Virus record (IMG/VR): IMGVR_UViG_2606217173_000005
DNA from: a virus
Taxonomy: Duplodnaviria; Heunggongvirae; Uroviricota; Caudoviricetes
Length of the DNA stretch: 8,078 nt
Strand: one strand, 5' to 3'
In this document: positions 1-8,078 of the stretch, in pieces
How the letters are laid out: each line of letters begins with the position of its first letter
How positions within the stretch are numbered: the stretch's first letter is position 1
The notes under the pieces: generated by a model
Database searches by the model: none
What the model saw: only the letters and a program-made list of their open reading frames with translations
Told to the model about the DNA's origin: nothing
Translations under genes and position numbers: made by a program

Positions 1-1026
<1,026 letters not shown>

Positions 1027-1033
1027 TCAGGAA

Positions 1034-1049
1034 CTTGTTCGCACCTTCC
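1034..1049. repeat. IS5 terminal inverted repeat (transposase-proximal end)
   Basis: cttgttcgcaccttcc is the reverse complement of GGAAGGTGCGAACAAG; the element boundary at 1049 is followed by CTAG. Confidence 0.85.
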
Positions 1050-1244
1050 CTAGCGCAACATGCTCTGCTTATAGCAATTTCAAGCGACTTAAATGCATAT
1101 GGTGTTGTGTGTGAGTTCGACTGGAATGATGGAAATGGTCAGGAAGGATGGCCTCCAATGGATGGTAGTGAAGGAATAAGAATTACCGATATCGATACAT
1201 CAGGAATATTTGATTCAGATGATATGACTATCAAAGCCGCCTGA
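1050..1244 (+). pseudogene. 3' remnant (about 64 codons) of a gene apparently split by the IS5 insertion
   Basis: The reading frame is open from inside the IS end through 1244 (…CEFDWNDGNGQEGWPPMDGSEGIRITDIDTSGIFDSDDMTIKAA*); there is no start codon with an RBS inside the non-IS part; it is codirectional with the downstream operon. Function unknown. Confidence 0.35.
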
Positions 1245-1279
1245 GCGCGGATTTGACGCATACAAATTAAGGAGGATAT

Positions 1280-2248
1280 ATGAGTGAAGTAACAGATTTA
1301 GTTGTTATTGAAAAAGCAAATGCAATGACTGTATTTCAGTCTGCCGACCAGATTGAAGAAATCCTTCAAAAGGTTGAACGTGAAGTTATGTCCTTTGTGC
1401 CTGATATCACAACGGCAAAGGGCAGAAAGGAGATCGCTTCTCTGGCGTATAAAGTTGCGCAGACGAAAACATATCTCGATGGTCTTGGCAAAGACCTTGT
1501 TGCTGAACTGAAGGAAATTCCAAAGCTAATTGATAACAACCGCAAGACAGTGCGCGATCGCCTTGATGAACTGAAAGCCAAGGCGCGCCAGCCTCTTACT
1601 GATTATGAGGAGGAACAGGCACGGATTAAAGCCGAAGAAGAAGCTAAGGCAGCAGCTGAAGCTCTCGCAAAGCAAATTGAGTCTGACCATGAAATAGCGA
1701 TTTTGATGGATCGCGAATTTGACCGCCAAAGAGAAGAGGCAAGACTCAAAGCGGAGCAGGAAAAGCGAGAGCATGAAGAACGCTTAAAAAGAGAAGCTGA
1801 AGAGAAAGCCAGAGCTGAAGCCGAAGCAAAGGCAAAAGCCGAAATTGAAGCAGCAGCAAGGCGAGAAGCAGAAGCTAAGGCCGCAGCGGAACGTGCAGAG
1901 CGTGAACGCATTGAAGCCGAGCGACGAGCACAGCGCGAAGCAAAAGAGGCAGCAGAACGAGCGGAAAGAGAAAAGCAGGCGGCAATTGAAGCAGAACGCC
2001 GAAAAGCACAGGAGGAGGCAGAACGAATCCGGCGCGAGGCTGAAGCAAAAGAGCAAGCCAGAATAGCAGAAGAAAAAAGAATCAAGGACGAAGAAGAGCG
2101 TAGAGCAAAGGATAAAGCTCACCGGAAAGAAGTAAATAACAAAATACTTGCTGACCTTATCAAGGTTGGCGCATCAGAAGATGTTGCTAAAAATATCATA
2201 ACAGCCATCGTAAAAGGCGAAGTATTCGCAACAAAAATAACCTACTAA
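1280..2248 (+). CDS. Hypothetical phage protein with a structured N-terminal domain, a roughly 170-aa E/R/K/A-rich helical region and a short C-terminal domain
   Basis: 322-aa ORF with a strong SD (AAGGAGG at 1269-1275) shortly upstream of the ATG; the central region is low-complexity AEAKAKAEIEAAARREAEAKAAAERAERERIEAERRAQREAKE...; no family recognised with certainty. Confidence 0.8.
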   Translation: MSEVTDLVVIEKANAMTVFQSADQIEEILQKVEREVMSFVPDITTAKGRKEIASLAYKVAQTKTYLDGLGKDLVAELKEIPKLIDNNRKTVRDRLDELKAKARQPLTDYEEEQARIKAEEEAKAAAEALAKQIESDHEIAILMDREFDRQREEARLKAEQEKREHEERLKREAEEKARAEAEAKAKAEIEAAARREAEAKAAAERAERERIEAERRAQREAKEAAERAEREKQAAIEAERRKAQEEAERIRREAEAKEQARIAEEKRIKDEEERRAKDKAHRKEVNNKILADLIKVGASEDVAKNIITAIVKGEVFATKITY

Positions 2249-2272
2249 TAAAACCAACATAAGGAACCACCC

Positions 2273-2419
2273 ATGATTTACGCAATCGCGGGAGGCGCTC
2301 GCATGGGTGCCTTCCAACTAAATGAATCTTTACTTGAACGAATCACCCGTAAATTACGTGACGGATGGAAACAACTCATCGACGTACTTAATCAGCCAGG
2401 AGTTCCCAAAAATGGATAA
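2273..2419 (+). CDS. cIII: CIII-like inhibitor of FtsH (HflB) protease
   Basis: 48-aa ORF MIYAIAGGARMGAFQLNESLLERITRKLRDGWKQLIDVLNQPGVPKNG with RBS AAGGA upstream; the ESLLERITRKLRDGWKxLIDxLNQPGVPKNG segment matches my recollection of the lambda CIII amphipathic-helix core. Below the size cut-off of the supplied ORF track. Confidence 0.7.
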   Translation: MIYAIAGGARMGAFQLNESLLERITRKLRDGWKQLIDVLNQPGVPKNG

Positions 2420-2525
2420 AACACTTATGGCTATCCAGACTAAATTCACTATCGCCACTTTTATTGGCGATGAAAAGATGTTTCGTGAGGCCGTCGAAGC
2501 CTACAGGAAATGGAGGTCAAAATGA
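2412..2525 (+). CDS. Small ORF at the position occupied by kil in lambda (possible Kil-like host division inhibitor)
   Basis: 37-aa ORF MDKTLMAIQTKFTIATFIGDEKMFREAVEAYRKWRSK; AGGAG at 2398-2402 precedes the ATG; overlaps the cIII-like stop by 8 nt and the next ORF as ATGA. Assignment is by position and size only. Confidence 0.4.
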   Translation: MDKTLMAIQTKFTIATFIGDEKMFREAVEAYRKWRSK

Positions 2526-2710
2526 TTCCGGTAGAACTGGCGAAAACTCCAGAGTTAAGTCGATTAAAAAGAGAATATCACATTGCTGAGGCTCGTTACT
2601 GGCGTAAAGCGGGAGATAAATCAAAGAAACAACTTTGTTTATGGCAGGCACAAAGAGAGCGCATGAATGAGCGCGAGTTTCTTTCCTCCCCATCCGAATT
2701 ACCATTCTGA
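2522..2710 (+). CDS. Hypothetical small basic protein (62 aa)
   Basis: GGAGG at 2512-2516 then ATG at 2522; ATGA overlap with the upstream ORF; stops 8 nt before the Sak4-like gene. Confidence 0.5.
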   Translation: MIPVELAKTPELSRLKREYHIAEARYWRKAGDKSKKQLCLWQAQRERMNEREFLSSPSELPF

Positions 2711-2718
2711 GGCAAATT

Positions 2719-3399
2719 ATGGGAACTGCGACATTAATACTCGGTGAGTCTGGCACCGGAAAATCAACCAGCATGAGAAATATCAATCCAGAGGAAGCAA
2801 TACTTATAAAACCAATAGGCAAGCCGCTACCATTTAAATCAAAAGAATGGCTGGCATGGGATGCCAGAGCAAAAAAAGGAACCGTAGTTACCACTGACAA
2901 ATGGGACGTAATAGTTGCCGTAATTAAGCGTGCTCACGAATACGGGAAAAGAATCGTTATTGTTGATGACTTCCAGTATGTGATGAGCAATGAGTTTATG
3001 CGCCGTTCAGAAGAAAAGTCGTTTGATAAATTTACTGAGATAGGCCGCCACGCATGGGAGGTGATTAAGGCTGCACAGGATGCGCCTGATGACCTGAGAG
3101 TCTATTTTCTTGCGCACACCGAAGAAACACCTATGGGGCGCGTGAAAATGAAAACTATCGGCAAAATGCTGGACGAGAAAATCACTGTTGAAGGCATGTT
3201 TACTATAGTTCTTCGCACCCTTACCCGTGATGACCAGTTCTTTTTCACCACGAAAAACAACGGTGCAGACACTGTTAAATCCCCAATGGGAATGTTTGAT
3301 ACCAATGAGATTGATAACGATCTCTCTTTCGTCGATGCCACTGTTTGTGATTACTACGGCATCAATAATGTTCATCAAATTAAGGAAAACGCCGCATGA
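2719..3399 (+). CDS. Sak4-like RecA-core ATPase (phage single-strand annealing protein, AAA_24-type)
   Basis: 226 aa; N-terminal Walker A LILGESGTGKST; Walker B-like RIVIVDDFQ; size and motif order typical of phage Sak4; RBS GAGG upstream. Confidence 0.8.
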   Translation: MGTATLILGESGTGKSTSMRNINPEEAILIKPIGKPLPFKSKEWLAWDARAKKGTVVTTDKWDVIVAVIKRAHEYGKRIVIVDDFQYVMSNEFMRRSEEKSFDKFTEIGRHAWEVIKAAQDAPDDLRVYFLAHTEETPMGRVKMKTIGKMLDEKITVEGMFTIVLRTLTRDDQFFFTTKNNGADTVKSPMGMFDTNEIDNDLSFVDATVCDYYGINNVHQIKENAA

Positions 3400-3983
3400 G
3401 CAACGTGATTTTTACTTATAACGAAGAAGCAGCACTGACCGCAGGGCAAGGTGGTTTTATTAACGAAACTGGCGCTCATATAATTACCATTACTGAAGCA
3501 GAACTAAAGCAATCAGAAAAAGGCGCAAAATTTATTGAGTTTTCTGGCGAATCCGACGACGGACGTAAAATACAATATCTTAGCGTTTGTGTTCAGAAAA
3601 ATGACGGAACGGAAAATAAATTTGGCGCAAATGTCGTCCACGCCATGATGGGGTGTGTTGGGATTAAGCGGTTAACGCAACATATGGTTTCCGCCAGTAA
3701 ATTTGTTGCACCTGAATTTCATGGAAAGAAAATCGGGTTAGTGCTCCAGAAAGTATTAACCACAAACAAAAAGACTGGCGCAGACAGCTACCAGATGGAA
3801 ATACGCATCCCGTTTATTGCACAAACAGGTCAAACCCTTAAAGAAAAGTCGGAAGGCAAGCAACCAGAAACTATCGCCAACATGGCTGCCAACCTCAAAG
3901 ATAAAGACAATCGCTCTAAAAACGTAAGCCAGAATCATGCAGATGATTATGGTTACAGCCAGAACGATTACCCTCCTTTCTGA
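3396..3983 (+). CDS. Putative phage SSB-like partner of Sak4 with acidic/aromatic C-terminal tail
   Basis: 195 aa; ATGA start/stop overlap with the Sak4-like gene; C-terminus ...HADDYGYSQNDYPPF resembles the SSB C-terminal tip (DDDIPF-like); RBS AAGGA at 3382-3386. OB-fold not verified. Confidence 0.7.
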   Translation: MSNVIFTYNEEAALTAGQGGFINETGAHIITITEAELKQSEKGAKFIEFSGESDDGRKIQYLSVCVQKNDGTENKFGANVVHAMMGCVGIKRLTQHMVSASKFVAPEFHGKKIGLVLQKVLTTNKKTGADSYQMEIRIPFIAQTGQTLKEKSEGKQPETIANMAANLKDKDNRSKNVSQNHADDYGYSQNDYPPF

Positions 3984-4006
3984 TTACTGAAAATAAGGAT
4001 TCCATT

Positions 4007-4303
4007 ATGCCAGCGCCTCTGTATGGTGCGGACGACGCGCGCCGCTGTTCCGGCAATTCCGTATTGGAGGTGCTGGATAAATTCAGAAAAAACTACGACC
4101 TGATAATGTCGCTACCGCAGGAAACGAAAGAGGAAAAGGAATTTCGCCATTGTATCTGGCTTGCAGAGAAAAAAGAACGCGAGCGAATTTACCAGACATC
4201 AATCCGACCATTCCGCAAAGCCACATATACCCACTTCCCTGAATATATCGACCCGCGCCTGCGTAATTACCGCTCACGCTATGGCGCTATCAGTAATGAC
4301 TGA
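4007..4303 (+). CDS. Hypothetical protein (98 aa)
   Basis: RBS AAGGA at 3995-3999, ATG at 4007; codirectional in the operon; no recognisable motif. Confidence 0.7.
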
Positions 4304-4313
4304 GGAATTTACC

Positions 4314-4478
4314 ATGAGAGGACTTGCATACAATCCCAGCATTCTTCCGGCAGAAATGATTATTCGCCAACGCGTAAAGCCAATGCCATCGAGAGAGGAA
4401 TTGCTTAAGAGAAATTCTTTTCCGTCAGTGAATCAAAACAAATATCTAAATGCGATGTTGCGGAGTGGGAAGAAATGA
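4314..4478 (+). CDS. Hypothetical small protein (54 aa)
   Basis: GAGGA at 4302-4306 then ATG at 4314; ends in an ATGA overlap with the next gene; preferred over the longer 4161 start, which overlaps the preceding gene in another frame. Confidence 0.45.
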
Positions 4479-4897
4479 AACAAATGTCACTAATTGAAAT
4501 GGATGGTTTTCTGAAAGGTAAATGCATCCCACGAGATTTAAAGGTTAACGAAACAAACGCTGAATATCTGGTGCGTAAATTTGCTGAAGCGAAGGCCAAG
4601 TGCGCGGCGCTGGCAGCGGAGAATGCGGCGCTTAAACAGTCGGAGAAGGAATTTAATAACTTCTGTCGTCAGGAGTACTACGGTTGGGAGGACAACTTCA
4701 CGGAAACCCCAGCCACCGATGCTTTCCTGGCTGAAGTACGGGCGCAGGGTGTGGAGATGCTGGCAAAAAATCATCAGAGTATCGTCAATGCACTTAAGGG
4801 AGATTCTCTCTTTTCTGATGGTGAATACCGACATGCAGCTATTGTTTCCGCAGCTGTATATTTCGCTGCAGAGCTTCGCAAAGGAGGCAGCCAGTGA
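4475..4897 (+). CDS. Hypothetical protein (140 aa)
   Basis: GGAG at 4462-4465 then ATG at 4475; the stop overlaps the next gene's GTG start (GTGA). Confidence 0.7.
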
Positions 4898-5775
4898 GAG
4901 AAATTAACTATCAGGAACTGCGTGAGCGTTATTCACAGCAACCAGTACCAAAATGCCGCATTTGTGGTGATGAAATGACAGTGCAGCGTATATGTGGCAG
5001 ACACATCACGTATGGATGTACAGGCGCAACCTACGACGACAAAGGTTGCTACTACGCAGAAGGCCGCAGTATCGCAGATGACCATTATGGGCTGTCCCGC
5101 GTCACTGTTATCGATGTTAGCGACCCGGAAGTTCTAGCATTACTGGATGAACGGGAAAGAAACCAGCAATACATCAAATCCCGCGACAAGGAGAACGAGG
5201 ATATTGCGCTAACGGTAGGGAAGCTGCGCGTTGAGCTGGAAGGCAAAGACAGCAAAATAGCCAATCTTACCGCCGAACGCGATGCTCTTCGTGAAGGTGA
5301 GATGGGCGACGCTAGGCATAGCAACACACGGGCCGCAGCTGATATCTACTTCCAACTGGTCGAGGAGTGCGAAATTCCTGCTGGCGGTTCTCTGGTCGAG
5401 TACGTTGACGATATGCGCGAGAAGCTGGAAGCCGCAGAGAAGCACATAGCAGAACTGGAAACAAAAGCGAACCAGCAAACCAGAATAAGCGATAAGGGGC
5501 TGACAAAGCTGATTGCCGATGCTGACAAAATGCTGGGTATGCGTTCGCCGGTTATAGACAGCGAGTGGTGGACGCTTTTACGGCAGTTCCTGATTGAACT
5601 TCAGGATCGCCGCAGAAACAGCATTTCTGAATCTGGAATCCGTGCTGAAACCCTGAATGATTTAATCCGACATATTGACAGAAACCTGGATATTGACGCG
5701 ATGAAATCGCCGTTTGAACTGTCATCTGAAATTGTGGATTACGTTAATAGGCAACTGCACAAGGAGAATTCGTAA
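4894..5775 (+). CDS. Ea22-like prophage protein with N-terminal Cys-rich putative zinc ribbon and central coiled coil
   Basis: 293 aa; GTG start 6 nt after AAGGAGG (4881-4887); Cys cluster CRICGDE...C...C...C in the first 55 residues; the segment LLDERERNQQYIKSRDKENEDIALTVGKLRVELE matches my recollection of the conserved Ea22 core (not database-verified). Confidence 0.75.
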   Translation: MREINYQELRERYSQQPVPKCRICGDEMTVQRICGRHITYGCTGATYDDKGCYYAEGRSIADDHYGLSRVTVIDVSDPEVLALLDERERNQQYIKSRDKENEDIALTVGKLRVELEGKDSKIANLTAERDALREGEMGDARHSNTRAAADIYFQLVEECEIPAGGSLVEYVDDMREKLEAAEKHIAELETKANQQTRISDKGLTKLIADADKMLGMRSPVIDSEWWTLLRQFLIELQDRRRNSISESGIRAETLNDLIRHIDRNLDIDAMKSPFELSSEIVDYVNRQLHKENS

Positions 5776-5957
5776 TGCAGGTGGCATTTGTTGGCCTGTT
5801 ACCGCATCCGATCCGCCTTTGGGCGGATATGTCACTCATAAAAACGCATTTTTTTACTACTGATGGCGGCATTCCGGCACCAAAGCGCCGCCATACCGGT
5901 ATTGCAGCGGCACGACGAGCAGCAAAGAAACGCAAACGCAGGAGAACAAAACGATGA
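5775..5957 (+). CDS. Hypothetical small protein with extremely basic C-terminal tail (60 aa)
   Basis: AAGGAG at 5761-5766; TAATG overlap with the upstream gene and ATGA overlap with the downstream gene; tail PKRRHTGIAAARRAAKKRKRRRTKR. Confidence 0.45.
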   Translation: MQVAFVGLLPHPIRLWADMSLIKTHFFTTDGGIPAPKRRHTGIAAARRAAKKRKRRRTKR

Positions 5958-6142
5958 AAAACCGTAAAGCAAAAATTCTTTTGACCTGTAGAAACGCGCG
6001 CGGCGTCCAGCAATGGTTAAAACTCAGTAACCGCAGAATGGGATTGTTCACAAACACGGCTGATATCGTGATGTGTTTTCTTAACAAACCCAGCGCGGCG
6101 CAAAACCGCTGGAAAAACCACTTGCGCACTAAAGGAGAGTGA
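5954..6142 (+). CDS. Hypothetical small basic protein (62 aa)
   Basis: GGAG at 5941-5944 then ATG at 5954; stop at 6140-6142, immediately before the next start. Confidence 0.5.
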   Translation: MKNRKAKILLTCRNARGVQQWLKLSNRRMGLFTNTADIVMCFLNKPSAAQNRWKNHLRTKGE

Positions 6143-6143
6143 T

Positions 6144-6362
6144 GTGCCTACATTATTCAGAAAAGAATACCCGCGAAGAAGCAGGACAATAGAAATCATG
6201 TTTCTCATTCTGTTTATCGTGTTGATGATACCGATATCCCCGCTAATTTTTATCTGGGCAATCGGGAAAATAATTGAGCCAGTTATTGAATTGTATAACG
6301 ACGTGGTATGGGCGTCGTTCAACACACTGCACAATAAAATTAATCCGTATAAGGAGAACTGA
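6144..6362 (+). CDS. Small predicted membrane protein (72 aa, one long hydrophobic segment)
   Basis: GTG start after AAAGGAGAG (6131-6139); basic N-terminus RKEYPRRSR followed by the hydrophobic stretch IMFLILFIVLMIPISPLIFIWAIG. The start could instead be the internal ATG. Confidence 0.5.
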   Translation: MPTLFRKEYPRRSRTIEIMFLILFIVLMIPISPLIFIWAIGKIIEPVIELYNDVVWASFNTLHNKINPYKEN

Positions 6363-6363
6363 T

Positions 6364-6882
6364 ATGACCACTATTACCAGAGAAAACGCGGAAATTAAAT
6401 CATTCATCACTGGTTTCCTGAGCGACCCGGCGCACGATAACCAATCTTCAGACAGCCTGCTTGCCAATGTGTTTCGTATCGCACTGGCGTCACTGGAAGC
6501 AGAGCCGGTGGCGTGGAAGGTAACATTCACGCAAATTGACCGTGAATATAACACGTTCACTGGTATGTATTCTGACAAAGCAGAAGTCGAACGGTGGGTG
6601 CGGCTGCATAAAGCATGTAATTTTCGGGCAGATATAACACCGCTTTATACCGCCAAGCCAGTGCCGGTAACTCCGGATGGTTGGATAAGCTGTAGTGAGC
6701 GAATGCCAGAGGATGGTCAGCACGTAATTATTTTATGTGATGGCGCATTCGTTCTTCATGCGCAATATCGAGACGGTGAGTTTTTCGATATTGTCCGCAA
6801 TGGTGATGAATTTTTTGAAACACAGAGCCGCAATGTAACCGACTGGATGCCGCTACCAGAACCGCCGCAGGAGGTGAAGTAA
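6364..6882 (+). CDS. DUF551-type prophage protein
   Basis: 172 aa from the ATG at 6364 (RBS AAGGAGA at 6351-6357); C-terminal motif WISCSERMPEDGQHVIIL...DWMPLPEPP is, as I recall it, characteristic of DUF551 proteins of lambdoid prophages. Confidence 0.75.
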   Translation: MTTITRENAEIKSFITGFLSDPAHDNQSSDSLLANVFRIALASLEAEPVAWKVTFTQIDREYNTFTGMYSDKAEVERWVRLHKACNFRADITPLYTAKPVPVTPDGWISCSERMPEDGQHVIILCDGAFVLHAQYRDGEFFDIVRNGDEFFETQSRNVTDWMPLPEPPQEVK

Positions 6883-7160
6883 TGGACTCCTTCGCGAAAT
6901 ATACAATTATTGACTGGATAGCCTTCCTTCAGGTTTTGCTCATCTGGTTTTATATGGCTTACAGGAGTGGACAGTGGATTGTCAGTGTAGCCTGTAGCAA
7001 GGGATGGCGTTGGTGGAACAGAAAGAATAAAAAAGCACTGGCATTGGATTCGTTTTACGAAGCATTCAATCTTAACAGCCTTCAGCCTGGTTCTGTCATT
7101 GTAGTCACCACTCAAAGCGGCATGACCATTCAGATTCATAAACCAAAAGAGGAAAAATGA
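6882..7160 (+). CDS. Hypothetical protein with hydrophobic N-terminal segment (92 aa)
   Basis: Strong RBS AGGAGGTG at 6869-6876; TAATG overlap with the DUF551 gene; hydrophobic IIDWIAFLQVLLIWFYMAY followed by the basic, Trp-rich KGWRWWNRKNKK. Confidence 0.6.
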   Translation: MDSFAKYTIIDWIAFLQVLLIWFYMAYRSGQWIVSVACSKGWRWWNRKNKKALALDSFYEAFNLNSLQPGSVIVVTTQSGMTIQIHKPKEEK

Positions 7161-7246
7161 TGTGGCCTATATGTGTTAATTGCGGACGGATGTGCCTATC
7201 TGGATGGTGCCGAAAGTGCGACAAATGCACGAAGAAAAGACAATAA
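7157..7246 (+). CDS. Cys-rich micro-ORF (28-29 aa, putative zinc-ribbon peptide)
   Basis: MMWPICVNCGRMCLSGWCRKCDKCTKKRQ; six Cys spaced CxxC-x3-C-x4-CxxCxxC; AAGAGG at 7147-7152; ATGA-coupled to the upstream gene; immediately followed by tandem terminator hairpins. Not in the ORF track. Confidence 0.35.
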   Translation: MMWPICVNCGRMCLSGWCRKCDKCTKKRQ

Positions 7247-7250
7247 CAAT

Positions 7251-7277
7251 CCTCGCACTCGCGGGGATTTCTTTTAT
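7251..7277 (+). terminator. Candidate intrinsic terminator (first of a tandem pair)
   Basis: Hairpin cctcgc-actc-gcgggg (7251-7266, one G-U pair) followed by the T-rich run atttcttttat. Confidence 0.4.
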
Positions 7278-7282
7278 CTGAA

Positions 7283-7308
7283 CTCGCTACGGCGGGGTTT
7301 GTTTTTTT
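7283..7308 (+). terminator. Candidate intrinsic terminator (second of the tandem pair)
   Basis: Hairpin ctcgc-tacg-gcggg (7283-7296) followed by tttgttttttt; the stem sequence is a near-duplicate of the first hairpin. Confidence 0.45.
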
Positions 7309-7311
7309 GAG

Positions 7312-7617
7312 ATGATTATGGTCTGTTCAACATTCAACCCTCTAACGTTACAGAAATACCAGCCAGACCCTGAAGATTTATGCTCACTGTGTGGCGGAAA
7401 TCATGGCAAAGCCGCCATGATCGAATGTAAGGACAAAATCCACATATGCCTTAATTGCGTTGATGTCCTCGTTGATATCAAAAATGAGAGAGAAGATAAA
7501 AAGCGTAGCGAGGCTGTTCGCGCCTTAGATTCATGGATGCGAGATGGGTATAGTGCCGCGCAAATTTATGACTTAGCCATTTCAAAAGGCGAAATACCAG
7601 GTGTGCGAATCGAATAA
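7312..7617 (+). CDS. Hypothetical protein with CxxC...C...CxxC zinc-finger-like motif (101 aa)
   Basis: ORF with Cys pattern CSLCGG...C...CLNC; weak RBS; starts directly after the tandem terminators. Confidence 0.6.
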   Translation: MIMVCSTFNPLTLQKYQPDPEDLCSLCGGNHGKAAMIECKDKIHICLNCVDVLVDIKNEREDKKRSEAVRALDSWMRDGYSAAQIYDLAISKGEIPGVRIE

Positions 7618-7652
7618 GAAGCGCACTCAAGCATCTTTTGGAGAAATCACAA

Positions 7653-7820
7653 ATGCACTTCCGAGTCACAGGAGAATGGAATGGAGAGCCATTCAACAGA
7701 GTTATCGAAGCAGAGAACATCAACGACTGCTATGCCCACTGGATGCTGTGGGCGCAGATAGCACATGCAGACGTAACCAATATTTGTATTGAAGAACTGA
7801 AAGAACACCAAGCCGCCTGA
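7653..7820 (+). CDS. Hypothetical small protein (55 aa)
   Basis: GGAG at 7640-7643 then ATG at 7653; its stop codon lies in the loop of the downstream terminator hairpin. Confidence 0.5.
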   Translation: MHFRVTGEWNGEPFNRVIEAENINDCYAHWMLWAQIAHADVTNICIEELKEHQAA

Positions 7821-7832
7821 TGGCGGTTTTTT
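7812..7832 (+). terminator. Intrinsic (rho-independent) terminator
   Basis: GC stem ccgcc (7813-7817) / ggcgg (7822-7826), 4-nt loop, then six T (7827-7832). Confidence 0.65.
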
Positions 7833-7877
7833 ATTACCTGATTTGCAGGTTCGATTCCCTATTTGGAGATAGCACTC

Positions 7878-8078
7878 ATGCAACACGAACTACAGCCTGA
7901 TTCACTGGTTGATTTGAAATTCATCATGGCCGATACTGGCTTCGGTAAAACCTTCATCTATGACCGGATTAAGTCCGGCGACCTGCCAAAAGCCAAAGTT
8001 ATCCACGGGCGAGCAAGATGGTTATATCGTGACCATTGTGAATTCAAAAATAAGCTCTTAAGCCGCGCCAATGGGTAA
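7878..8078 (+). CDS. torI: Excisionase / recombination directionality factor of the Xis-AlpA-TorI winged-helix family
   Basis: 66-aa ORF MQHELQPDSLVDLKFIMADTGFGKTFIYDRIKSGDLPKAKVIHGRARWLYRDHCEF...; the pattern F-x-Y-x-x-I-x-x-G-x-hPK-x-x-K-x-G-x-x-x-RW is typical of AlpA/Xis-type excisionases; length and sequence match my recollection of TorI of prophage KplE1 (CPS-53), not database-verified; GGAG at 7865-7868 precedes the ATG at 7878. Confidence 0.75.
   Translation: MQHELQPDSLVDLKFIMADTGFGKTFIYDRIKSGDLPKAKVIHGRARWLYRDHCEFKNKLLSRANG

Follow-up and report, generated by a model that had tools for sequence, protein, structure and literature searches.

A homolog of Shigella phage Sf6 gene 33 upstream of a phage recombination module encodes two conserved end domains joined by a charged helical rod and is a candidate spacer protein

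Why would a phage carry, just ahead of its recombination genes, a protein built around a long charged rod, and what could such a protein do there? The question arises from a gene in an 8,078-nucleotide stretch of viral DNA (the window, meaning the whole stretch analyzed). Recombineering tools are built on phage recombination modules, which also often trigger bacterial defense systems. The commonest companion gene of these modules in Proteobacteria, to whose family the present gene belongs, is nameless, has no Pfam model, and is mislabeled "TolA" in thousands of records.

The open reading frame (ORF) at positions 1280 to 2248 (+ strand) begins with ATG and encodes 322 aa plus a stop. A Shine-Dalgarno sequence, read directly in the DNA (TAAGGAGG, positions 1268 to 1275, + strand), ends 4 nt before the ATG. 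Over its full length of 969 nt, the gene is 98.6% identical in nucleotide sequence to Sf6 gene 33 (AAQ12223.1), and it is 97.9 to 99.0% identical to 30 phage records among the matches listed. The phrog_1376 profile matched it across residues 1 to 322 (E = 2.3e-109). The gene was carried by 530 of 5426 complete Escherichia coli genomes (~10%); at least 80% of its length was held in ~93% of these carriers, and nearly all E. coli copies sampled were exactly 969 nt long. Because it has a strong Shine-Dalgarno sequence and is conserved over its full length in phages and genomes, the ORF is a genuine prophage gene of the expressed type and thus not an annotation artifact, an outcome for which the original prediction had allowed. 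Its nucleotide identity and PHROG membership identify it as the counterpart of Sf6 gene 33. The Sf6 gp33 family is without an assigned function, and no experiment bearing on an Sf6 gp33-type protein was found in the literature searched. The "Gp33" of HK75, which a 2026 preprint reports to trigger the P2 OLD system, was rejected as a homolog; it is a 56-aa phrog_2123 protein encoded between kil and erf.

The rod was delimited at residues 118 to 285 (positions 1631 to 2134, + strand) from its composition, i/i+4 statistics, lack of a heptad seam, and AlphaFold2 (AF2) helix. Ala, Glu, Arg, and Lys make up 78.9% of residues 106 to 285 and 87.2% of residues 161 to 285, compared with 36% and 32% of the flanks (residues 1 to 105 and 286 to 322, respectively), which bears out the dominance of these residues predicted for residues ~110 to 280. 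In the core (residues 151 to 285), 53 opposite-charge i/i+4 pairs were counted, compared with 25.5 ± 3.8 in 5000 shuffled sequences, none of which reached 53. Like-charge i/i+4 pairs numbered 5, compared with 25.0 ± 3.9 in the shuffles, and the same test revealed no excess of i/i+3 charge pairs in these residues. AF2 returned the extended helix that had been expected, running without a break from residue 69 to residue 295, with mean pLDDT values of ≥90 in 10-residue blocks from ~110 to 240. At 0.15 nm per residue, the predicted lengths are ~25 nm for residues 118 to 285, ~20 nm for the core of the ER/K type (residues 151 to 285), and ~34 nm for the whole helix (residues 69 to 295).

The rod is not uniform. 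Hydrophobicity and allele alignment delineated a conserved amphipathic interruption at residues 133 to 150 (QIESDHEIAILMDREFDR; positions 1676 to 1729, + strand), which is 33% hydrophobic. The motif was recognizable in 19 of 20 aligned enterobacterial alleles, the exception being the 245-aa deletion allele P0165, which has lost it. The predicted rod of i/i+4 salt bridges stands as a strongly nonrandom pattern in residues 151 to 285 but is broken by this patch.

A predicted helix of such length might also belong to a coiled coil of two strands, possibly antiparallel, or to a filament, forming a KfrA-, SMC-, or Rad50-like scaffold. The short amphipathic stretches, which occur only at residues 70 to 117 and 133 to 150, are conserved and have 50% hydrophobic occupancy at heptad a/d positions, so that they could mediate oligomerization. 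Ala, which accounts for 26% of the rod, can allow helices to pack, and, because monomer AF2 would model any such sequence as one helix, dimers are still compatible with the model. However, no hydrophobic heptad seam was found along the rod. In residues 151 to 285, a/d hydrophobic occupancy equaled that of random sequence, whether Ala was left out (12.8% versus 11.6 ± 2.2%) or counted (39.5% versus 41.7 ± 3.7%). Bulky hydrophobic residues constitute only 6.7% of this core, and its very strong i/i+4 ion-pair pattern is typical of ER/K single helices. A coiled-coil scaffold is consequently improbable in our judgment. By its sequence signature and the AF2 model, the rod is probably an ER/K-type single alpha helix (SAH) that would behave as a monomer, in line with the first of the two forms, SAH or coiled coil, that had been considered for it.

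The DNA encoding the rod had been described as repetitive and purine-rich. Its purine content is indeed high (72.4% in positions 1600 to 2110, compared with 55% over the whole window), but its repetition is weak: TRF gave two low-scoring arrays, and the direct repeats are 16 to 37 nt long with 65 to 89% identity. Two antisense ORFs (positions 1603 to 2085 and 1784 to 2122, − strand) were suspected low-complexity artifacts, and a codon shuffle control agreed. Their stop-free runs of 171 and 129 codons compare with 187 ± 45 and 139 ± 24 codons when the rod codons are shuffled, and because ~60% of shuffles reached the observed lengths, we rejected these ORFs as genes. They are products of composition, arising from the stop-poor, pyrimidine-rich complement of the rod, and their translations are Ser/Ala-rich and Phe/Cys/Leu-rich sequences of low complexity.

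Alleles in E. coli range from 245 to 333 aa and differ solely by indels in the rod. Three deletions correspond to the spacing of direct repeats on the + strand. Repeat D1 (positions 1634 to 1891; outer copies at 1634 to 1660 and 1865 to 1891, 89% identical and 231 nt apart) fits the loss of 77 aa in the 245-aa allele P0165. Repeat D4 (positions 1838 to 1994; copies at 1838 to 1853 and 1979 to 1994, 141 nt apart) fits the loss of 47 aa in the 275-aa allele P0084, and repeat D2 (positions 1871 to 1973; copies at 1871 to 1907 and 1937 to 1973, 66 nt apart) fits the loss of 22 aa in the 300-aa allele P0071, from phage HK633. From this agreement, these three alleles are evidently deletions between short direct repeats. 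The in-frame length variation expected of such DNA thus occurs, but the variants are a small minority among E. coli copies. Length was also conserved among five aligned alleles of the Enterobacter group: four were exactly 322 aa long, and one was 320 aa, with its 2-residue gap outside the core. The core rods of this group were 60 to 65% identical with zero indels, and the end domains were 86 to 95% identical between E. coli and Enterobacter group alleles. Natural mosaics retained the N-terminal domain (90% identity) with a different C-terminal domain (26% identity), or the reverse. These comparisons suggest that rod length is under constraint and that the end domains are modular, and we count both points in favor of a spacer.

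The N-terminal head (residues 1 to 117; positions 1280 to 1630, + strand) was defined by profile search, invariant residues, and AF2. It comprises two short helices (residues 12 to 20 and 22 to 37), a loop with the motif VPDxxTxKGR, and the start of the long helix. With a deep alignment, this domain was well predicted (pLDDT of 91.9; helix 46 to 129 continuous at a pLDDT of 92). Its profile retrieved 5,663 clusters at 50% identity (E ≤ 0.001), and eight residues were invariant in 62 diverse sequences (G48, R49, K63, G70, L73, R88, P105, and E110). No Pfam model matched the head. The C-terminal mini-domain (residues 281 to 322; positions 2120 to 2245, + strand) has the motif HRKxxNNxxLxxLxxxGxxxxxAKxIxxAIxKGxVxxxxIxY, and 108 of 144 family representatives had a domain of this kind (~42 to 45 aa). 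Compared with PDB sequences, its profile gave a weak, nonsignificant resemblance to RuvA domain III and UBA-like domains (E = 0.2 to 1.6), which we keep as a lead and not as a finding.

The present protein fits a three-part family architecture of N-terminal head, charged helical linker, and C-terminal domain (HRxxxN...G...AK...I.Y). Across 109 diverse members, the charged-helix stretch had a median length of 131 residues, and the i/i+4 signature had a median z of 4.6, with z > 3 in 85%. The homolog set was collected with the full-length query, a 113-aa N-domain query having given only fragments of <200 aa. A fold search in BFVD returned family members only, and atypical members contained no informative domain fusions; one SusD fusion looks chimeric. 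Judged from these shared parts, the protein belongs to a large family that no Pfam model describes.

Many records of this family are named "cell envelope biogenesis protein TolA," and the rod resembles TolA domain II in being a long helical segment with abundant Ala, Glu, and Lys, a likeness from which the database name originates. The comparison with TolA domain II made in the original prediction holds for composition and fails in every test of the TolA family. The TolA model TIGR02794 scored 11.4 bits, far below its cutoff of 59.45, and matched the low-complexity rod only. There is no hydrophobic membrane anchor (the Kyte-Doolittle mean over 19 residues peaks at 1.03, at residue 293 and not at the N terminus), and the TolA C-terminal domain (domain III) was not found. 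The context is the early-left operon of a prophage, with a cytoplasmic phage protein expected, and not the tol-pal operon. Membership in TolA (TIGR02794/PRK09510) was rejected on the score, the anchor, and the context. A TolA-like envelope protein is scarcely credible, and the name is a low-complexity artifact. The label can be corrected, as the protein is not TolA.

As originally described, the gene directly precedes cIII and the recombination genes, in the position of the early-left operon. Pfam and PHROG matches identified the co-oriented genes downstream (positions 2273 to 4303, + strand) as cIII (2273 to 2419), kil (2322/2412 to 2525), an HkaM-type orphan (2510 to 2710), a Sak4-like annealing ATPase (2719 to 3399), a DUF669-type single-stranded DNA-binding protein (SSB; 3396 to 3983), and the anti-RecBCD gene abc2 (4007 to 4303). 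On the other side, the ORF list, Pfam, and the sequence itself delineated an IS5 element (positions 1 to 1053, − strand; transposase at 1 to 981, terminal repeat at 1034 to 1049, CTAG target at 1050 to 1053). It is inserted 227 nt upstream of the gene, into a DUF2528 gene of which a remnant is left at 1035 to 1244.

The downstream module is the same as that described for HK620, in which Sak4 with its own SSB equaled the oligonucleotide-recombineering level of the four-gene module hkaM, sak4, ssb, and abc2 (PMC5928155). Because this four-gene module works without an Sf6 gp33 family gene, the family is not an obligatory cofactor of annealing. The family is widely found beside such modules. At least 65 of 81 diverse loci, which span Gamma-, Beta-, and Alphaproteobacteria and other phyla, have co-oriented ERF, RecT, DUF3799 (PDDEXK nuclease), YqaJ, or SSB genes in the 4 kb downstream, and these often overlap the family gene or lie only a few bases away from it. 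In enterobacterial lambdoid phages, cIII and kil separate the gene from the annealing protein, and the region is rich in accessory genes (ral and sieB). Near-identical alleles stand beside different annealing proteins (RecT in locus L011 and ERF in L013; RecT in L025 and ERF in L044). We used such individual counterexamples alone, as the association of N- or C-domain type with annealing-protein type across loci is confounded by phylogeny and incomplete labeling. The function, first given as unknown, is narrowed by these data to a conserved link with phage recombination modules, which as synteny amounts to guilt by association for any recombination role.

The same surroundings would suit a host takeover or anti-defense protein of the early-left operon that merely neighbors the recombination genes and binds and neutralizes a host factor, for example, a defense system sensing phage recombination intermediates. 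Enterobacterial copies are located among accessory genes (ral, sieB, and DUF2528) upstream of cIII and kil, independently of the annealing-protein type, and domains are swapped between alleles as in arms race genes. Lambdoid recombination loci have also been described as hotspots of defense triggers and inhibitors (bioRxiv 10.64898/2026.07.10.737580). Outside the enterics, however, from Pseudomonas to Alphaproteobacteria, the stop codon overlaps or nearly abuts the start of erf, recT, or a nuclease gene, which argues for a core rather than an accessory function. The N-terminal domain is very strongly conserved, unlike fast-evolving anti-defense proteins, and PADLOC, which covers defense and not anti-defense proteins, gave no match. 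We regard an anti-defense role as unlikely.

Position also raises a functional analog of Gam, which would shield the ends of linear phage DNA or block a host nuclease, RecBCD for example. In Firmicutes phages, the slot upstream of erf-ssb or sak4 is held by Mu-Gam-like, Gp157, DUF2483, or DUF1351 genes, such as the DUF1351 gene of phage phi9805 (gp48), and an analogous function has been proposed (PMC8093625); the slot is also that of lambda gam relative to bet. Homology to DUF1351, Gp157, or Mu Gam was nonetheless unsupported by Pfam scans, hhalign, and the BFVD search. The Phage_Mu_Gam, Sipho_Gp157, and DUF1351 models matched none of 109 members (E ≤ 0.01), the DUF1351 model matched none of 10 N-domains at E ≤ 10, and a single Phage_Mu_Gam match at E = 0.1 among these 10 was noise. 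In hhalign, the N-domain matched a profile of phi9805 relatives with a DUF1351 probability of 0.6%; this profile was shallow (6 sequences), which leaves very remote homology conceivable. Moreover, an Stx1a phage carries the family gene together with lambda Gam-Bet-Exo, and the gene co-occurs with the anti-RecBCD gene abc2 in this window, Sf6, and mEp043. With a rod of zero net charge and a whole-protein pI of 5.6, the protein is not a strongly acidic DNA mimic. A Gam analog is thus a rather remote prospect.

The most likely reading is that the protein serves the phage recombination module as an accessory tether or spacer, because relatives are embedded in cassettes whichever annealing protein (Erf, RecT, Sak4, or Red-beta) or PDDEXK nuclease is present, with YqaJ and SSB. 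We put its probability at roughly 45%. The Sf6 gp33-type protein would be an early, cytoplasmic dumbbell in which a helical head of ~117 residues and a C-terminal mini-domain of ~42 residues are held apart by the long charged single alpha helix. This helix would serve as a semirigid spacer whose length and charge pattern outweigh its exact sequence. The end domains may be independent binding modules, so that the protein would bridge two partners in early phage DNA metabolism, these probably being DNA or conserved host factors and not the annealing protein itself. A more far-reaching proposal, which we consider doubtful, is that the gene is the enterobacterial founding member of a very large family of universal accessories of proteobacterial phage recombination cassettes, serving any annealing protein (Erf, RecT, Sak4, Red-beta, or Rad52-like). 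Its length-tuned SAH would then be a molecular ruler between a head that binds DNA or a host factor and a C-terminal docking domain, and the family would be the Gram-negative counterpart of DUF1351, Gp157, and DUF2483. The natural series of 245- to 333-aa alleles is a ready test of an SAH spacer as a ruler in a bacterial virus, and the protein is a defined candidate accessory factor for the transfer of Erf, RecT, or Sak4 systems to new hosts.

Compared with known systems, the protein is closest to Sf6 gp33 (phrog_1376), which is the same gene in the same place between tL2 and cIII with a full-length PHROG match; nothing of substance differs, and IS5 stands upstream in the present copy. "Orf53" of Pseudomonas phage D3 is a further homolog, confirmed by tblastn. 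DUF1351 (PF07083), Sipho_Gp157 (PF05565), DUF2483, and Mu-Gam-like genes have no detectable homology to the family but share its slot immediately before erf-ssb or sak4-DUF669, and DUF1351 proteins are of similar size (~300 aa). KfrA of IncP plasmids is described as a DNA-binding repressor that forms coiled coils. It likewise combines a small end domain with a long Ala/Glu/Arg-rich helical tail and is encoded by a mobile element, but neither the present protein nor the family members matched KfrA_N. ER/K SAH domains occur in myosin VI/X, caldesmon, and INCENP. The present rod shares their composition, their i/i+4 Glu-Arg/Lys pattern without a hydrophobic seam, and their placing as a spacer between two functional domains, and it differs from them in being unusually Ala-rich, phage encoded, and interrupted by an amphipathic patch.

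The 322-aa open reading frame (ORF) at 1280 to 2248 on the plus strand was borne out as a gene, with a strong ribosome-binding site (TAAGGAGG) at 1268 to 1275, and is 98.6% identical to Sf6 gene 33 over its entire length. Among the matches listed, identity to 30 phage records was 97.9 to 99.0%; the listed phages include mEp043, mEp213, mEp234, HK544, CUS-3, IME10, and Stx1a phages. The gene is carried by 530 of 5,426 complete E. coli genomes and is not new as a sequence: database records of it date back to the Sf6 genome, and a PHROG already covers its family (phrog_1376, annotated as of unknown function) and matches it end to end. Pfam scans of the protein and its family returned no matching family. 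Homologue records carry contradictory names ("TolA," "cell envelope biogenesis protein," "coiled-coil domain-containing protein," "antitoxin," "fibrinogen binding protein," putative "tail-fiber protein," and "ribosome recycling factor"), and some split the gene in two, as in CUS-3, where the match spans 970 bases versus 969; all of the names look like low-complexity annotation artifacts. The TolA reading was refuted, and the name is an artifact: model TIGR02794 scored 11.4 bits against a cutoff of 59.45, the match was confined to the low-complexity rod, and the protein has no hydrophobic anchor. A 99% identical copy of the gene, with erf and ssb after it, lies on a 3.9-kb contig of an "Actinomycetes" metagenome-assembled genome (JAFADF010000066.1); the contig most likely comes from an enterobacterial phage and was mis-binned.

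The protein consists of two end domains joined by a charged rod. Ala, Glu, Arg, and Lys make up 79% of residues 106 to 285 and 87% of residues 161 to 285, a composition of the kind the original prediction had proposed, versus 32 to 36% of the end domains. The i/i+4 salt-bridge pattern also proposed was recovered: residues 151 to 285 hold 53 opposite-charge pairs versus 25.5 ± 3.8 in 5,000 shuffles, none of which gave 53, and 5 like-charge pairs versus 25. This is the sequence signature of a single alpha helix (SAH). A rival explanation is a coiled-coil scaffold; bulky hydrophobic residues form only 6.7% of this core, and the best heptad register had 12.8% hydrophobic a/d positions versus 11.6 ± 2.2% after shuffling, with no excess when Ala was scored as hydrophobic. 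AlphaFold2 modeled a single helix over residues 69 to 295, with mean pLDDT values of at least 90 per 10-residue block from about residue 110 to 240. A conserved amphipathic patch at residues 133 to 150 breaks the rod. At the DNA level, positions 1600 to 2110 are purine rich (72%), as anticipated, but repetitive only loosely. The two antisense ORFs suspected of being low-complexity artifacts were both reproduced by codon-shuffled rods from composition alone.

The expectation that this DNA would vary in length in frame was correct. E. coli alleles of 245, 275, 290, 296, 300, 304, 306, 309, and 333 aa were seen beside the 322-aa form, differing from it by in-frame indels within the rod only. Direct repeats in the rod DNA, identified independently of the allele comparison, have spacings of 231 nt (outer copies of repeat D1), 66 nt (D2), and 141 nt (D4), equal to the deletions of 77, 22, and 47 aa in the 245-aa, 300-aa (phage HK633), and 275-aa alleles, respectively. 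The length variants arise by deletion across short direct repeats. The canonical length is dominant: nearly all of 60 evenly sampled E. coli matches are exactly 969 nt, and 496 of the 530 carrying genomes keep at least 80% of the gene. Among five aligned Enterobacter, Cronobacter, Citrobacter, and Salmonella alleles, four encode 322 aa and one encodes 320 aa; their core rods are only 60 to 65% identical, with zero indels, and their N- and C-domains are 92 to 93% and 86 to 95% identical, respectively. Rod length and charge pattern are retained despite sequence drift, as expected for a spacer.

The same plan extends across the family. An N-domain profile matched 5,663 clusters (50% identity) at E values of ≤0.001 and 5,098 at ≤1e-10. 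Of 144 new representatives from the best 150 profile matches, 108 are full-length proteins of 279 to 445 aa with a head, a charged linker, and a C-terminal domain ending in I-x-Y. The i/i+4 signature was significant (z > 3) in 85% of 109 aligned members, with a median charged-helix stretch of 131 residues. The N-domain, modeled from a deep alignment (pLDDT 91.9), packs two short helices against the start of the long helix; its most conserved stretch is VPDxxTxKGRKEIASxAxKVxxxKTxLDxxGK. Fold searches returned only family members or generic helices, and a C-domain profile search gave only nonsignificant matches, to RuvA domain III and UBA-like domains. Some alleles keep the N-domain but carry an unrelated C-domain (26% identity), and others keep the rod and C-domain but carry a divergent N-domain (60%); because mosaics swap either end, the ends act as separable modules. 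Three such natural mosaics (P0180, P0182, and P0183 in alignment A1) exchange an N- or C-domain across the low-complexity rod, which may be a recombination joint for domain shuffling. A 222-aa database protein (P0187) fuses the family N-domain to C-terminal sequence of the 140-aa ORF that the window carries at 4475 to 4897, implying a deletion from the rod to that gene in some prophage.

The window represents, on the plus strand, the early-left (pL) operon of an E. coli prophage of the lambdoid, P22/Sf6-like type. An IS5 copy (1 to 1049, transposase on the minus strand; terminal repeat CTTGTTCGCACCTTCC at 1034 to 1049, CTAG target at 1050 to 1053) cuts a DUF2528 (Sf6 gp34-like) gene, leaving a remnant (1035 to 1244; profile positions 44 to 104 only) 5' of the studied ORF. 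Because it sits between pL/N and the remaining operon, IS5 probably disturbs early-left transcription in this prophage. Downstream lie cIII (2273 to 2419), a kil homologue (2322 to 2525; phrog_2461, E = 2.8e-41), a 66-aa HkaM-type orphan (2510 to 2710; phrog_1723), a Sak4-like annealing ATPase (2719 to 3399), a DUF669-type single-stranded DNA-binding protein (SSB; 3396 to 3983), abc2 (4007 to 4303), and Ead/Ea22; the recombination genes are the HK620-type module of PMC5928155. The long kil frame overlaps cIII by 98 nt in a different frame; a short form from Met31 (2412), which fits the 47-aa Kil family phrog_3924, reduces the overlap to 8 nt. The HkaM-type orphan occupies the "arf" slot immediately 5' of Sak4, and its phrog_1723 label "recombinase" is unsupported. 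In HK75, that slot holds a 56-aa "Gp33" (phrog_2123), a trigger of P2 OLD defense according to a 2026 preprint; it is unrelated to the orphan and to the Sf6 gene 33 type.

All functional evidence on the family comes from its genomic context. We clustered neighboring ORFs at 81 loci (the window and 80 genome loci from Gamma-, Beta-, and Alphaproteobacteria, Planctomycetes, and Desulfuromonas) and identified the clusters by Pfam. Co-oriented downstream genes encode ERF, RecT, DUF3799 (PDDEXK), YqaJ exonuclease, and SSB. A gene of this set was present within 4 kb at 65 or more of the 81 loci, its start often overlapping the stop of the family gene or following by a few bases. The surroundings are of prophage type, with an S24 repressor upstream and an integrase-like gene downstream. 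In enterobacterial phages, the gene occurs with several cassettes: Sak4, SSB, and abc2 in the window; Erf, SSB, and abc2 in Sf6; a Bet-annotated protein and abc2 in mEp043; Gam-Bet-Exo in an Stx1a phage; and a Rad52-family protein and SSB in one E. coli genome. Near-identical alleles also adjoin differing annealing proteins. Given this variation, the annealing protein is unlikely to be the partner. Rival readings are an anti-defense or host-takeover protein and a Gam-like end protector; the gene's presence alongside Gam and Abc2 speaks against simple RecBCD inhibition.

The best-supported reading is a cytoplasmic dumbbell in which a presumably monomeric SAH would hold two independent binding modules, each with its putative partner, about 20 to 35 nm apart, serving the phage module for recombination and early DNA metabolism as an accessory tether or spacer. 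Architecture, sequence signature, length conservation, and synteny are established here, and monomeric state, partners, and any effect on recombination are inferred. In the literature searched, we found neither statistical support for an SAH in members of this family, nor the repeat-mediated allele series, nor the family as a regular companion of proteobacterial phage recombination cassettes. The analysis describes a family without a Pfam model as a regular companion of these cassettes, independent of the annealing protein. SAH spacers are already a known kind of element. In Firmicutes phages, Mu-Gam-like, Gp157, DUF2483, or DUF1351 genes fill the slot of the family, as in phage phi9805 (DUF1351-Sak4-SSB). 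A search for homology to DUF1351 found none, so that relation is positional; an analogous function has been proposed for those Firmicutes genes (PMC8093625).

Follow-up and report, generated by a model that had tools for sequence, protein, structure and literature searches.

The short open reading frames (ORFs) packed into positions 2273-2710 of the window (the whole stretch of 8,078 nucleotides of Caudoviricetes DNA analysed here, IMG/VR record IMGVR_UViG_2606217173_000005) raise the question of whether they are genes at all and, if so, whether all three belong to one functional unit. The original prediction had read them as a host-takeover module resembling cIII and kil of phage lambda, with a single frameshifted gene as the alternative. 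Its description of the trio proved exact in every particular: three plus-strand ORFs of 48, 37 and 62 aa (2273-2419, 2412-2525 and 2522-2710), the first pair overlapping by 8 nt (ATGGATAA, 2412-2419) and the second pair by ATGA (2522-2525). Direct reading of the sequence places a Shine-Dalgarno motif ahead of each start codon: AAGGA (2261-2265) lies 7 nt 5' of the ATG of the first ORF, AGGAG (2398-2402) 9 nt 5' of the second and GGAGG (2512-2516) 5 nt 5' of the third. The assignments reached for the three ORFs are as follows.

2273-2419, plus strand: cIII, 48 aa (MIYAIAGG...PKNG), FtsH protease inhibitor and lysogeny factor by homology (Pfam, alignment with lambda, NCBI name).

2412-2525, plus strand: kil, 37 aa (MDKTLMAIQ...KWRSK), FtsZ-ring assembly inhibitor by homology (Pfam, alignment with lambda and HK629).

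2522-2710, plus strand: hkaM, 62 aa (MIPVELAK...SELPF), an orphan small basic protein with a pI of 9.6 (phrog_1723, match to HkaM of HK620).

Profile searches with the translated ORFs gave strong matches in each case. ORF1 covers the whole of the Pfam Lambda_CIII model (PF02061, 1-42 of 42) with 83.6 bits against a cut-off of 25.7 (E = 9.8e-24) and also matches phrog_550 (E = 4e-28), while ORF2 covers the full Lambda_Kil model (PF06301, 1-31) with 76.8 bits against a cut-off of 27.6 (E = 8.4e-22) and matches phrog_3924 (E = 1.7e-26). ORF3 matches phrog_1723 over the entire profile (1-58 of 58, E = 1.6e-33). With the Pfam values for the first two ORFs and the PHROG value for the third all far beyond chance, the three ORFs are real genes. 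Searches for other kinds of element were negative: Rfam identified no RNA family anywhere in the window, and a promoter and terminator scan found a number of sites that was not above that in shuffled controls.

The surroundings of the trio were compared with those of known phages, for which the flanking features of the window are also needed.

1-1050, minus strand: IS5 copy, with a transposase ORF at 1-981; the window starts inside the element.

1280-2248, plus strand: highly charged coiled-coil protein of 322 aa (phrog_1376), given as 'TolA-like' or hypothetical in database records.

2719-3399, plus strand: sak4 (hkaL homologue), a core-only RecA-like ssDNA annealing ATPase (phrog_2872, E = 4e-108; Pfam AAA_24; HK620 annotation; PMC5928155).

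3396-3983, plus strand: phage SSB of the DUF669 type (hkaK homologue), ending NDYPPF (phrog_743; PMC5928155).

4007-4303, plus strand: abc2, an anti-RecBCD protein (Pfam PF11043, 201.6 bits).

At the DNA level the region compared is 98% identical to phages APC_JM3.2, HK620 and HK629. The HK620 genome (NC_002730) carries the run cIII-kil-hkaM-hkaL(sak4)-hkaK(ssb)-abc2 with the same genes, order, overlaps and premature cIII stop, at 98% DNA identity over the part compared; it differs in that its cIII N-terminus is lambda-like rather than P22-like and in that it has Arg at the position of lambda R32. APC_JM3.2 matches in all of the same respects (genes, order, overlaps, cIII stop, 98% DNA identity over the part compared), and additionally shares both the P22-like cIII N-terminus and the 322-aa gene, which lies directly upstream of cIII in both. 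In related prophages the gene order runs from cI and pL through the 322-aa gene, cIII, kil, hkaM, sak4, ssb and abc2 on to xis (torI), and in the window an Ead/Ea22-like gene and a TorI-type excisionase are found further downstream of abc2. The cIII-kil-hkaM trio has been annotated in HK620 since the original annotation of 2001, where the third ORF received the name hkaM; cIII and kil are also annotated in the APC_JM3.2 record, and only kil in that of HK629. As to their chromosomal setting, related prophages adjoin dsdC or csc genes.

The comparison with lambda made in the original prediction, of overlapping cIII and kil genes upstream of the recombination genes, also holds. In the lambda pL operon the homologous cIII and kil (75% and 91% identical, respectively) overlap by 32 nt, kil and gam overlap by 46 nt, and the recombination genes follow. 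Unlike the window, lambda encodes a CIII of 54 aa and a Kil of 47 aa, with homology to the window stopping at Kil codon 34, and has gam-bet-exo after kil, without hkaM, sak4 or abc2. The c3-kil-arf-erf segment of P22 follows the same operon logic, and the N-terminus of its C3 protein (MIIAIAGSARMG...) resembles that of the window CIII, but P22 Kil (62 aa) and Arf (47 aa), translated and compared by eye without alignment, show no visible similarity to Kil and HkaM of the window. We are thus highly confident that the trio belongs to the early-left (pL) operon of a lambdoid E. coli prophage of the HK620/P22 type, in which it forms the cIII-kil-hkaM stretch; its gene identities, order and coding status were established computationally. 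In such an operon one transcript would carry the three tightly packed small genes, each with its own ribosome-binding site, and the overlaps of stop and start codons would permit translational coupling between them. At the level of the module there is nothing new, as these are textbook lambdoid genes that are already annotated in public genomes.

The original prediction had further expected standard gene callers to miss or mis-start the trio. RefSeq PGAP and the HK620 annotation do not bear this out: PGAP calls all three ORFs with the same lengths, and in E. coli genomes gives the first two, at the same coordinates, the names 'protease FtsH-inhibitory lysogeny factor CIII' and 'host cell division inhibitory peptide Kil'. 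The expectation is correct for the HK629 record, in which a 79-aa 'Kil' is annotated and cIII is missing. Six proteins were run against NCBIfam and none had a match, although CIII and Kil do receive names from PGAP, presumably via other rule types.

The 79-aa 'Kil' of HK629, which runs across the cIII region, is one of the observations that would be expected if a single ancestral gene had been split by a frameshift or stop into halves of 48 and 37 aa, or if a longer Kil started inside cIII. The frame of kil is indeed open across the cIII stop, as had been pointed out, and extends upstream to an ATG at 2322 to give an ORF of 67 aa; moreover, the 'Kil' profile phrog_2461 spans 89 positions and shows a weak match to CIII (E = 0.0065) in its N-terminal part. 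By chance alone, a run of ~30 stop-free codons would arise in about one case in four. Against a single gene, cIII and kil of lambda are experimentally defined as separate genes in different frames, the ATG at 2322 is absent in lambda, HK620 and HK629, and kil has an AGGAG motif of its own 9 nt before its ATG. The Pfam Kil model, furthermore, starts at residue 2 of the 37-aa ORF, and CIII forms of 48 aa and 56 aa are both common and widely circulating in public data. Passage from the cIII frame into that of kil would require a +1 shift, and no slippery site suited to such a shift was found on direct reading of the sequence; a programmed cIII-kil frameshift was rejected on the same ground. The reading as one gene was therefore discarded as extremely improbable, and cIII and kil are treated below as two separate genes.

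Beyond the Pfam match, ORF1 is identical to lambda CIII at 36 of 48 positions, so that the CIII core originally seen in the 48-aa ORF is that of a true homologue, and its membership of the CIII family is, judged by sequence, certain. Within the early-left operon the gene sits ahead of kil and the recombination genes, and its DNA is a lambdoid mosaic: in an alignment with lambda, HK620 and APC_JM3.2 the first ~50 nt are unlike lambda and similar to P22 c3, and the middle is nearly identical to lambda. The protein is shorter than the corresponding full-length form because of a single C-to-A change relative to lambda (TCA to TAA), which also turns Gln3 of Kil into Lys. The resulting TAA stop is common to HK620, HK629 and APC_JM3.2 (and is noted in the HK620 record), and it costs only six C-terminal residues, outside the region of lambda CIII (residues 14-37) that is reported to be essential and sufficient for activity as a competitive FtsH inhibitor that stabilises CII (PMC1838920). 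By homology to lambda CIII, the window protein would be a peptide with an amphipathic helix and a competitive inhibitor of the membrane protease FtsH, and inhibition of FtsH would in turn stabilise CII and favour lysogeny.

Within the essential region, 20 of 24 residues are identical between ORF1 and lambda CIII, including S17, R24, L26 and R27. The equivalent of lambda R32, by comparison, is Gln34 (CGA to CAA), at a position where Arg is present in every homologue compared that aligns without a gap in this segment (16 in one comparison and 8 in another). The exact Gln34 allele was found on only 19 public contigs. In lambda, Ala substitution at any of S17, R24, L26, R27 or R32 results in a cIII-minus phenotype, and R32A is both cIII-minus and dominant negative. 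Because Gln occupies the position at which R32A abolishes activity, the Gln34 CIII is possibly impaired, and the allele is perhaps a naturally occurring variant, either loss-of-function or dominant negative.

A second change with possible consequences for the operon lies upstream. The inverted repeat GGAACTTGTTCGCACCTTCC at 1031-1050 and the CTAG target that follows it at 1051-1054, both read directly from the sequence, are presumably the terminal features of an IS5 element. The insertion interrupts the early-left operon ahead of the trio and truncates the gene preceding the 322-aa coiled-coil ORF; it distinguishes the window from HK620 and APC_JM3.2, and homology to the prophages begins only after it. 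An IS5 at this position could lower expression from pL or uncouple the genes from it. Taken with the Gln34 substitution, the conserved Arg that it replaces and the rarity of the allele, the interruption of the upstream gene would be compatible with a decaying remnant, in which cIII has been inactivated by R34Q and the operon cut off from pL so that the genes are present but non-functional. However, the substitution is to Gln and not to Ala, all five genes from kil to abc2 are intact, and the rest of the prophage lies outside the window. N-mediated antitermination in lambdoid phages is, in addition, able to read through insertions. Decay of the module is accordingly considered possible but somewhat unlikely, and the preferred reading remains that of an early-left operon segment in which CIII may be impaired.

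ORF2, the second gene, is identical to lambda Kil at 31 of 34 positions, with the G19-D20 turn included, and to HK629 Kil (likewise 37 aa, with a C-terminal RSK) at 36 of 37, the sole difference being V/I at residue 28, where the window and lambda both have Val. The Kil-like ORF of the original prediction is thus a true Kil homologue. It keeps the helix-turn-helix core, the turn and the C-terminal RSK, ending KWRSK as does HK629 Kil; an RSK/RSSK motif at the C-terminus of Kil has been suggested to be possibly of functional importance (PMC11762379). Disruption of FtsZ rings in a ZipA-dependent manner has been shown for lambda Kil, and a truncated HK629 Kil' of 32 residues, which corresponds to residues 6-37 of the window Kil with the one V/I difference, disrupts Z rings, blocks division and needs ZipA (PMC11762379). 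By homology to these two proteins, the window Kil is predicted to be a helix-turn-helix peptide that dismantles FtsZ rings with the aid of ZipA, and the loss of the rings would lead to a transient block in division. The exact protein is present on at least 1000 public contigs.

ORF3, the third gene, is 98% identical to HK620 HkaM. An alternative start at ATG 2510 would extend the protein to 66 aa but with a poorly spaced ribosome-binding site, and database records mostly use the 62-aa start. In comparisons of the window with Salmonella phage ST64T and among distant relatives, dN/dS was ~0.14 where computable, with synonymous sites saturated and non-synonymous divergence of 0.17-0.39; the other two reading frames there are interrupted by stop codons and have no excess of synonymous change. 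HkaM is a genuine protein under strong purifying selection. The family is small: when 1.8 billion representative proteins were searched exhaustively with a profile, only 22 relatives were returned. Its members, 56-62 aa long, are confined to lambdoid phages of Enterobacteriaceae, and the few that carry an organism name come from E. coli, Salmonella and Buttiauxella. Scans of viral contigs with P0032 and P0028 returned no relatives. HkaM itself occurs on thousands of prophage contigs of E. coli and Salmonella, with the exact window protein on at least 1000 public contigs.

The AlphaFold2 model of HkaM consists of two helices predicted with high confidence (residues 10-30 and 33-49) and a tail of low confidence, with no strands; an OB-fold ssDNA-binding domain is absent from it. 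A PDB sequence search with the HkaM profile gave nothing meaningful (best E = 0.8), and a Foldseek search of the model against the PDB matched only generic helical hairpins with E above 1, the fold being too small to inform. Seven residues (S13, A24, R28, G31, E46, P61 and F62) do not vary among the 17 family sequences compared, whose identity falls as low as 34%.

The sample for gene neighbourhood comprised 7 annotated records and 26 viral contigs with distant relatives, of which the 7 records and 13 of the 26 contigs were classified by script and 4 more contigs by eye. In all of the script-classified and eye-read loci hkaM directly precedes a recombinase gene of the Erf or Sak4/AAA_24 type. 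The gap between the two is 8 nt in all but four of the script-classified loci, those four having a 2-nt gap or an overlap, and in the window the hkaM stop likewise lies 8 nt before the sak4 start. An SSB gene follows downstream in most of the modules inspected, with the exception of ST64T, which has abc1 there. The upstream neighbour of hkaM, in contrast, varies between a lambda-type Kil, an unclassified 35-aa ORF, an Arf-like ORF (phrog_2123) and nothing recognisable. Because the recombinase is the constant neighbour while the upstream gene varies, HkaM belongs with the recombination module and not with cIII and kil; the cIII/kil-like module originally proposed therefore stands for the first two ORFs and falls for the 62-aa ORF. 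The operon would, on this arrangement, pass from kil into a recombination module that has hkaM as its first gene, followed by the recombinase, SSB and abc2.

The close coupling of hkaM to kil could instead indicate that HkaM is a partner or modulator of Kil, such as an antidote or co-factor. The ATGA overlap between the two genes recurs in HK620, HK629, APC_JM3.2, ST64T, ES18 and CurroJimenez as well as in the window, and in distant loci the 35-aa ORF that occupies the Kil position is coupled to hkaM likewise. Nevertheless, there are HkaM homologues without Kil directly upstream (an Arf-like ORF takes its place in L012 and in loci of the L013 type, and no ORF is recognisable in L032 and L034), lambda has kil without hkaM, and the neighbour that does not change is, as described above, the recombinase. 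A role as a Kil partner is therefore very unlikely.

Within the recombination module, hkaM occupies the slot between kil and the recombinase that is filled by arf in P22, and it was first annotated as arf on the basis of that position, although HkaM is an orphan without homology to P22 Arf (Hutinet et al., PMC5928155). The PHROG label 'recombinase' for HkaM probably traces to this original positional annotation, and phage annotation pipelines label the protein 'recombinase' without any basis. With the recombinase as its constant neighbour, HkaM might be supposed to be the positional and functional equivalent of Arf, an accessory factor acting directly on the recombinase, which would also account for the label. 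Several observations speak against this. HkaM has no sequence similarity to Arf, the former matching only phrog_1723 and the latter only phrog_2445, and some loci hold HkaM together with an Arf-like ORF, so neither is a substitute for the other. An identical HkaM precedes Sak4 in the window and Erf in phage CurroJimenez, that is, recombinases of different families. Furthermore, Sak4 and SSB alone provide the full stimulation of oligonucleotide recombineering obtained with the whole HK620 module (PMC5928155), so HkaM is dispensable in that assay and is not needed for Sak4/SSB recombineering. Equivalence to Arf is thus unlikely, though less so than a partnership with Kil.

The C-terminal tail of HkaM is suggestive of a different kind of activity. 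Its C-termini read ELPF, DLPF, EMPF, KIPF, EPPF, ECPF or EQPF, usually after FLG, and the terminal Pro-Phe is invariant in all 17 sequences compared, even at 34% identity. Most members have one or two acidic residues close before it (SELPF, GDDLPF, GEPPF), others none (GPCPF, GPAPF). The window has 82 ORFs of 50 aa or longer, of which only two, HkaM and SSB, end in PF; they flank sak4. In the C-terminal tip of bacterial SSB, change of the penultimate Pro (ssb113, Pro-to-Ser) or of the terminal Phe to Cys disrupts binding to ExoI, RecQ, PriA and other proteins (PMC3159472), and the NDYPPF tail of the HK620-type SSB, which the HkaM tail also resembles, is required to stimulate Sak4 (PMC5928155). 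HkaM resembles the bacterial tip in ending (D/E/x)-(L/I/M/P/C/T/A)-Pro-Phe with a free carboxylate on a tail predicted to be flexible. It differs from bacterial SSB in having no OB fold and no run of three Asp and in its length of 56-62 aa, so the likeness is at the level of the motif only.

Given this resemblance, and as HkaM and SSB are the sole ORFs of that size in the window with the PF ending, we put forward as a hypothesis only, tentatively and in the knowledge that it is rather unlikely to be correct, that HkaM is a free-standing mimic of the SSB C-terminal tip that protects or redirects recombination intermediates. The basic two-helix hairpin would present a flexible ...(D/E)-x-Pro-Phe-COOH tail. 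This tail would dock where the SSB tail normally binds, either on host genome-maintenance proteins such as ExoI, RecQ, PriA or RecO or on the phage annealase, and the docked protein would then shield recombination intermediates or alter their course. Several observations weigh against the idea: the three-Asp run is lacking and some members have no acidic residue beside Pro-Phe, HkaM can be dispensed with in oligonucleotide recombineering, and the structure and sequence matches offer no independent functional hint.

Mimicry of a different peptide, the FtsZ C-terminal DYLDIPAF, was also considered because hkaM is coupled to kil. It was dropped, as the invariant Pro of HkaM is penultimate, the register is not kept throughout the family and HkaM occurs without kil.

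The practical value of these results is that of an annotation check, since small overlapping genes are sometimes still mis-called, as in the HK629 record. The only elements with some novelty are the Gln34 allele of cIII and the SSB-tip-like tail of HkaM. If the proposal for the tail is true, HkaM would represent a new means by which phages disturb the SSB interaction hub of the host, and it could possibly be of use in recombineering.

The original prediction held that standard gene callers would miss or mis-start the small genes of this region, and the record of phage HK629 (NC_019711) is one such case: it contains no cIII gene, and a 79-aa 'Kil' is instead annotated in the kil frame through the cIII region (L009 1463–1702). 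This 79-aa 'Kil' is an annotation error. The other ORFs and elements considered here, within the window and in the comparison loci (L-numbers), are as follows.

Window 1–981, minus strand: IS5 transposase ORF
Window 1–1054: IS5, with the end of its inverted repeat at 1050 and a CTAG target at 1051–1054
Window 1280–2248: 322-aa ORF, phrog_1376
Window 7863–8078: TorI-type excisionase, last ORF; called torI in the annotation of related E. coli genomes
L026 1469–1576, L033 3897–4004 and L035 3897–4004: 35-aa ORF, e.g. MDIVKALQLLAVDARRVGNNDLFQVAFCLFYRGSK
L013 3892–4080 and L023 3907–4080: small Arf-like ORF, phrog_2123, with weak similarity to P22 Arf

In the distant loci L026, L033 and L035, the 35-aa ORF lies between the cIII homologue and hkaM, the slot occupied by Kil, and is likewise ATGA-coupled. 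It has no match in Pfam or PHROG; its sequence starts with MD, carries a Gly-Asn or Asp-Asn pair at the site of the Kil Gly-Asp turn and terminates in R-G-S/M-K, features that may mark it as a distant analogue of Kil.

In the cIII gene of the window, codon 34 (2372–2374) is CAA (Gln), where all compared homologues with an ungapped alignment at this position encode Arg, by CGA or a different codon; only 19 public contigs carry the Gln34 allele. Substitution of the equivalent lambda CIII residue, R32, by Ala gives a cIII-minus, dominant-negative phenotype.

Upstream, the early-left operon is interrupted by the IS5 insertion, which truncates a gene, leaving a C-terminal remnant that extends to 1244, and may exert a polar effect on cIII-kil-hkaM expression. 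The 322-aa ORF, labelled 'TolA' in some records, contains a long Glu/Ala/Lys/Arg coiled-coil stretch of extreme charge, and cIII lies directly downstream of it in a subset of related phages. At the opposite end, the TorI-type excisionase as last ORF places the prophage within the KplE1/HK620-like integration-module group.

Between the window (2522–2707) and Salmonella phage ST64T (L004 2501–2686), HkaM protein identity is 68% and 93% of hkaM synonymous sites differ, exceeding the ~75% expected at saturation, although with only ~39 such sites the excess may be noise. In some prophages (L013, L023) the first ~80 nt of hkaM also belong to the Arf-like ORF, so that Arf-like and HkaM proteins co-occur. 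Both genes flanking sak4 terminate in Pro-Phe (HkaM, ...SELPF, 2699–2710; SSB, ...NDYPPF, 3969–3983), the only two of the 82 window ORFs of at least 50 aa to do so. In most loci (window 2708–2721; L004, L005, L006 and L026–L037), 8 nt separate the stop codon of hkaM from the start codon of the recombinase gene, with Erf and Sak4 alike, a spacing that suggests the start of the recombinase gene as the exact junction of module exchange.

Follow-up and report, generated by a model that had tools for sequence, protein, structure and literature searches.

Do the small, tightly packed genes at positions 4007-7246 of this 8,078-nt stretch of DNA (referred to as a whole as the window) form one system, or are they an assortment of separate genes? 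With a probability of roughly 85%, we place this block in an Escherichia prophage of the P22/HK620 type (Lederbergvirus-like), in which it makes up the distal 'ea' (early accessory) portion of the leftward early operon and is assembled as a mosaic of single-gene modules. It consists of abc2 and nine small, independently shuffled accessory genes, mostly without known function, and is not a new multi-gene system; it represents a rare mosaic combination within a long-mapped and well-known kind of region. The ten open reading frames (ORFs) of the block, all co-directional, and the one terminator-like site among them are as follows.

4007-4303, + strand: g1, abc2, anti-RecBCD (RecBCD-co-opting) protein of 98 aa (PF11043, phrog_656, PDB)
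4314-4478, + strand: g2, DUF2737 protein of 54 aa, basic (net charge +8; PF10930), equivalent to HK620 hkaI and P22 orf56
4475-4897, + strand: g3, EaE/hkaH-like protein of 140 aa (phrog_614 at 2.8e-53)
4894-5775, + strand: g4, Ead/Ea22-like protein of 293 aa, GTG start (PF13935)
5775-5957, + strand: g5, basic protein of 60 aa, net charge +14, tail rich in Arg/Lys (phrog_13831 at 1.7e-22)
5954-6142, + strand: g6, basic 62-aa protein, net charge +12 (phrog_1380 at 2.6e-27)
6055-6070, + strand: weak terminator-like site with a 5-bp stem, the sole one on this strand inside the block (terminator scan)
6144-6362, + strand: g7, DUF4014 small membrane protein of 72 aa, GTG start (PF13198 at 2.6e-25)
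6364-6882, + strand: g8, DUF551 protein of 172 aa, EaA/hkaE-like (PF04448)
6882-7160, + strand: g9, DUF4752 membrane-anchored protein of 92 aa (PF15944 at 2.4e-36)
7157-7246, + strand: g10, 29-codon Cys-rich ORF (MMWPICVNCGRMCLSGWCRKCDKCTKKRQ), putative micro-protein (ATGA overlap with g9, upstream GAGGA motif)

The initial annotation had described eleven genes chained between 4007 and 7246; the chaining was found as described, with a count of ten. Junctions between the ORFs range from -4 to +10 nt. All of the overlaps previously pointed out are present (ATGA at 4475-4478, 5954-5957 and 7157-7160; GTGA at 4894-4897), as are the TAATG junctions, with ATG at 5775 and 6882, and the gaps of less than 15 nt (10 nt from 4303 to 4314; 1 nt from 6142 to 6144 and from 6362 to 6364). 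Because a purine-rich Shine-Dalgarno-like motif lies 5-12 nt upstream of 10 of the 10 starts, the ORF chain is not a chance arrangement, and a third-position excess or a preserved open frame backs nine of the ten ORFs as coding. The upstream genes at 2273-3983 are packed equally tightly (e.g., a -4 overlap at 3396); therefore, the packing does not delimit the block. The consensus promoter scan agreed with the earlier statement that no internal promoter is visible, since it found no sigma70-like site on the + strand of the whole window and two on the - strand, against 11.3 +/- 3.6 in shuffles; the scan is crude, and a weak or non-sigma70 internal promoter could escape it. The matching statement on internal terminators holds except for the weak site at 6055-6070.

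What lies on either side of this chain? The block was said to occupy the hypervariable lambdoid stretch between the recombination genes and xis, and this placement is correct: Sak4 and SSB at 2719-3983 precede it and xis at 7878-8078 follows it, all on the + strand.

2719-3399, + strand: Sak4-type annealase, upstream context (99.6% identical to HK620 hkaL; HK620 annotation)
3396-3983, + strand: SSB, upstream context (96.4% identical to HK620 hkaK; HK620 annotation)
7248-7298, + strand: tandem intrinsic-terminator-like hairpins with T runs, closing the block (terminator scan, RNA fold)
7312-7617, + strand: 101-aa CxxC protein, downstream context (phrog_3680)
7653-7820, + strand: 55-aa protein, downstream context (phrog_676)
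7810-7829, + strand: terminator, downstream context (terminator scan)
7878-8078, + strand: xis/TorI-type excisionase, downstream context (100% identical to HK620 hkaC)

The Sak4-type annealase and its SSB make up the recombination module directly before the block (cf. PMC5928155). The first strong terminator-like hairpins begin at 7248, two bases past the last stop codon. The RNA fold of 7248-7298 is -24.1 kcal/mol (z = -3.1), and the element is found in 191 of 327 related loci, whatever the flanking genes. Its base pairs are retained in 90% of cells, compared with 33-53% in slid controls, and the first hairpin of the tandem is swapped for other hairpins in some loci. With its G+C-rich hairpin, T run and conserved structure, 7248-7298 is thus predicted to be an intrinsic (Rho-independent) terminator. 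An IS5 element occupies positions 1-1049, inside the operon and ~3 kb upstream of the block, and may be polar on the operon in this particular prophage.

Are the ten genes inherited together? The initial annotation had called them a cassette and proposed to look for their co-occurrence across prophages. Of 5426 complete E. coli genomes, 3323 contain pieces of the block, as do 580 phage records; none of them holds at least 80% of it in one place. The full ten-gene set occurs in two IMG/VR contigs only, at 99.6-100% identity; the other loci, among ~320 related ones in which gene presence was scored at an identity of at least 90%, hold at most six of the ten genes. Because these loci were fetched with four anchor genes and some contigs are incomplete, the absence counts are upper bounds. 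Pairwise conditional co-occurrence of the block genes is mostly below 30%, and the linked pairs are limited to abc2 and the DUF2737 gene (78 of 80 abc2-anchored loci) and to g9 and g10 (48 of 79 g9-anchored loci). The gene set thus does not co-occur elsewhere; the block is not a co-inherited cassette, and its genes assort independently across prophages.

These observations bear on the view that the ten genes are one co-evolved multi-gene system for anti-defence, exclusion or host modulation, with parts that act together. First, the tight translational coupling and the lack of internal signals would suit such a system; however, the unrelated upstream genes are coupled equally tightly. Second, the complete set does recur, but its two recurrences are near-identical copies and not independent conservation. 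Third, among the 25 comparable loci, in which abc2 is accompanied by the same xis, 20 distinct presence/absence patterns were counted, and the abc2-xis interval is 1.2-4.3 kb. Together with the absence of any PADLOC match, this makes a single system exceedingly improbable, and the co-occurrence data have already largely refuted it.

The preferred reading, an array of separately exchanged modules, is also consistent with where homology ends. In one of the two ten-gene contigs, the same 4.1-kb abc2-to-xis segment (99.6% identical) is joined to a recombinase of the Erf type and not of the Sak4 type; the junction falls at 3990, between SSB and abc2. The points at which homology breaks off concentrate at the ends of genes and at three short islands.

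5131-5251, 6660-6714 and 7240-7316: conserved short islands, breakpoint sites

Recombination at such short conserved stretches (gene junctions and the three islands) would exchange alleles between lambdoid phages. Domain shuffling is evident among g3, g4, g6 and other Ea22-type proteins (cf. PMC10834534).

How many of the products can be assigned? It had been stated that only two, Ea22-like and DUF551, were assignable. We obtained Pfam matches for seven of the ten ORFs (among them Abc2, DUF2737, Ead/Ea22, DUF4014, DUF551 and DUF4752; five of the families are DUFs) and PHROGs matches for nine, so that this count was too low; the accompanying statement that most products have no known function was borne out. 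None of the ten proteins matched a PADLOC-DB family at E <= 0.01, and no known anti-phage defence system was matched; NCBIfam and Rfam gave no matches in the block. The suggestion of anti-restriction genes in the block is argued against for four of the genes. Of the metal-binding or membrane features that had been pointed out, membrane segments (6144-6362 and 6882-7160) and cysteine clusters (4894-5775 and 7157-7246) are present.

The first gene had been left among the unassigned products, although it can be identified. Its product aligns with PF11043 over the full length (1.8e-60, profile positions 1-97 of 97), matches PDB 8b1t_A/8b1u ('Anti-RecBCD protein 2') at 5.5e-55 and is 94% identical to HK620 hkaJ and 91% to P22 Abc2 (blastp); the third-position excess is 2.20. 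Abc2 is a biochemically and structurally characterised RecBCD modifier, and the P22 protein binds RecC (PMC9836394). On this homology, g1 is assigned as Abc2 and as part of the recombination module; as a member of a characterised family, it would bind the Chi-recognition domains of RecC and co-opt RecBCD for the phage recombinase, here Sak4 with SSB. The adjoining g2 (PF10930 at 3.1e-32; third-position excess 2.68) is 96% identical to hkaI and 77% to orf56.

The next two products illustrate the exchange of domains. In g3, the N-terminal ~50 aa are conserved, and the protein further has a coiled-coil stretch and a C-terminal module that is variable and common to some Ea22-type proteins; DNA homology of g3 to other loci falls off after ~4640. 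The two halves of phrog_368 match different products of the block, the N-terminal half g4 and the C-terminal half the C-terminal part of g3. The identity of g3 is 59% to hkaH and 60% (partial) to P22 EaE, and g3 has no Pfam match and no PDB relative. g4 has five Cys clustered near its N-terminus (residues 21, 24, 34, 42 and 52), a coiled coil in its middle and a C-terminal domain that is rare; residues 3-142 match PF13935 (1.3e-30, profile positions 2-133 of 139). [quoted passage not shown] It resembles hkaG in residues 72-191 only (87%) and is 39% identical to P22 EaD; just 1-2 of 161 loci contain the DNA of its N- and C-terminal parts, against ~70 for the island at 5131-5251. No PDB relative of g4 was found; for its C-terminal domain, PDB chains gave no relative by sequence down to E = 1. 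Probably, the protein is a coiled-coil oligomer of the Ea22/EaD type whose rare C-terminal domain is an effector. The Ea22 proteins of lambda and Stx phages are tetrameric and pro-lysogenic, an effect demonstrated for these proteins only (PMC7093339, PMC10834534); by analogy, and tentatively, g4 might bias the lysis-lysogeny decision.

The small basic proteins g5 and g6 have no P22 or HK620 counterpart. g6 has homologues in 56 clusters, all from Escherichia or Salmonella, with conserved termini and a variable middle; some carry a fused Ead/Ea22 N-terminus or a fused DUF4014, and the third-position excess of g6 is 1.61. Could g5 be a spacer that is open by chance, and g10 a mere run-in to the terminator, neither of them a gene? 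The third-position ratio of g5 is 1.09, that is, no excess; however, its frame is open at 59-61 aa in alleles of 55-58% identity with the basic motif IPAPKRRHTGIAAARRAAKKR conserved, it belongs to a PHROG family and it is annotated by PGAP. For g10, there is no family match (Pfam, PHROGs), PGAP left it unannotated and the Bas106 record calls another frame. All its copies are 96-100% identical. Against this stand the ATGA junction, the GAGGA motif and a regular pattern of three CxxC motifs, with 6 Cys in 29 residues; in each individually checked locus, g10 starts 275 nt past the start of g9. We regard it as somewhat unlikely that both are non-genes.

The membrane and DUF551 products complete the set. 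g7 has a hydrophobic segment at residues 12-45 (Kyte-Doolittle 2.87), and its frame is open in a homologue of 53% identity, where the antisense one is interrupted. abc2 is missing from most DUF4014 loci, being present in 4 of 80 DUF4014-anchored ones, and DUF4014 is found in 0 of 80 abc2-anchored loci. In g8, an N-terminal alpha/beta domain precedes a C-terminal DUF551 domain (PF04448, 1.7e-20, residues 106-169), an all-beta domain of ~65 aa with the W-x-x-x-x-E-x-x-P motif region and five strands in the structure model, as expected of DUF551; this domain would be a portable one. The model matches only DUF551 proteins in BFVD, with no known or informative fold, and g8 is 29% identical to hkaE and 33% to P22 eaA. 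g9 has an N-terminal hydrophobic helix (Kyte-Doolittle 1.78), a third-position excess of 2.57, a low-confidence AlphaFold2 model (pLDDT 67.5) and homologues in 47 clusters, of which the source-named ones are from E. coli and Enterobacter.

Superinfection-exclusion factors are typically small membrane proteins. Some of the genes, notably g7 and g9 (with g10), might accordingly be lysogenic-conversion 'morons', which the prophage would express in order to keep out superinfecting phages or to protect its host. The frequent pairing of g9 with g10 is in keeping with this, and because g7, g9 and g10 have no P22 or HK620 counterpart (blastp), they are add-ons. However, the + strand carries no promoter-like site and no terminator-bounded unit surrounds g7 or g9, both of which are translationally coupled to their neighbours in an early lytic operon. 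Furthermore, the exclusion genes of P22 and HK620 (sieA, sieB and hkaP) sit elsewhere on the annotated maps, either under promoters of their own or on the other strand, and PADLOC gave no match. We therefore consider morons quite improbable here. In the early-operon reading that we prefer, g7 and g9 would be small inner-membrane proteins and g5 and g6 tiny, highly basic proteins. Most likely, g2, g3 and g5-g10 serve early host takeover or inter-phage competition, each as a separate factor. That one of the add-ons (DUF4752 with the 29-codon ORF, g5 or g6), for which we found no published functional study and no structural analogue, is a new factor in early host takeover, anti-defence or inter-phage competition is conceivable but unlikely.

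How would the block be expressed? Upon loss of the repressor, it would be transcribed within one long pL transcript, as suggested by the HK620 map, and an N-type antiterminator would carry this transcript through the terminators, as suggested by the HK620 annotation. The assignment to pL rests on homology to HK620 because pL, nutL and N lie outside the window (IS5 at 1-1049). The ORFs would be translated as a coupled chain via the ATGA, GTGA and TAATG junctions, and the terminator pair at 7248-7298 would stop any polymerase without the antitermination modification. The block would thus be an array of single-gene modules, each in a positional slot, and not one machine.

Comparable regions are known. 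The phage 'accessory regions' of Silas et al. (bioRxiv 10.1101/2023.04.06.535777) likewise hold variable, non-essential small genes between conserved genes and beside a gene already known for counter-defence; the study used abc2 as a control, and abc1, which neighbours it, set off an abortive system encoded by P4. None of the block families is among the named hits, the supplementary tables mentioning one unrelated DUF551 fragment, and counter-defence activity in the block is known for Abc2 only. The exo-xis region of lambda and Stx phages (ea22, ea8.5, orf60a, orf61, orf63 and orf73) occupies the same place between the recombination genes and xis and shares early pL transcription (here by homology) and high mosaicism. 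It also has an Ea22-type gene with a conserved N-terminus, a coiled coil and a swappable C-terminal domain, and DUF551 as a portable domain (PMC10834534, PMC7093339), whereas no homologue of ea8.5 or orf60a/61/63/73 was seen in the block.

The ea region of P22 (abc2, orf56, eaE, orf45, eaF, eaD, eaI, eaA, eaG and eaC, between erf/abc and xis) sits at the same place in the pL operon and runs in the same direction, with orthologous slots for abc2 (91%), orf56 (77%), eaE (60%, partial), eaD (39%) and eaA (33%). P22 has Erf/Arf/Abc1 where this window has Sak4/SSB; the window lacks abc1, eaF, eaI, eaG and eaC, and has the additional slots g5-g7, g9 and g10. In HK620 (hkaJ-hkaI-hkaH-hkaG-hkaF-hkaE-hkaD; NC_002730), g3 and g8 have diverged equivalents (59% to hkaH and 29% to hkaE) and g4 is shared with hkaG only in its central 120 residues. 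HK620 lacks counterparts of g5, g6, g7, g9, g10, the downstream 101-aa and 55-aa genes and the conserved terminator element (7244-7312), and the block lacks hkaF and hkaD. Nevertheless, hkaM, Sak4 (hkaL) and SSB (hkaK) lie upstream in both at 96-99.6% identity, and abc2, DUF2737, hkaH-like, Ead/Ea22-like and DUF551 genes and xis follow in the same order, on the same strand and with the same packing. The overall order cIII, hkaM, Sak4, SSB, abc2, DUF2737, hkaH-like, Ead-like, ..., DUF551, ..., xis matches HK620 and P22, its conserved members being 94-100% identical. In its position, its anchor order (abc2, orf56/hkaI, eaE/hkaH, eaD/hkaG, eaA/hkaE) and its mosaic content, the block is an 'ea' region.

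What kind of locus is formed by the ten small ORFs (g1-g10) that occupy 4007-7246 on the + strand? With the HK620 and P22 maps as a guide (blastp), the gene order of the window was read as cIII, hkaM, Sak4, SSB, abc2, DUF2737, hkaH/EaE-like, Ead/Ea22-like, the DUF551 gene and then xis. By this order and these protein similarities, the block is the 'ea' segment, that is, the early accessory genes, of the leftward early (pL) operon of a P22/HK620-type prophage. The initial annotation was right about the kind of region. It had counted eleven genes, where the tabulated coordinates give ten, and its treatment of them as a single cassette with an entirely undescribed role does not hold; the first gene encodes Abc2, which is already understood.

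Features of the block and its flanks
1-1053: IS5 element, ending at 1049, and the CTAG after it; - strand transposase at 1-981; inverted repeat of the right end at 1034-1049
1280-2248, +: 322-aa protein, phrog_1376, with a long Glu/Ala/Lys/Arg-rich coiled-coil centre; between IS5 and cIII
4007-4303, +: g1, 98 aa, Abc2 (PF11043, 1.8e-60)
4314-4478, +: g2, 54 aa, DUF2737 (3.1e-32), basic
4475-4897, +: g3, 140 aa, phrog_614 only, without a Pfam family
4894-5775, +: g4, GTG start, 293 aa, Ead_Ea22 (1.3e-30), N-terminal Cys cluster
5775-5957, +: g5, 60 aa, phrog_13831 only, net charge +14
5954-6142, +: g6, 62 aa, phrog_1380 only, net charge +12
6144-6362, +: g7, GTG start, 72 aa, DUF4014 (2.6e-25), membrane segment
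6364-6882, +: g8, 172 aa, DUF551 (1.7e-20), two domains
6882-7160, +: g9, 92 aa, DUF4752 (2.4e-36), membrane segment
7157-7246, +: g10, 29 codons, no family match, 6 Cys
7244-7312, +: terminator-like element, two hairpins with a T run after each, then the downstream gene's ribosome-binding site
7312-7617, +: 101-aa protein, phrog_3680, two CxxC pairs
7653-7820, +: 55-aa protein, phrog_676; real start ATG 7653, not TTG 7638

Profile searches of the ten ORFs, which the initial annotation had recommended, gave Pfam matches for six (g1, g2, g4, g7, g8 and g9) and PHROGs matches for nine, the latter labelled 'unknown function' apart from those of Abc2 and of g7, whose label is dubious, but no ORF had a match in NCBIfam or PADLOC. 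For the ORFs without a family, Pfam at E <= 10 returned noise only; the best low-threshold result, a weak ClpX-type zinc finger (0.014), belonged to the 101-aa gene outside the block, and Rfam had no match in the whole window at E <= 1. At the structural level, g1 matched the solved P22 Abc2 in its RecBCD complex (8b1t, 5.5e-55), a PDB sequence search with g3, g4 and g8 gave chance-level matches only (E >= 0.28), and the AlphaFold2 model of g9 (pLDDT 67.5) was too weak for a fold search. Hydrophobic segments were clear in g7 and g9, five cysteines of g4 lie within residues 21-52 and six are packed into the 29 residues of g10, and g5 and g6 are strongly basic. The families differ in size, from 7941 matches for g8 to 56 clusters in Escherichia and Salmonella for g6 and 47 clusters for g9, whose source-named members come from E. 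coli and Enterobacter; a scan of genome contigs with g4 gave two partial matches only and did not extend the taxonomic range of the full allele. The label of phrog_1832, the DUF4014 family of g7, reads 'released from the phage upon host infection', wording identical to the product name that NC_002371 gives to P22 gene 20, a 471-aa ejection protein. Given that g7 encodes a 72-aa membrane protein in an early operon, this label looks like a mis-propagated annotation.

Are all ten ORFs genuine genes? Codon-position substitutions in divergent homologues showed a clear third-position excess for g1, g2, g3 and g9 and a moderate one for g4, g6, g7 and g8. No such excess was found for g5 (1.09), whose full-length frame is open, with the basic motif conserved, in an allele of 55-58% identity. 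The last ORF, g10, is known solely as copies of 96-100% identity and hence falls outside this test; it is not annotated by PGAP, and the record of phage Bas106 has a different frame at its site. An antisense ORF of 105 aa at 6017-6334 on the - strand, overlapping g6 and g7, matched phrog_20982 (4.8e-36). We rejected it as a shadow ORF, because its frame carries stops in divergent homologues, in which the g7 frame is open, and phrog_20982 looks like a family built on mis-called genes. Two database artefacts are thus flagged, a PHROG from an antisense shadow ORF and an apparently mis-propagated functional label on DUF4014.

Re-reading 3960-7340 and tabulating every junction confirmed all the overlaps that had been claimed: ATGA at 4475, 5954 and 7157, GTGA at 4894, and TAATG with its ATG at 5775 and 6882, the remaining junctions being gaps of 10 nt (4303/4314) and 1 nt (6142/6144 and 6362/6364). 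A purine-rich Shine-Dalgarno-like motif precedes all ten starts, which argues that the ORFs form a genuine array with coupled translation rather than a chance arrangement. The upstream genes are equally tight, as in the -4 overlap of 2719-3399 (Sak4) with 3396-3983 (SSB); tight packing therefore characterises the operon throughout, and the distinctness of the block that the initial annotation had implied from it could not be maintained. The block had also been said to lack visible internal promoters and terminators. As to promoters this stands: a consensus scan of the whole window found no sigma70-like site on the + strand, and such matches were depleted overall: dinucleotide-preserving shuffles gave 11.3 +/- 3.6, the window two, both of them - strand matches. 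As to terminators it needs qualification, for one weak + strand terminator-like site lies inside the block, at 6055-6070. No Chi sites were found, and the single match to the CII-type motif TTGC-N6-TTGC was at chance level.

Is the block, then, inherited as one cassette? We found little to favour this. First, megablast gave a match in 3323 of 5426 complete E. coli genomes and in 580 phage records, and in none of either was at least 80% of the block present in one place; the sequence is a patchwork of segments that E. coli prophages and P22-like phages commonly carry. Second, all window genes were scored in about 320 related loci, with abc2, g3, g7 or g9 as the anchor gene, and all ten block genes occurred at >=90% identity in two contigs only, with six or fewer in every other locus. 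The 25 loci that combine abc2 with the same xis showed 20 distinct presence/absence patterns, and the abc2-xis interval ranged from 1.2 to 4.3 kb (3.56 kb here). Co-occurrence was accordingly low: the DUF4014-anchored loci had abc2 in 4/80, g6 in 21/80 and g5 in 16/80, and of the abc2-anchored loci 12/80 had g9 and 0/80 had g7. Linkage was confined to two pairs, abc2-DUF2737 (78/80) and g9-g10 (48/79), and g10 starts 275 nt past the g9 start in each locus checked individually. Third, one of the ten-gene contigs is 100% identical to 2144-7296 of the window and probably has the same source, while the other (99.6% identical across 3990-8078) carries upstream an Erf-type annealase and a different SSB in place of Sak4 and SSB. 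This places a mosaic junction in the 23-nt spacer preceding abc2 (3983-4007), so that the same Abc2 and ea block is paired with unrelated recombinases. Fourth, homology depth along the window breaks at gene ends, and three short islands common to many otherwise unrelated loci lie at 5131-5251 (the g4 coiled coil), 6660-6714 (where the DUF551 domain begins) and 7240-7316. The claim of a single cassette is contradicted by these data, and the pattern is that of a classic lambdoid mosaic, in agreement with reports that Ea22 genes are mosaic and that DUF551 is a portable domain (PMC10834534).

A finer case of such exchange is g6. In an alignment of its homologues, the first 10 and last ~18 residues are near-invariant and the middle is exchanged among at least three unrelated-looking versions, and in a few homologues it is fused to DUF4014 or to an N-terminus of the Ea22 type. 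Its conserved ends may serve as recombination linkers at the DNA level rather than in protein function. A ribbon-helix-helix assignment for g6 was dropped, as profile support was absent and it is the ends that are conserved and the middle that varies.

What marks the right edge of the block? Directly past the last stop codon, a terminator scan found strong hairpin and T-run sites at 7248-7269 and 7283-7296. The element that contains them (7244-7312) occurs in 191 of 327 related loci irrespective of the flanking genes, is missing in the reference records of P22 and HK620, and carries no annotation in the records inspected. It folds better than shuffled sequences (z = -3.1), its base pairs are retained in 90% of cells against 33-53% in slid controls, and in some loci a different hairpin substitutes for the first. 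It is probably a tandem intrinsic terminator marking the edge of the variable ea block, where it would halt unmodified polymerase ahead of the xis-proximal genes. Widely conserved and unannotated, this element would delimit the variable block on its right side in many P22-like prophages. Further downstream, a strong terminator at 7810-7829 overlaps the stop codon of the 55-aa gene, and the real start of xis is ATG 7878. On the opposite side, about 3 kb upstream of the block, IS5 interrupts a phrog_646/DUF7167-like gene of the early-left operon, so that pL, nutL and N lie outside the window; it cuts the operon off from the promoter region and may have a polar effect in this prophage. RefSeq calls the neighbouring 1280-2248 product 'cell envelope biogenesis protein TolA', a name that probably stems from low-complexity similarity alone.

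Experimental knowledge beyond Abc2 is thin. Ea22 proteins of lambda and Stx phages are tetrameric and favour lysogeny (PMC7093339, PMC10834534), and YfdS, a DUF551 protein from the cryptic prophage CPS-53, redundantly with YfdT, helps to inhibit replication initiation under yfdQRST over-expression (PMC4776307); a literature search found no functional study of DUF4752, DUF2737 or DUF4014. Silas et al. (10.1101/2023.04.06.535777) name such loci 'accessory regions', used Abc2 as their control, and found that P22 abc1, the neighbour of abc2, triggers a P4-encoded abortive system; no gene family of the block is among their hits. Phage Bas106 carries g6, g7, g9 and g10 at 94-100% identity, a case that argues against an anti-restriction role for these four. 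For cloning and testing, the relevant unit is the single gene, at most the pair g9+g10 or abc2+DUF2737, and not a 3.2-kb 'cassette'. One tenth of the block (abc2) is already explained, and what novelty is left resides in single small genes, chiefly g9+g10 and g5/g6. A catalogue of the slots in such regions is useful for screening, since it is mainly there that phages keep their counter-defence and host-takeover genes.

Maps of such regions go back to the genome papers on P22 and HK620, and the present block brings together common modules, each exchanged independently, in a rare combination. Against HK620, Sak4 is 99.6% identical to hkaL, SSB 96% to hkaK and xis 100% to hkaC; within the block, abc2 is 94% identical to hkaJ and DUF2737 96% to hkaI, whereas g8 shares only 29% with hkaE, and hkaG is 87% identical to g4 across the central 120 residues only. 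Against P22, the corresponding values are 91% for Abc2, 77% for DUF2737 (orf56), 39% for the Ead/Ea22-like gene (EaD) and 33% for g8 (EaA), and the hkaH/EaE-like g3 shows 59-60% identity to its counterparts in the two phages.

Follow-up and report, generated by a model that had tools for sequence, protein, structure and literature searches.

The window analysed here is a stretch of 8,078 nucleotides from a virus of the class Caudoviricetes (IMG/VR record IMGVR_UViG_2606217173_000005). Its plus strand carries, in this order, genes for a Sak4-like annealase, an SSB and Abc2, a further ORF, an ea22-family gene, two small ORFs, a DUF551 and a DUF4752 gene and an excisionase-like ORF (Table 1). This gene neighbourhood is the early-left (exo-xis type) accessory region of a lambdoid prophage, and related contigs reveal that the prophage adjoins the genes dsdC-dsdXA-emrYK-evgAS of E. 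coli. In phage lambda, ea22 has a comparable location: it belongs to the early-left operon and lies upstream of xis.

Table 1. Features of the ea22-family gene and its surroundings (positions in the window; counts refer to 139 distinct near-complete heads)
Feature	Position	Strand	Details
IS5-type transposase	1-981	-	326 aa; DUF772 + DDE_Tnp_1
Sak4-like annealase	2719-3399	+	
SSB	3396-3983	+	
Abc2 anti-RecBCD	4007-4303	+	
Upstream ORF	4475-4897	+	140 aa; phrog_614; translationally coupled to the ea22-family gene
Shine-Dalgarno sequence AAGGAGG	4881-4887	+	6 nt 5' of GTG; read from the sequence
Ea22-family CDS, complete	4894-5775	+	293 aa plus TAA stop; GTG start
Tag M-x-x-I-N/D-Y-Q-x-L-R-E, aa 1-11	4894-4926	+	homologue N-termini, alignment, AF2
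Cys/His head cassette, aa 12-77	4927-5124	+	193 clusters, conservation, AF2
C21-R-I-C24, zinc-knuckle-like CxxC, then G25	4954-4965	+	G25 in 135/139 heads
C21	4954-4956	+	139/139 heads
C24	4963-4965	+	138/139 heads
C34, minority-specific	4993-4995	+	15/139 heads (11%); usually Ser or Gly
C42, third invariant Cys	5017-5019	+	138/139 heads; directly after strand 37-41
C52, lineage-variable	5047-5049	+	78/139 heads (56%), otherwise Y, D, W, others; in variable hairpin
H64, candidate fourth metal ligand	5083-5085	+	139/139 heads; in ADDHY motif
Ea22 core PEVLALLDERERNQQYIKSRDKENEDIALTVGKLRVELE, aa 78-116	5125-5241	+	start of long helix 78-136; right flank of the cassette
Optional middle helical module (GKDSKIANLTAERDALREGEMGDARHS...EKHIAELE), aa 117-187	5242-5454	+	~97% DNA identity to HK620 hkaG, HK633, HK140
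C-terminal module, aa 188-293	5455-5772	+	short helices (low-confidence model); ends KENS
Excisionase-like ORF	7863-8078	+	at the window's end

The ea22-family gene and its neighbours

It was proposed in the earlier note that the ea22-family gene (4894-5775) starts with a GTG codon, a reading that agrees with the Shine-Dalgarno sequence and with two homologues. In E. coli E7-1N7 and in sb32 of the Salmonella phage ST64B, an ATGA is present at the position aligned with the GTGA of the window, and in ST64B it likewise forms an overlap with the upstream gene; since this position is exactly the aligned one in both homologues, the GTG start is well supported. The GTG codon (4894-4896) overlaps the TGA (4895-4897) of the upstream ORF as GTGA, which is the usual arrangement for translational coupling, and the TAA stop codon shares one base with the ATG of the next small ORF (5775). 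Translation of the ea22-family gene is thus coupled to the genes on both sides. No terminator-like site was found on the plus strand inside the gene or just 5' of it, and antisense ORFs within 4894-5775 were set aside for lack of support.

The upstream ORF shares a module with the C-terminal tails of other Ea22-like proteins. The profile phrog_368 is matched by both this ORF and the Ea22-like protein, on different halves of the profile, and BLASTP aligns the ORF to P0101 with an E-value of 2e-7. Judged from these matches, the upstream ORF looks like a 'headless' relative of Ea22 tails that adjoins an ea22 gene.

Several further observations concern the surrounding genes. The small ORF that follows the ea22-family gene (5775-5957, plus strand, 60 aa) starts one base inside its stop codon (TAATG), has been predicted as a gene in four related contigs and encodes a very basic tail (…AAARRAAKKRKRRRTKR); it also contains GC-rich inverted repeats, one pairing 5863-5870 with 5887-5894 and one forming a palindrome at 5886-5909. 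The ORF at 7312-7617 (plus strand, 101 aa, phrog_3680 of unknown function) carries the motifs C-S-L-C-G ... I-C-L-N-C and weakly resembles the N-terminal zinc-binding domain of ClpX, with NCBIfam E-values of 0.002-0.003 that are far under the cut-off; it may be a second small zinc-finger protein of the same accessory region. The ORF at 1280-2248 (plus strand, 322 aa, phrog_1376 of unknown function) includes a long stretch of low complexity (aa ~110-280) in which E, A, K and R are abundant, and it had no match in Pfam, NCBIfam or PADLOC.

The IS5-type transposase abuts the early-left operon in the window as well as in the related contigs L004 and L005. A third related contig, L003, carries the same ea22 allele in a prophage whose cI-cro-cII-O-DnaB-nin region is intact and in which an ERF recombinase replaces the pair of Sak4-like and SSB genes; one ea22 allele is thus combined with either of two different recombination modules. 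In each of the four related contigs, dsdC comes directly after the excisionase-like gene (7900-9200 in L004; the excisionase-like ORF ends the window), and between these two genes neither an integrase was called nor a tRNA gene detected by ARAGORN. The integrase end of the prophage may have been lost, which would leave the element fixed at its site.

Module plan and mosaicism of the Ea22-family protein

The earlier note had recognized an Ea22-like mosaic protein, and by its sequence the product indeed belongs, as an ordinary representative, to the mosaic Ea22 family of lambda-like prophage accessory proteins. The Pfam profile Ead_Ea22 (PF13935; IPR025153) matches aa 3-142 with an E-value of 1.3e-30 (107.2 bits against a gathering cut-off of 27), and each of the 120 best homologues has a precomputed assignment to this family as well. 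An identical protein of 293 aa is deposited at NCBI as "ead/Ea22-like family protein [Escherichia coli]" and is encoded on 15 contigs. Lambda Ea22 (NP_040612, 182 aa) shares the N-terminal tag, PF13935 and the core LLDERERNQQYIK.RD.ENEDIALTVGKLRVELE with the window protein; the two are 77% identical over aa 75-122 (lambda aa 32-79; 48 aa), and direct comparison reveals no similarity to lambda Ea22 after aa ~122. PADLOC and NCBIfam gave no match for the window protein.

Alignment of the 120 best homologues reveals a family plan of four parts, in which a tag of 11 aa is followed by a cassette that can be swapped, a conserved coiled-coil core and tails that are swappable as well. The window protein itself consists of five modules: the tag, a 66-aa Cys/His head as its cassette, the core with its putative coiled coil, an optional helical middle and a helical tail. 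The tag MxxI[ND]YQxLRE is present in nearly all homologues, has a predicted helix at aa 6-13 and provides the left flank of the cassette. The core motif ...LALLDERERNQQYIK.RD.ENEDIALTVGKLRVELE (aa 78-116) is conserved in the family, and its DNA forms a block that is common to the ea22-like genes of thousands of E. coli genomes at 90-95% identity (2233 of 5426 complete genomes). The cysteine cluster therefore lies N-terminal of a conserved Ea22 core that begins near aa 78, as had been suggested. An AlphaFold2 model of the full-length protein is poor (pLDDT 65.9); residues 78-136 and 167-197 form long helices in it, and residues 201-292 a bundle of short helices of low confidence. In the two long helices, hydrophobic residues occupy 59% and 89% of the a/d positions of a crude heptad assignment, respectively, against a background of 36%.

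[quoted passage not shown] Their cassettes, however, differ from that of the window protein: the lambda cassette has ~20 aa and no cysteine, whereas the window protein has a Cys/His head of 66 aa, and the Stx-phage variants V1-V3, which come from the Donaldson and Wegrzyn laboratories, carry an unrelated segment of 63 aa at this position. The C-terminus is different as well. An R/K-G-E tripeptide was reported at the C-terminus of the Ea22 proteins compared by Dydecka et al. 2020 (PMC7093339), and many homologues end in ...GIRIKGE, whereas the window protein lacks the tripeptide and ends in ...LHKENS; the tripeptide is a descriptive trait from a small sample and lies outside the Pfam definition. 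No Pfam family matches the C-terminal module (aa 188-293). MAFFT aligns SGIRAE (aa ~246-251; window 5629-5772 encodes aa ~246-293) with the ...AGIRIKGE end of many homologues, and two PHROG profiles end near aa 243-245. The last ~45 aa may thus be an add-on past an ancestral ...GIRIKGE stop, as the MAFFT columns and the PHROG ends would suggest. A likeness of this segment to YoeB/RelB in a sequence search of the PDB was rejected as a chance-level match (E 0.3).

That the N- and C-termini of these proteins are mosaic, as the earlier note had expected, is apparent at several levels. When the cassettes of 101 homologues out of the 120 best were clustered, at least nine unrelated groups were obtained, of which the cysteine-containing group comprises 36 proteins and is the group of the window protein itself. 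When 1.84 billion representative proteins were searched by HMMER with aa 12-77 as the query, 193 clusters were retrieved at E<=1e-3, and among the 150 clusters listed of these 193, nearly all match at target residues ~12-77. One clear exception places the head at residues 137-205 and has a tag-like QALVARLRERY just before it, so its start looks to be called too far upstream. By these alignments, the head is an independently conserved cassette that is always located between tag and core. The tails of 165 head-bearing proteins form 104 clusters, which indicates that the head is shuffled freely; the head thus appears in combination with about a hundred tails, and other family members carry unrelated cassettes at the same position. 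A word-indexed protein search with the head alone yielded 17 fragments.

In DNA comparisons, similarity to other alleles sets in at gene nt 238-250, which is the start of the core, and the similarity to HK620 hkaG, HK633 and HK140 runs over gene nt 250-566. As judged from these matches, the mosaic joints fall at the conserved DNA flanks, that is, at tag and core, and the conserved DNA of both could provide the sequence homology through which cassettes are exchanged by recombination. Of the 5426 complete E. coli genomes, only 3 cover the head DNA in full, and none carries the full-length allele. In the phage collection, the head was found only in ST64B Sb32, As1, S.Typ Adana, GE_vB_TR, Xuanwuvirus P884B11, ES18 gp41 and the P1-like phage D6, and deposited phage genomes almost entirely lack the C-terminal module (aa 188-293). 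Over aa 1-86/87, ST64B Sb32, ES18 gp41 and the protein of Escherichia phage D6 are 74%, 63% and 54% identical to the window protein, respectively, and have the same head at the same position; their tails, however, are unlike that of the window protein, and ST64B Sb32 has Ser34.

The closest head-bearing ea22-like gene of a complete E. coli genome is that of E7-1N7 (L007 2471-3118). It is located downstream of the replication gene P among nin-type small genes and thus outside an exo-xis type region, which indicates that Ea22-family genes move between accessory regions and that the early-left position is not universal in the family.

The Cys/His head and its predicted fold

Cysteine codons are present at residues 21, 24, 34, 42 and 52, as the earlier note had listed them, and the sole other cysteine of the protein is C159. 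Five cysteines within 32 residues have a binomial probability of ~3e-5 at a cysteine frequency of 1.15%, before correction for the windows scanned; the conservation of the residues is stronger evidence than composition that the cluster did not arise by chance. C21, C24, C42 and H64 are invariant in heads down to ~40-45% identity, P19, G57, Y65 and S68 are also invariant across heads, and R12, Y13, G25, M28, Y40, G44, G51, R58 and D62 are nearly invariant. H64 belongs to a GR-x-[IFL]-AD-[DE]-HY-x2-S motif of the head. C52, by contrast, falls within residues 43-56, which vary in length between heads, and C34 is found in a small minority of them.

These data modify the four-Cys zinc ribbon that had been proposed for the N-terminus. 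C21, C24 and C42 are kept, as required for this proposal, whereas the poor conservation of C52 and C34 (Table 1) does not agree with it; the fourth invariant candidate ligand is H64, and matches to ribbon folds stay below threshold. The conserved signature is C-x2-C-x17-C-x21-H, and the set of four conserved candidate ligands is therefore CCCH rather than C4. Instead of the two knuckles of a two-knuckle zinc ribbon, the head has a single CxxCG knuckle, and the other candidates are C42, followed by either C52 (x9) or H64 (x21). It is possible that C52 acts as the fourth ligand in the window allele, in a C4 set with C21, C24 and C42, and it is unlikely that C34 is a metal ligand.

AlphaFold2 modelling of aa 1-90, based on an alignment of 136 sequences, predicts a beta-rich fold with confidence (mean pLDDT 91.1, pTM 0.72), so the head combines four invariant candidate metal ligands with a well-defined predicted fold. 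In the N-terminal half of the model, the tag helix (6-13) is followed by the C21/C24 knuckle, which is flanked by single-residue bridges, and by the hairpin strands 29-34 and 37-41, immediately after which C42 is placed. The remainder begins with strands 45-48 and 51-54, which form the variable hairpin and carry C52; helix 63-68, to which H64 belongs, strand 70-73 and helix 78-89 come next. Foldseek searches with the head found nothing significant in the PDB (best E 1.7) or in BFVD (best E 0.33), and the weak matches recur on zinc ribbons and zinc fingers, namely those of Rpb9, C11, topoisomerase I, Ogr/Delta and TFIIB. When the PDB was searched by sequence, only chance-level matches were obtained, and neither the solved lambda CTD nor another PDB chain was matched.

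Among zinc-ribbon profiles, the head resembles Zn_ribbon_recom (PF13408), the zinc beta-ribbon of large serine recombinases. The window head matches this profile with an E-value of 0.05 (14.4 bits against a cut-off of 25.3) over head residues 9-42, which correspond to aa 20-53, and no curated zinc-ribbon family exceeds its threshold; sub-threshold matches to Zn_ribbon_recom were obtained for 26 of 30 diverse heads (best E 1.9e-4). More generally, when heads match profiles below threshold, these are time and again profiles of zinc-ribbon families rather than of other folds. In our own reading of the motif, the spacing C-x2-C-G-x2-M ... Y-x-C ... C of Zn_ribbon_recom is like that of the head, and C52 presumably falls where the fourth cysteine of the motif would lie. 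However, this cysteine is missing in 44% of the heads, the head has the additional invariant motif GR-x-[IFL]-AD-x-HY-x2-S, and there is no recombinase context. Further small zinc ribbons among the closest known systems are the Zf-GRF of APE2 (PDB 5u6z), NrdR, Rpb9 and Dof. The zinc finger of DksA/TraR-type proteins, which has the same C-x2-C-x17-C spacing, was rejected, since the head lacks a second CxxC and its predicted fold is beta rather than helical. Taken together, the head can reasonably be read as a zinc-ribbon-like domain that probably binds zinc; its membership of a defined zinc-ribbon family is not established.

Possible functions of the head-bearing protein

In our view, it is moderately probable that the locus is a prophage ea22-family accessory gene whose product carries a zinc-stabilised head on a coiled-coil oligomer, binds a protein partner and promotes lysogeny. 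In small cytoplasmic domains, an invariant CxxCG knuckle together with one more Cys and a His typically marks a structural zinc site. The head would bind one zinc ion via the CxxCG knuckle, C42 and either H64 or C52, and the ion would stabilise a domain that is too small to fold otherwise. By analogy with the tetramers of lambda and Stx-phage Ea22, the coiled coil may oligomerise, so that several heads and tails would be displayed together; their target would most likely be a protein of the host or the phage and not nucleic acid, and the window protein would push the lysis-lysogeny decision towards lysogeny. Both the tetramer and the pro-lysogenic phenotype are known only for lambda and a few Stx-phage Ea22 proteins (PMC10834534, PMC7093339). 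The head of the window protein has a net charge of -1 (mean of 145 heads: -1.6) and the whole protein a net charge of -15, and the acidic head favours a protein partner over nucleic acid.

A more far-reaching version of this reading is tentative and rather unlikely to hold in full. It sees in the head an undescribed zinc-binding family with the signature R-Y-x5-P-x-C-x2-C-G ... [YW]-[GA]-C-x-G ... G-R-x-[IFL]-A-D-x-H-Y-x2-S, for which Foldseek found no significant relative among the solved structures of the PDB, and which would act as a plug-in recognition module on a multivalent scaffold, thereby making Ea22 proteins a combinatorial 'display'. If this were true, heads and tails would each pick a different target of the host or of a rival phage, for example an immunity component.

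Other roles for the protein were considered. The head could be a zinc ribbon of the topoisomerase I or GRF type that binds ssDNA or another nucleic acid and tethers the oligomer to the intermediates handled by the Sak4-like protein, SSB and Abc2. An automated JGI label of one head-bearing protein reads "ssDNA-binding Zn-finger/Zn-ribbon topoisomerase 1"; however, all matches of the topoisomerase I or GRF type are at chance level or are automated labels, and a slightly acidic head on a protein with a strong negative charge would be unusual for a nucleic-acid binder. Furthermore, the head-bearing gene of E. coli E7-1N7 adjoins replication and nin-type genes instead of recombination genes, which makes the linkage inconstant, and we consider this role unlikely.

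It has to be considered improbable as well that the protein is a counter-defence or defence-triggering factor, whose heads and tails serve as recognition or decoy modules in an arms race and whose effect on lysogeny is secondary. This would fit the extreme shuffling of modules at both ends, the placement beside an anti-RecBCD gene in an accessory region that is non-essential, the rarity of each combination among the complete E. coli genomes and the acidic charge, which is shared by many protein or DNA mimics. However, PADLOC, whose library covers defence rather than anti-defence proteins, gave no match, no link between Ea22 and defence was found in the literature, and direct evidence of any kind is absent. 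Also unlikely is the idea that the cysteines bind no metal and that the head is a small beta-rich binding or catalytic surface, formed by the invariant R12, Y13, G57, R58, D62, H64, Y65, S68 and the cysteines, or a cap that helps the coiled coil to oligomerise: two of the five cysteines (C52 and C34) are poorly conserved, no zinc-finger family was matched above threshold and the N-terminal region of Ea22 was proposed to mediate a dimer of dimers (PMC10834534), but the invariant knuckle, Cys and His and the recurrence of sub-threshold matches on zinc-ribbon families, not on other folds, argue for a structural zinc site.

The gene belongs to a known mosaic family and is already annotated correctly as such, fits lambdoid mosaicism and is non-essential as far as known. 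The head itself is not new to the family, as head-bearing alleles such as those encoding ST64B Sb32 and ES18 gp41 have long been known in phage genomes; the Ead_Ea22 Pfam profile also reaches into the head (E 2.2e-6 for the head alone). In published work, however, the N-terminus of Ea22 appears only as a "short variable region", and cysteines or zinc are unmentioned in the Ea22 papers cited here. New with respect to the literature searched is that the N-terminal slot of the family holds a defined, probably zinc-binding Cys/His domain, and that its conserved ligand set is CCCH, not the five cysteines of the window allele. The slot can thus be regarded as a repertoire of folded cassettes, one of which is sharply defined, probably zinc-stabilised and equipped with invariant surface residues. 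Ea22 is one of the few exo-xis proteins that have been shown to push lambda and Shiga-toxin phages towards lysogeny. With aa 1-90, a compact bait of soluble size is at hand for which clear point mutants can be designed, and its main use would be as a handle for finding the partners of Ea22.

What the first reader, a model, noticed from the sequence alone, without database searches (positions are those of the whole stretch)
7157..7308. Cys-rich 29-codon micro-ORF ending the operon, followed by a duplicated pair of terminator hairpins
The peptide (six Cys in 29 residues) is translationally coupled to the upstream gene. Immediately downstream are two hairpins with near-identical stems (CTCGC...GCGGGG), each followed by a T-run. 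Tandem terminators here suggest regulated read-through (antitermination) into the xis-proximal genes. The micro-ORF is below usual annotation thresholds.
Basis: seen in the sequence. Interest (0 to 1): 0.5.

Follow-up and report, generated by a model that had tools for sequence, protein, structure and literature searches.

The report
Unannotated phage mini-protein, twin terminators
A 28-29-codon cysteine-rich gene that annotation pipelines skip is a real, conserved small phage protein (probably zinc-binding), and the two hairpins after it are the same predicted terminator pair that phage lambda carries ahead of its excision genes; both features are real but largely ordinary.

Summary
The ORF at 7157-7246 (six Cys) overlaps the stop of the upstream DUF4752 gene. 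Two hairpins, each followed by a T-run, sit at 7248-7279 and 7283-7308.

The micro-ORF is a genuine gene. Homologues (MWPIC..CGR.C...WC..CD) occur in lambdoid/P22-like prophages, in virulent siphoviruses (C1, KFS-SE2, CF-SP1), in a Citrobacter myovirus and in TraR-NinX prophage arrays. pN/pS is 0.14 in this frame and 2.2 and 1.4 in the other two. Five of the six Cys are invariant. Every copy has a Shine-Dalgarno motif and a stop/start overlap with a different upstream gene. No Pfam, PHROG or NCBIfam family matches. RefSeq leaves it unannotated in 183 complete E. coli genomes. Phage HK106 gp30 is the only correct-frame annotation I found on a phage genome record.

The hairpins are not special to this prophage. 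The ~74-nt block is about 94% identical to lambda between ea8.5 and orf55, where it was predicted as terminators t3/t4 (Bloch 2014). It occurs in 2483 of 5426 E. coli genomes and sits at a mosaic junction. Stem covariation is absent.

Read-through by N-type antitermination is standard lambdoid biology and was not tested here. The micro-ORF does not have to end an operon. Interest is modest: a new small-protein family of unknown function, plus known terminators.

The parts
6882..7160 (+). DUF4752 gene (92 aa). Its TGA stop (7158-7160) overlaps the micro-ORF start.
   Evidence: Pfam PF15944, E 2.4e-36. Annotated as DUF4752 in RefSeq relatives. It precedes the micro-ORF in all 64 lambdoid IMG/VR loci examined (61 at >=80% identity; the other 3 share its C-terminal IQIHKPKEEK).
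7149..7152 (+). GAGG Shine-Dalgarno motif for the micro-ORF, lying inside the last codons of the upstream gene
   Evidence: Read from the sequence. A GGAGG, GAGG, AGGA or GGGG motif lies within the 18 nt upstream of the ATG in all 14 representative homologues, although the upstream genes are unrelated.
7157..7246 (+). Micro-ORF of 29 codons at most. The homologous start is the second ATG at 7160 (28 aa). It encodes the Cys-rich mini-protein MWPICVNCGRMCLSGWCRKCDKCTKKRQ.
   Evidence: ORF list. Homologues in 80 viral loci, 24 distinct core sequences. pN/pS is 0.14, against 2.17 and 1.42 in the other frames. Invariant residues: M W P I C..C G R.C...W C..C D. Deposited once as HK106 gp30.
7243..7316 (+). 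Conserved ~74-nt intergenic block shared by lambdoid phages. It runs from about the upstream stop codon (ATAACAATCC...) to the Shine-Dalgarno motif of the next gene and forms a mosaic junction.
   Evidence: 94-95% identical to lambda, HK630, 933W and P22-likes. Present in 2483 of 5426 E. coli genomes at 3598 places. The flanking genes differ between copies.
7248..7279 (+). Hairpin 1 (7248-7269, 9 bp, loop ACUC) plus its U-rich tail (7270-7279). Equivalent to lambda predicted terminator t3.
   Evidence: -13.1 kcal/mol, z -4.1. Lambda counterpart. Bloch et al. 2014, Table 4.
7283..7308 (+). Hairpin 2 (7283-7296, 5 bp core, UACG loop) plus its T-run (7298-7308). Equivalent to lambda predicted terminator t4. 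Compared with relatives, the stem is weaker and the T-run longer in this window.
   Evidence: -8.2 kcal/mol here, -11.0 in lambda. Variants GCGGG/GCGAG keep the pairing (U.G <-> U-A). Bloch Table 4.
7312..7617 (+). Next gene on the same strand (101 aa; annotated relatives start at the second ATG, 7318). Homologue of 933W L0063, with CxxC...CxxC motifs.
   Evidence: phrog_3680, E 2.8e-69. RefSeq hypothetical protein. 933W layout.
7653..7820 (+). Homologue of lambda orf55 (55 aa)
   Evidence: phrog_676, E 4e-38. Lambda sequence. Discussed as Orf55 in PMC8614690.
7810..7836 (+). Third terminator-like hairpin plus T-run, overlapping the orf55-homologue stop codon. Equivalent to lambda predicted t5.
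   Evidence: -13.0 kcal/mol, z -3.5. Bloch Table 4.
7878..8078 (+). torI (excisionase / recombination directionality factor), the gene gated by the three hairpins
   Evidence: RefSeq annotation of relatives, WP_001163428.1. No sigma-70-like promoter was found in 6000-8078.

Best explanation
Two independent, real features happen to abut.

(1) The micro-ORF. 7160-7246 (at most 7157-7246) is a genuine protein-coding gene for a 24-29-residue mini-protein. Its conserved core is MWPIC-x2-CGR-x-C-x3-WC-x2-CD. I infer that it folds as a single zinc knuckle/ribbon (CX2C-X8-CX2C plus a fifth conserved Cys). It would be made by termination-reinitiation coupling to whatever gene lies upstream. It is a small mobile accessory early gene exchanged among enterobacterial phages, both temperate and virulent. 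I infer that the product, not the act of translation, is what matters, most likely by binding a host or phage macromolecule early in infection. The target is unknown.

(2) The hairpins. 7248-7279 and 7283-7308 are the local copy of a ~74-nt block that most lambdoid phages carry near the xis-proximal end of the exo-xis region. In lambda these are the predicted terminators t3/t4. I infer that they act as tandem intrinsic terminators. Together with a third one at 7810-7836, they would stop non-antiterminated leftward transcription before the excisionase gene torI. N-type antiterminated polymerase from pL would read through after induction. The block also serves as a homologous-recombination junction where gene modules are swapped.

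What is shown: coding constraint, conservation, anatomy and distribution. What is inferred: zinc binding, the target, actual termination and read-through.
For: Micro-ORF
- tblastn and pattern scans find it in P22-like and lambdoid phages, in virulent Deseoctovirus, Skatevirus and Swiduovirus siphoviruses, in the 154-kb Citrobacter phage Tr1 and in a Kluyvera genome.
- There are 24 distinct nucleotide versions of the 22-codon core. Variable columns at codon positions 1, 2 and 3 number 9, 8 and 19.
- pS is 0.87-0.89 and pN 0.12, so pN/pS is 0.14. For codons outside the search patterns the ratio is 0.24. Frames +1 and +2 give 2.17 and 1.42, and frame +2 has 35 stops.
- Five Cys, plus W, P, G, R, W and D, are invariant.
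- All 14 representative copies have a Shine-Dalgarno-like motif. All but one (L085) have a stop/start overlap or a 1-nt gap with an upstream gene, and those genes are unrelated: DUF4752, phrog_7798, TraR-type zinc finger and others.
- In virulent phages it exactly fills the roughly 90-nt unannotated gap between two annotated genes.
- Where the upstream operon is missing (Vi II-E1), only a decayed remnant remains.
- A single-sequence AF2 model has mean pLDDT 80.7 with short beta bridges.
- The only sequence and fold neighbours, although not significant, are zinc modules. One is the Pol III RPC2 ribbon VCDKCGLMGYSGWCTTC, which has the same CX2CX8CX2C spacing.

Hairpins
- Their anatomy and energies fit intrinsic terminators.
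- The lambda counterparts were predicted as terminators by ERPIN and RNAmotif.
- The block is found in 336 phage records and in 2483 of 5426 E. coli genomes.
- It always lies between the last ea-type gene and the 0-2 small genes before xis, in lambda, 933W, ST104 and this window.
- Stem changes are mostly pairing-neutral (A-U to G.U, U.G to U-A) or lie in loops and helix ends; 96.8% of cells are paired, against at most 54% when the partners are slid.
- In L012 and L050 an inserted gene brings a different hairpin in front of the same T-run.
- No promoter-like site lies between the hairpins and torI.
- The exo-xis region is transcribed from pL, and xis/int expression needs N antitermination.
- In KplE1-type modules, production of TorI alone triggers excision.
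Against: Micro-ORF
- There is no direct evidence of translation or of metal binding.
- No significant match exists to any known family or fold.
- The homologue searches were made at the protein level, which inflates apparent conservation in the two motif segments used as patterns.
- Within the shallow lambdoid clade, variation looks neutral: 8 nonsynonymous changes against 1 synonymous. These include losses of invariant Cys in JEP4, L071 and L072. Constraint is therefore visible only in deep comparisons.

Hairpins
- There are no compensatory changes, and covariation is no better than in shuffles. The structure is conserved only because the sequence is.
- Hairpin 2 is weak in this window (z -1.4).
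- I found no experimental mapping of 3' ends at these sites in lambda or its relatives.
- The window has no N gene or nut site, because an IS5 sits at 1-~1050.
- Sequence conservation could reflect recombination-junction hitch-hiking rather than terminator function.
Confidence: 0.75

Rival explanations
1. The micro-ORF matters through its translation rather than its peptide. A ribosome stopping at TAA 7244-7246, 1 nt before hairpin 1, would mask the 5' arm and lower termination at hairpin 1. Hairpin 2 would act as a backstop. This would be a translation-coupled attenuator of read-through into the torI side.
For: The stop codon lies 1 nt from the base of the stem. In many lambdoid copies the conserved block begins at the upstream gene's TAA. 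The virulent-phage homologues also end 4-6 nt before a strong terminator. The orf55 homologue likewise has its stop inside a terminator loop. It is established, from my own knowledge and not checked here, that the distance between a stop codon and a terminator can affect termination efficiency.
Against: The amino-acid sequence is under strong purifying selection (pN/pS 0.14), which a pure 'ribosome delivery' ORF would not need. In the TraR-NinX group the micro-ORF is followed by another overlapping gene and no hairpin. In lambda, 933W and ST104 the same hairpins follow other genes or a 20-nt spacer. No alternative antiterminator fold is predicted. This effect could still exist as a side effect of the coding gene.
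Confidence: 0.1
2. The hairpin block is conserved mainly as a recombination linker (mosaic junction), or as an mRNA-stability or processing element, and terminates transcription little or not at all.
For: Identity stays at 90-96% while both flanks vary: DUF4752+micro-ORF, ASCH, EaA or ea8.5 upstream; orf55, L0063-type, HK022 p30-type or others downstream. Insertions occur exactly at the T-run between the hairpins. There is no covariation. The U-tract of hairpin 1 is interrupted (UCUUUUAUCU).
Against: Each hairpin has the canonical architecture of a GC-rich stem plus a T-run, on the coding strand only. Two terminator predictors call them in lambda. The replacement hairpin in L012/L050 keeps the stem-plus-T-run architecture with a different sequence. 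The two roles do not exclude each other.
Confidence: 0.12
3. The micro-ORF is a chance ORF, and its conservation reflects a DNA or RNA element or a gene in another frame or on the other strand.
For: The window contains 119 ORFs of at least 25 aa. Two overlapping ORFs in other frames (7173-7310 and 7180-7281) have actually been annotated in GenBank relatives. Some copies carry Cys-destroying changes.
Against: Third-position variation is saturated while the residues are conserved. The other frames give pN/pS above 1, and one has 35 stops. Homologues occur in phages with no flanking DNA similarity. No Rfam match was found.
Confidence: 0.02
4. The peptide is a disulfide-rich exported or modified peptide (bacteriocin, RiPP or cyclotide-like) rather than an intracellular zinc-binding protein.
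For: It has five or six Cys in under 30 residues. There is a weak, non-significant resemblance to kalata B7 (E 6.2).
Against: There is no signal peptide or leader-core architecture. No maturation or export genes lie next to it in any of the four genomic contexts. The CxxCG and WCxxC knuckle motifs are typical of zinc sites. It sits among early accessory genes.
Confidence: 0.03

Closest known systems
Phage lambda predicted terminators t3 and t4 (and t5) of the exo-xis region (Bloch et al. 2014, PLoS One, PMC4195576, Table 4)
   Same: These are homologous sequences. Window 7243-7316 is about 94-95% identical to lambda between ea8.5 and orf55. The two hairpins, the loops and the T-runs match. Window 7810-7829 corresponds to t5.
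   Different: In lambda the block follows ea8.5 after a ~20-nt spacer and directly precedes orf55. Here it follows the micro-ORF stop by 1 nt, and an extra 101-aa gene separates it from the orf55 homologue. Hairpin 2 here carries a T-to-G change (weaker stem) and a longer T-run. The lambda sites are themselves only computational predictions.
Classical pL-operon terminators tL1, tL2 and tL3 of lambda, overridden by N antitermination
   Same: Both are intrinsic terminators embedded in the early-left operon upstream of xis/int. The expected logic is the same: only N-modified polymerase reaches xis.
   Different: These are different sites. tL3 lies just after exo, which I know from memory of the pKD46 design. 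That location matches Bloch's t1 at L003 575-601, about 60 nt past exo. Termination and N read-through have not been measured at the sites studied here.
Escherichia phage HK106 gp30 (YP_007151700.1 / UniProt K7P872), a 29-aa 'hypothetical protein'
   Same: It belongs to the same family and differs from the window peptide by one residue (K27Q).
   Different: It is only a database entry, with no function, family or publication found.
Small zinc-finger proteins of the lambdoid exo-xis region (Orf73/TraR-type C4 finger; Ea8.5 homeodomain/zinc-finger)
   Same: All are short, Cys-rich accessory proteins encoded in the same early region. In one phage group the micro-ORF is translationally coupled directly to a TraR-type gene. 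The background comes from PMC8614690.
   Different: There is no detectable sequence relationship. The micro-protein is about a third of their size, consists of a single knuckle pair, and has CX2C-X8-CX2C spacing rather than the C4 spacing of the TraR/DksA type.
C-terminal zinc ribbon of eukaryotic RNA polymerase III subunit RPC2
   Same: It has identical CX2C-X8-CX2C spacing and shares G, M and SGWC residues (VCDKCGLMGYSGWCTTC against ICkhCGRmClsgWCrKC). It is also the top Foldseek hit.
   Different: The match is not significant (E 0.45 by sequence, E 3 by fold). It is a resemblance showing that this spacing can bind zinc, not evidence of homology.

Membership tests
Intrinsic (Rho-independent) terminator | GC-rich stem-loop on the transcribed strand | tested here: met
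   Hairpin 1 has 9 bp (5 GC) and folds at -13.1 kcal/mol (z -4.1). Hairpin 2 has a 5 bp core and folds at -8.2 kcal/mol (z -1.4) here, -11.0 in lambda.
Intrinsic (Rho-independent) terminator | U-rich tract directly 3' of the stem | tested here: met
   TCTTTTATCT follows hairpin 1 and GTTTGTTTTTTT follows hairpin 2. The reverse strand lacks T-runs.
Intrinsic (Rho-independent) terminator | Evolutionary support for the helix (compensatory changes) | tested here: inconclusive
   None of the 17 pairs changes on both sides, and the covariation score equals that of shuffles. 96.8% of cells are paired. Changes are one-sided wobbles or lie at helix ends.
Intrinsic (Rho-independent) terminator | Measured 3'-end formation or termination efficiency | not testable with these tools
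   No term-seq or in vitro data were found. The lambda counterparts are predictions only.
N-antiterminated lambdoid pL (early-left) operon | Gene order and strand typical of pL operons (cIII, kil, recombination genes, ea genes, xis) | tested here: met
   The relative L001 has repressor, cIII, kil, AAA ATPase, anti-RecBCD, Ea22-like, DUF551, DUF4752 and then torI on one strand. The window has the same genes from 2719 onward.
N-antiterminated lambdoid pL (early-left) operon | N-type antiterminator gene and nutL site upstream | not tested
   Neither is in the window, because an IS5 at 1-~1050 truncates the operon. The 98-aa ORF after the repressor in L001 matches only phrog_18389, of unknown function.
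Zinc ribbon / zinc knuckle small protein | Two CxxC knuckles with conserved spacing | tested here: met
   The pattern C6-x2-C9-x8-C18-x2-C21 is invariant in all 13 aligned lineages. C13 is also invariant. C24 occurs only in the window lineage.
Zinc ribbon / zinc knuckle small protein | Significant sequence or fold match to a known zinc-binding family | tested here: not met
   There are no hits in Pfam or NCBIfam. The best PHROG hit has E 0.025. The PDB profile search gives E 0.45 and Foldseek E >= 3. phmmer against 1.84e9 proteins returned only an uninformative repeat protein.
Zinc ribbon / zinc knuckle small protein | Metal binding | not testable with these tools
Leader peptide / transcription attenuator | Peptide sequence free to vary apart from regulatory codons, with alternative terminator and antiterminator folds | tested here: not met
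   The peptide is under purifying selection (pN/pS 0.14). Only the two terminator hairpins are predicted, with no competing fold. Some homologues lack any downstream hairpin.
Pfam DUF1244 (label on TPA metagenome entries for this peptide) | Match to PF06844 | tested here: not met
   hmmscan of the peptide against Pfam at E <= 0.1 returned no family. The label comes from the depositor.
HK022 put-type cis-acting antiterminator RNA (two stem-loops) | Promoter-proximal pair of stem-loops without U-tracts that makes polymerase termination-resistant | tested here: not met
   Each hairpin here is followed by a T-run. The block lies far from pL, at the xis end. It is present in lambda, which uses N. 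No Rfam family matched. This comparison rests on my own knowledge of put.

The most novel reading that the evidence does not exclude
The 24-29-residue Cys5 peptide is a free-standing zinc-binding mini-protein, among the smallest conserved phage proteins. It is traded between temperate lambdoid phages and unrelated virulent phages, and it acts as an early effector on a specific host target. One candidate target is RNA polymerase, which its genomic neighbours Orf73/TraR and Orf55 are thought to bind. Another is a defence or nucleic-acid target. It would be expressed only through translational coupling to the gene in front.
Probability: 0.3. Interest if true: 0.6.

Novelty: new member of a known kind. 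Interest (0 to 1): 0.38.

Why it matters
Systematic annotation gap. A gene under clear purifying selection is missed by RefSeq in all 183 complete E. coli genomes that carry it. In some phage records a spurious wrong-frame ORF takes its place. Fixing this adds a family to the poorly charted set of proteins under 30 aa.

A tractable candidate. The gene is shared by temperate and virulent enterobacterial phages and is always wired to the upstream gene by a stop/start overlap. That makes it a workable candidate for a minimal host-interaction module.

The terminators. For biologists working on the exo-xis region, the conserved terminator pair, plus a third terminator, sits in front of the excisionase. 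In TorI/IntS-type modules, making the excisionase is enough to trigger excision (PMC2951348). These sites are therefore plausible safety locks that tie excision to antiterminated, induced transcription. They are also a mapped hot spot for module shuffling.

None of this overturns current views.

Tried and rejected
- Pfam, PHROG and NCBIfam scans of three peptide versions gave nothing significant.
- A PDB profile search and a Foldseek search of the AF2 model gave only non-significant zinc-module neighbours.
- phmmer of a 30-aa window translation against 1.84 billion representatives gave one hit, a 157-aa fourfold repeat (SGFCQECDRCTTLQ). I judged it uninformative.
- A genome-contig scan found only one species representative, Kluyvera. 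The tool chose the pattern MWPIC[KV]HC, which excludes the window's VN type.
- The 90% cluster of the peptide is headed by a 480-aa TolC-like protein. I rejected this as a clustering artefact.
- I considered whether the hairpins are lambda tL3 and rejected the idea. tL3 lies just after exo (my memory of the pKD46 design), consistent with Bloch's t1 at L003 575-601. The 'tL3' papers found were about CRIM vectors or synthetic 'L3S..' terminators.
- Rfam found no family for the hairpins.
- The covariation test found no compensatory pairs.
- Literature searches for DUF4752 and for the peptide motif found nothing relevant.
- The lambda ribosome-profiling paper (PMC3718152) is not held.
- The idea of a functional link between the micro-ORF and the 101-aa downstream protein (shared C-terminal motif) was not pursued. 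Most lambdoid copies are followed by orf55 instead, and 933W has the 101-aa homologue without the micro-ORF.
Full report
CONTEXT. The window is the early-left (pL-type) arm of a lambdoid/P22-like E. coli prophage. An IS5 transposase gene lies at 1-981 on the minus strand. All the following genes are on the plus strand:
- an AAA ATPase (2719-3399);
- an SSB-like protein (3396-3983);
- P22 anti-RecBCD protein 2 (4007-4303);
- an Ea22-like protein (4894-5775);
- a DUF551 protein (6274-6882);
- a DUF4752 protein (6882-7160);
- the micro-ORF, then the two hairpins;
- a 101-aa CxxC protein (7312-7617);
- a homologue of lambda orf55 (7653-7820);
- the excisionase torI (7878-8078).

RefSeq relatives show the same order downstream of a repressor, cIII and kil, and one ends at the dsdC side of the argW integration site.

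OBSERVATION. The ORF 7157-7246 exists and encodes MMWPICVNCGRMCLSGWCRKCDKCTKKRQ, with six Cys. The DUF4752 stop is TGA 7158-7160. ATG 7157 therefore overlaps it as ATGA, and ATG 7160 overlaps it as TGATG. A GAGG motif lies at 7149-7152.

Hairpin 1 (7248-7269) has 9 bp and is followed by TCTTTTATCT. Hairpin 2 (7283-7296) has a 5-bp core with a UACG loop and is followed by GTTTGTTTTTTT. The pair folds at -24.1 kcal/mol (z -3.96). Separately the hairpins give -13.1 (z -4.1) and -8.2 kcal/mol (z -1.4); the lambda version of hairpin 2 gives -11.0 (z -4.5). Terminator-like sites are enriched in 6000-8078, with 7 found against 1.8 +/- 1.3 expected.

The 'near-identical stems' claim is partly true. 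The cores CTCGC and GCGGGG are shared, the loops differ, and by my own count on the sequence identity is 18/29 ungapped. However, the sixth G of hairpin 2 is specific to this window. A duplication cannot be demonstrated.

THE MICRO-ORF IS A REAL GENE. RefSeq does not annotate it. Several GenBank records instead annotate wrong-frame ORFs across it, namely mEp213 gp28 and Dewey CDS0021.

Homologues in other phages. tblastn of the peptide against phage genomes found near-identical copies in P22-like and lambdoid phages: IME10, mEp213, mEp043, HK106, Kapi1, Gally, Dewey and Stx1a phages. It also found 64-76% identical copies in unrelated phages. These are the virulent siphoviruses C1, KFS-SE2, KFSST1, ST1UNAM, ZCEC08 and CF-SP1, and the 154-kb Citrobacter phage Tr1.

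Position in the virulent siphoviruses. There the homologue exactly fills a ~90-nt unannotated gap. It follows a ~200-aa phrog_7798 protein, whose TGA stop is followed by one base and then the ATG, and it precedes a strong terminator that faces the convergent head-assembly gene.

Wider scan. A pattern scan of IMG/VR gave 80 loci with 24 distinct versions of the 22-codon core. A further group has the micro-ORF overlapping the stop of a TraR/DksA-type zinc-finger gene and followed at once by ninX. One GTDB species representative (Kluyvera) also carries it.

Conservation. Across 13 lineages the residues M, W, P, I, C6, C9, G, R, C13, W, C18, C21 and D are invariant. C24 is confined to the window's lineage.

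Selection. Synonymous sites are saturated (pS 0.87-0.89) while pN is 0.12, so pN/pS is 0.14. The ratio is 0.24 for the codons not used as search patterns. The two other frames give 2.17 and 1.42, and one of them has 35 stops.

Expression signals. All 14 representative homologues have a Shine-Dalgarno-like motif within the 18 nt upstream of the ATG, embedded in unrelated upstream genes. All start at the residue matching the window's second ATG, so 7160 is the likely start (28 aa).

Decay without the operon. In Vi II-E1, which lacks the small upstream operon, only a decayed remnant remains.

Caveats. The homologue searches worked at the protein level. Within the shallow lambdoid clade the few variants look neutral, with 8 nonsynonymous changes against 1 synonymous. 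These include lost Cys in JEP4 (three), L071 and L072.

WHAT THE PROTEIN IS. No Pfam, PHROG or NCBIfam family matches, and no paper mentions it. The exact sequence is deposited as HK106 gp30 'hypothetical protein'. Some TPA metagenome entries label it 'DUF1244', which Pfam does not support.

The motif CxxCG...WCxxC has the look of a single zinc knuckle pair. A PDB profile search gave only a non-significant hit (E 0.45), to the Pol III RPC2 zinc ribbon, which has identical CX2C-X8-CX2C spacing. A single-sequence AF2 model is fairly confident (pLDDT 80.7). Its non-significant Foldseek neighbours are all zinc modules. phmmer against 1.84 billion representatives found no informative relative or domain fusion.

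I therefore infer a zinc-binding mini-protein, made by termination-reinitiation from the upstream gene and acting through its product. The target is unknown.

THE HAIRPINS ARE A SHARED LAMBDOID BLOCK. Window 7242-7316 matches 336 phage records, but only 17 of them also cover the micro-ORF. It is about 94-95% identical to lambda itself, between ea8.5 and orf55. Bloch et al. 2014 predicted exactly these two hairpins in lambda as terminators t3 and t4, and the one after orf55 as t5, which corresponds to window 7810-7829.

The classical tL3 is a different site. It lies just after exo, which I know from memory. This is consistent with Bloch's t1 at L003 575-601.

In complete E. coli genomes the block occurs at 3598 places in 2483 of 5426 genomes, while the micro-ORF occurs in 183. 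The conserved stretch starts at about the upstream gene's stop (ATAACAATCC) and ends at the Shine-Dalgarno motif of the next gene. Both neighbours vary:
- upstream: micro-ORF, ASCH, EaA-type genes or ea8.5;
- downstream: orf55 type (34 of 64 loci), L0063/101-aa type (19 of 64), HK022 p30 type or others.

Some loci have genes inserted precisely between the two hairpins, and the insert brings its own, different hairpin in front of the same T-run. The block is therefore a mosaic junction as well as a terminator-like element.

Stem variation is one-sided (A-U to G.U, U.G to U-A) or lies at helix ends. No compensatory changes occur, and covariation is no better than in shuffles. No Rfam family matches.

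MECHANISM. The exo-xis region is transcribed from pL, and xis/int expression after induction depends on N antitermination. No promoter-like site lies between the hairpins and torI. In KplE1-type TorI/IntS modules, producing the RDF is enough to trigger excision.

The best-supported reading is that three intrinsic terminators (7248-7279, 7283-7308 and 7810-7836) block unmodified polymerase before torI and are read through by antiterminated polymerase. This is inference. Neither termination nor read-through has been measured at these sites, and this copy of the operon has lost its promoter-proximal part to IS5.

A possible side effect is that ribosomes stopping 1 nt before hairpin 1 weaken it, which would explain a backup hairpin. 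This cannot be the micro-ORF's main role, because the peptide sequence is conserved and some homologues lack a downstream hairpin.

VERDICT. Coupling, Cys conservation and terminator anatomy hold up. 'Ending the operon', 'duplicated' and a specific link between the micro-ORF and the terminators do not.

The terminators are already described as predictions in lambda. The micro-ORF is a real, almost never annotated small-protein family of unknown function. It is a new member of a known kind (small Cys-rich phage accessory proteins). Interest is modest.

Noticed in passing
window 7312-7617 (+): The 101-aa protein (phrog_3680, 933W L0063 homologue) has a weak ClpX-type C4 zinc-finger match (Pfam E 0.014, NCBIfam E 0.002; both below cut-offs). 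Its last ~40 residues resemble the C-terminus (…IYDAIAAGKIPGVKLE) of the phrog_7798 proteins that sit directly upstream of micro-ORF homologues in virulent siphoviruses (BLASTP E 7e-6). This may be a shared domain or a functional link.
   Followed up: partly
window 7653-7836 (+): The TGA stop (7818-7820) of the lambda orf55 homologue lies in the loop of a strong terminator hairpin (7810-7829, -13.0 kcal/mol). Its last codons therefore encode the 5' arm of the stem. This site corresponds to Bloch's lambda t5.
   Followed up: partly
window 1-~1050 (-): A complete IS5 transposase ORF (326 aa) abuts the prophage early-left operon and removes its promoter-proximal part. The window has no repressor, N, nutL, cIII or kil, all of which relatives such as L001 still have.
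   Followed up: no
L004 2574-2813 (mEp213 gp28); L091 1224-1325 (Dewey CDS0021): GenBank and RefSeq phage records annotate wrong-frame ORFs that run across the micro-ORF and hairpin 1 instead of the conserved frame.
   Followed up: yes
L010 ~1504-1590 (phage JEP4); L071, L072: The JEP4 copy of the micro-ORF has three of the invariant Cys codons changed by single bases (C9R, C13R, C18F). L071 has C21Y and L072 has C21R. Within the shallow lambdoid clade, changes are 8 nonsynonymous to 1 synonymous, which suggests relaxed selection in resident prophages.
   Followed up: partly
L012, L050, L066 (downstream of the micro-ORF): One or more genes are inserted exactly between hairpin 1 and hairpin 2. 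In L012 and L050 a different hairpin (CCGC-TTAAT-GCGG) was seen further downstream, in front of the same T-run and hairpin 2. This shows recombination at the T-run.
   Followed up: partly
L217 1185-1281 (Salmonella phage Vi II-E1): The position syntenic with the virulent-phage micro-ORF holds a decayed remnant (MW... then ...HCFRMRLTSWCKKCDKSPK*). In this phage the small upstream operon is absent.
   Followed up: yes
window 7801-7928 (-): There is a weak full-length match to the Rfam sRNA family STnc130 (26 bits against a gathering score of 55, E 0.37), antisense to the torI 5' region. It is not significant.
   Followed up: no
protein cluster of P0001/P0002: In the 90%-identity protein collection, the 29-aa peptide is grouped under an unrelated 480-aa TolC-like representative. 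This is a clustering artefact that would hide the peptide from representative-based searches.
   Followed up: yes
L078-L090, L213 (for example L084 1280-1975): A group of 44-50-kb prophage contigs, plus Kluyvera sichuanensis, carries the micro-ORF in a tight overlapping array. The order is a TraR/DksA-type zinc-finger gene (stop TGA overlapping ATG), then the micro-ORF, then ninX, with an AP2/HNH-like gene and a DNA methyltransferase nearby.
   Followed up: partly

Follow-up and report, generated by a model that had tools for sequence, protein, structure and literature searches.

Gene content of the window

The window (the whole stretch of 8,078 nt that was analyzed) is an exact substring of contig JHDH01000132.1 (GCA_000601255.2; locus L018, positions 147-8224). 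This contig starts at an IS5 terminal repeat, where the assembly breaks, and the left part of the prophage lies on other contigs. The right end of the window carries torI, preceded by a hairpin and a 55-aa gene (Table 1). The IS5 target, CTAG, lies within a DUF2528 gene and was defined against the IS5-free relative L016, which shares 99.94% identity with window positions 1050-8078 over 7,029 nt, showing that the insertion is recent. Upstream of the shared region, L016 encodes cII, cro, a repressor, N (PF11438) and ral on the appropriate strands, followed by this operon, N and ral being encoded on the operon's own strand. The N gene and the repressor/cro/cII block were thus found in the relative, beyond the window, the source contig itself beginning at IS5. 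By this gene order the window covers the promoter-distal section of an early-left operon of the pL type, with torI as its last gene. The window's IS5 sits between N/ral and the rest of this operon.

At the DNA level the 55-aa gene is approximately 95% identical to lambda 29118-29285 and HK140_031. Its homologs in MP1 and CUS-3 are annotated as hypothetical proteins, and its product gave no match in Pfam or NCBIfam. The TGA stop codon of the gene (7818-7820) sits in the loop of the hairpin, as in lambda. Further upstream, at the lambda ea8.5 position, a 99-aa ORF (7318-7617) weakly matches the N-terminal zinc ribbon of ClpX with the pattern CxxC...CxxC (NCBIfam E ~0.002, far below the cut-off); depending on the genome, this gene precedes any of at least four distinct integration modules. 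Over its last 830 nt the window has the lambda layout of ea8.5 slot, orf55, t5 and xis, with TorI replacing Xis.

Table 1. Features of the window and their positions.
Feature	Position	Strand	Remarks
IS5	1..1049	-	insH transposase at 1-981 and terminal repeat at 1034-1049; interrupts the early-left operon 6.8 kb before torI
Two tandem terminator-like hairpins	7248-7269, 7283-7296	+	upstream of the 99-aa gene; match the predicted terminators t3_lambda and t4_lambda (PMC4195576, Table 4)
55-aa gene, homolog of lambda orf55 (lambdap35)	7653..7820	+	last gene of the shared exo-xis-type cassette
Predicted intrinsic terminator	7810..7835	+	8-bp stem (5 G-C pairs), loop TGAT, then TTTTTTATT
Mosaic joint between lambdoid early-left cassette and torI-attP-intS recombination module	7828..7835	.	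see homology breaks in the text
Degenerate CII-site counterpart TTAC-CTGAT-TTGC	7834..7846	+	HK620 'cII protein / phage integration promoter', Sf6 'pI'
16-nt exact copy of the argW tRNA-Arg(CCU) T-arm, TTGCAGGTTCGATTCC	7843..7858	+	0.01 chance matches expected
Shine-Dalgarno sequence GGAGA of torI	7865..7869	+	8 nt 5' of the ATG; GGAG kept in most homolog loci
torI	7878..8078	+	recombination directionality factor (excisionase), KplE1/HK620/Sf6-type module; also TorR inhibitor
Start of the functional attR P arm	8055..8078	+	overlaps the torI 3' end; rest of attR beyond the window

The terminal gene encodes TorI

The open reading frame of torI starts with the ATG at 7878, encodes 66 aa, and its TAA (8076-8078) ends with the last base of the window. 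The start of 7812 given in the earlier note falls within the hairpin and not at the gene. In a pairwise alignment the protein was identical to E. coli TorI at 66 of 66 residues (PDB 1Z4H, chain A, 'Tor inhibition protein'; E = 6.6e-43), so that the solved winged-helix fold applies to it directly and the suggested identity with TorI of a KplE1-like element holds. The same 66-aa protein is encoded by KplE1 (CPS-53) of K-12 (b4501), and the two genes differ at three DNA positions, all of them synonymous. Pfam returned only a sub-threshold match to HTH_17, and the NCBIfam HMM search gave no match for the window TorI. In RefSeq the homologous gene is named torI across hundreds of genomes.

TorI is also 100% identical to HkaC of HK620 and gp18 of Sf6 (PMC3509656). 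These two phages and Kapi1, in which the protein is called Xis, are P22-like argW phages, and CUS-3 carries the same module. Both TorR inhibition and IntS-dependent excision have been demonstrated experimentally for the identical protein (PMC3509656, PMC2951348); the role as an inhibitor of TorR, which the earlier note had put forward, is thus documented for exactly this protein (PMC3509656). torI is probably the excisionase of an argW-integrating module of the KplE1/HK620/Sf6/Kapi1 type, and marks the attR end, on the right, of a lambdoid prophage that is P22-like. Already published are the gene itself and both of its functions, its location at attR, its separation from intS and the distribution of the module. 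TorI serves as the excision switch for a very widespread family of argW prophages, which includes O-antigen-converting phages.

torI abuts a KplE1-type attR, with no cognate integrase downstream

The 135-bp attR used in vitro was amplified from primer CTCTTAAGCCGCGCCAATGG (PMC3509656), which corresponds to window positions 8055-8074; consequently, the window contains only the first 24 nt of attR. The remainder was examined on the source contig. Downstream of the torI stop codon, 72 nt are identical in L018, K-12, MP1/Kapi1, HK620 and two other loci, followed by the att core. The attR P arm through the core spans L018 8225-8312, with the core at 8297-8312, and L018 has both the IntS arm-type site GGGTAAAA after the torI stop and, approximately 70 nt downstream, the 16-nt core derived from argW. 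This order of stop codon, arm site and core was found in 20 homolog loci. The core reads CTGCAGGGGACGCCAT here and CTGCAGGGGACACCAT in the published KplE1 (PMC2951348); the only mismatch, G for A, is at the tRNA discriminator position.

After the att core, the sequences of all six loci diverge completely, which marks it as a genuine junction between phage and host. K-12 KplE1 has the same attR P arm and lies at the same site near the dsdC region, whereas the DNA beyond the core differs, the source of the window carrying another argW-island remnant than K-12. In L018 the core is followed by non-K-12 DNA, the 5' fragment of a P4-type integrase gene, a truncated dsdC, dsdX, dsdA, emrYK and evgAS. 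The host junction downstream of position 8078 that had been proposed was therefore found, as a KplE1-type attR arm and core leading into non-prophage DNA.

That no integrase gene follows within the window is true but trivial, since nothing of the window lies beyond the stop codon of torI. When the search was extended to the source contig, no cognate integrase was found downstream of torI. The integrase fragment located there (~64 codons, L018 8477-8670, ~165 nt beyond the core; Pfam Arm-DNA-bind_3, E = 4e-17) is not the cognate integrase of this prophage. It resembles the tRNA-associated modules of the P4 family, in which IntS-type integrases with an Arm-DNA-bind_3 domain lie beside the tRNA gene and read away from it (L015); here a second such integrase is present as a fragment just beyond attR. 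The dsdC gene is reduced to 159 instead of 311 codons and is fused to the integrase fragment. Together the two appear to be what is left of a second argW island, and the argW-dsdCXA region is described as hypervariable in work cited in PMC8787464. The expected position of int at the opposite prophage end was borne out by K-12, CUS-3, HK620, Sf6 and Kapi1, in all of which an intS-type gene lies across attP, at the argW end. The HK620, Sf6 and Kapi1 records show the phage before integration, where attP is immediately followed by int.

With IS5 in the operon and a mismatch in the core, torI expression from pL or efficient excision may have been lost in this prophage.

A hairpin shared with lambda precedes torI

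A terminator consensus scan revealed a hairpin with the arms AAGCCGCC (7810-7817) and GGCGGTTT (7822-7829), a loop at 7818-7821 and a 5-bp G+C core. The T-run TTTTTT extends from 7827 to 7832 and is followed by ATT, and the minus strand of the hairpin has no T-run; a G+C-rich hairpin with an adjacent U-run is thus present on the transcribed strand. Its predicted folding energy is -13.0 kcal/mol (z = -3.3 compared to dinucleotide shuffles, 2 of 200 of which folded equally well). Terminator-like patterns as such are not rare in the window, where 19 were found against 8.7 +/- 3.2 in shuffled sequences.

Lambda carries the identical hairpin (AAGCCGCCTGATGGCGGTTTTTT), possibly the classical tL3, between orf55 and xis, approximately 25 nt before the xis start codon. 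In lambda and in the window alike, the excisionase gene begins 25-50 nt after the T-run. Bloch et al. list the lambda hairpin as the predicted terminator t5_lambda (-11.2 kcal/mol, ARNold; PMC4195576, Table 4), and the HK140 record labels it 'rho-independent terminator'. According to the earlier note a strong intrinsic terminator separates the excisionase gene from the operon; hairpin and T-run are indeed present, 'strong' being a matter of prediction.

The same hairpin-spacer-torI-attP-int layout is found in HK620, Sf6, Kapi1 and CUS-3, with 96-98% DNA identity to the window, and Kapi1 is a live temperate phage that carries the same junction. K-12 KplE1 differs: it has ypdJ/yfdT sequence where the window has the orf55 cassette, and it lacks the hairpin (best local fold -5.7 kcal/mol). 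Its homology to the window begins only at the T-run and takes in the whole spacer between T-run and ATG, with C instead of T at 7864. Several whole-window genome matches end at 7832/7835. To survey the junction, window positions 7760-7900 were used as a query. The hairpin-torI junction was intact in 772 of 5,426 complete E. coli genomes; the remaining E. coli matches covered the left or the right half only, with the break at query positions 69-76 (window 7828-7835). The hairpin is part not of torI but of the preceding orf55 cassette, which is shared with lambda.

In the Sf6 record a 'bsq2 boundary sequence' is annotated at this mosaic joint. The hairpin might accordingly be no working terminator but a recombination boundary sequence or a 3' stabilizer of the mRNA, torI being co-transcribed with the operon. 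Such a role would suit its location exactly on the joint, the frequency of terminator-like patterns in the window and the orf55 stop codon in the loop, where a terminating ribosome could prevent folding. It would also suit the lack of covariation, the hairpin being invariant within E. coli and lambda. We regard it as very unlikely, since the hairpin has canonical terminator anatomy with a 6-T run, was called in lambda by two independent predictors (PMC4195576), and is represented by distinct stems of the same architecture before torI homologs of other genera. In Enterobacter, Citrobacter, Dryocola and two MAGs, four other stems were found at this spot, and after each of them comes a T-run with TTGCCTG. 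They are replacements and not column-by-column covariation; the presence of distinct stems at one place may point to selection on the structure. Of the lineages with a torI homolog that were examined, approximately half show no canonical hairpin in the 110-130 nt before the gene, so that a predicted terminator before torI is common, not obligatory. If the hairpin acts as a terminator, a ribosome terminating at the orf55 stop codon would cover its 3' arm, and translation of orf55 could modulate termination.

The Rfam search also returned an antisense match to the sRNA STnc130 at 7801-7928 (-), full-length, which at 26 bits (E ~0.07) falls short of the gathering score of 55. An sRNA antisense to the torI 5' end was rejected: the match is driven by the hairpin read backwards, has no U-run, and was judged to be due to chance.

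Expression of torI

The excisionase gene had been described as a terminator-insulated unit. The separation by a hairpin stands; an independent unit is an overstatement, as no separate torI promoter was detected. Such a promoter would have to lie in the 42-nt spacer (7836-7877), either as a CII-activated promoter of the pI type or as a weak sigma-70 promoter, and could drive torI or, in the free phage, intS across attP, with the hairpin isolating it from pL. At the homologous position, HK620 is annotated with a 'promoter, phage integration' and a 'cII protein' site and Sf6 with 'pI'. Lambda has a CII-dependent TTGC-N6-TTGC directly 3' of the same hairpin, the relative L016 carries a cII gene, and an uncharacterized PtorI is drawn in PMC2951348. 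A torI homolog of Arsenophonus nasoniae is preceded by TTGCGTGTAATTG, which is nearly the lambda motif.

The tetrads themselves argue otherwise. HK620 (L005 2062-2074) reads TTGCCTGATTTGC, that is TTGC-N5-TTGC with a spacing of 5 instead of 6 nt, and the window has TTAC-N5-TTGC, with TTAC at 7834-7837 where HK620, Sf6 and Kapi1 have TTGC. The canonical TTGC-N6-TTGC of a CII-dependent pI-type promoter, present in lambda, is therefore lacking in the window. Lambda geometry would place the start at approximately -6, downstream of the Shine-Dalgarno sequence, so that the transcript would serve int and not torI. In the integrated state a pI-type promoter would, moreover, be cut off from intS. The order of elements differs in this respect between the two systems: lambda has xis, int and attP, with an Xis unrelated in sequence to TorI, whereas in TorI modules attP lies between the RDF gene and int. 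The HK620 and Sf6 annotations predate the recognition of hkaC and gp18 as excisionase genes, and a promoter scan of the window scored no sigma-70-like promoter between hairpin and ATG. We therefore consider it unlikely that torI is transcribed from its own promoter. In Arsenophonus nasoniae (L039 ~2550-2592), TTGCGTGTAATTG lies at a lambda-like distance from the start codon of the torI homolog, and neither a hairpin nor a T-loop element was found upstream of that gene.

On the gene order in L016 and by analogy to lambda, torI is likely to be the promoter-distal gene of a leftward operon under N antitermination and to be kept silent in the lysogen by the hairpin, which is already known biology. 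attP would lie between torI and intS in the phage, and integration would leave intS at the argW end and torI beside dsdC. For KplE1 it has been published that intS has an autoregulated promoter of its own, from which a little IntS is made constantly; hence, excision is decided by whether TorI is made. In the lysogen, the hairpin together with the two hairpins 550 nt upstream would stop unmodified or stray transcription. After induction, N-antiterminated transcripts from pL would read through the hairpin, as in lambda, providing TorI for excision.

Another possibility is that the prophage is grounded here and that torI is retained mainly for its inhibition of TorR. That activity is established for precisely this protein, the operon is interrupted by IS5, the attR core has a mismatch, and the protein is 100% identical in L015 and in the very degraded KplE1 of K-12. 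The attR arm, on the other hand, is intact here, and IS5 is too recent (L016 being 99.94% identical) to be informative about selection on torI. Moreover, an N-modified polymerase may well read through IS5, as would be expected from established lambda genetics. Since even K-12 KplE1 excises once TorI is supplied (PMC2951348), survival for TorR inhibition appears quite improbable to us, and we retain the excision switch as the preferred reading.

Intact members of the family carry the hairpin that precedes xis in lambda; the K-12 model prophage, the basis of nearly all experiments, has lost it. Inhibition of Rho is reported to raise the KplE1 copy number in K-12 (PMC11551753, there as confirmation of Menouni 2013). 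This effect of Rho in K-12, which has no hairpin, fits with transcription termination keeping the module silent. Conclusions on Rho-dependent silencing drawn from K-12 may not transfer to the at least 772 E. coli genomes that have the hairpin junction. Two observations go beyond the accessible literature: that K-12 is without the hairpin of most intact relatives, and that an element identical to a tRNA T-loop is kept before torI.

A tRNA-like element is conserved upstream of torI

The spacer contains an exact 16-nt copy of the argW T-arm, which is also present in K-12 KplE1 and whose last position corresponds to the first att-core base within the argW tRNA. Its 11-nt core GGTTCGATTCC (7848-7858) is identical to the argW T-loop, lies approximately 30 nt before the torI start and includes GTTCG at 7849-7853. 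Apart from this 16-nt piece of the T-arm there is no tRNA in the window: ARAGORN detected no complete tRNA and Rfam gave no tRNA match. That the whole spacer is a decayed 3' half of argW was rejected, since beyond the 16-mer the match is no better than that of shuffled or random sequence.

Loci L024-L038 were surveyed for the element approximately 30 nt upstream of torI homologs. In Enterobacter, Serratia, Citrobacter, Pantoea and Edwardsiella the 11-nt core occurs as GGTTCGATT(C/T)C at -29/-30 before the torI homolog. It is kept in at least five lineages despite differing flanks and a third-codon identity to the window of 0.55-0.75. The element resembles site I4 of attL (GGTTCGCTTC), and mutation of the TorI pentamers GTTCG, GATCG and GTCCG abolishes the action of TorI at attL (PMC2951348). 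In four of the homolog loci another GTTCG or GTCCG lies 12 nt further downstream and overlaps the Shine-Dalgarno sequence; at this position K-12 reads ATTCG and the window ATTTG.

The element could serve as an operator or as part of a promoter. As a tentative reading, possible rather than probable, the 11-nt element could be a captured tRNA fragment under selection, likeliest as a TorI operator through which the excision switch would autoregulate. No mention of a TorI operator at a T-loop-like element was found in the accessible literature. The element offers a cheaply testable candidate for the control of RDF expression, which is still poorly described.

The 16-mer was also considered as an attachment site. 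Recombination between its two copies would fuse argW directly to torI, an arrangement present in none of the 5,426 genomes, and the 135-bp attR is functional in vitro without the 16-mer (PMC3509656). A second att system of the CUS-3 type was likewise rejected, since the left end of CUS-3 matches attL of K-12, int lies at an equal offset in both, and its supposed att cores are simply the two copies of this direct repeat; CUS-3 is listed among the carriers of the KplE1 module (PMC2951348). In the GenBank record of CUS-3 (CP000711.1), copies of the 16-mer are labelled as attL and attR cores (L003 1693-1708, L007 1-16). Because the record ends at the 16-mer, it omits torI and the true attR, and its left end is an ordinary KplE1 attL.

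Follow-up and report, generated by a model that had tools for sequence, protein, structure and literature searches.

An argW-derived segment upstream of torI in a P22-like prophage: a conserved candidate cis-acting site at the left boundary of the excision and integration module

What is a piece of a tRNA T-arm doing directly ahead of an excisionase gene? The question is raised by a stretch of viral DNA of 8,078 nt (IMG/VR record IMGVR_UViG_2606217173_000005; hereafter, the window), which comes from a P22-like (Lederbergvirus) prophage of the Sf6/HK620/Kapi1/KplE1 type and corresponds to its early-left arm. The gene content assigned with PHROGs includes a transposase (positions 1-981, minus strand; phrog_3598, E = 2e-174), a Sak4-like annealase (2719-3396), SSB (3396-3980), and several conserved hypothetical proteins. 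The open reading frame of the transposase (326 aa) reaches the left edge of the window, and its position places an IS element at or inside the left part of the prophage early region. At the opposite end lies the excisionase gene torI (xis, for the RDF) on the plus strand at 7878..8078 (7878-8075 in the PHROGs assignment), the stop codon of which is the end of the window. Its 66-aa product is 100% identical to TorI/HkaC/Sf6 gp18, and the torI region is matched, at least in part, in over half of the complete E. coli genomes searched.

Upstream of torI, an intrinsic terminator on the plus strand (7810..7835) closes the early-left genes; it consists of a hairpin at 7810-7829, with an 8-bp stem that includes five G-C pairs, and a T-run tail. 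The torI start codon (ATG, 7878) is preceded by the Shine-Dalgarno (SD) sequence GGAGAT at 7865..7870 (plus strand). The gap of ∼45 nt between the terminator and this ribosome binding site is the sole non-coding interval available for a torI-proximal site, and in related phages and prophages the Int arm-type repeats, an IHF-like box, and the att core lie just past the position where the window ends.

The initial annotation of this DNA described a 16-nt T-arm-like segment between the terminator and the excisionase gene and assigned it to an argW-type tRNA-Arg; both statements are confirmed here. The 16-mer, TTGCAGGTTCGATTCC, occupies positions 7843..7858 on the plus strand, and it is single-copy in the window even when three mismatches are permitted. 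It is an exact copy of nt 46-61 of the E. coli K-12 argW gene, which encodes tRNA-Arg(CCU) and in which the order is ...GGGCTAA-TTGCAGGTTCGATTCC-TGCAGGGGACACCA. In terms of tRNA structure, the copy runs from the end of the variable region through the 5' strand of the T-stem and the T-loop to the second nucleotide of the T-stem 3' strand. No exact match between argW and the window is longer than these 16 nt, which are found on the plus strand only. Across 500 shuffled windows, the longest argW match was 8-13 nt and never more than 13; analytically, 2.3e-4 matches of 16 nt would be expected between the two sequences. Given the exactness of the match over 16 nt, the shuffled windows, and the low expectation, the argW copy at 7843-7858 is real and not a product of chance. 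The similarity to host tRNA also extends past the generic 11-nt T-loop consensus in other lineages, most of which share 13 nt (CAGGTTCGATTCC) with argW.

A tRNA gene or tRNA pseudogene is rejected for this segment, as the initial annotation had already argued from the inability of the flanks to complete a T-stem. ARAGORN found no tRNA genes in the window, an Rfam search gave no tRNA match at 7843-7858, and only G52-G53/C61-C62 could pair in the window; there is neither a cloverleaf nor a complete T-arm.

The more specific proposal, that the segment is a copy of the att core and may mark an attachment site, does not stand. In the KplE1 family, the att core is the 16-nt sequence CTGCAGGGGACACCAT (PMC2951348), and in Kapi1 it comprises the same sequence plus one base (PMC8787464). 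Alignment to Sf6, Kapi1, the MP1 chromosome, and K-12 places this core ∼74 nt past the torI stop, outside the window, and rules out an att-core copy at 7843-7858. In argW, the 16-mer is located immediately 5' of the core and is contiguous with it, with one C overlapping. In the phage, the two elements are arranged and oriented as in argW, but they are ∼294 nt apart, with torI and the P arm between them. Because the 16-mer is the piece of attB directly to the left of the core, separated from it in the phage by torI and the P arm, it is not a core copy; the comparison with the KplE1 att core that had been recommended thus identifies argW sequence from the 5' side of the core. A part in functional attR is rejected as well: the attR used for excisive recombination in vitro is 135 bp long, with primer attR-IHF2 placing its start at the final 20 nt of torI, and the 16-mer falls outside it by the published primer positions (PMC3509656). 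The assignment of the segment to an integration/excision module, also made in the initial annotation, is borne out, the module being that of a KplE1/Sf6/HK620-type prophage.

The relationship of the 16-mer to the core becomes more precise when the core architecture is considered. Lining up 25 modules (loci L001:3690-3725, L009, L010, L023, and L027 among them) showed that TGCAGGG is invariant in all 25, with inverted half-sites on both sides. In Salmonella phage g341c and in EhrS_49, GGTGTC-TGCAGGG-GACACC forms a perfect inverted repeat, and symmetric co-changes of the half-sites occur at L023 (GGCGTA/AACGCC) and L027 (GACGTC/GACGCC). On the basis of these alignments, the att core is predicted to have the classical tyrosine-recombinase layout, with TGCAGGG as a 7-bp overlap between Int core-type half-sites of 6-9 bp. 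The left (B) half-site of attB, (TTC)GATTCC, equals the 3' end of the 16-mer (argW nt 52-60/61, directly 5' of TGCAGGG), so that the similarity to argW ahead of torI ends just where Int is predicted to cleave the top strand. The 16-mer thus reproduces the bacterial "B" half-site side of attB. In the window, the sequence that follows is CTATTTG, and not the overlap TGCAGGG.

A small annotated open reading frame, hkaB/gene 17, overlaps the xis stop and covers the attP core (L001:3618-3758, L006:2694-2834, L007:2694-2870, L010:2708-2851). Since it spans the attP core, it is intact in the excised phage only, and its low-complexity product may merely mirror conserved att DNA.

To what extent the segment is maintained was assessed among modules sampled with the TorI protein as the query, against phage records and against one genome per species. 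The unit of conservation is an inner block of 11 nt, GTTCGATTCCC, at 7849..7859 (plus strand), the last bases of which, GATTCC, are the B core-type half-site of attB. Upstream of xis, it occurs as GTTCGATTCC(C/T) in 15 diverged lineages, with unrelated flanks. Carriers include Sf6, HK620, KplE1, Erwinia phage Midgardsormr38, phiEt88, and Salmonella phage g341c, along with prophages of Serratia, Citrobacter, Pantoea, Edwardsiella, Enterobacter, and Phytobacter; Erwinia phage phiEt88 bears the block although its xis is only 39% identical. The distance from the block end to the xis ATG is 15-24 nt (mostly 18), and the distance from the block to the SD (GGAG) is 3-13 nt (mostly 5, as in the window). 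The full 16-nt argW match is confined to the E. coli lineage, and most other lineages have 11-15 nt. The argW-like 5' part (GCAGG) has diverged in most lineages, but the inner block has not.

Quantitatively, block identity across the 15 lineages (105 pairs) is 93%, compared with 53% at the third codon positions of xis at identical residues, 42% in the 11 nt on the 5' side of the block, and 39% in the 5 nt on its 3' side. This excess over both synonymous positions and flanks (∼40%) amounts to purifying selection on the block itself, and the inner 11 nt have been kept in this way across distant lineages. The suggestion in the initial annotation that the segment is a relic of an earlier integration is therefore retained with respect to the derivation from argW, but not with respect to the inner 11 nt, which are under selection. 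Furthermore, when viral contigs were scanned without bias for the block with an SD after it, the matches were essentially only tRNA genes or their 3' ends and the leaders of TorI-like genes, with no genomic context besides these two. One and the same argW core is the target in nearly all of the recovered TorI-type modules; in Pseudomonas AlpA-type relatives, the gene layout differs. The block is single-copy except in Midgardsormr38, in which a tandem duplicate with a 16-nt period, CAGGTTCGATTCCCGT CAGGTTCGATTCCCAC, is located directly upstream of xis (L007:2455-2490).

Conservation of the block is not universal. It is missing in Chronis, in EhrS_49, and in about half of the more distant loci. 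Compared with block-bearing alleles, L019 (2470-2500) and L035 (2465-2500) differ by a clean 28-nt indel with CTGG microhomology at its bounds, and a point change in the block occurs at 5 of 50 E. coli-lineage loci. In L019 and L035, the upstream terminator and ATTGCC(T/C)GG are shared with the block-bearing alleles and are directly followed by a different SD, GGAGGAAA. Because it is absent from some apparently intact modules and point-changed in others, the block is accessory and not essential.

By its sequence, the segment copies the B side of attB from argW, and it is located at the left boundary of the xis-attP-int module, at a mosaic junction. As for its function, the explanation we favor, tentatively and as something short of probable, is an argW-derived cis-regulatory DNA site that is read by the module's own recombination proteins. 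The segment would have originated, probably, in an Int-made or att-related joint with argW, and the inner 11 nt, GTTCGATTCC(C), would then have been retained by selection as a cis-acting DNA site. The likeliest reader would be the core-binding domain of IntS, possibly in combination with TorI, whose core GTTCG sits in the block. The initial annotation had likewise raised an Int/Xis binding region, which is a plausible hypothesis. The site may serve to modulate torI expression, which seems to be the step that limits excision in the KplE1/HK620/Sf6 family, and would do so as an accessory element. The promoter PtorI has been described as non-characterised, and control of excision seems to rest on expression of the RDF (PMC2951348); it is for this reason that the role proposed here is one in torI regulation.

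IntS core binding is the leading candidate because the block reproduces the B half-site. This candidate is weakened by the fact that the true phage C half-sites drift to GGTGTC/GATGTC, which suggests an Int preference for that sequence, while the block remains tRNA-like (GATTCC). The reader thus seems to need a tRNA-type sequence. Additional points against a site read by IntS or TorI are its single copy, compared with phased arrays, its loss by the 28-nt indel, its position outside the in vitro attR, and the point changes among the E. coli-lineage loci. A bolder version of the proposal is that a host tRNA-gene fragment, the B side of attB, has been co-opted as a putative dedicated excisionase operator, an attB-like half-site on which the integrase, alone or with the RDF, gauges its own concentration and so gates torI, and that the joint is a fossil of the unusual xis-attP-int order having been assembled at the Int cleavage point; we regard this version as speculative and rather unlikely.

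If the block is a protein-binding site, TorI alone may be considered as its ligand. TorI would bind the GTTCG of the block and autoregulate torI, in parallel with its repression of intS at attL. The sites of TorI are 8-mers built on the experimentally defined core GTTCG (GATCG and GTCCG are tolerated), e.g., CAGTTCGC and TGGTTCGC, and TorI is a proven repressor of PintS (PMC2951348). The block contains such an 8-mer, AGGTTCGA in the window and CAGTTCGA in L043, which matches the TorI 8-mers at 6-7 of 8 positions. However, when the published site positions and sequences were mapped onto K-12, sites I1-I5 were found on attL and not at 7843-7858 (PMC2951348). C or T comes after GTTCG in 27 of 27 P'-arm sites, while every copy of the block has A there, the conserved ATTCC(C) is foreign to TorI sites, and the block lacks the phased multiplicity of the attL arrays. 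Additionally, phiEt88 keeps the block while its P' arm has no GTTCG and contains period-10 GTWAC-type repeats instead. The block is an atypical TorI site, and autoregulation by TorI through it is unlikely.

The P' arm of phiEt88 (L011:2800-2970) has the layout of the KplE1 TorI sites, with two sites, a AAAACCCC box, and three sites at a 10-nt period that abut the int -35 element. The repeat in this arm is GATGTAAC/GCGTTAC/GCGTAAA rather than GTTCG, an apparent switch in RDF specificity.

The mosaic structure of the region invites another explanation, in which the segment is a functionless relic or "boundary sequence," i.e., a scar left by an old joint with argW, whether Int-mediated or illegitimate, and owes its conservation only to recent common descent or repeated modular exchange. 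A mosaic junction does occur at this site: homology to the Stx-phage L0063 region ends at ∼7837, homology to K-12 begins ∼15 nt upstream of the 16-mer, and the feature annotated in Sf6 as "bsq2 boundary sequence" begins at the equivalent position. The segment also has the character of a mosaic boundary, a short conserved sequence between modules that differ among phages, as recorded for bsq2 in Sf6 and HK620. In support of repeated exchange, L016 and L164/L038 share a near-identical 45-nt leader (terminator tail, block, and SD) on two xis subfamilies with ∼45% protein identity, and recombination breakpoints therefore fall right at the start codon. The block-less alleles without obvious harm, and the occasional point changes in E. 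coli-lineage copies, are likewise consistent with a relic. Against this, the disparity between the block and both its adjacent sequence and the synonymous positions is not expected without selection on the block, and divergence in most lineages has affected the argW-like GCAGG but spared the inner block. A mere scar is, accordingly, an improbable account of the inner 11 nt, even as the junction itself is evident. L016, as well as L030, consists of typical enterobacterial prophage sequence in metagenome-assembled genomes labelled Actinomycetes and Parachlamydiaceae, and these taxon labels probably reflect bin contamination.

The block could also act at the level of RNA, as an element of the torI 5' leader (a T-loop mimic, an anti-SD, or a target for an sRNA or protein) that tunes the translation or stability of read-through transcripts. 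Its proximity to the SD and the ATG in all lineages is in keeping with such a role, as are the capacity of UUCC to pair with GGAG and the T-arm-like hairpins that form in Edwardsiella/P. stewartii (L023-25) and in Serratia (L017). The comparative evidence, however, is to the contrary. RNAalifold returned zero conserved pairs for the block leaders, single-sequence folding z-scores range from -0.8 to +0.2, and Rfam gave nothing significant. When position 52 is changed to A or T, the would-be partner C62 is unchanged, and 52:62 do not covary; nor is a same-strand segment complementary to the block conserved. We therefore reject an RNA T-arm mimic or SD-sequestering hairpin, with no consensus structure, z-scores of ∼0, and no 52:62 covariation, and we consider an mRNA element in the wider sense doubtful. 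Since neither a conserved RNA structure nor a conserved pairing partner was found, the evidence points towards recognition of the DNA or the primary sequence.

A further alternative derives from existing GenBank annotation. In the HK620 record, "promoter: phage integration" and "protein_bind: cII protein" are annotated directly before hkaC, and Sf6 has "pI; possible integrase expression promoter" at the equivalent position. The segment could accordingly belong to a CII-activated "pI" promoter that serves the integration module when lysogeny is established, with TTGC-N5-TTGC as the CII site, and this gap is the only intergenic room for a torI-proximal promoter. The equivalent of the HK620 cII site in the window is at 7834..7846 (plus strand), where the 16-mer begins with the second TTGC and the first half reads TTAC. 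Lambda-type CII sites have the form TTGC-N6-TTGC and straddle the -35, so the spacing differs (N5), and the first half-site is TTAC not only in this window but in K-12 and in 17 of 50 related loci. (The TTGC/TTAC polymorphism at 7834-7837 was seen among viral loci with 100%-identical TorI, L045-L124, and the K-12 copy is that of CPS-53.) The TTGC repeats are confined to the E. coli lineage, while GTTCGATTCC is conserved beyond it. A consensus scan of 7500-8078 on both strands found no sigma-70-like promoter and no -10/-35 pair. The HK620 and Sf6 features are predictions and not experimental results, and a pI transcript would encode Xis too, which would be counter-productive for integration. 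A CII-activated promoter is thus very unlikely to explain the block.

Two last candidates are readily dismissed: a translated N-terminal extension of torI through the block is precluded in the E. coli lineage by an in-frame TGA at 7839-7841 and by the lack of a start codon before the block, and a cis-antisense sRNA is rejected given that the match to Rfam STnc130 rests mostly on the terminator hairpin and does not recur in other modules, and that there is no promoter-like site on either strand of 7500-8078. The STnc130 match itself is a weak full-length one on the minus strand (7801-7928), with 26 bits compared with a gathering score of 55.

Fragments of tRNA genes at att sites are ordinary, and this region already carries the predictive GenBank features pI, cII, and bsq2. 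No mention was found in the searchable literature of an argW fragment that abuts the core, of its end at the inferred cleavage point, or of the selective conservation of a T-loop block upstream of the RDF gene across genera. The block is the sole strongly conserved non-coding element between the terminator and the torI ribosome binding site, and it is for this reason a concrete and easily mutated candidate for the control point of torI. More broadly, these observations show that a tRNA-gene fragment beyond the att site proper can be retained by selection, and they allow the crossover region (TGCAGGG) and the Int half-sites of the KplE1-type module to be predicted from sequence. For a recombination module that has been studied so well, the addition is modest, but it is real and can be tested.

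Among known systems, the lambda PI/CII promoters and the "pI" of HK620 and Sf6 resemble the segment in their position, immediately upstream of or overlapping the xis start, and in the TTGC repeats of the E. coli lineage; they differ in the N6 spacing, in a recognisable -10, in the half-site that is mutated here, and in that the repeats are not kept outside the E. coli lineage. The TorI sites I1-I5 (PMC2951348) have the GTTCG core in common with the block and agree with it at most positions of the 8-mer, but the block is single, has A after GTTCG, carries the extra conserved ATTCC(C), and persists in phiEt88. The argW pseudogene fragment pawZ, at the attR of CPS-53 in K-12, is also a short argW-derived piece in or at the edge of the same prophage. 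Unlike the 16-mer, which has no K-12 annotation, pawZ is annotated there; it is the core (the 3' end of argW) duplicated by integration, whereas the 16-mer is the adjacent upstream part of argW and not a normal integration product. The remaining comparison is with the B arm of attB/attL in the KplE1/HK620/Sf6 module, i.e., the argW T-loop beside CTGCAGGGGACACCAT. Here, the window copy differs in that no overlap or core follows it, the real core being ∼294 nt away, beyond torI; it is alike in sequence (16 nt identical in the window, and 11-15 nt elsewhere), in its orientation relative to the core, and in its end at the inferred boundary between the B half-site and the overlap.
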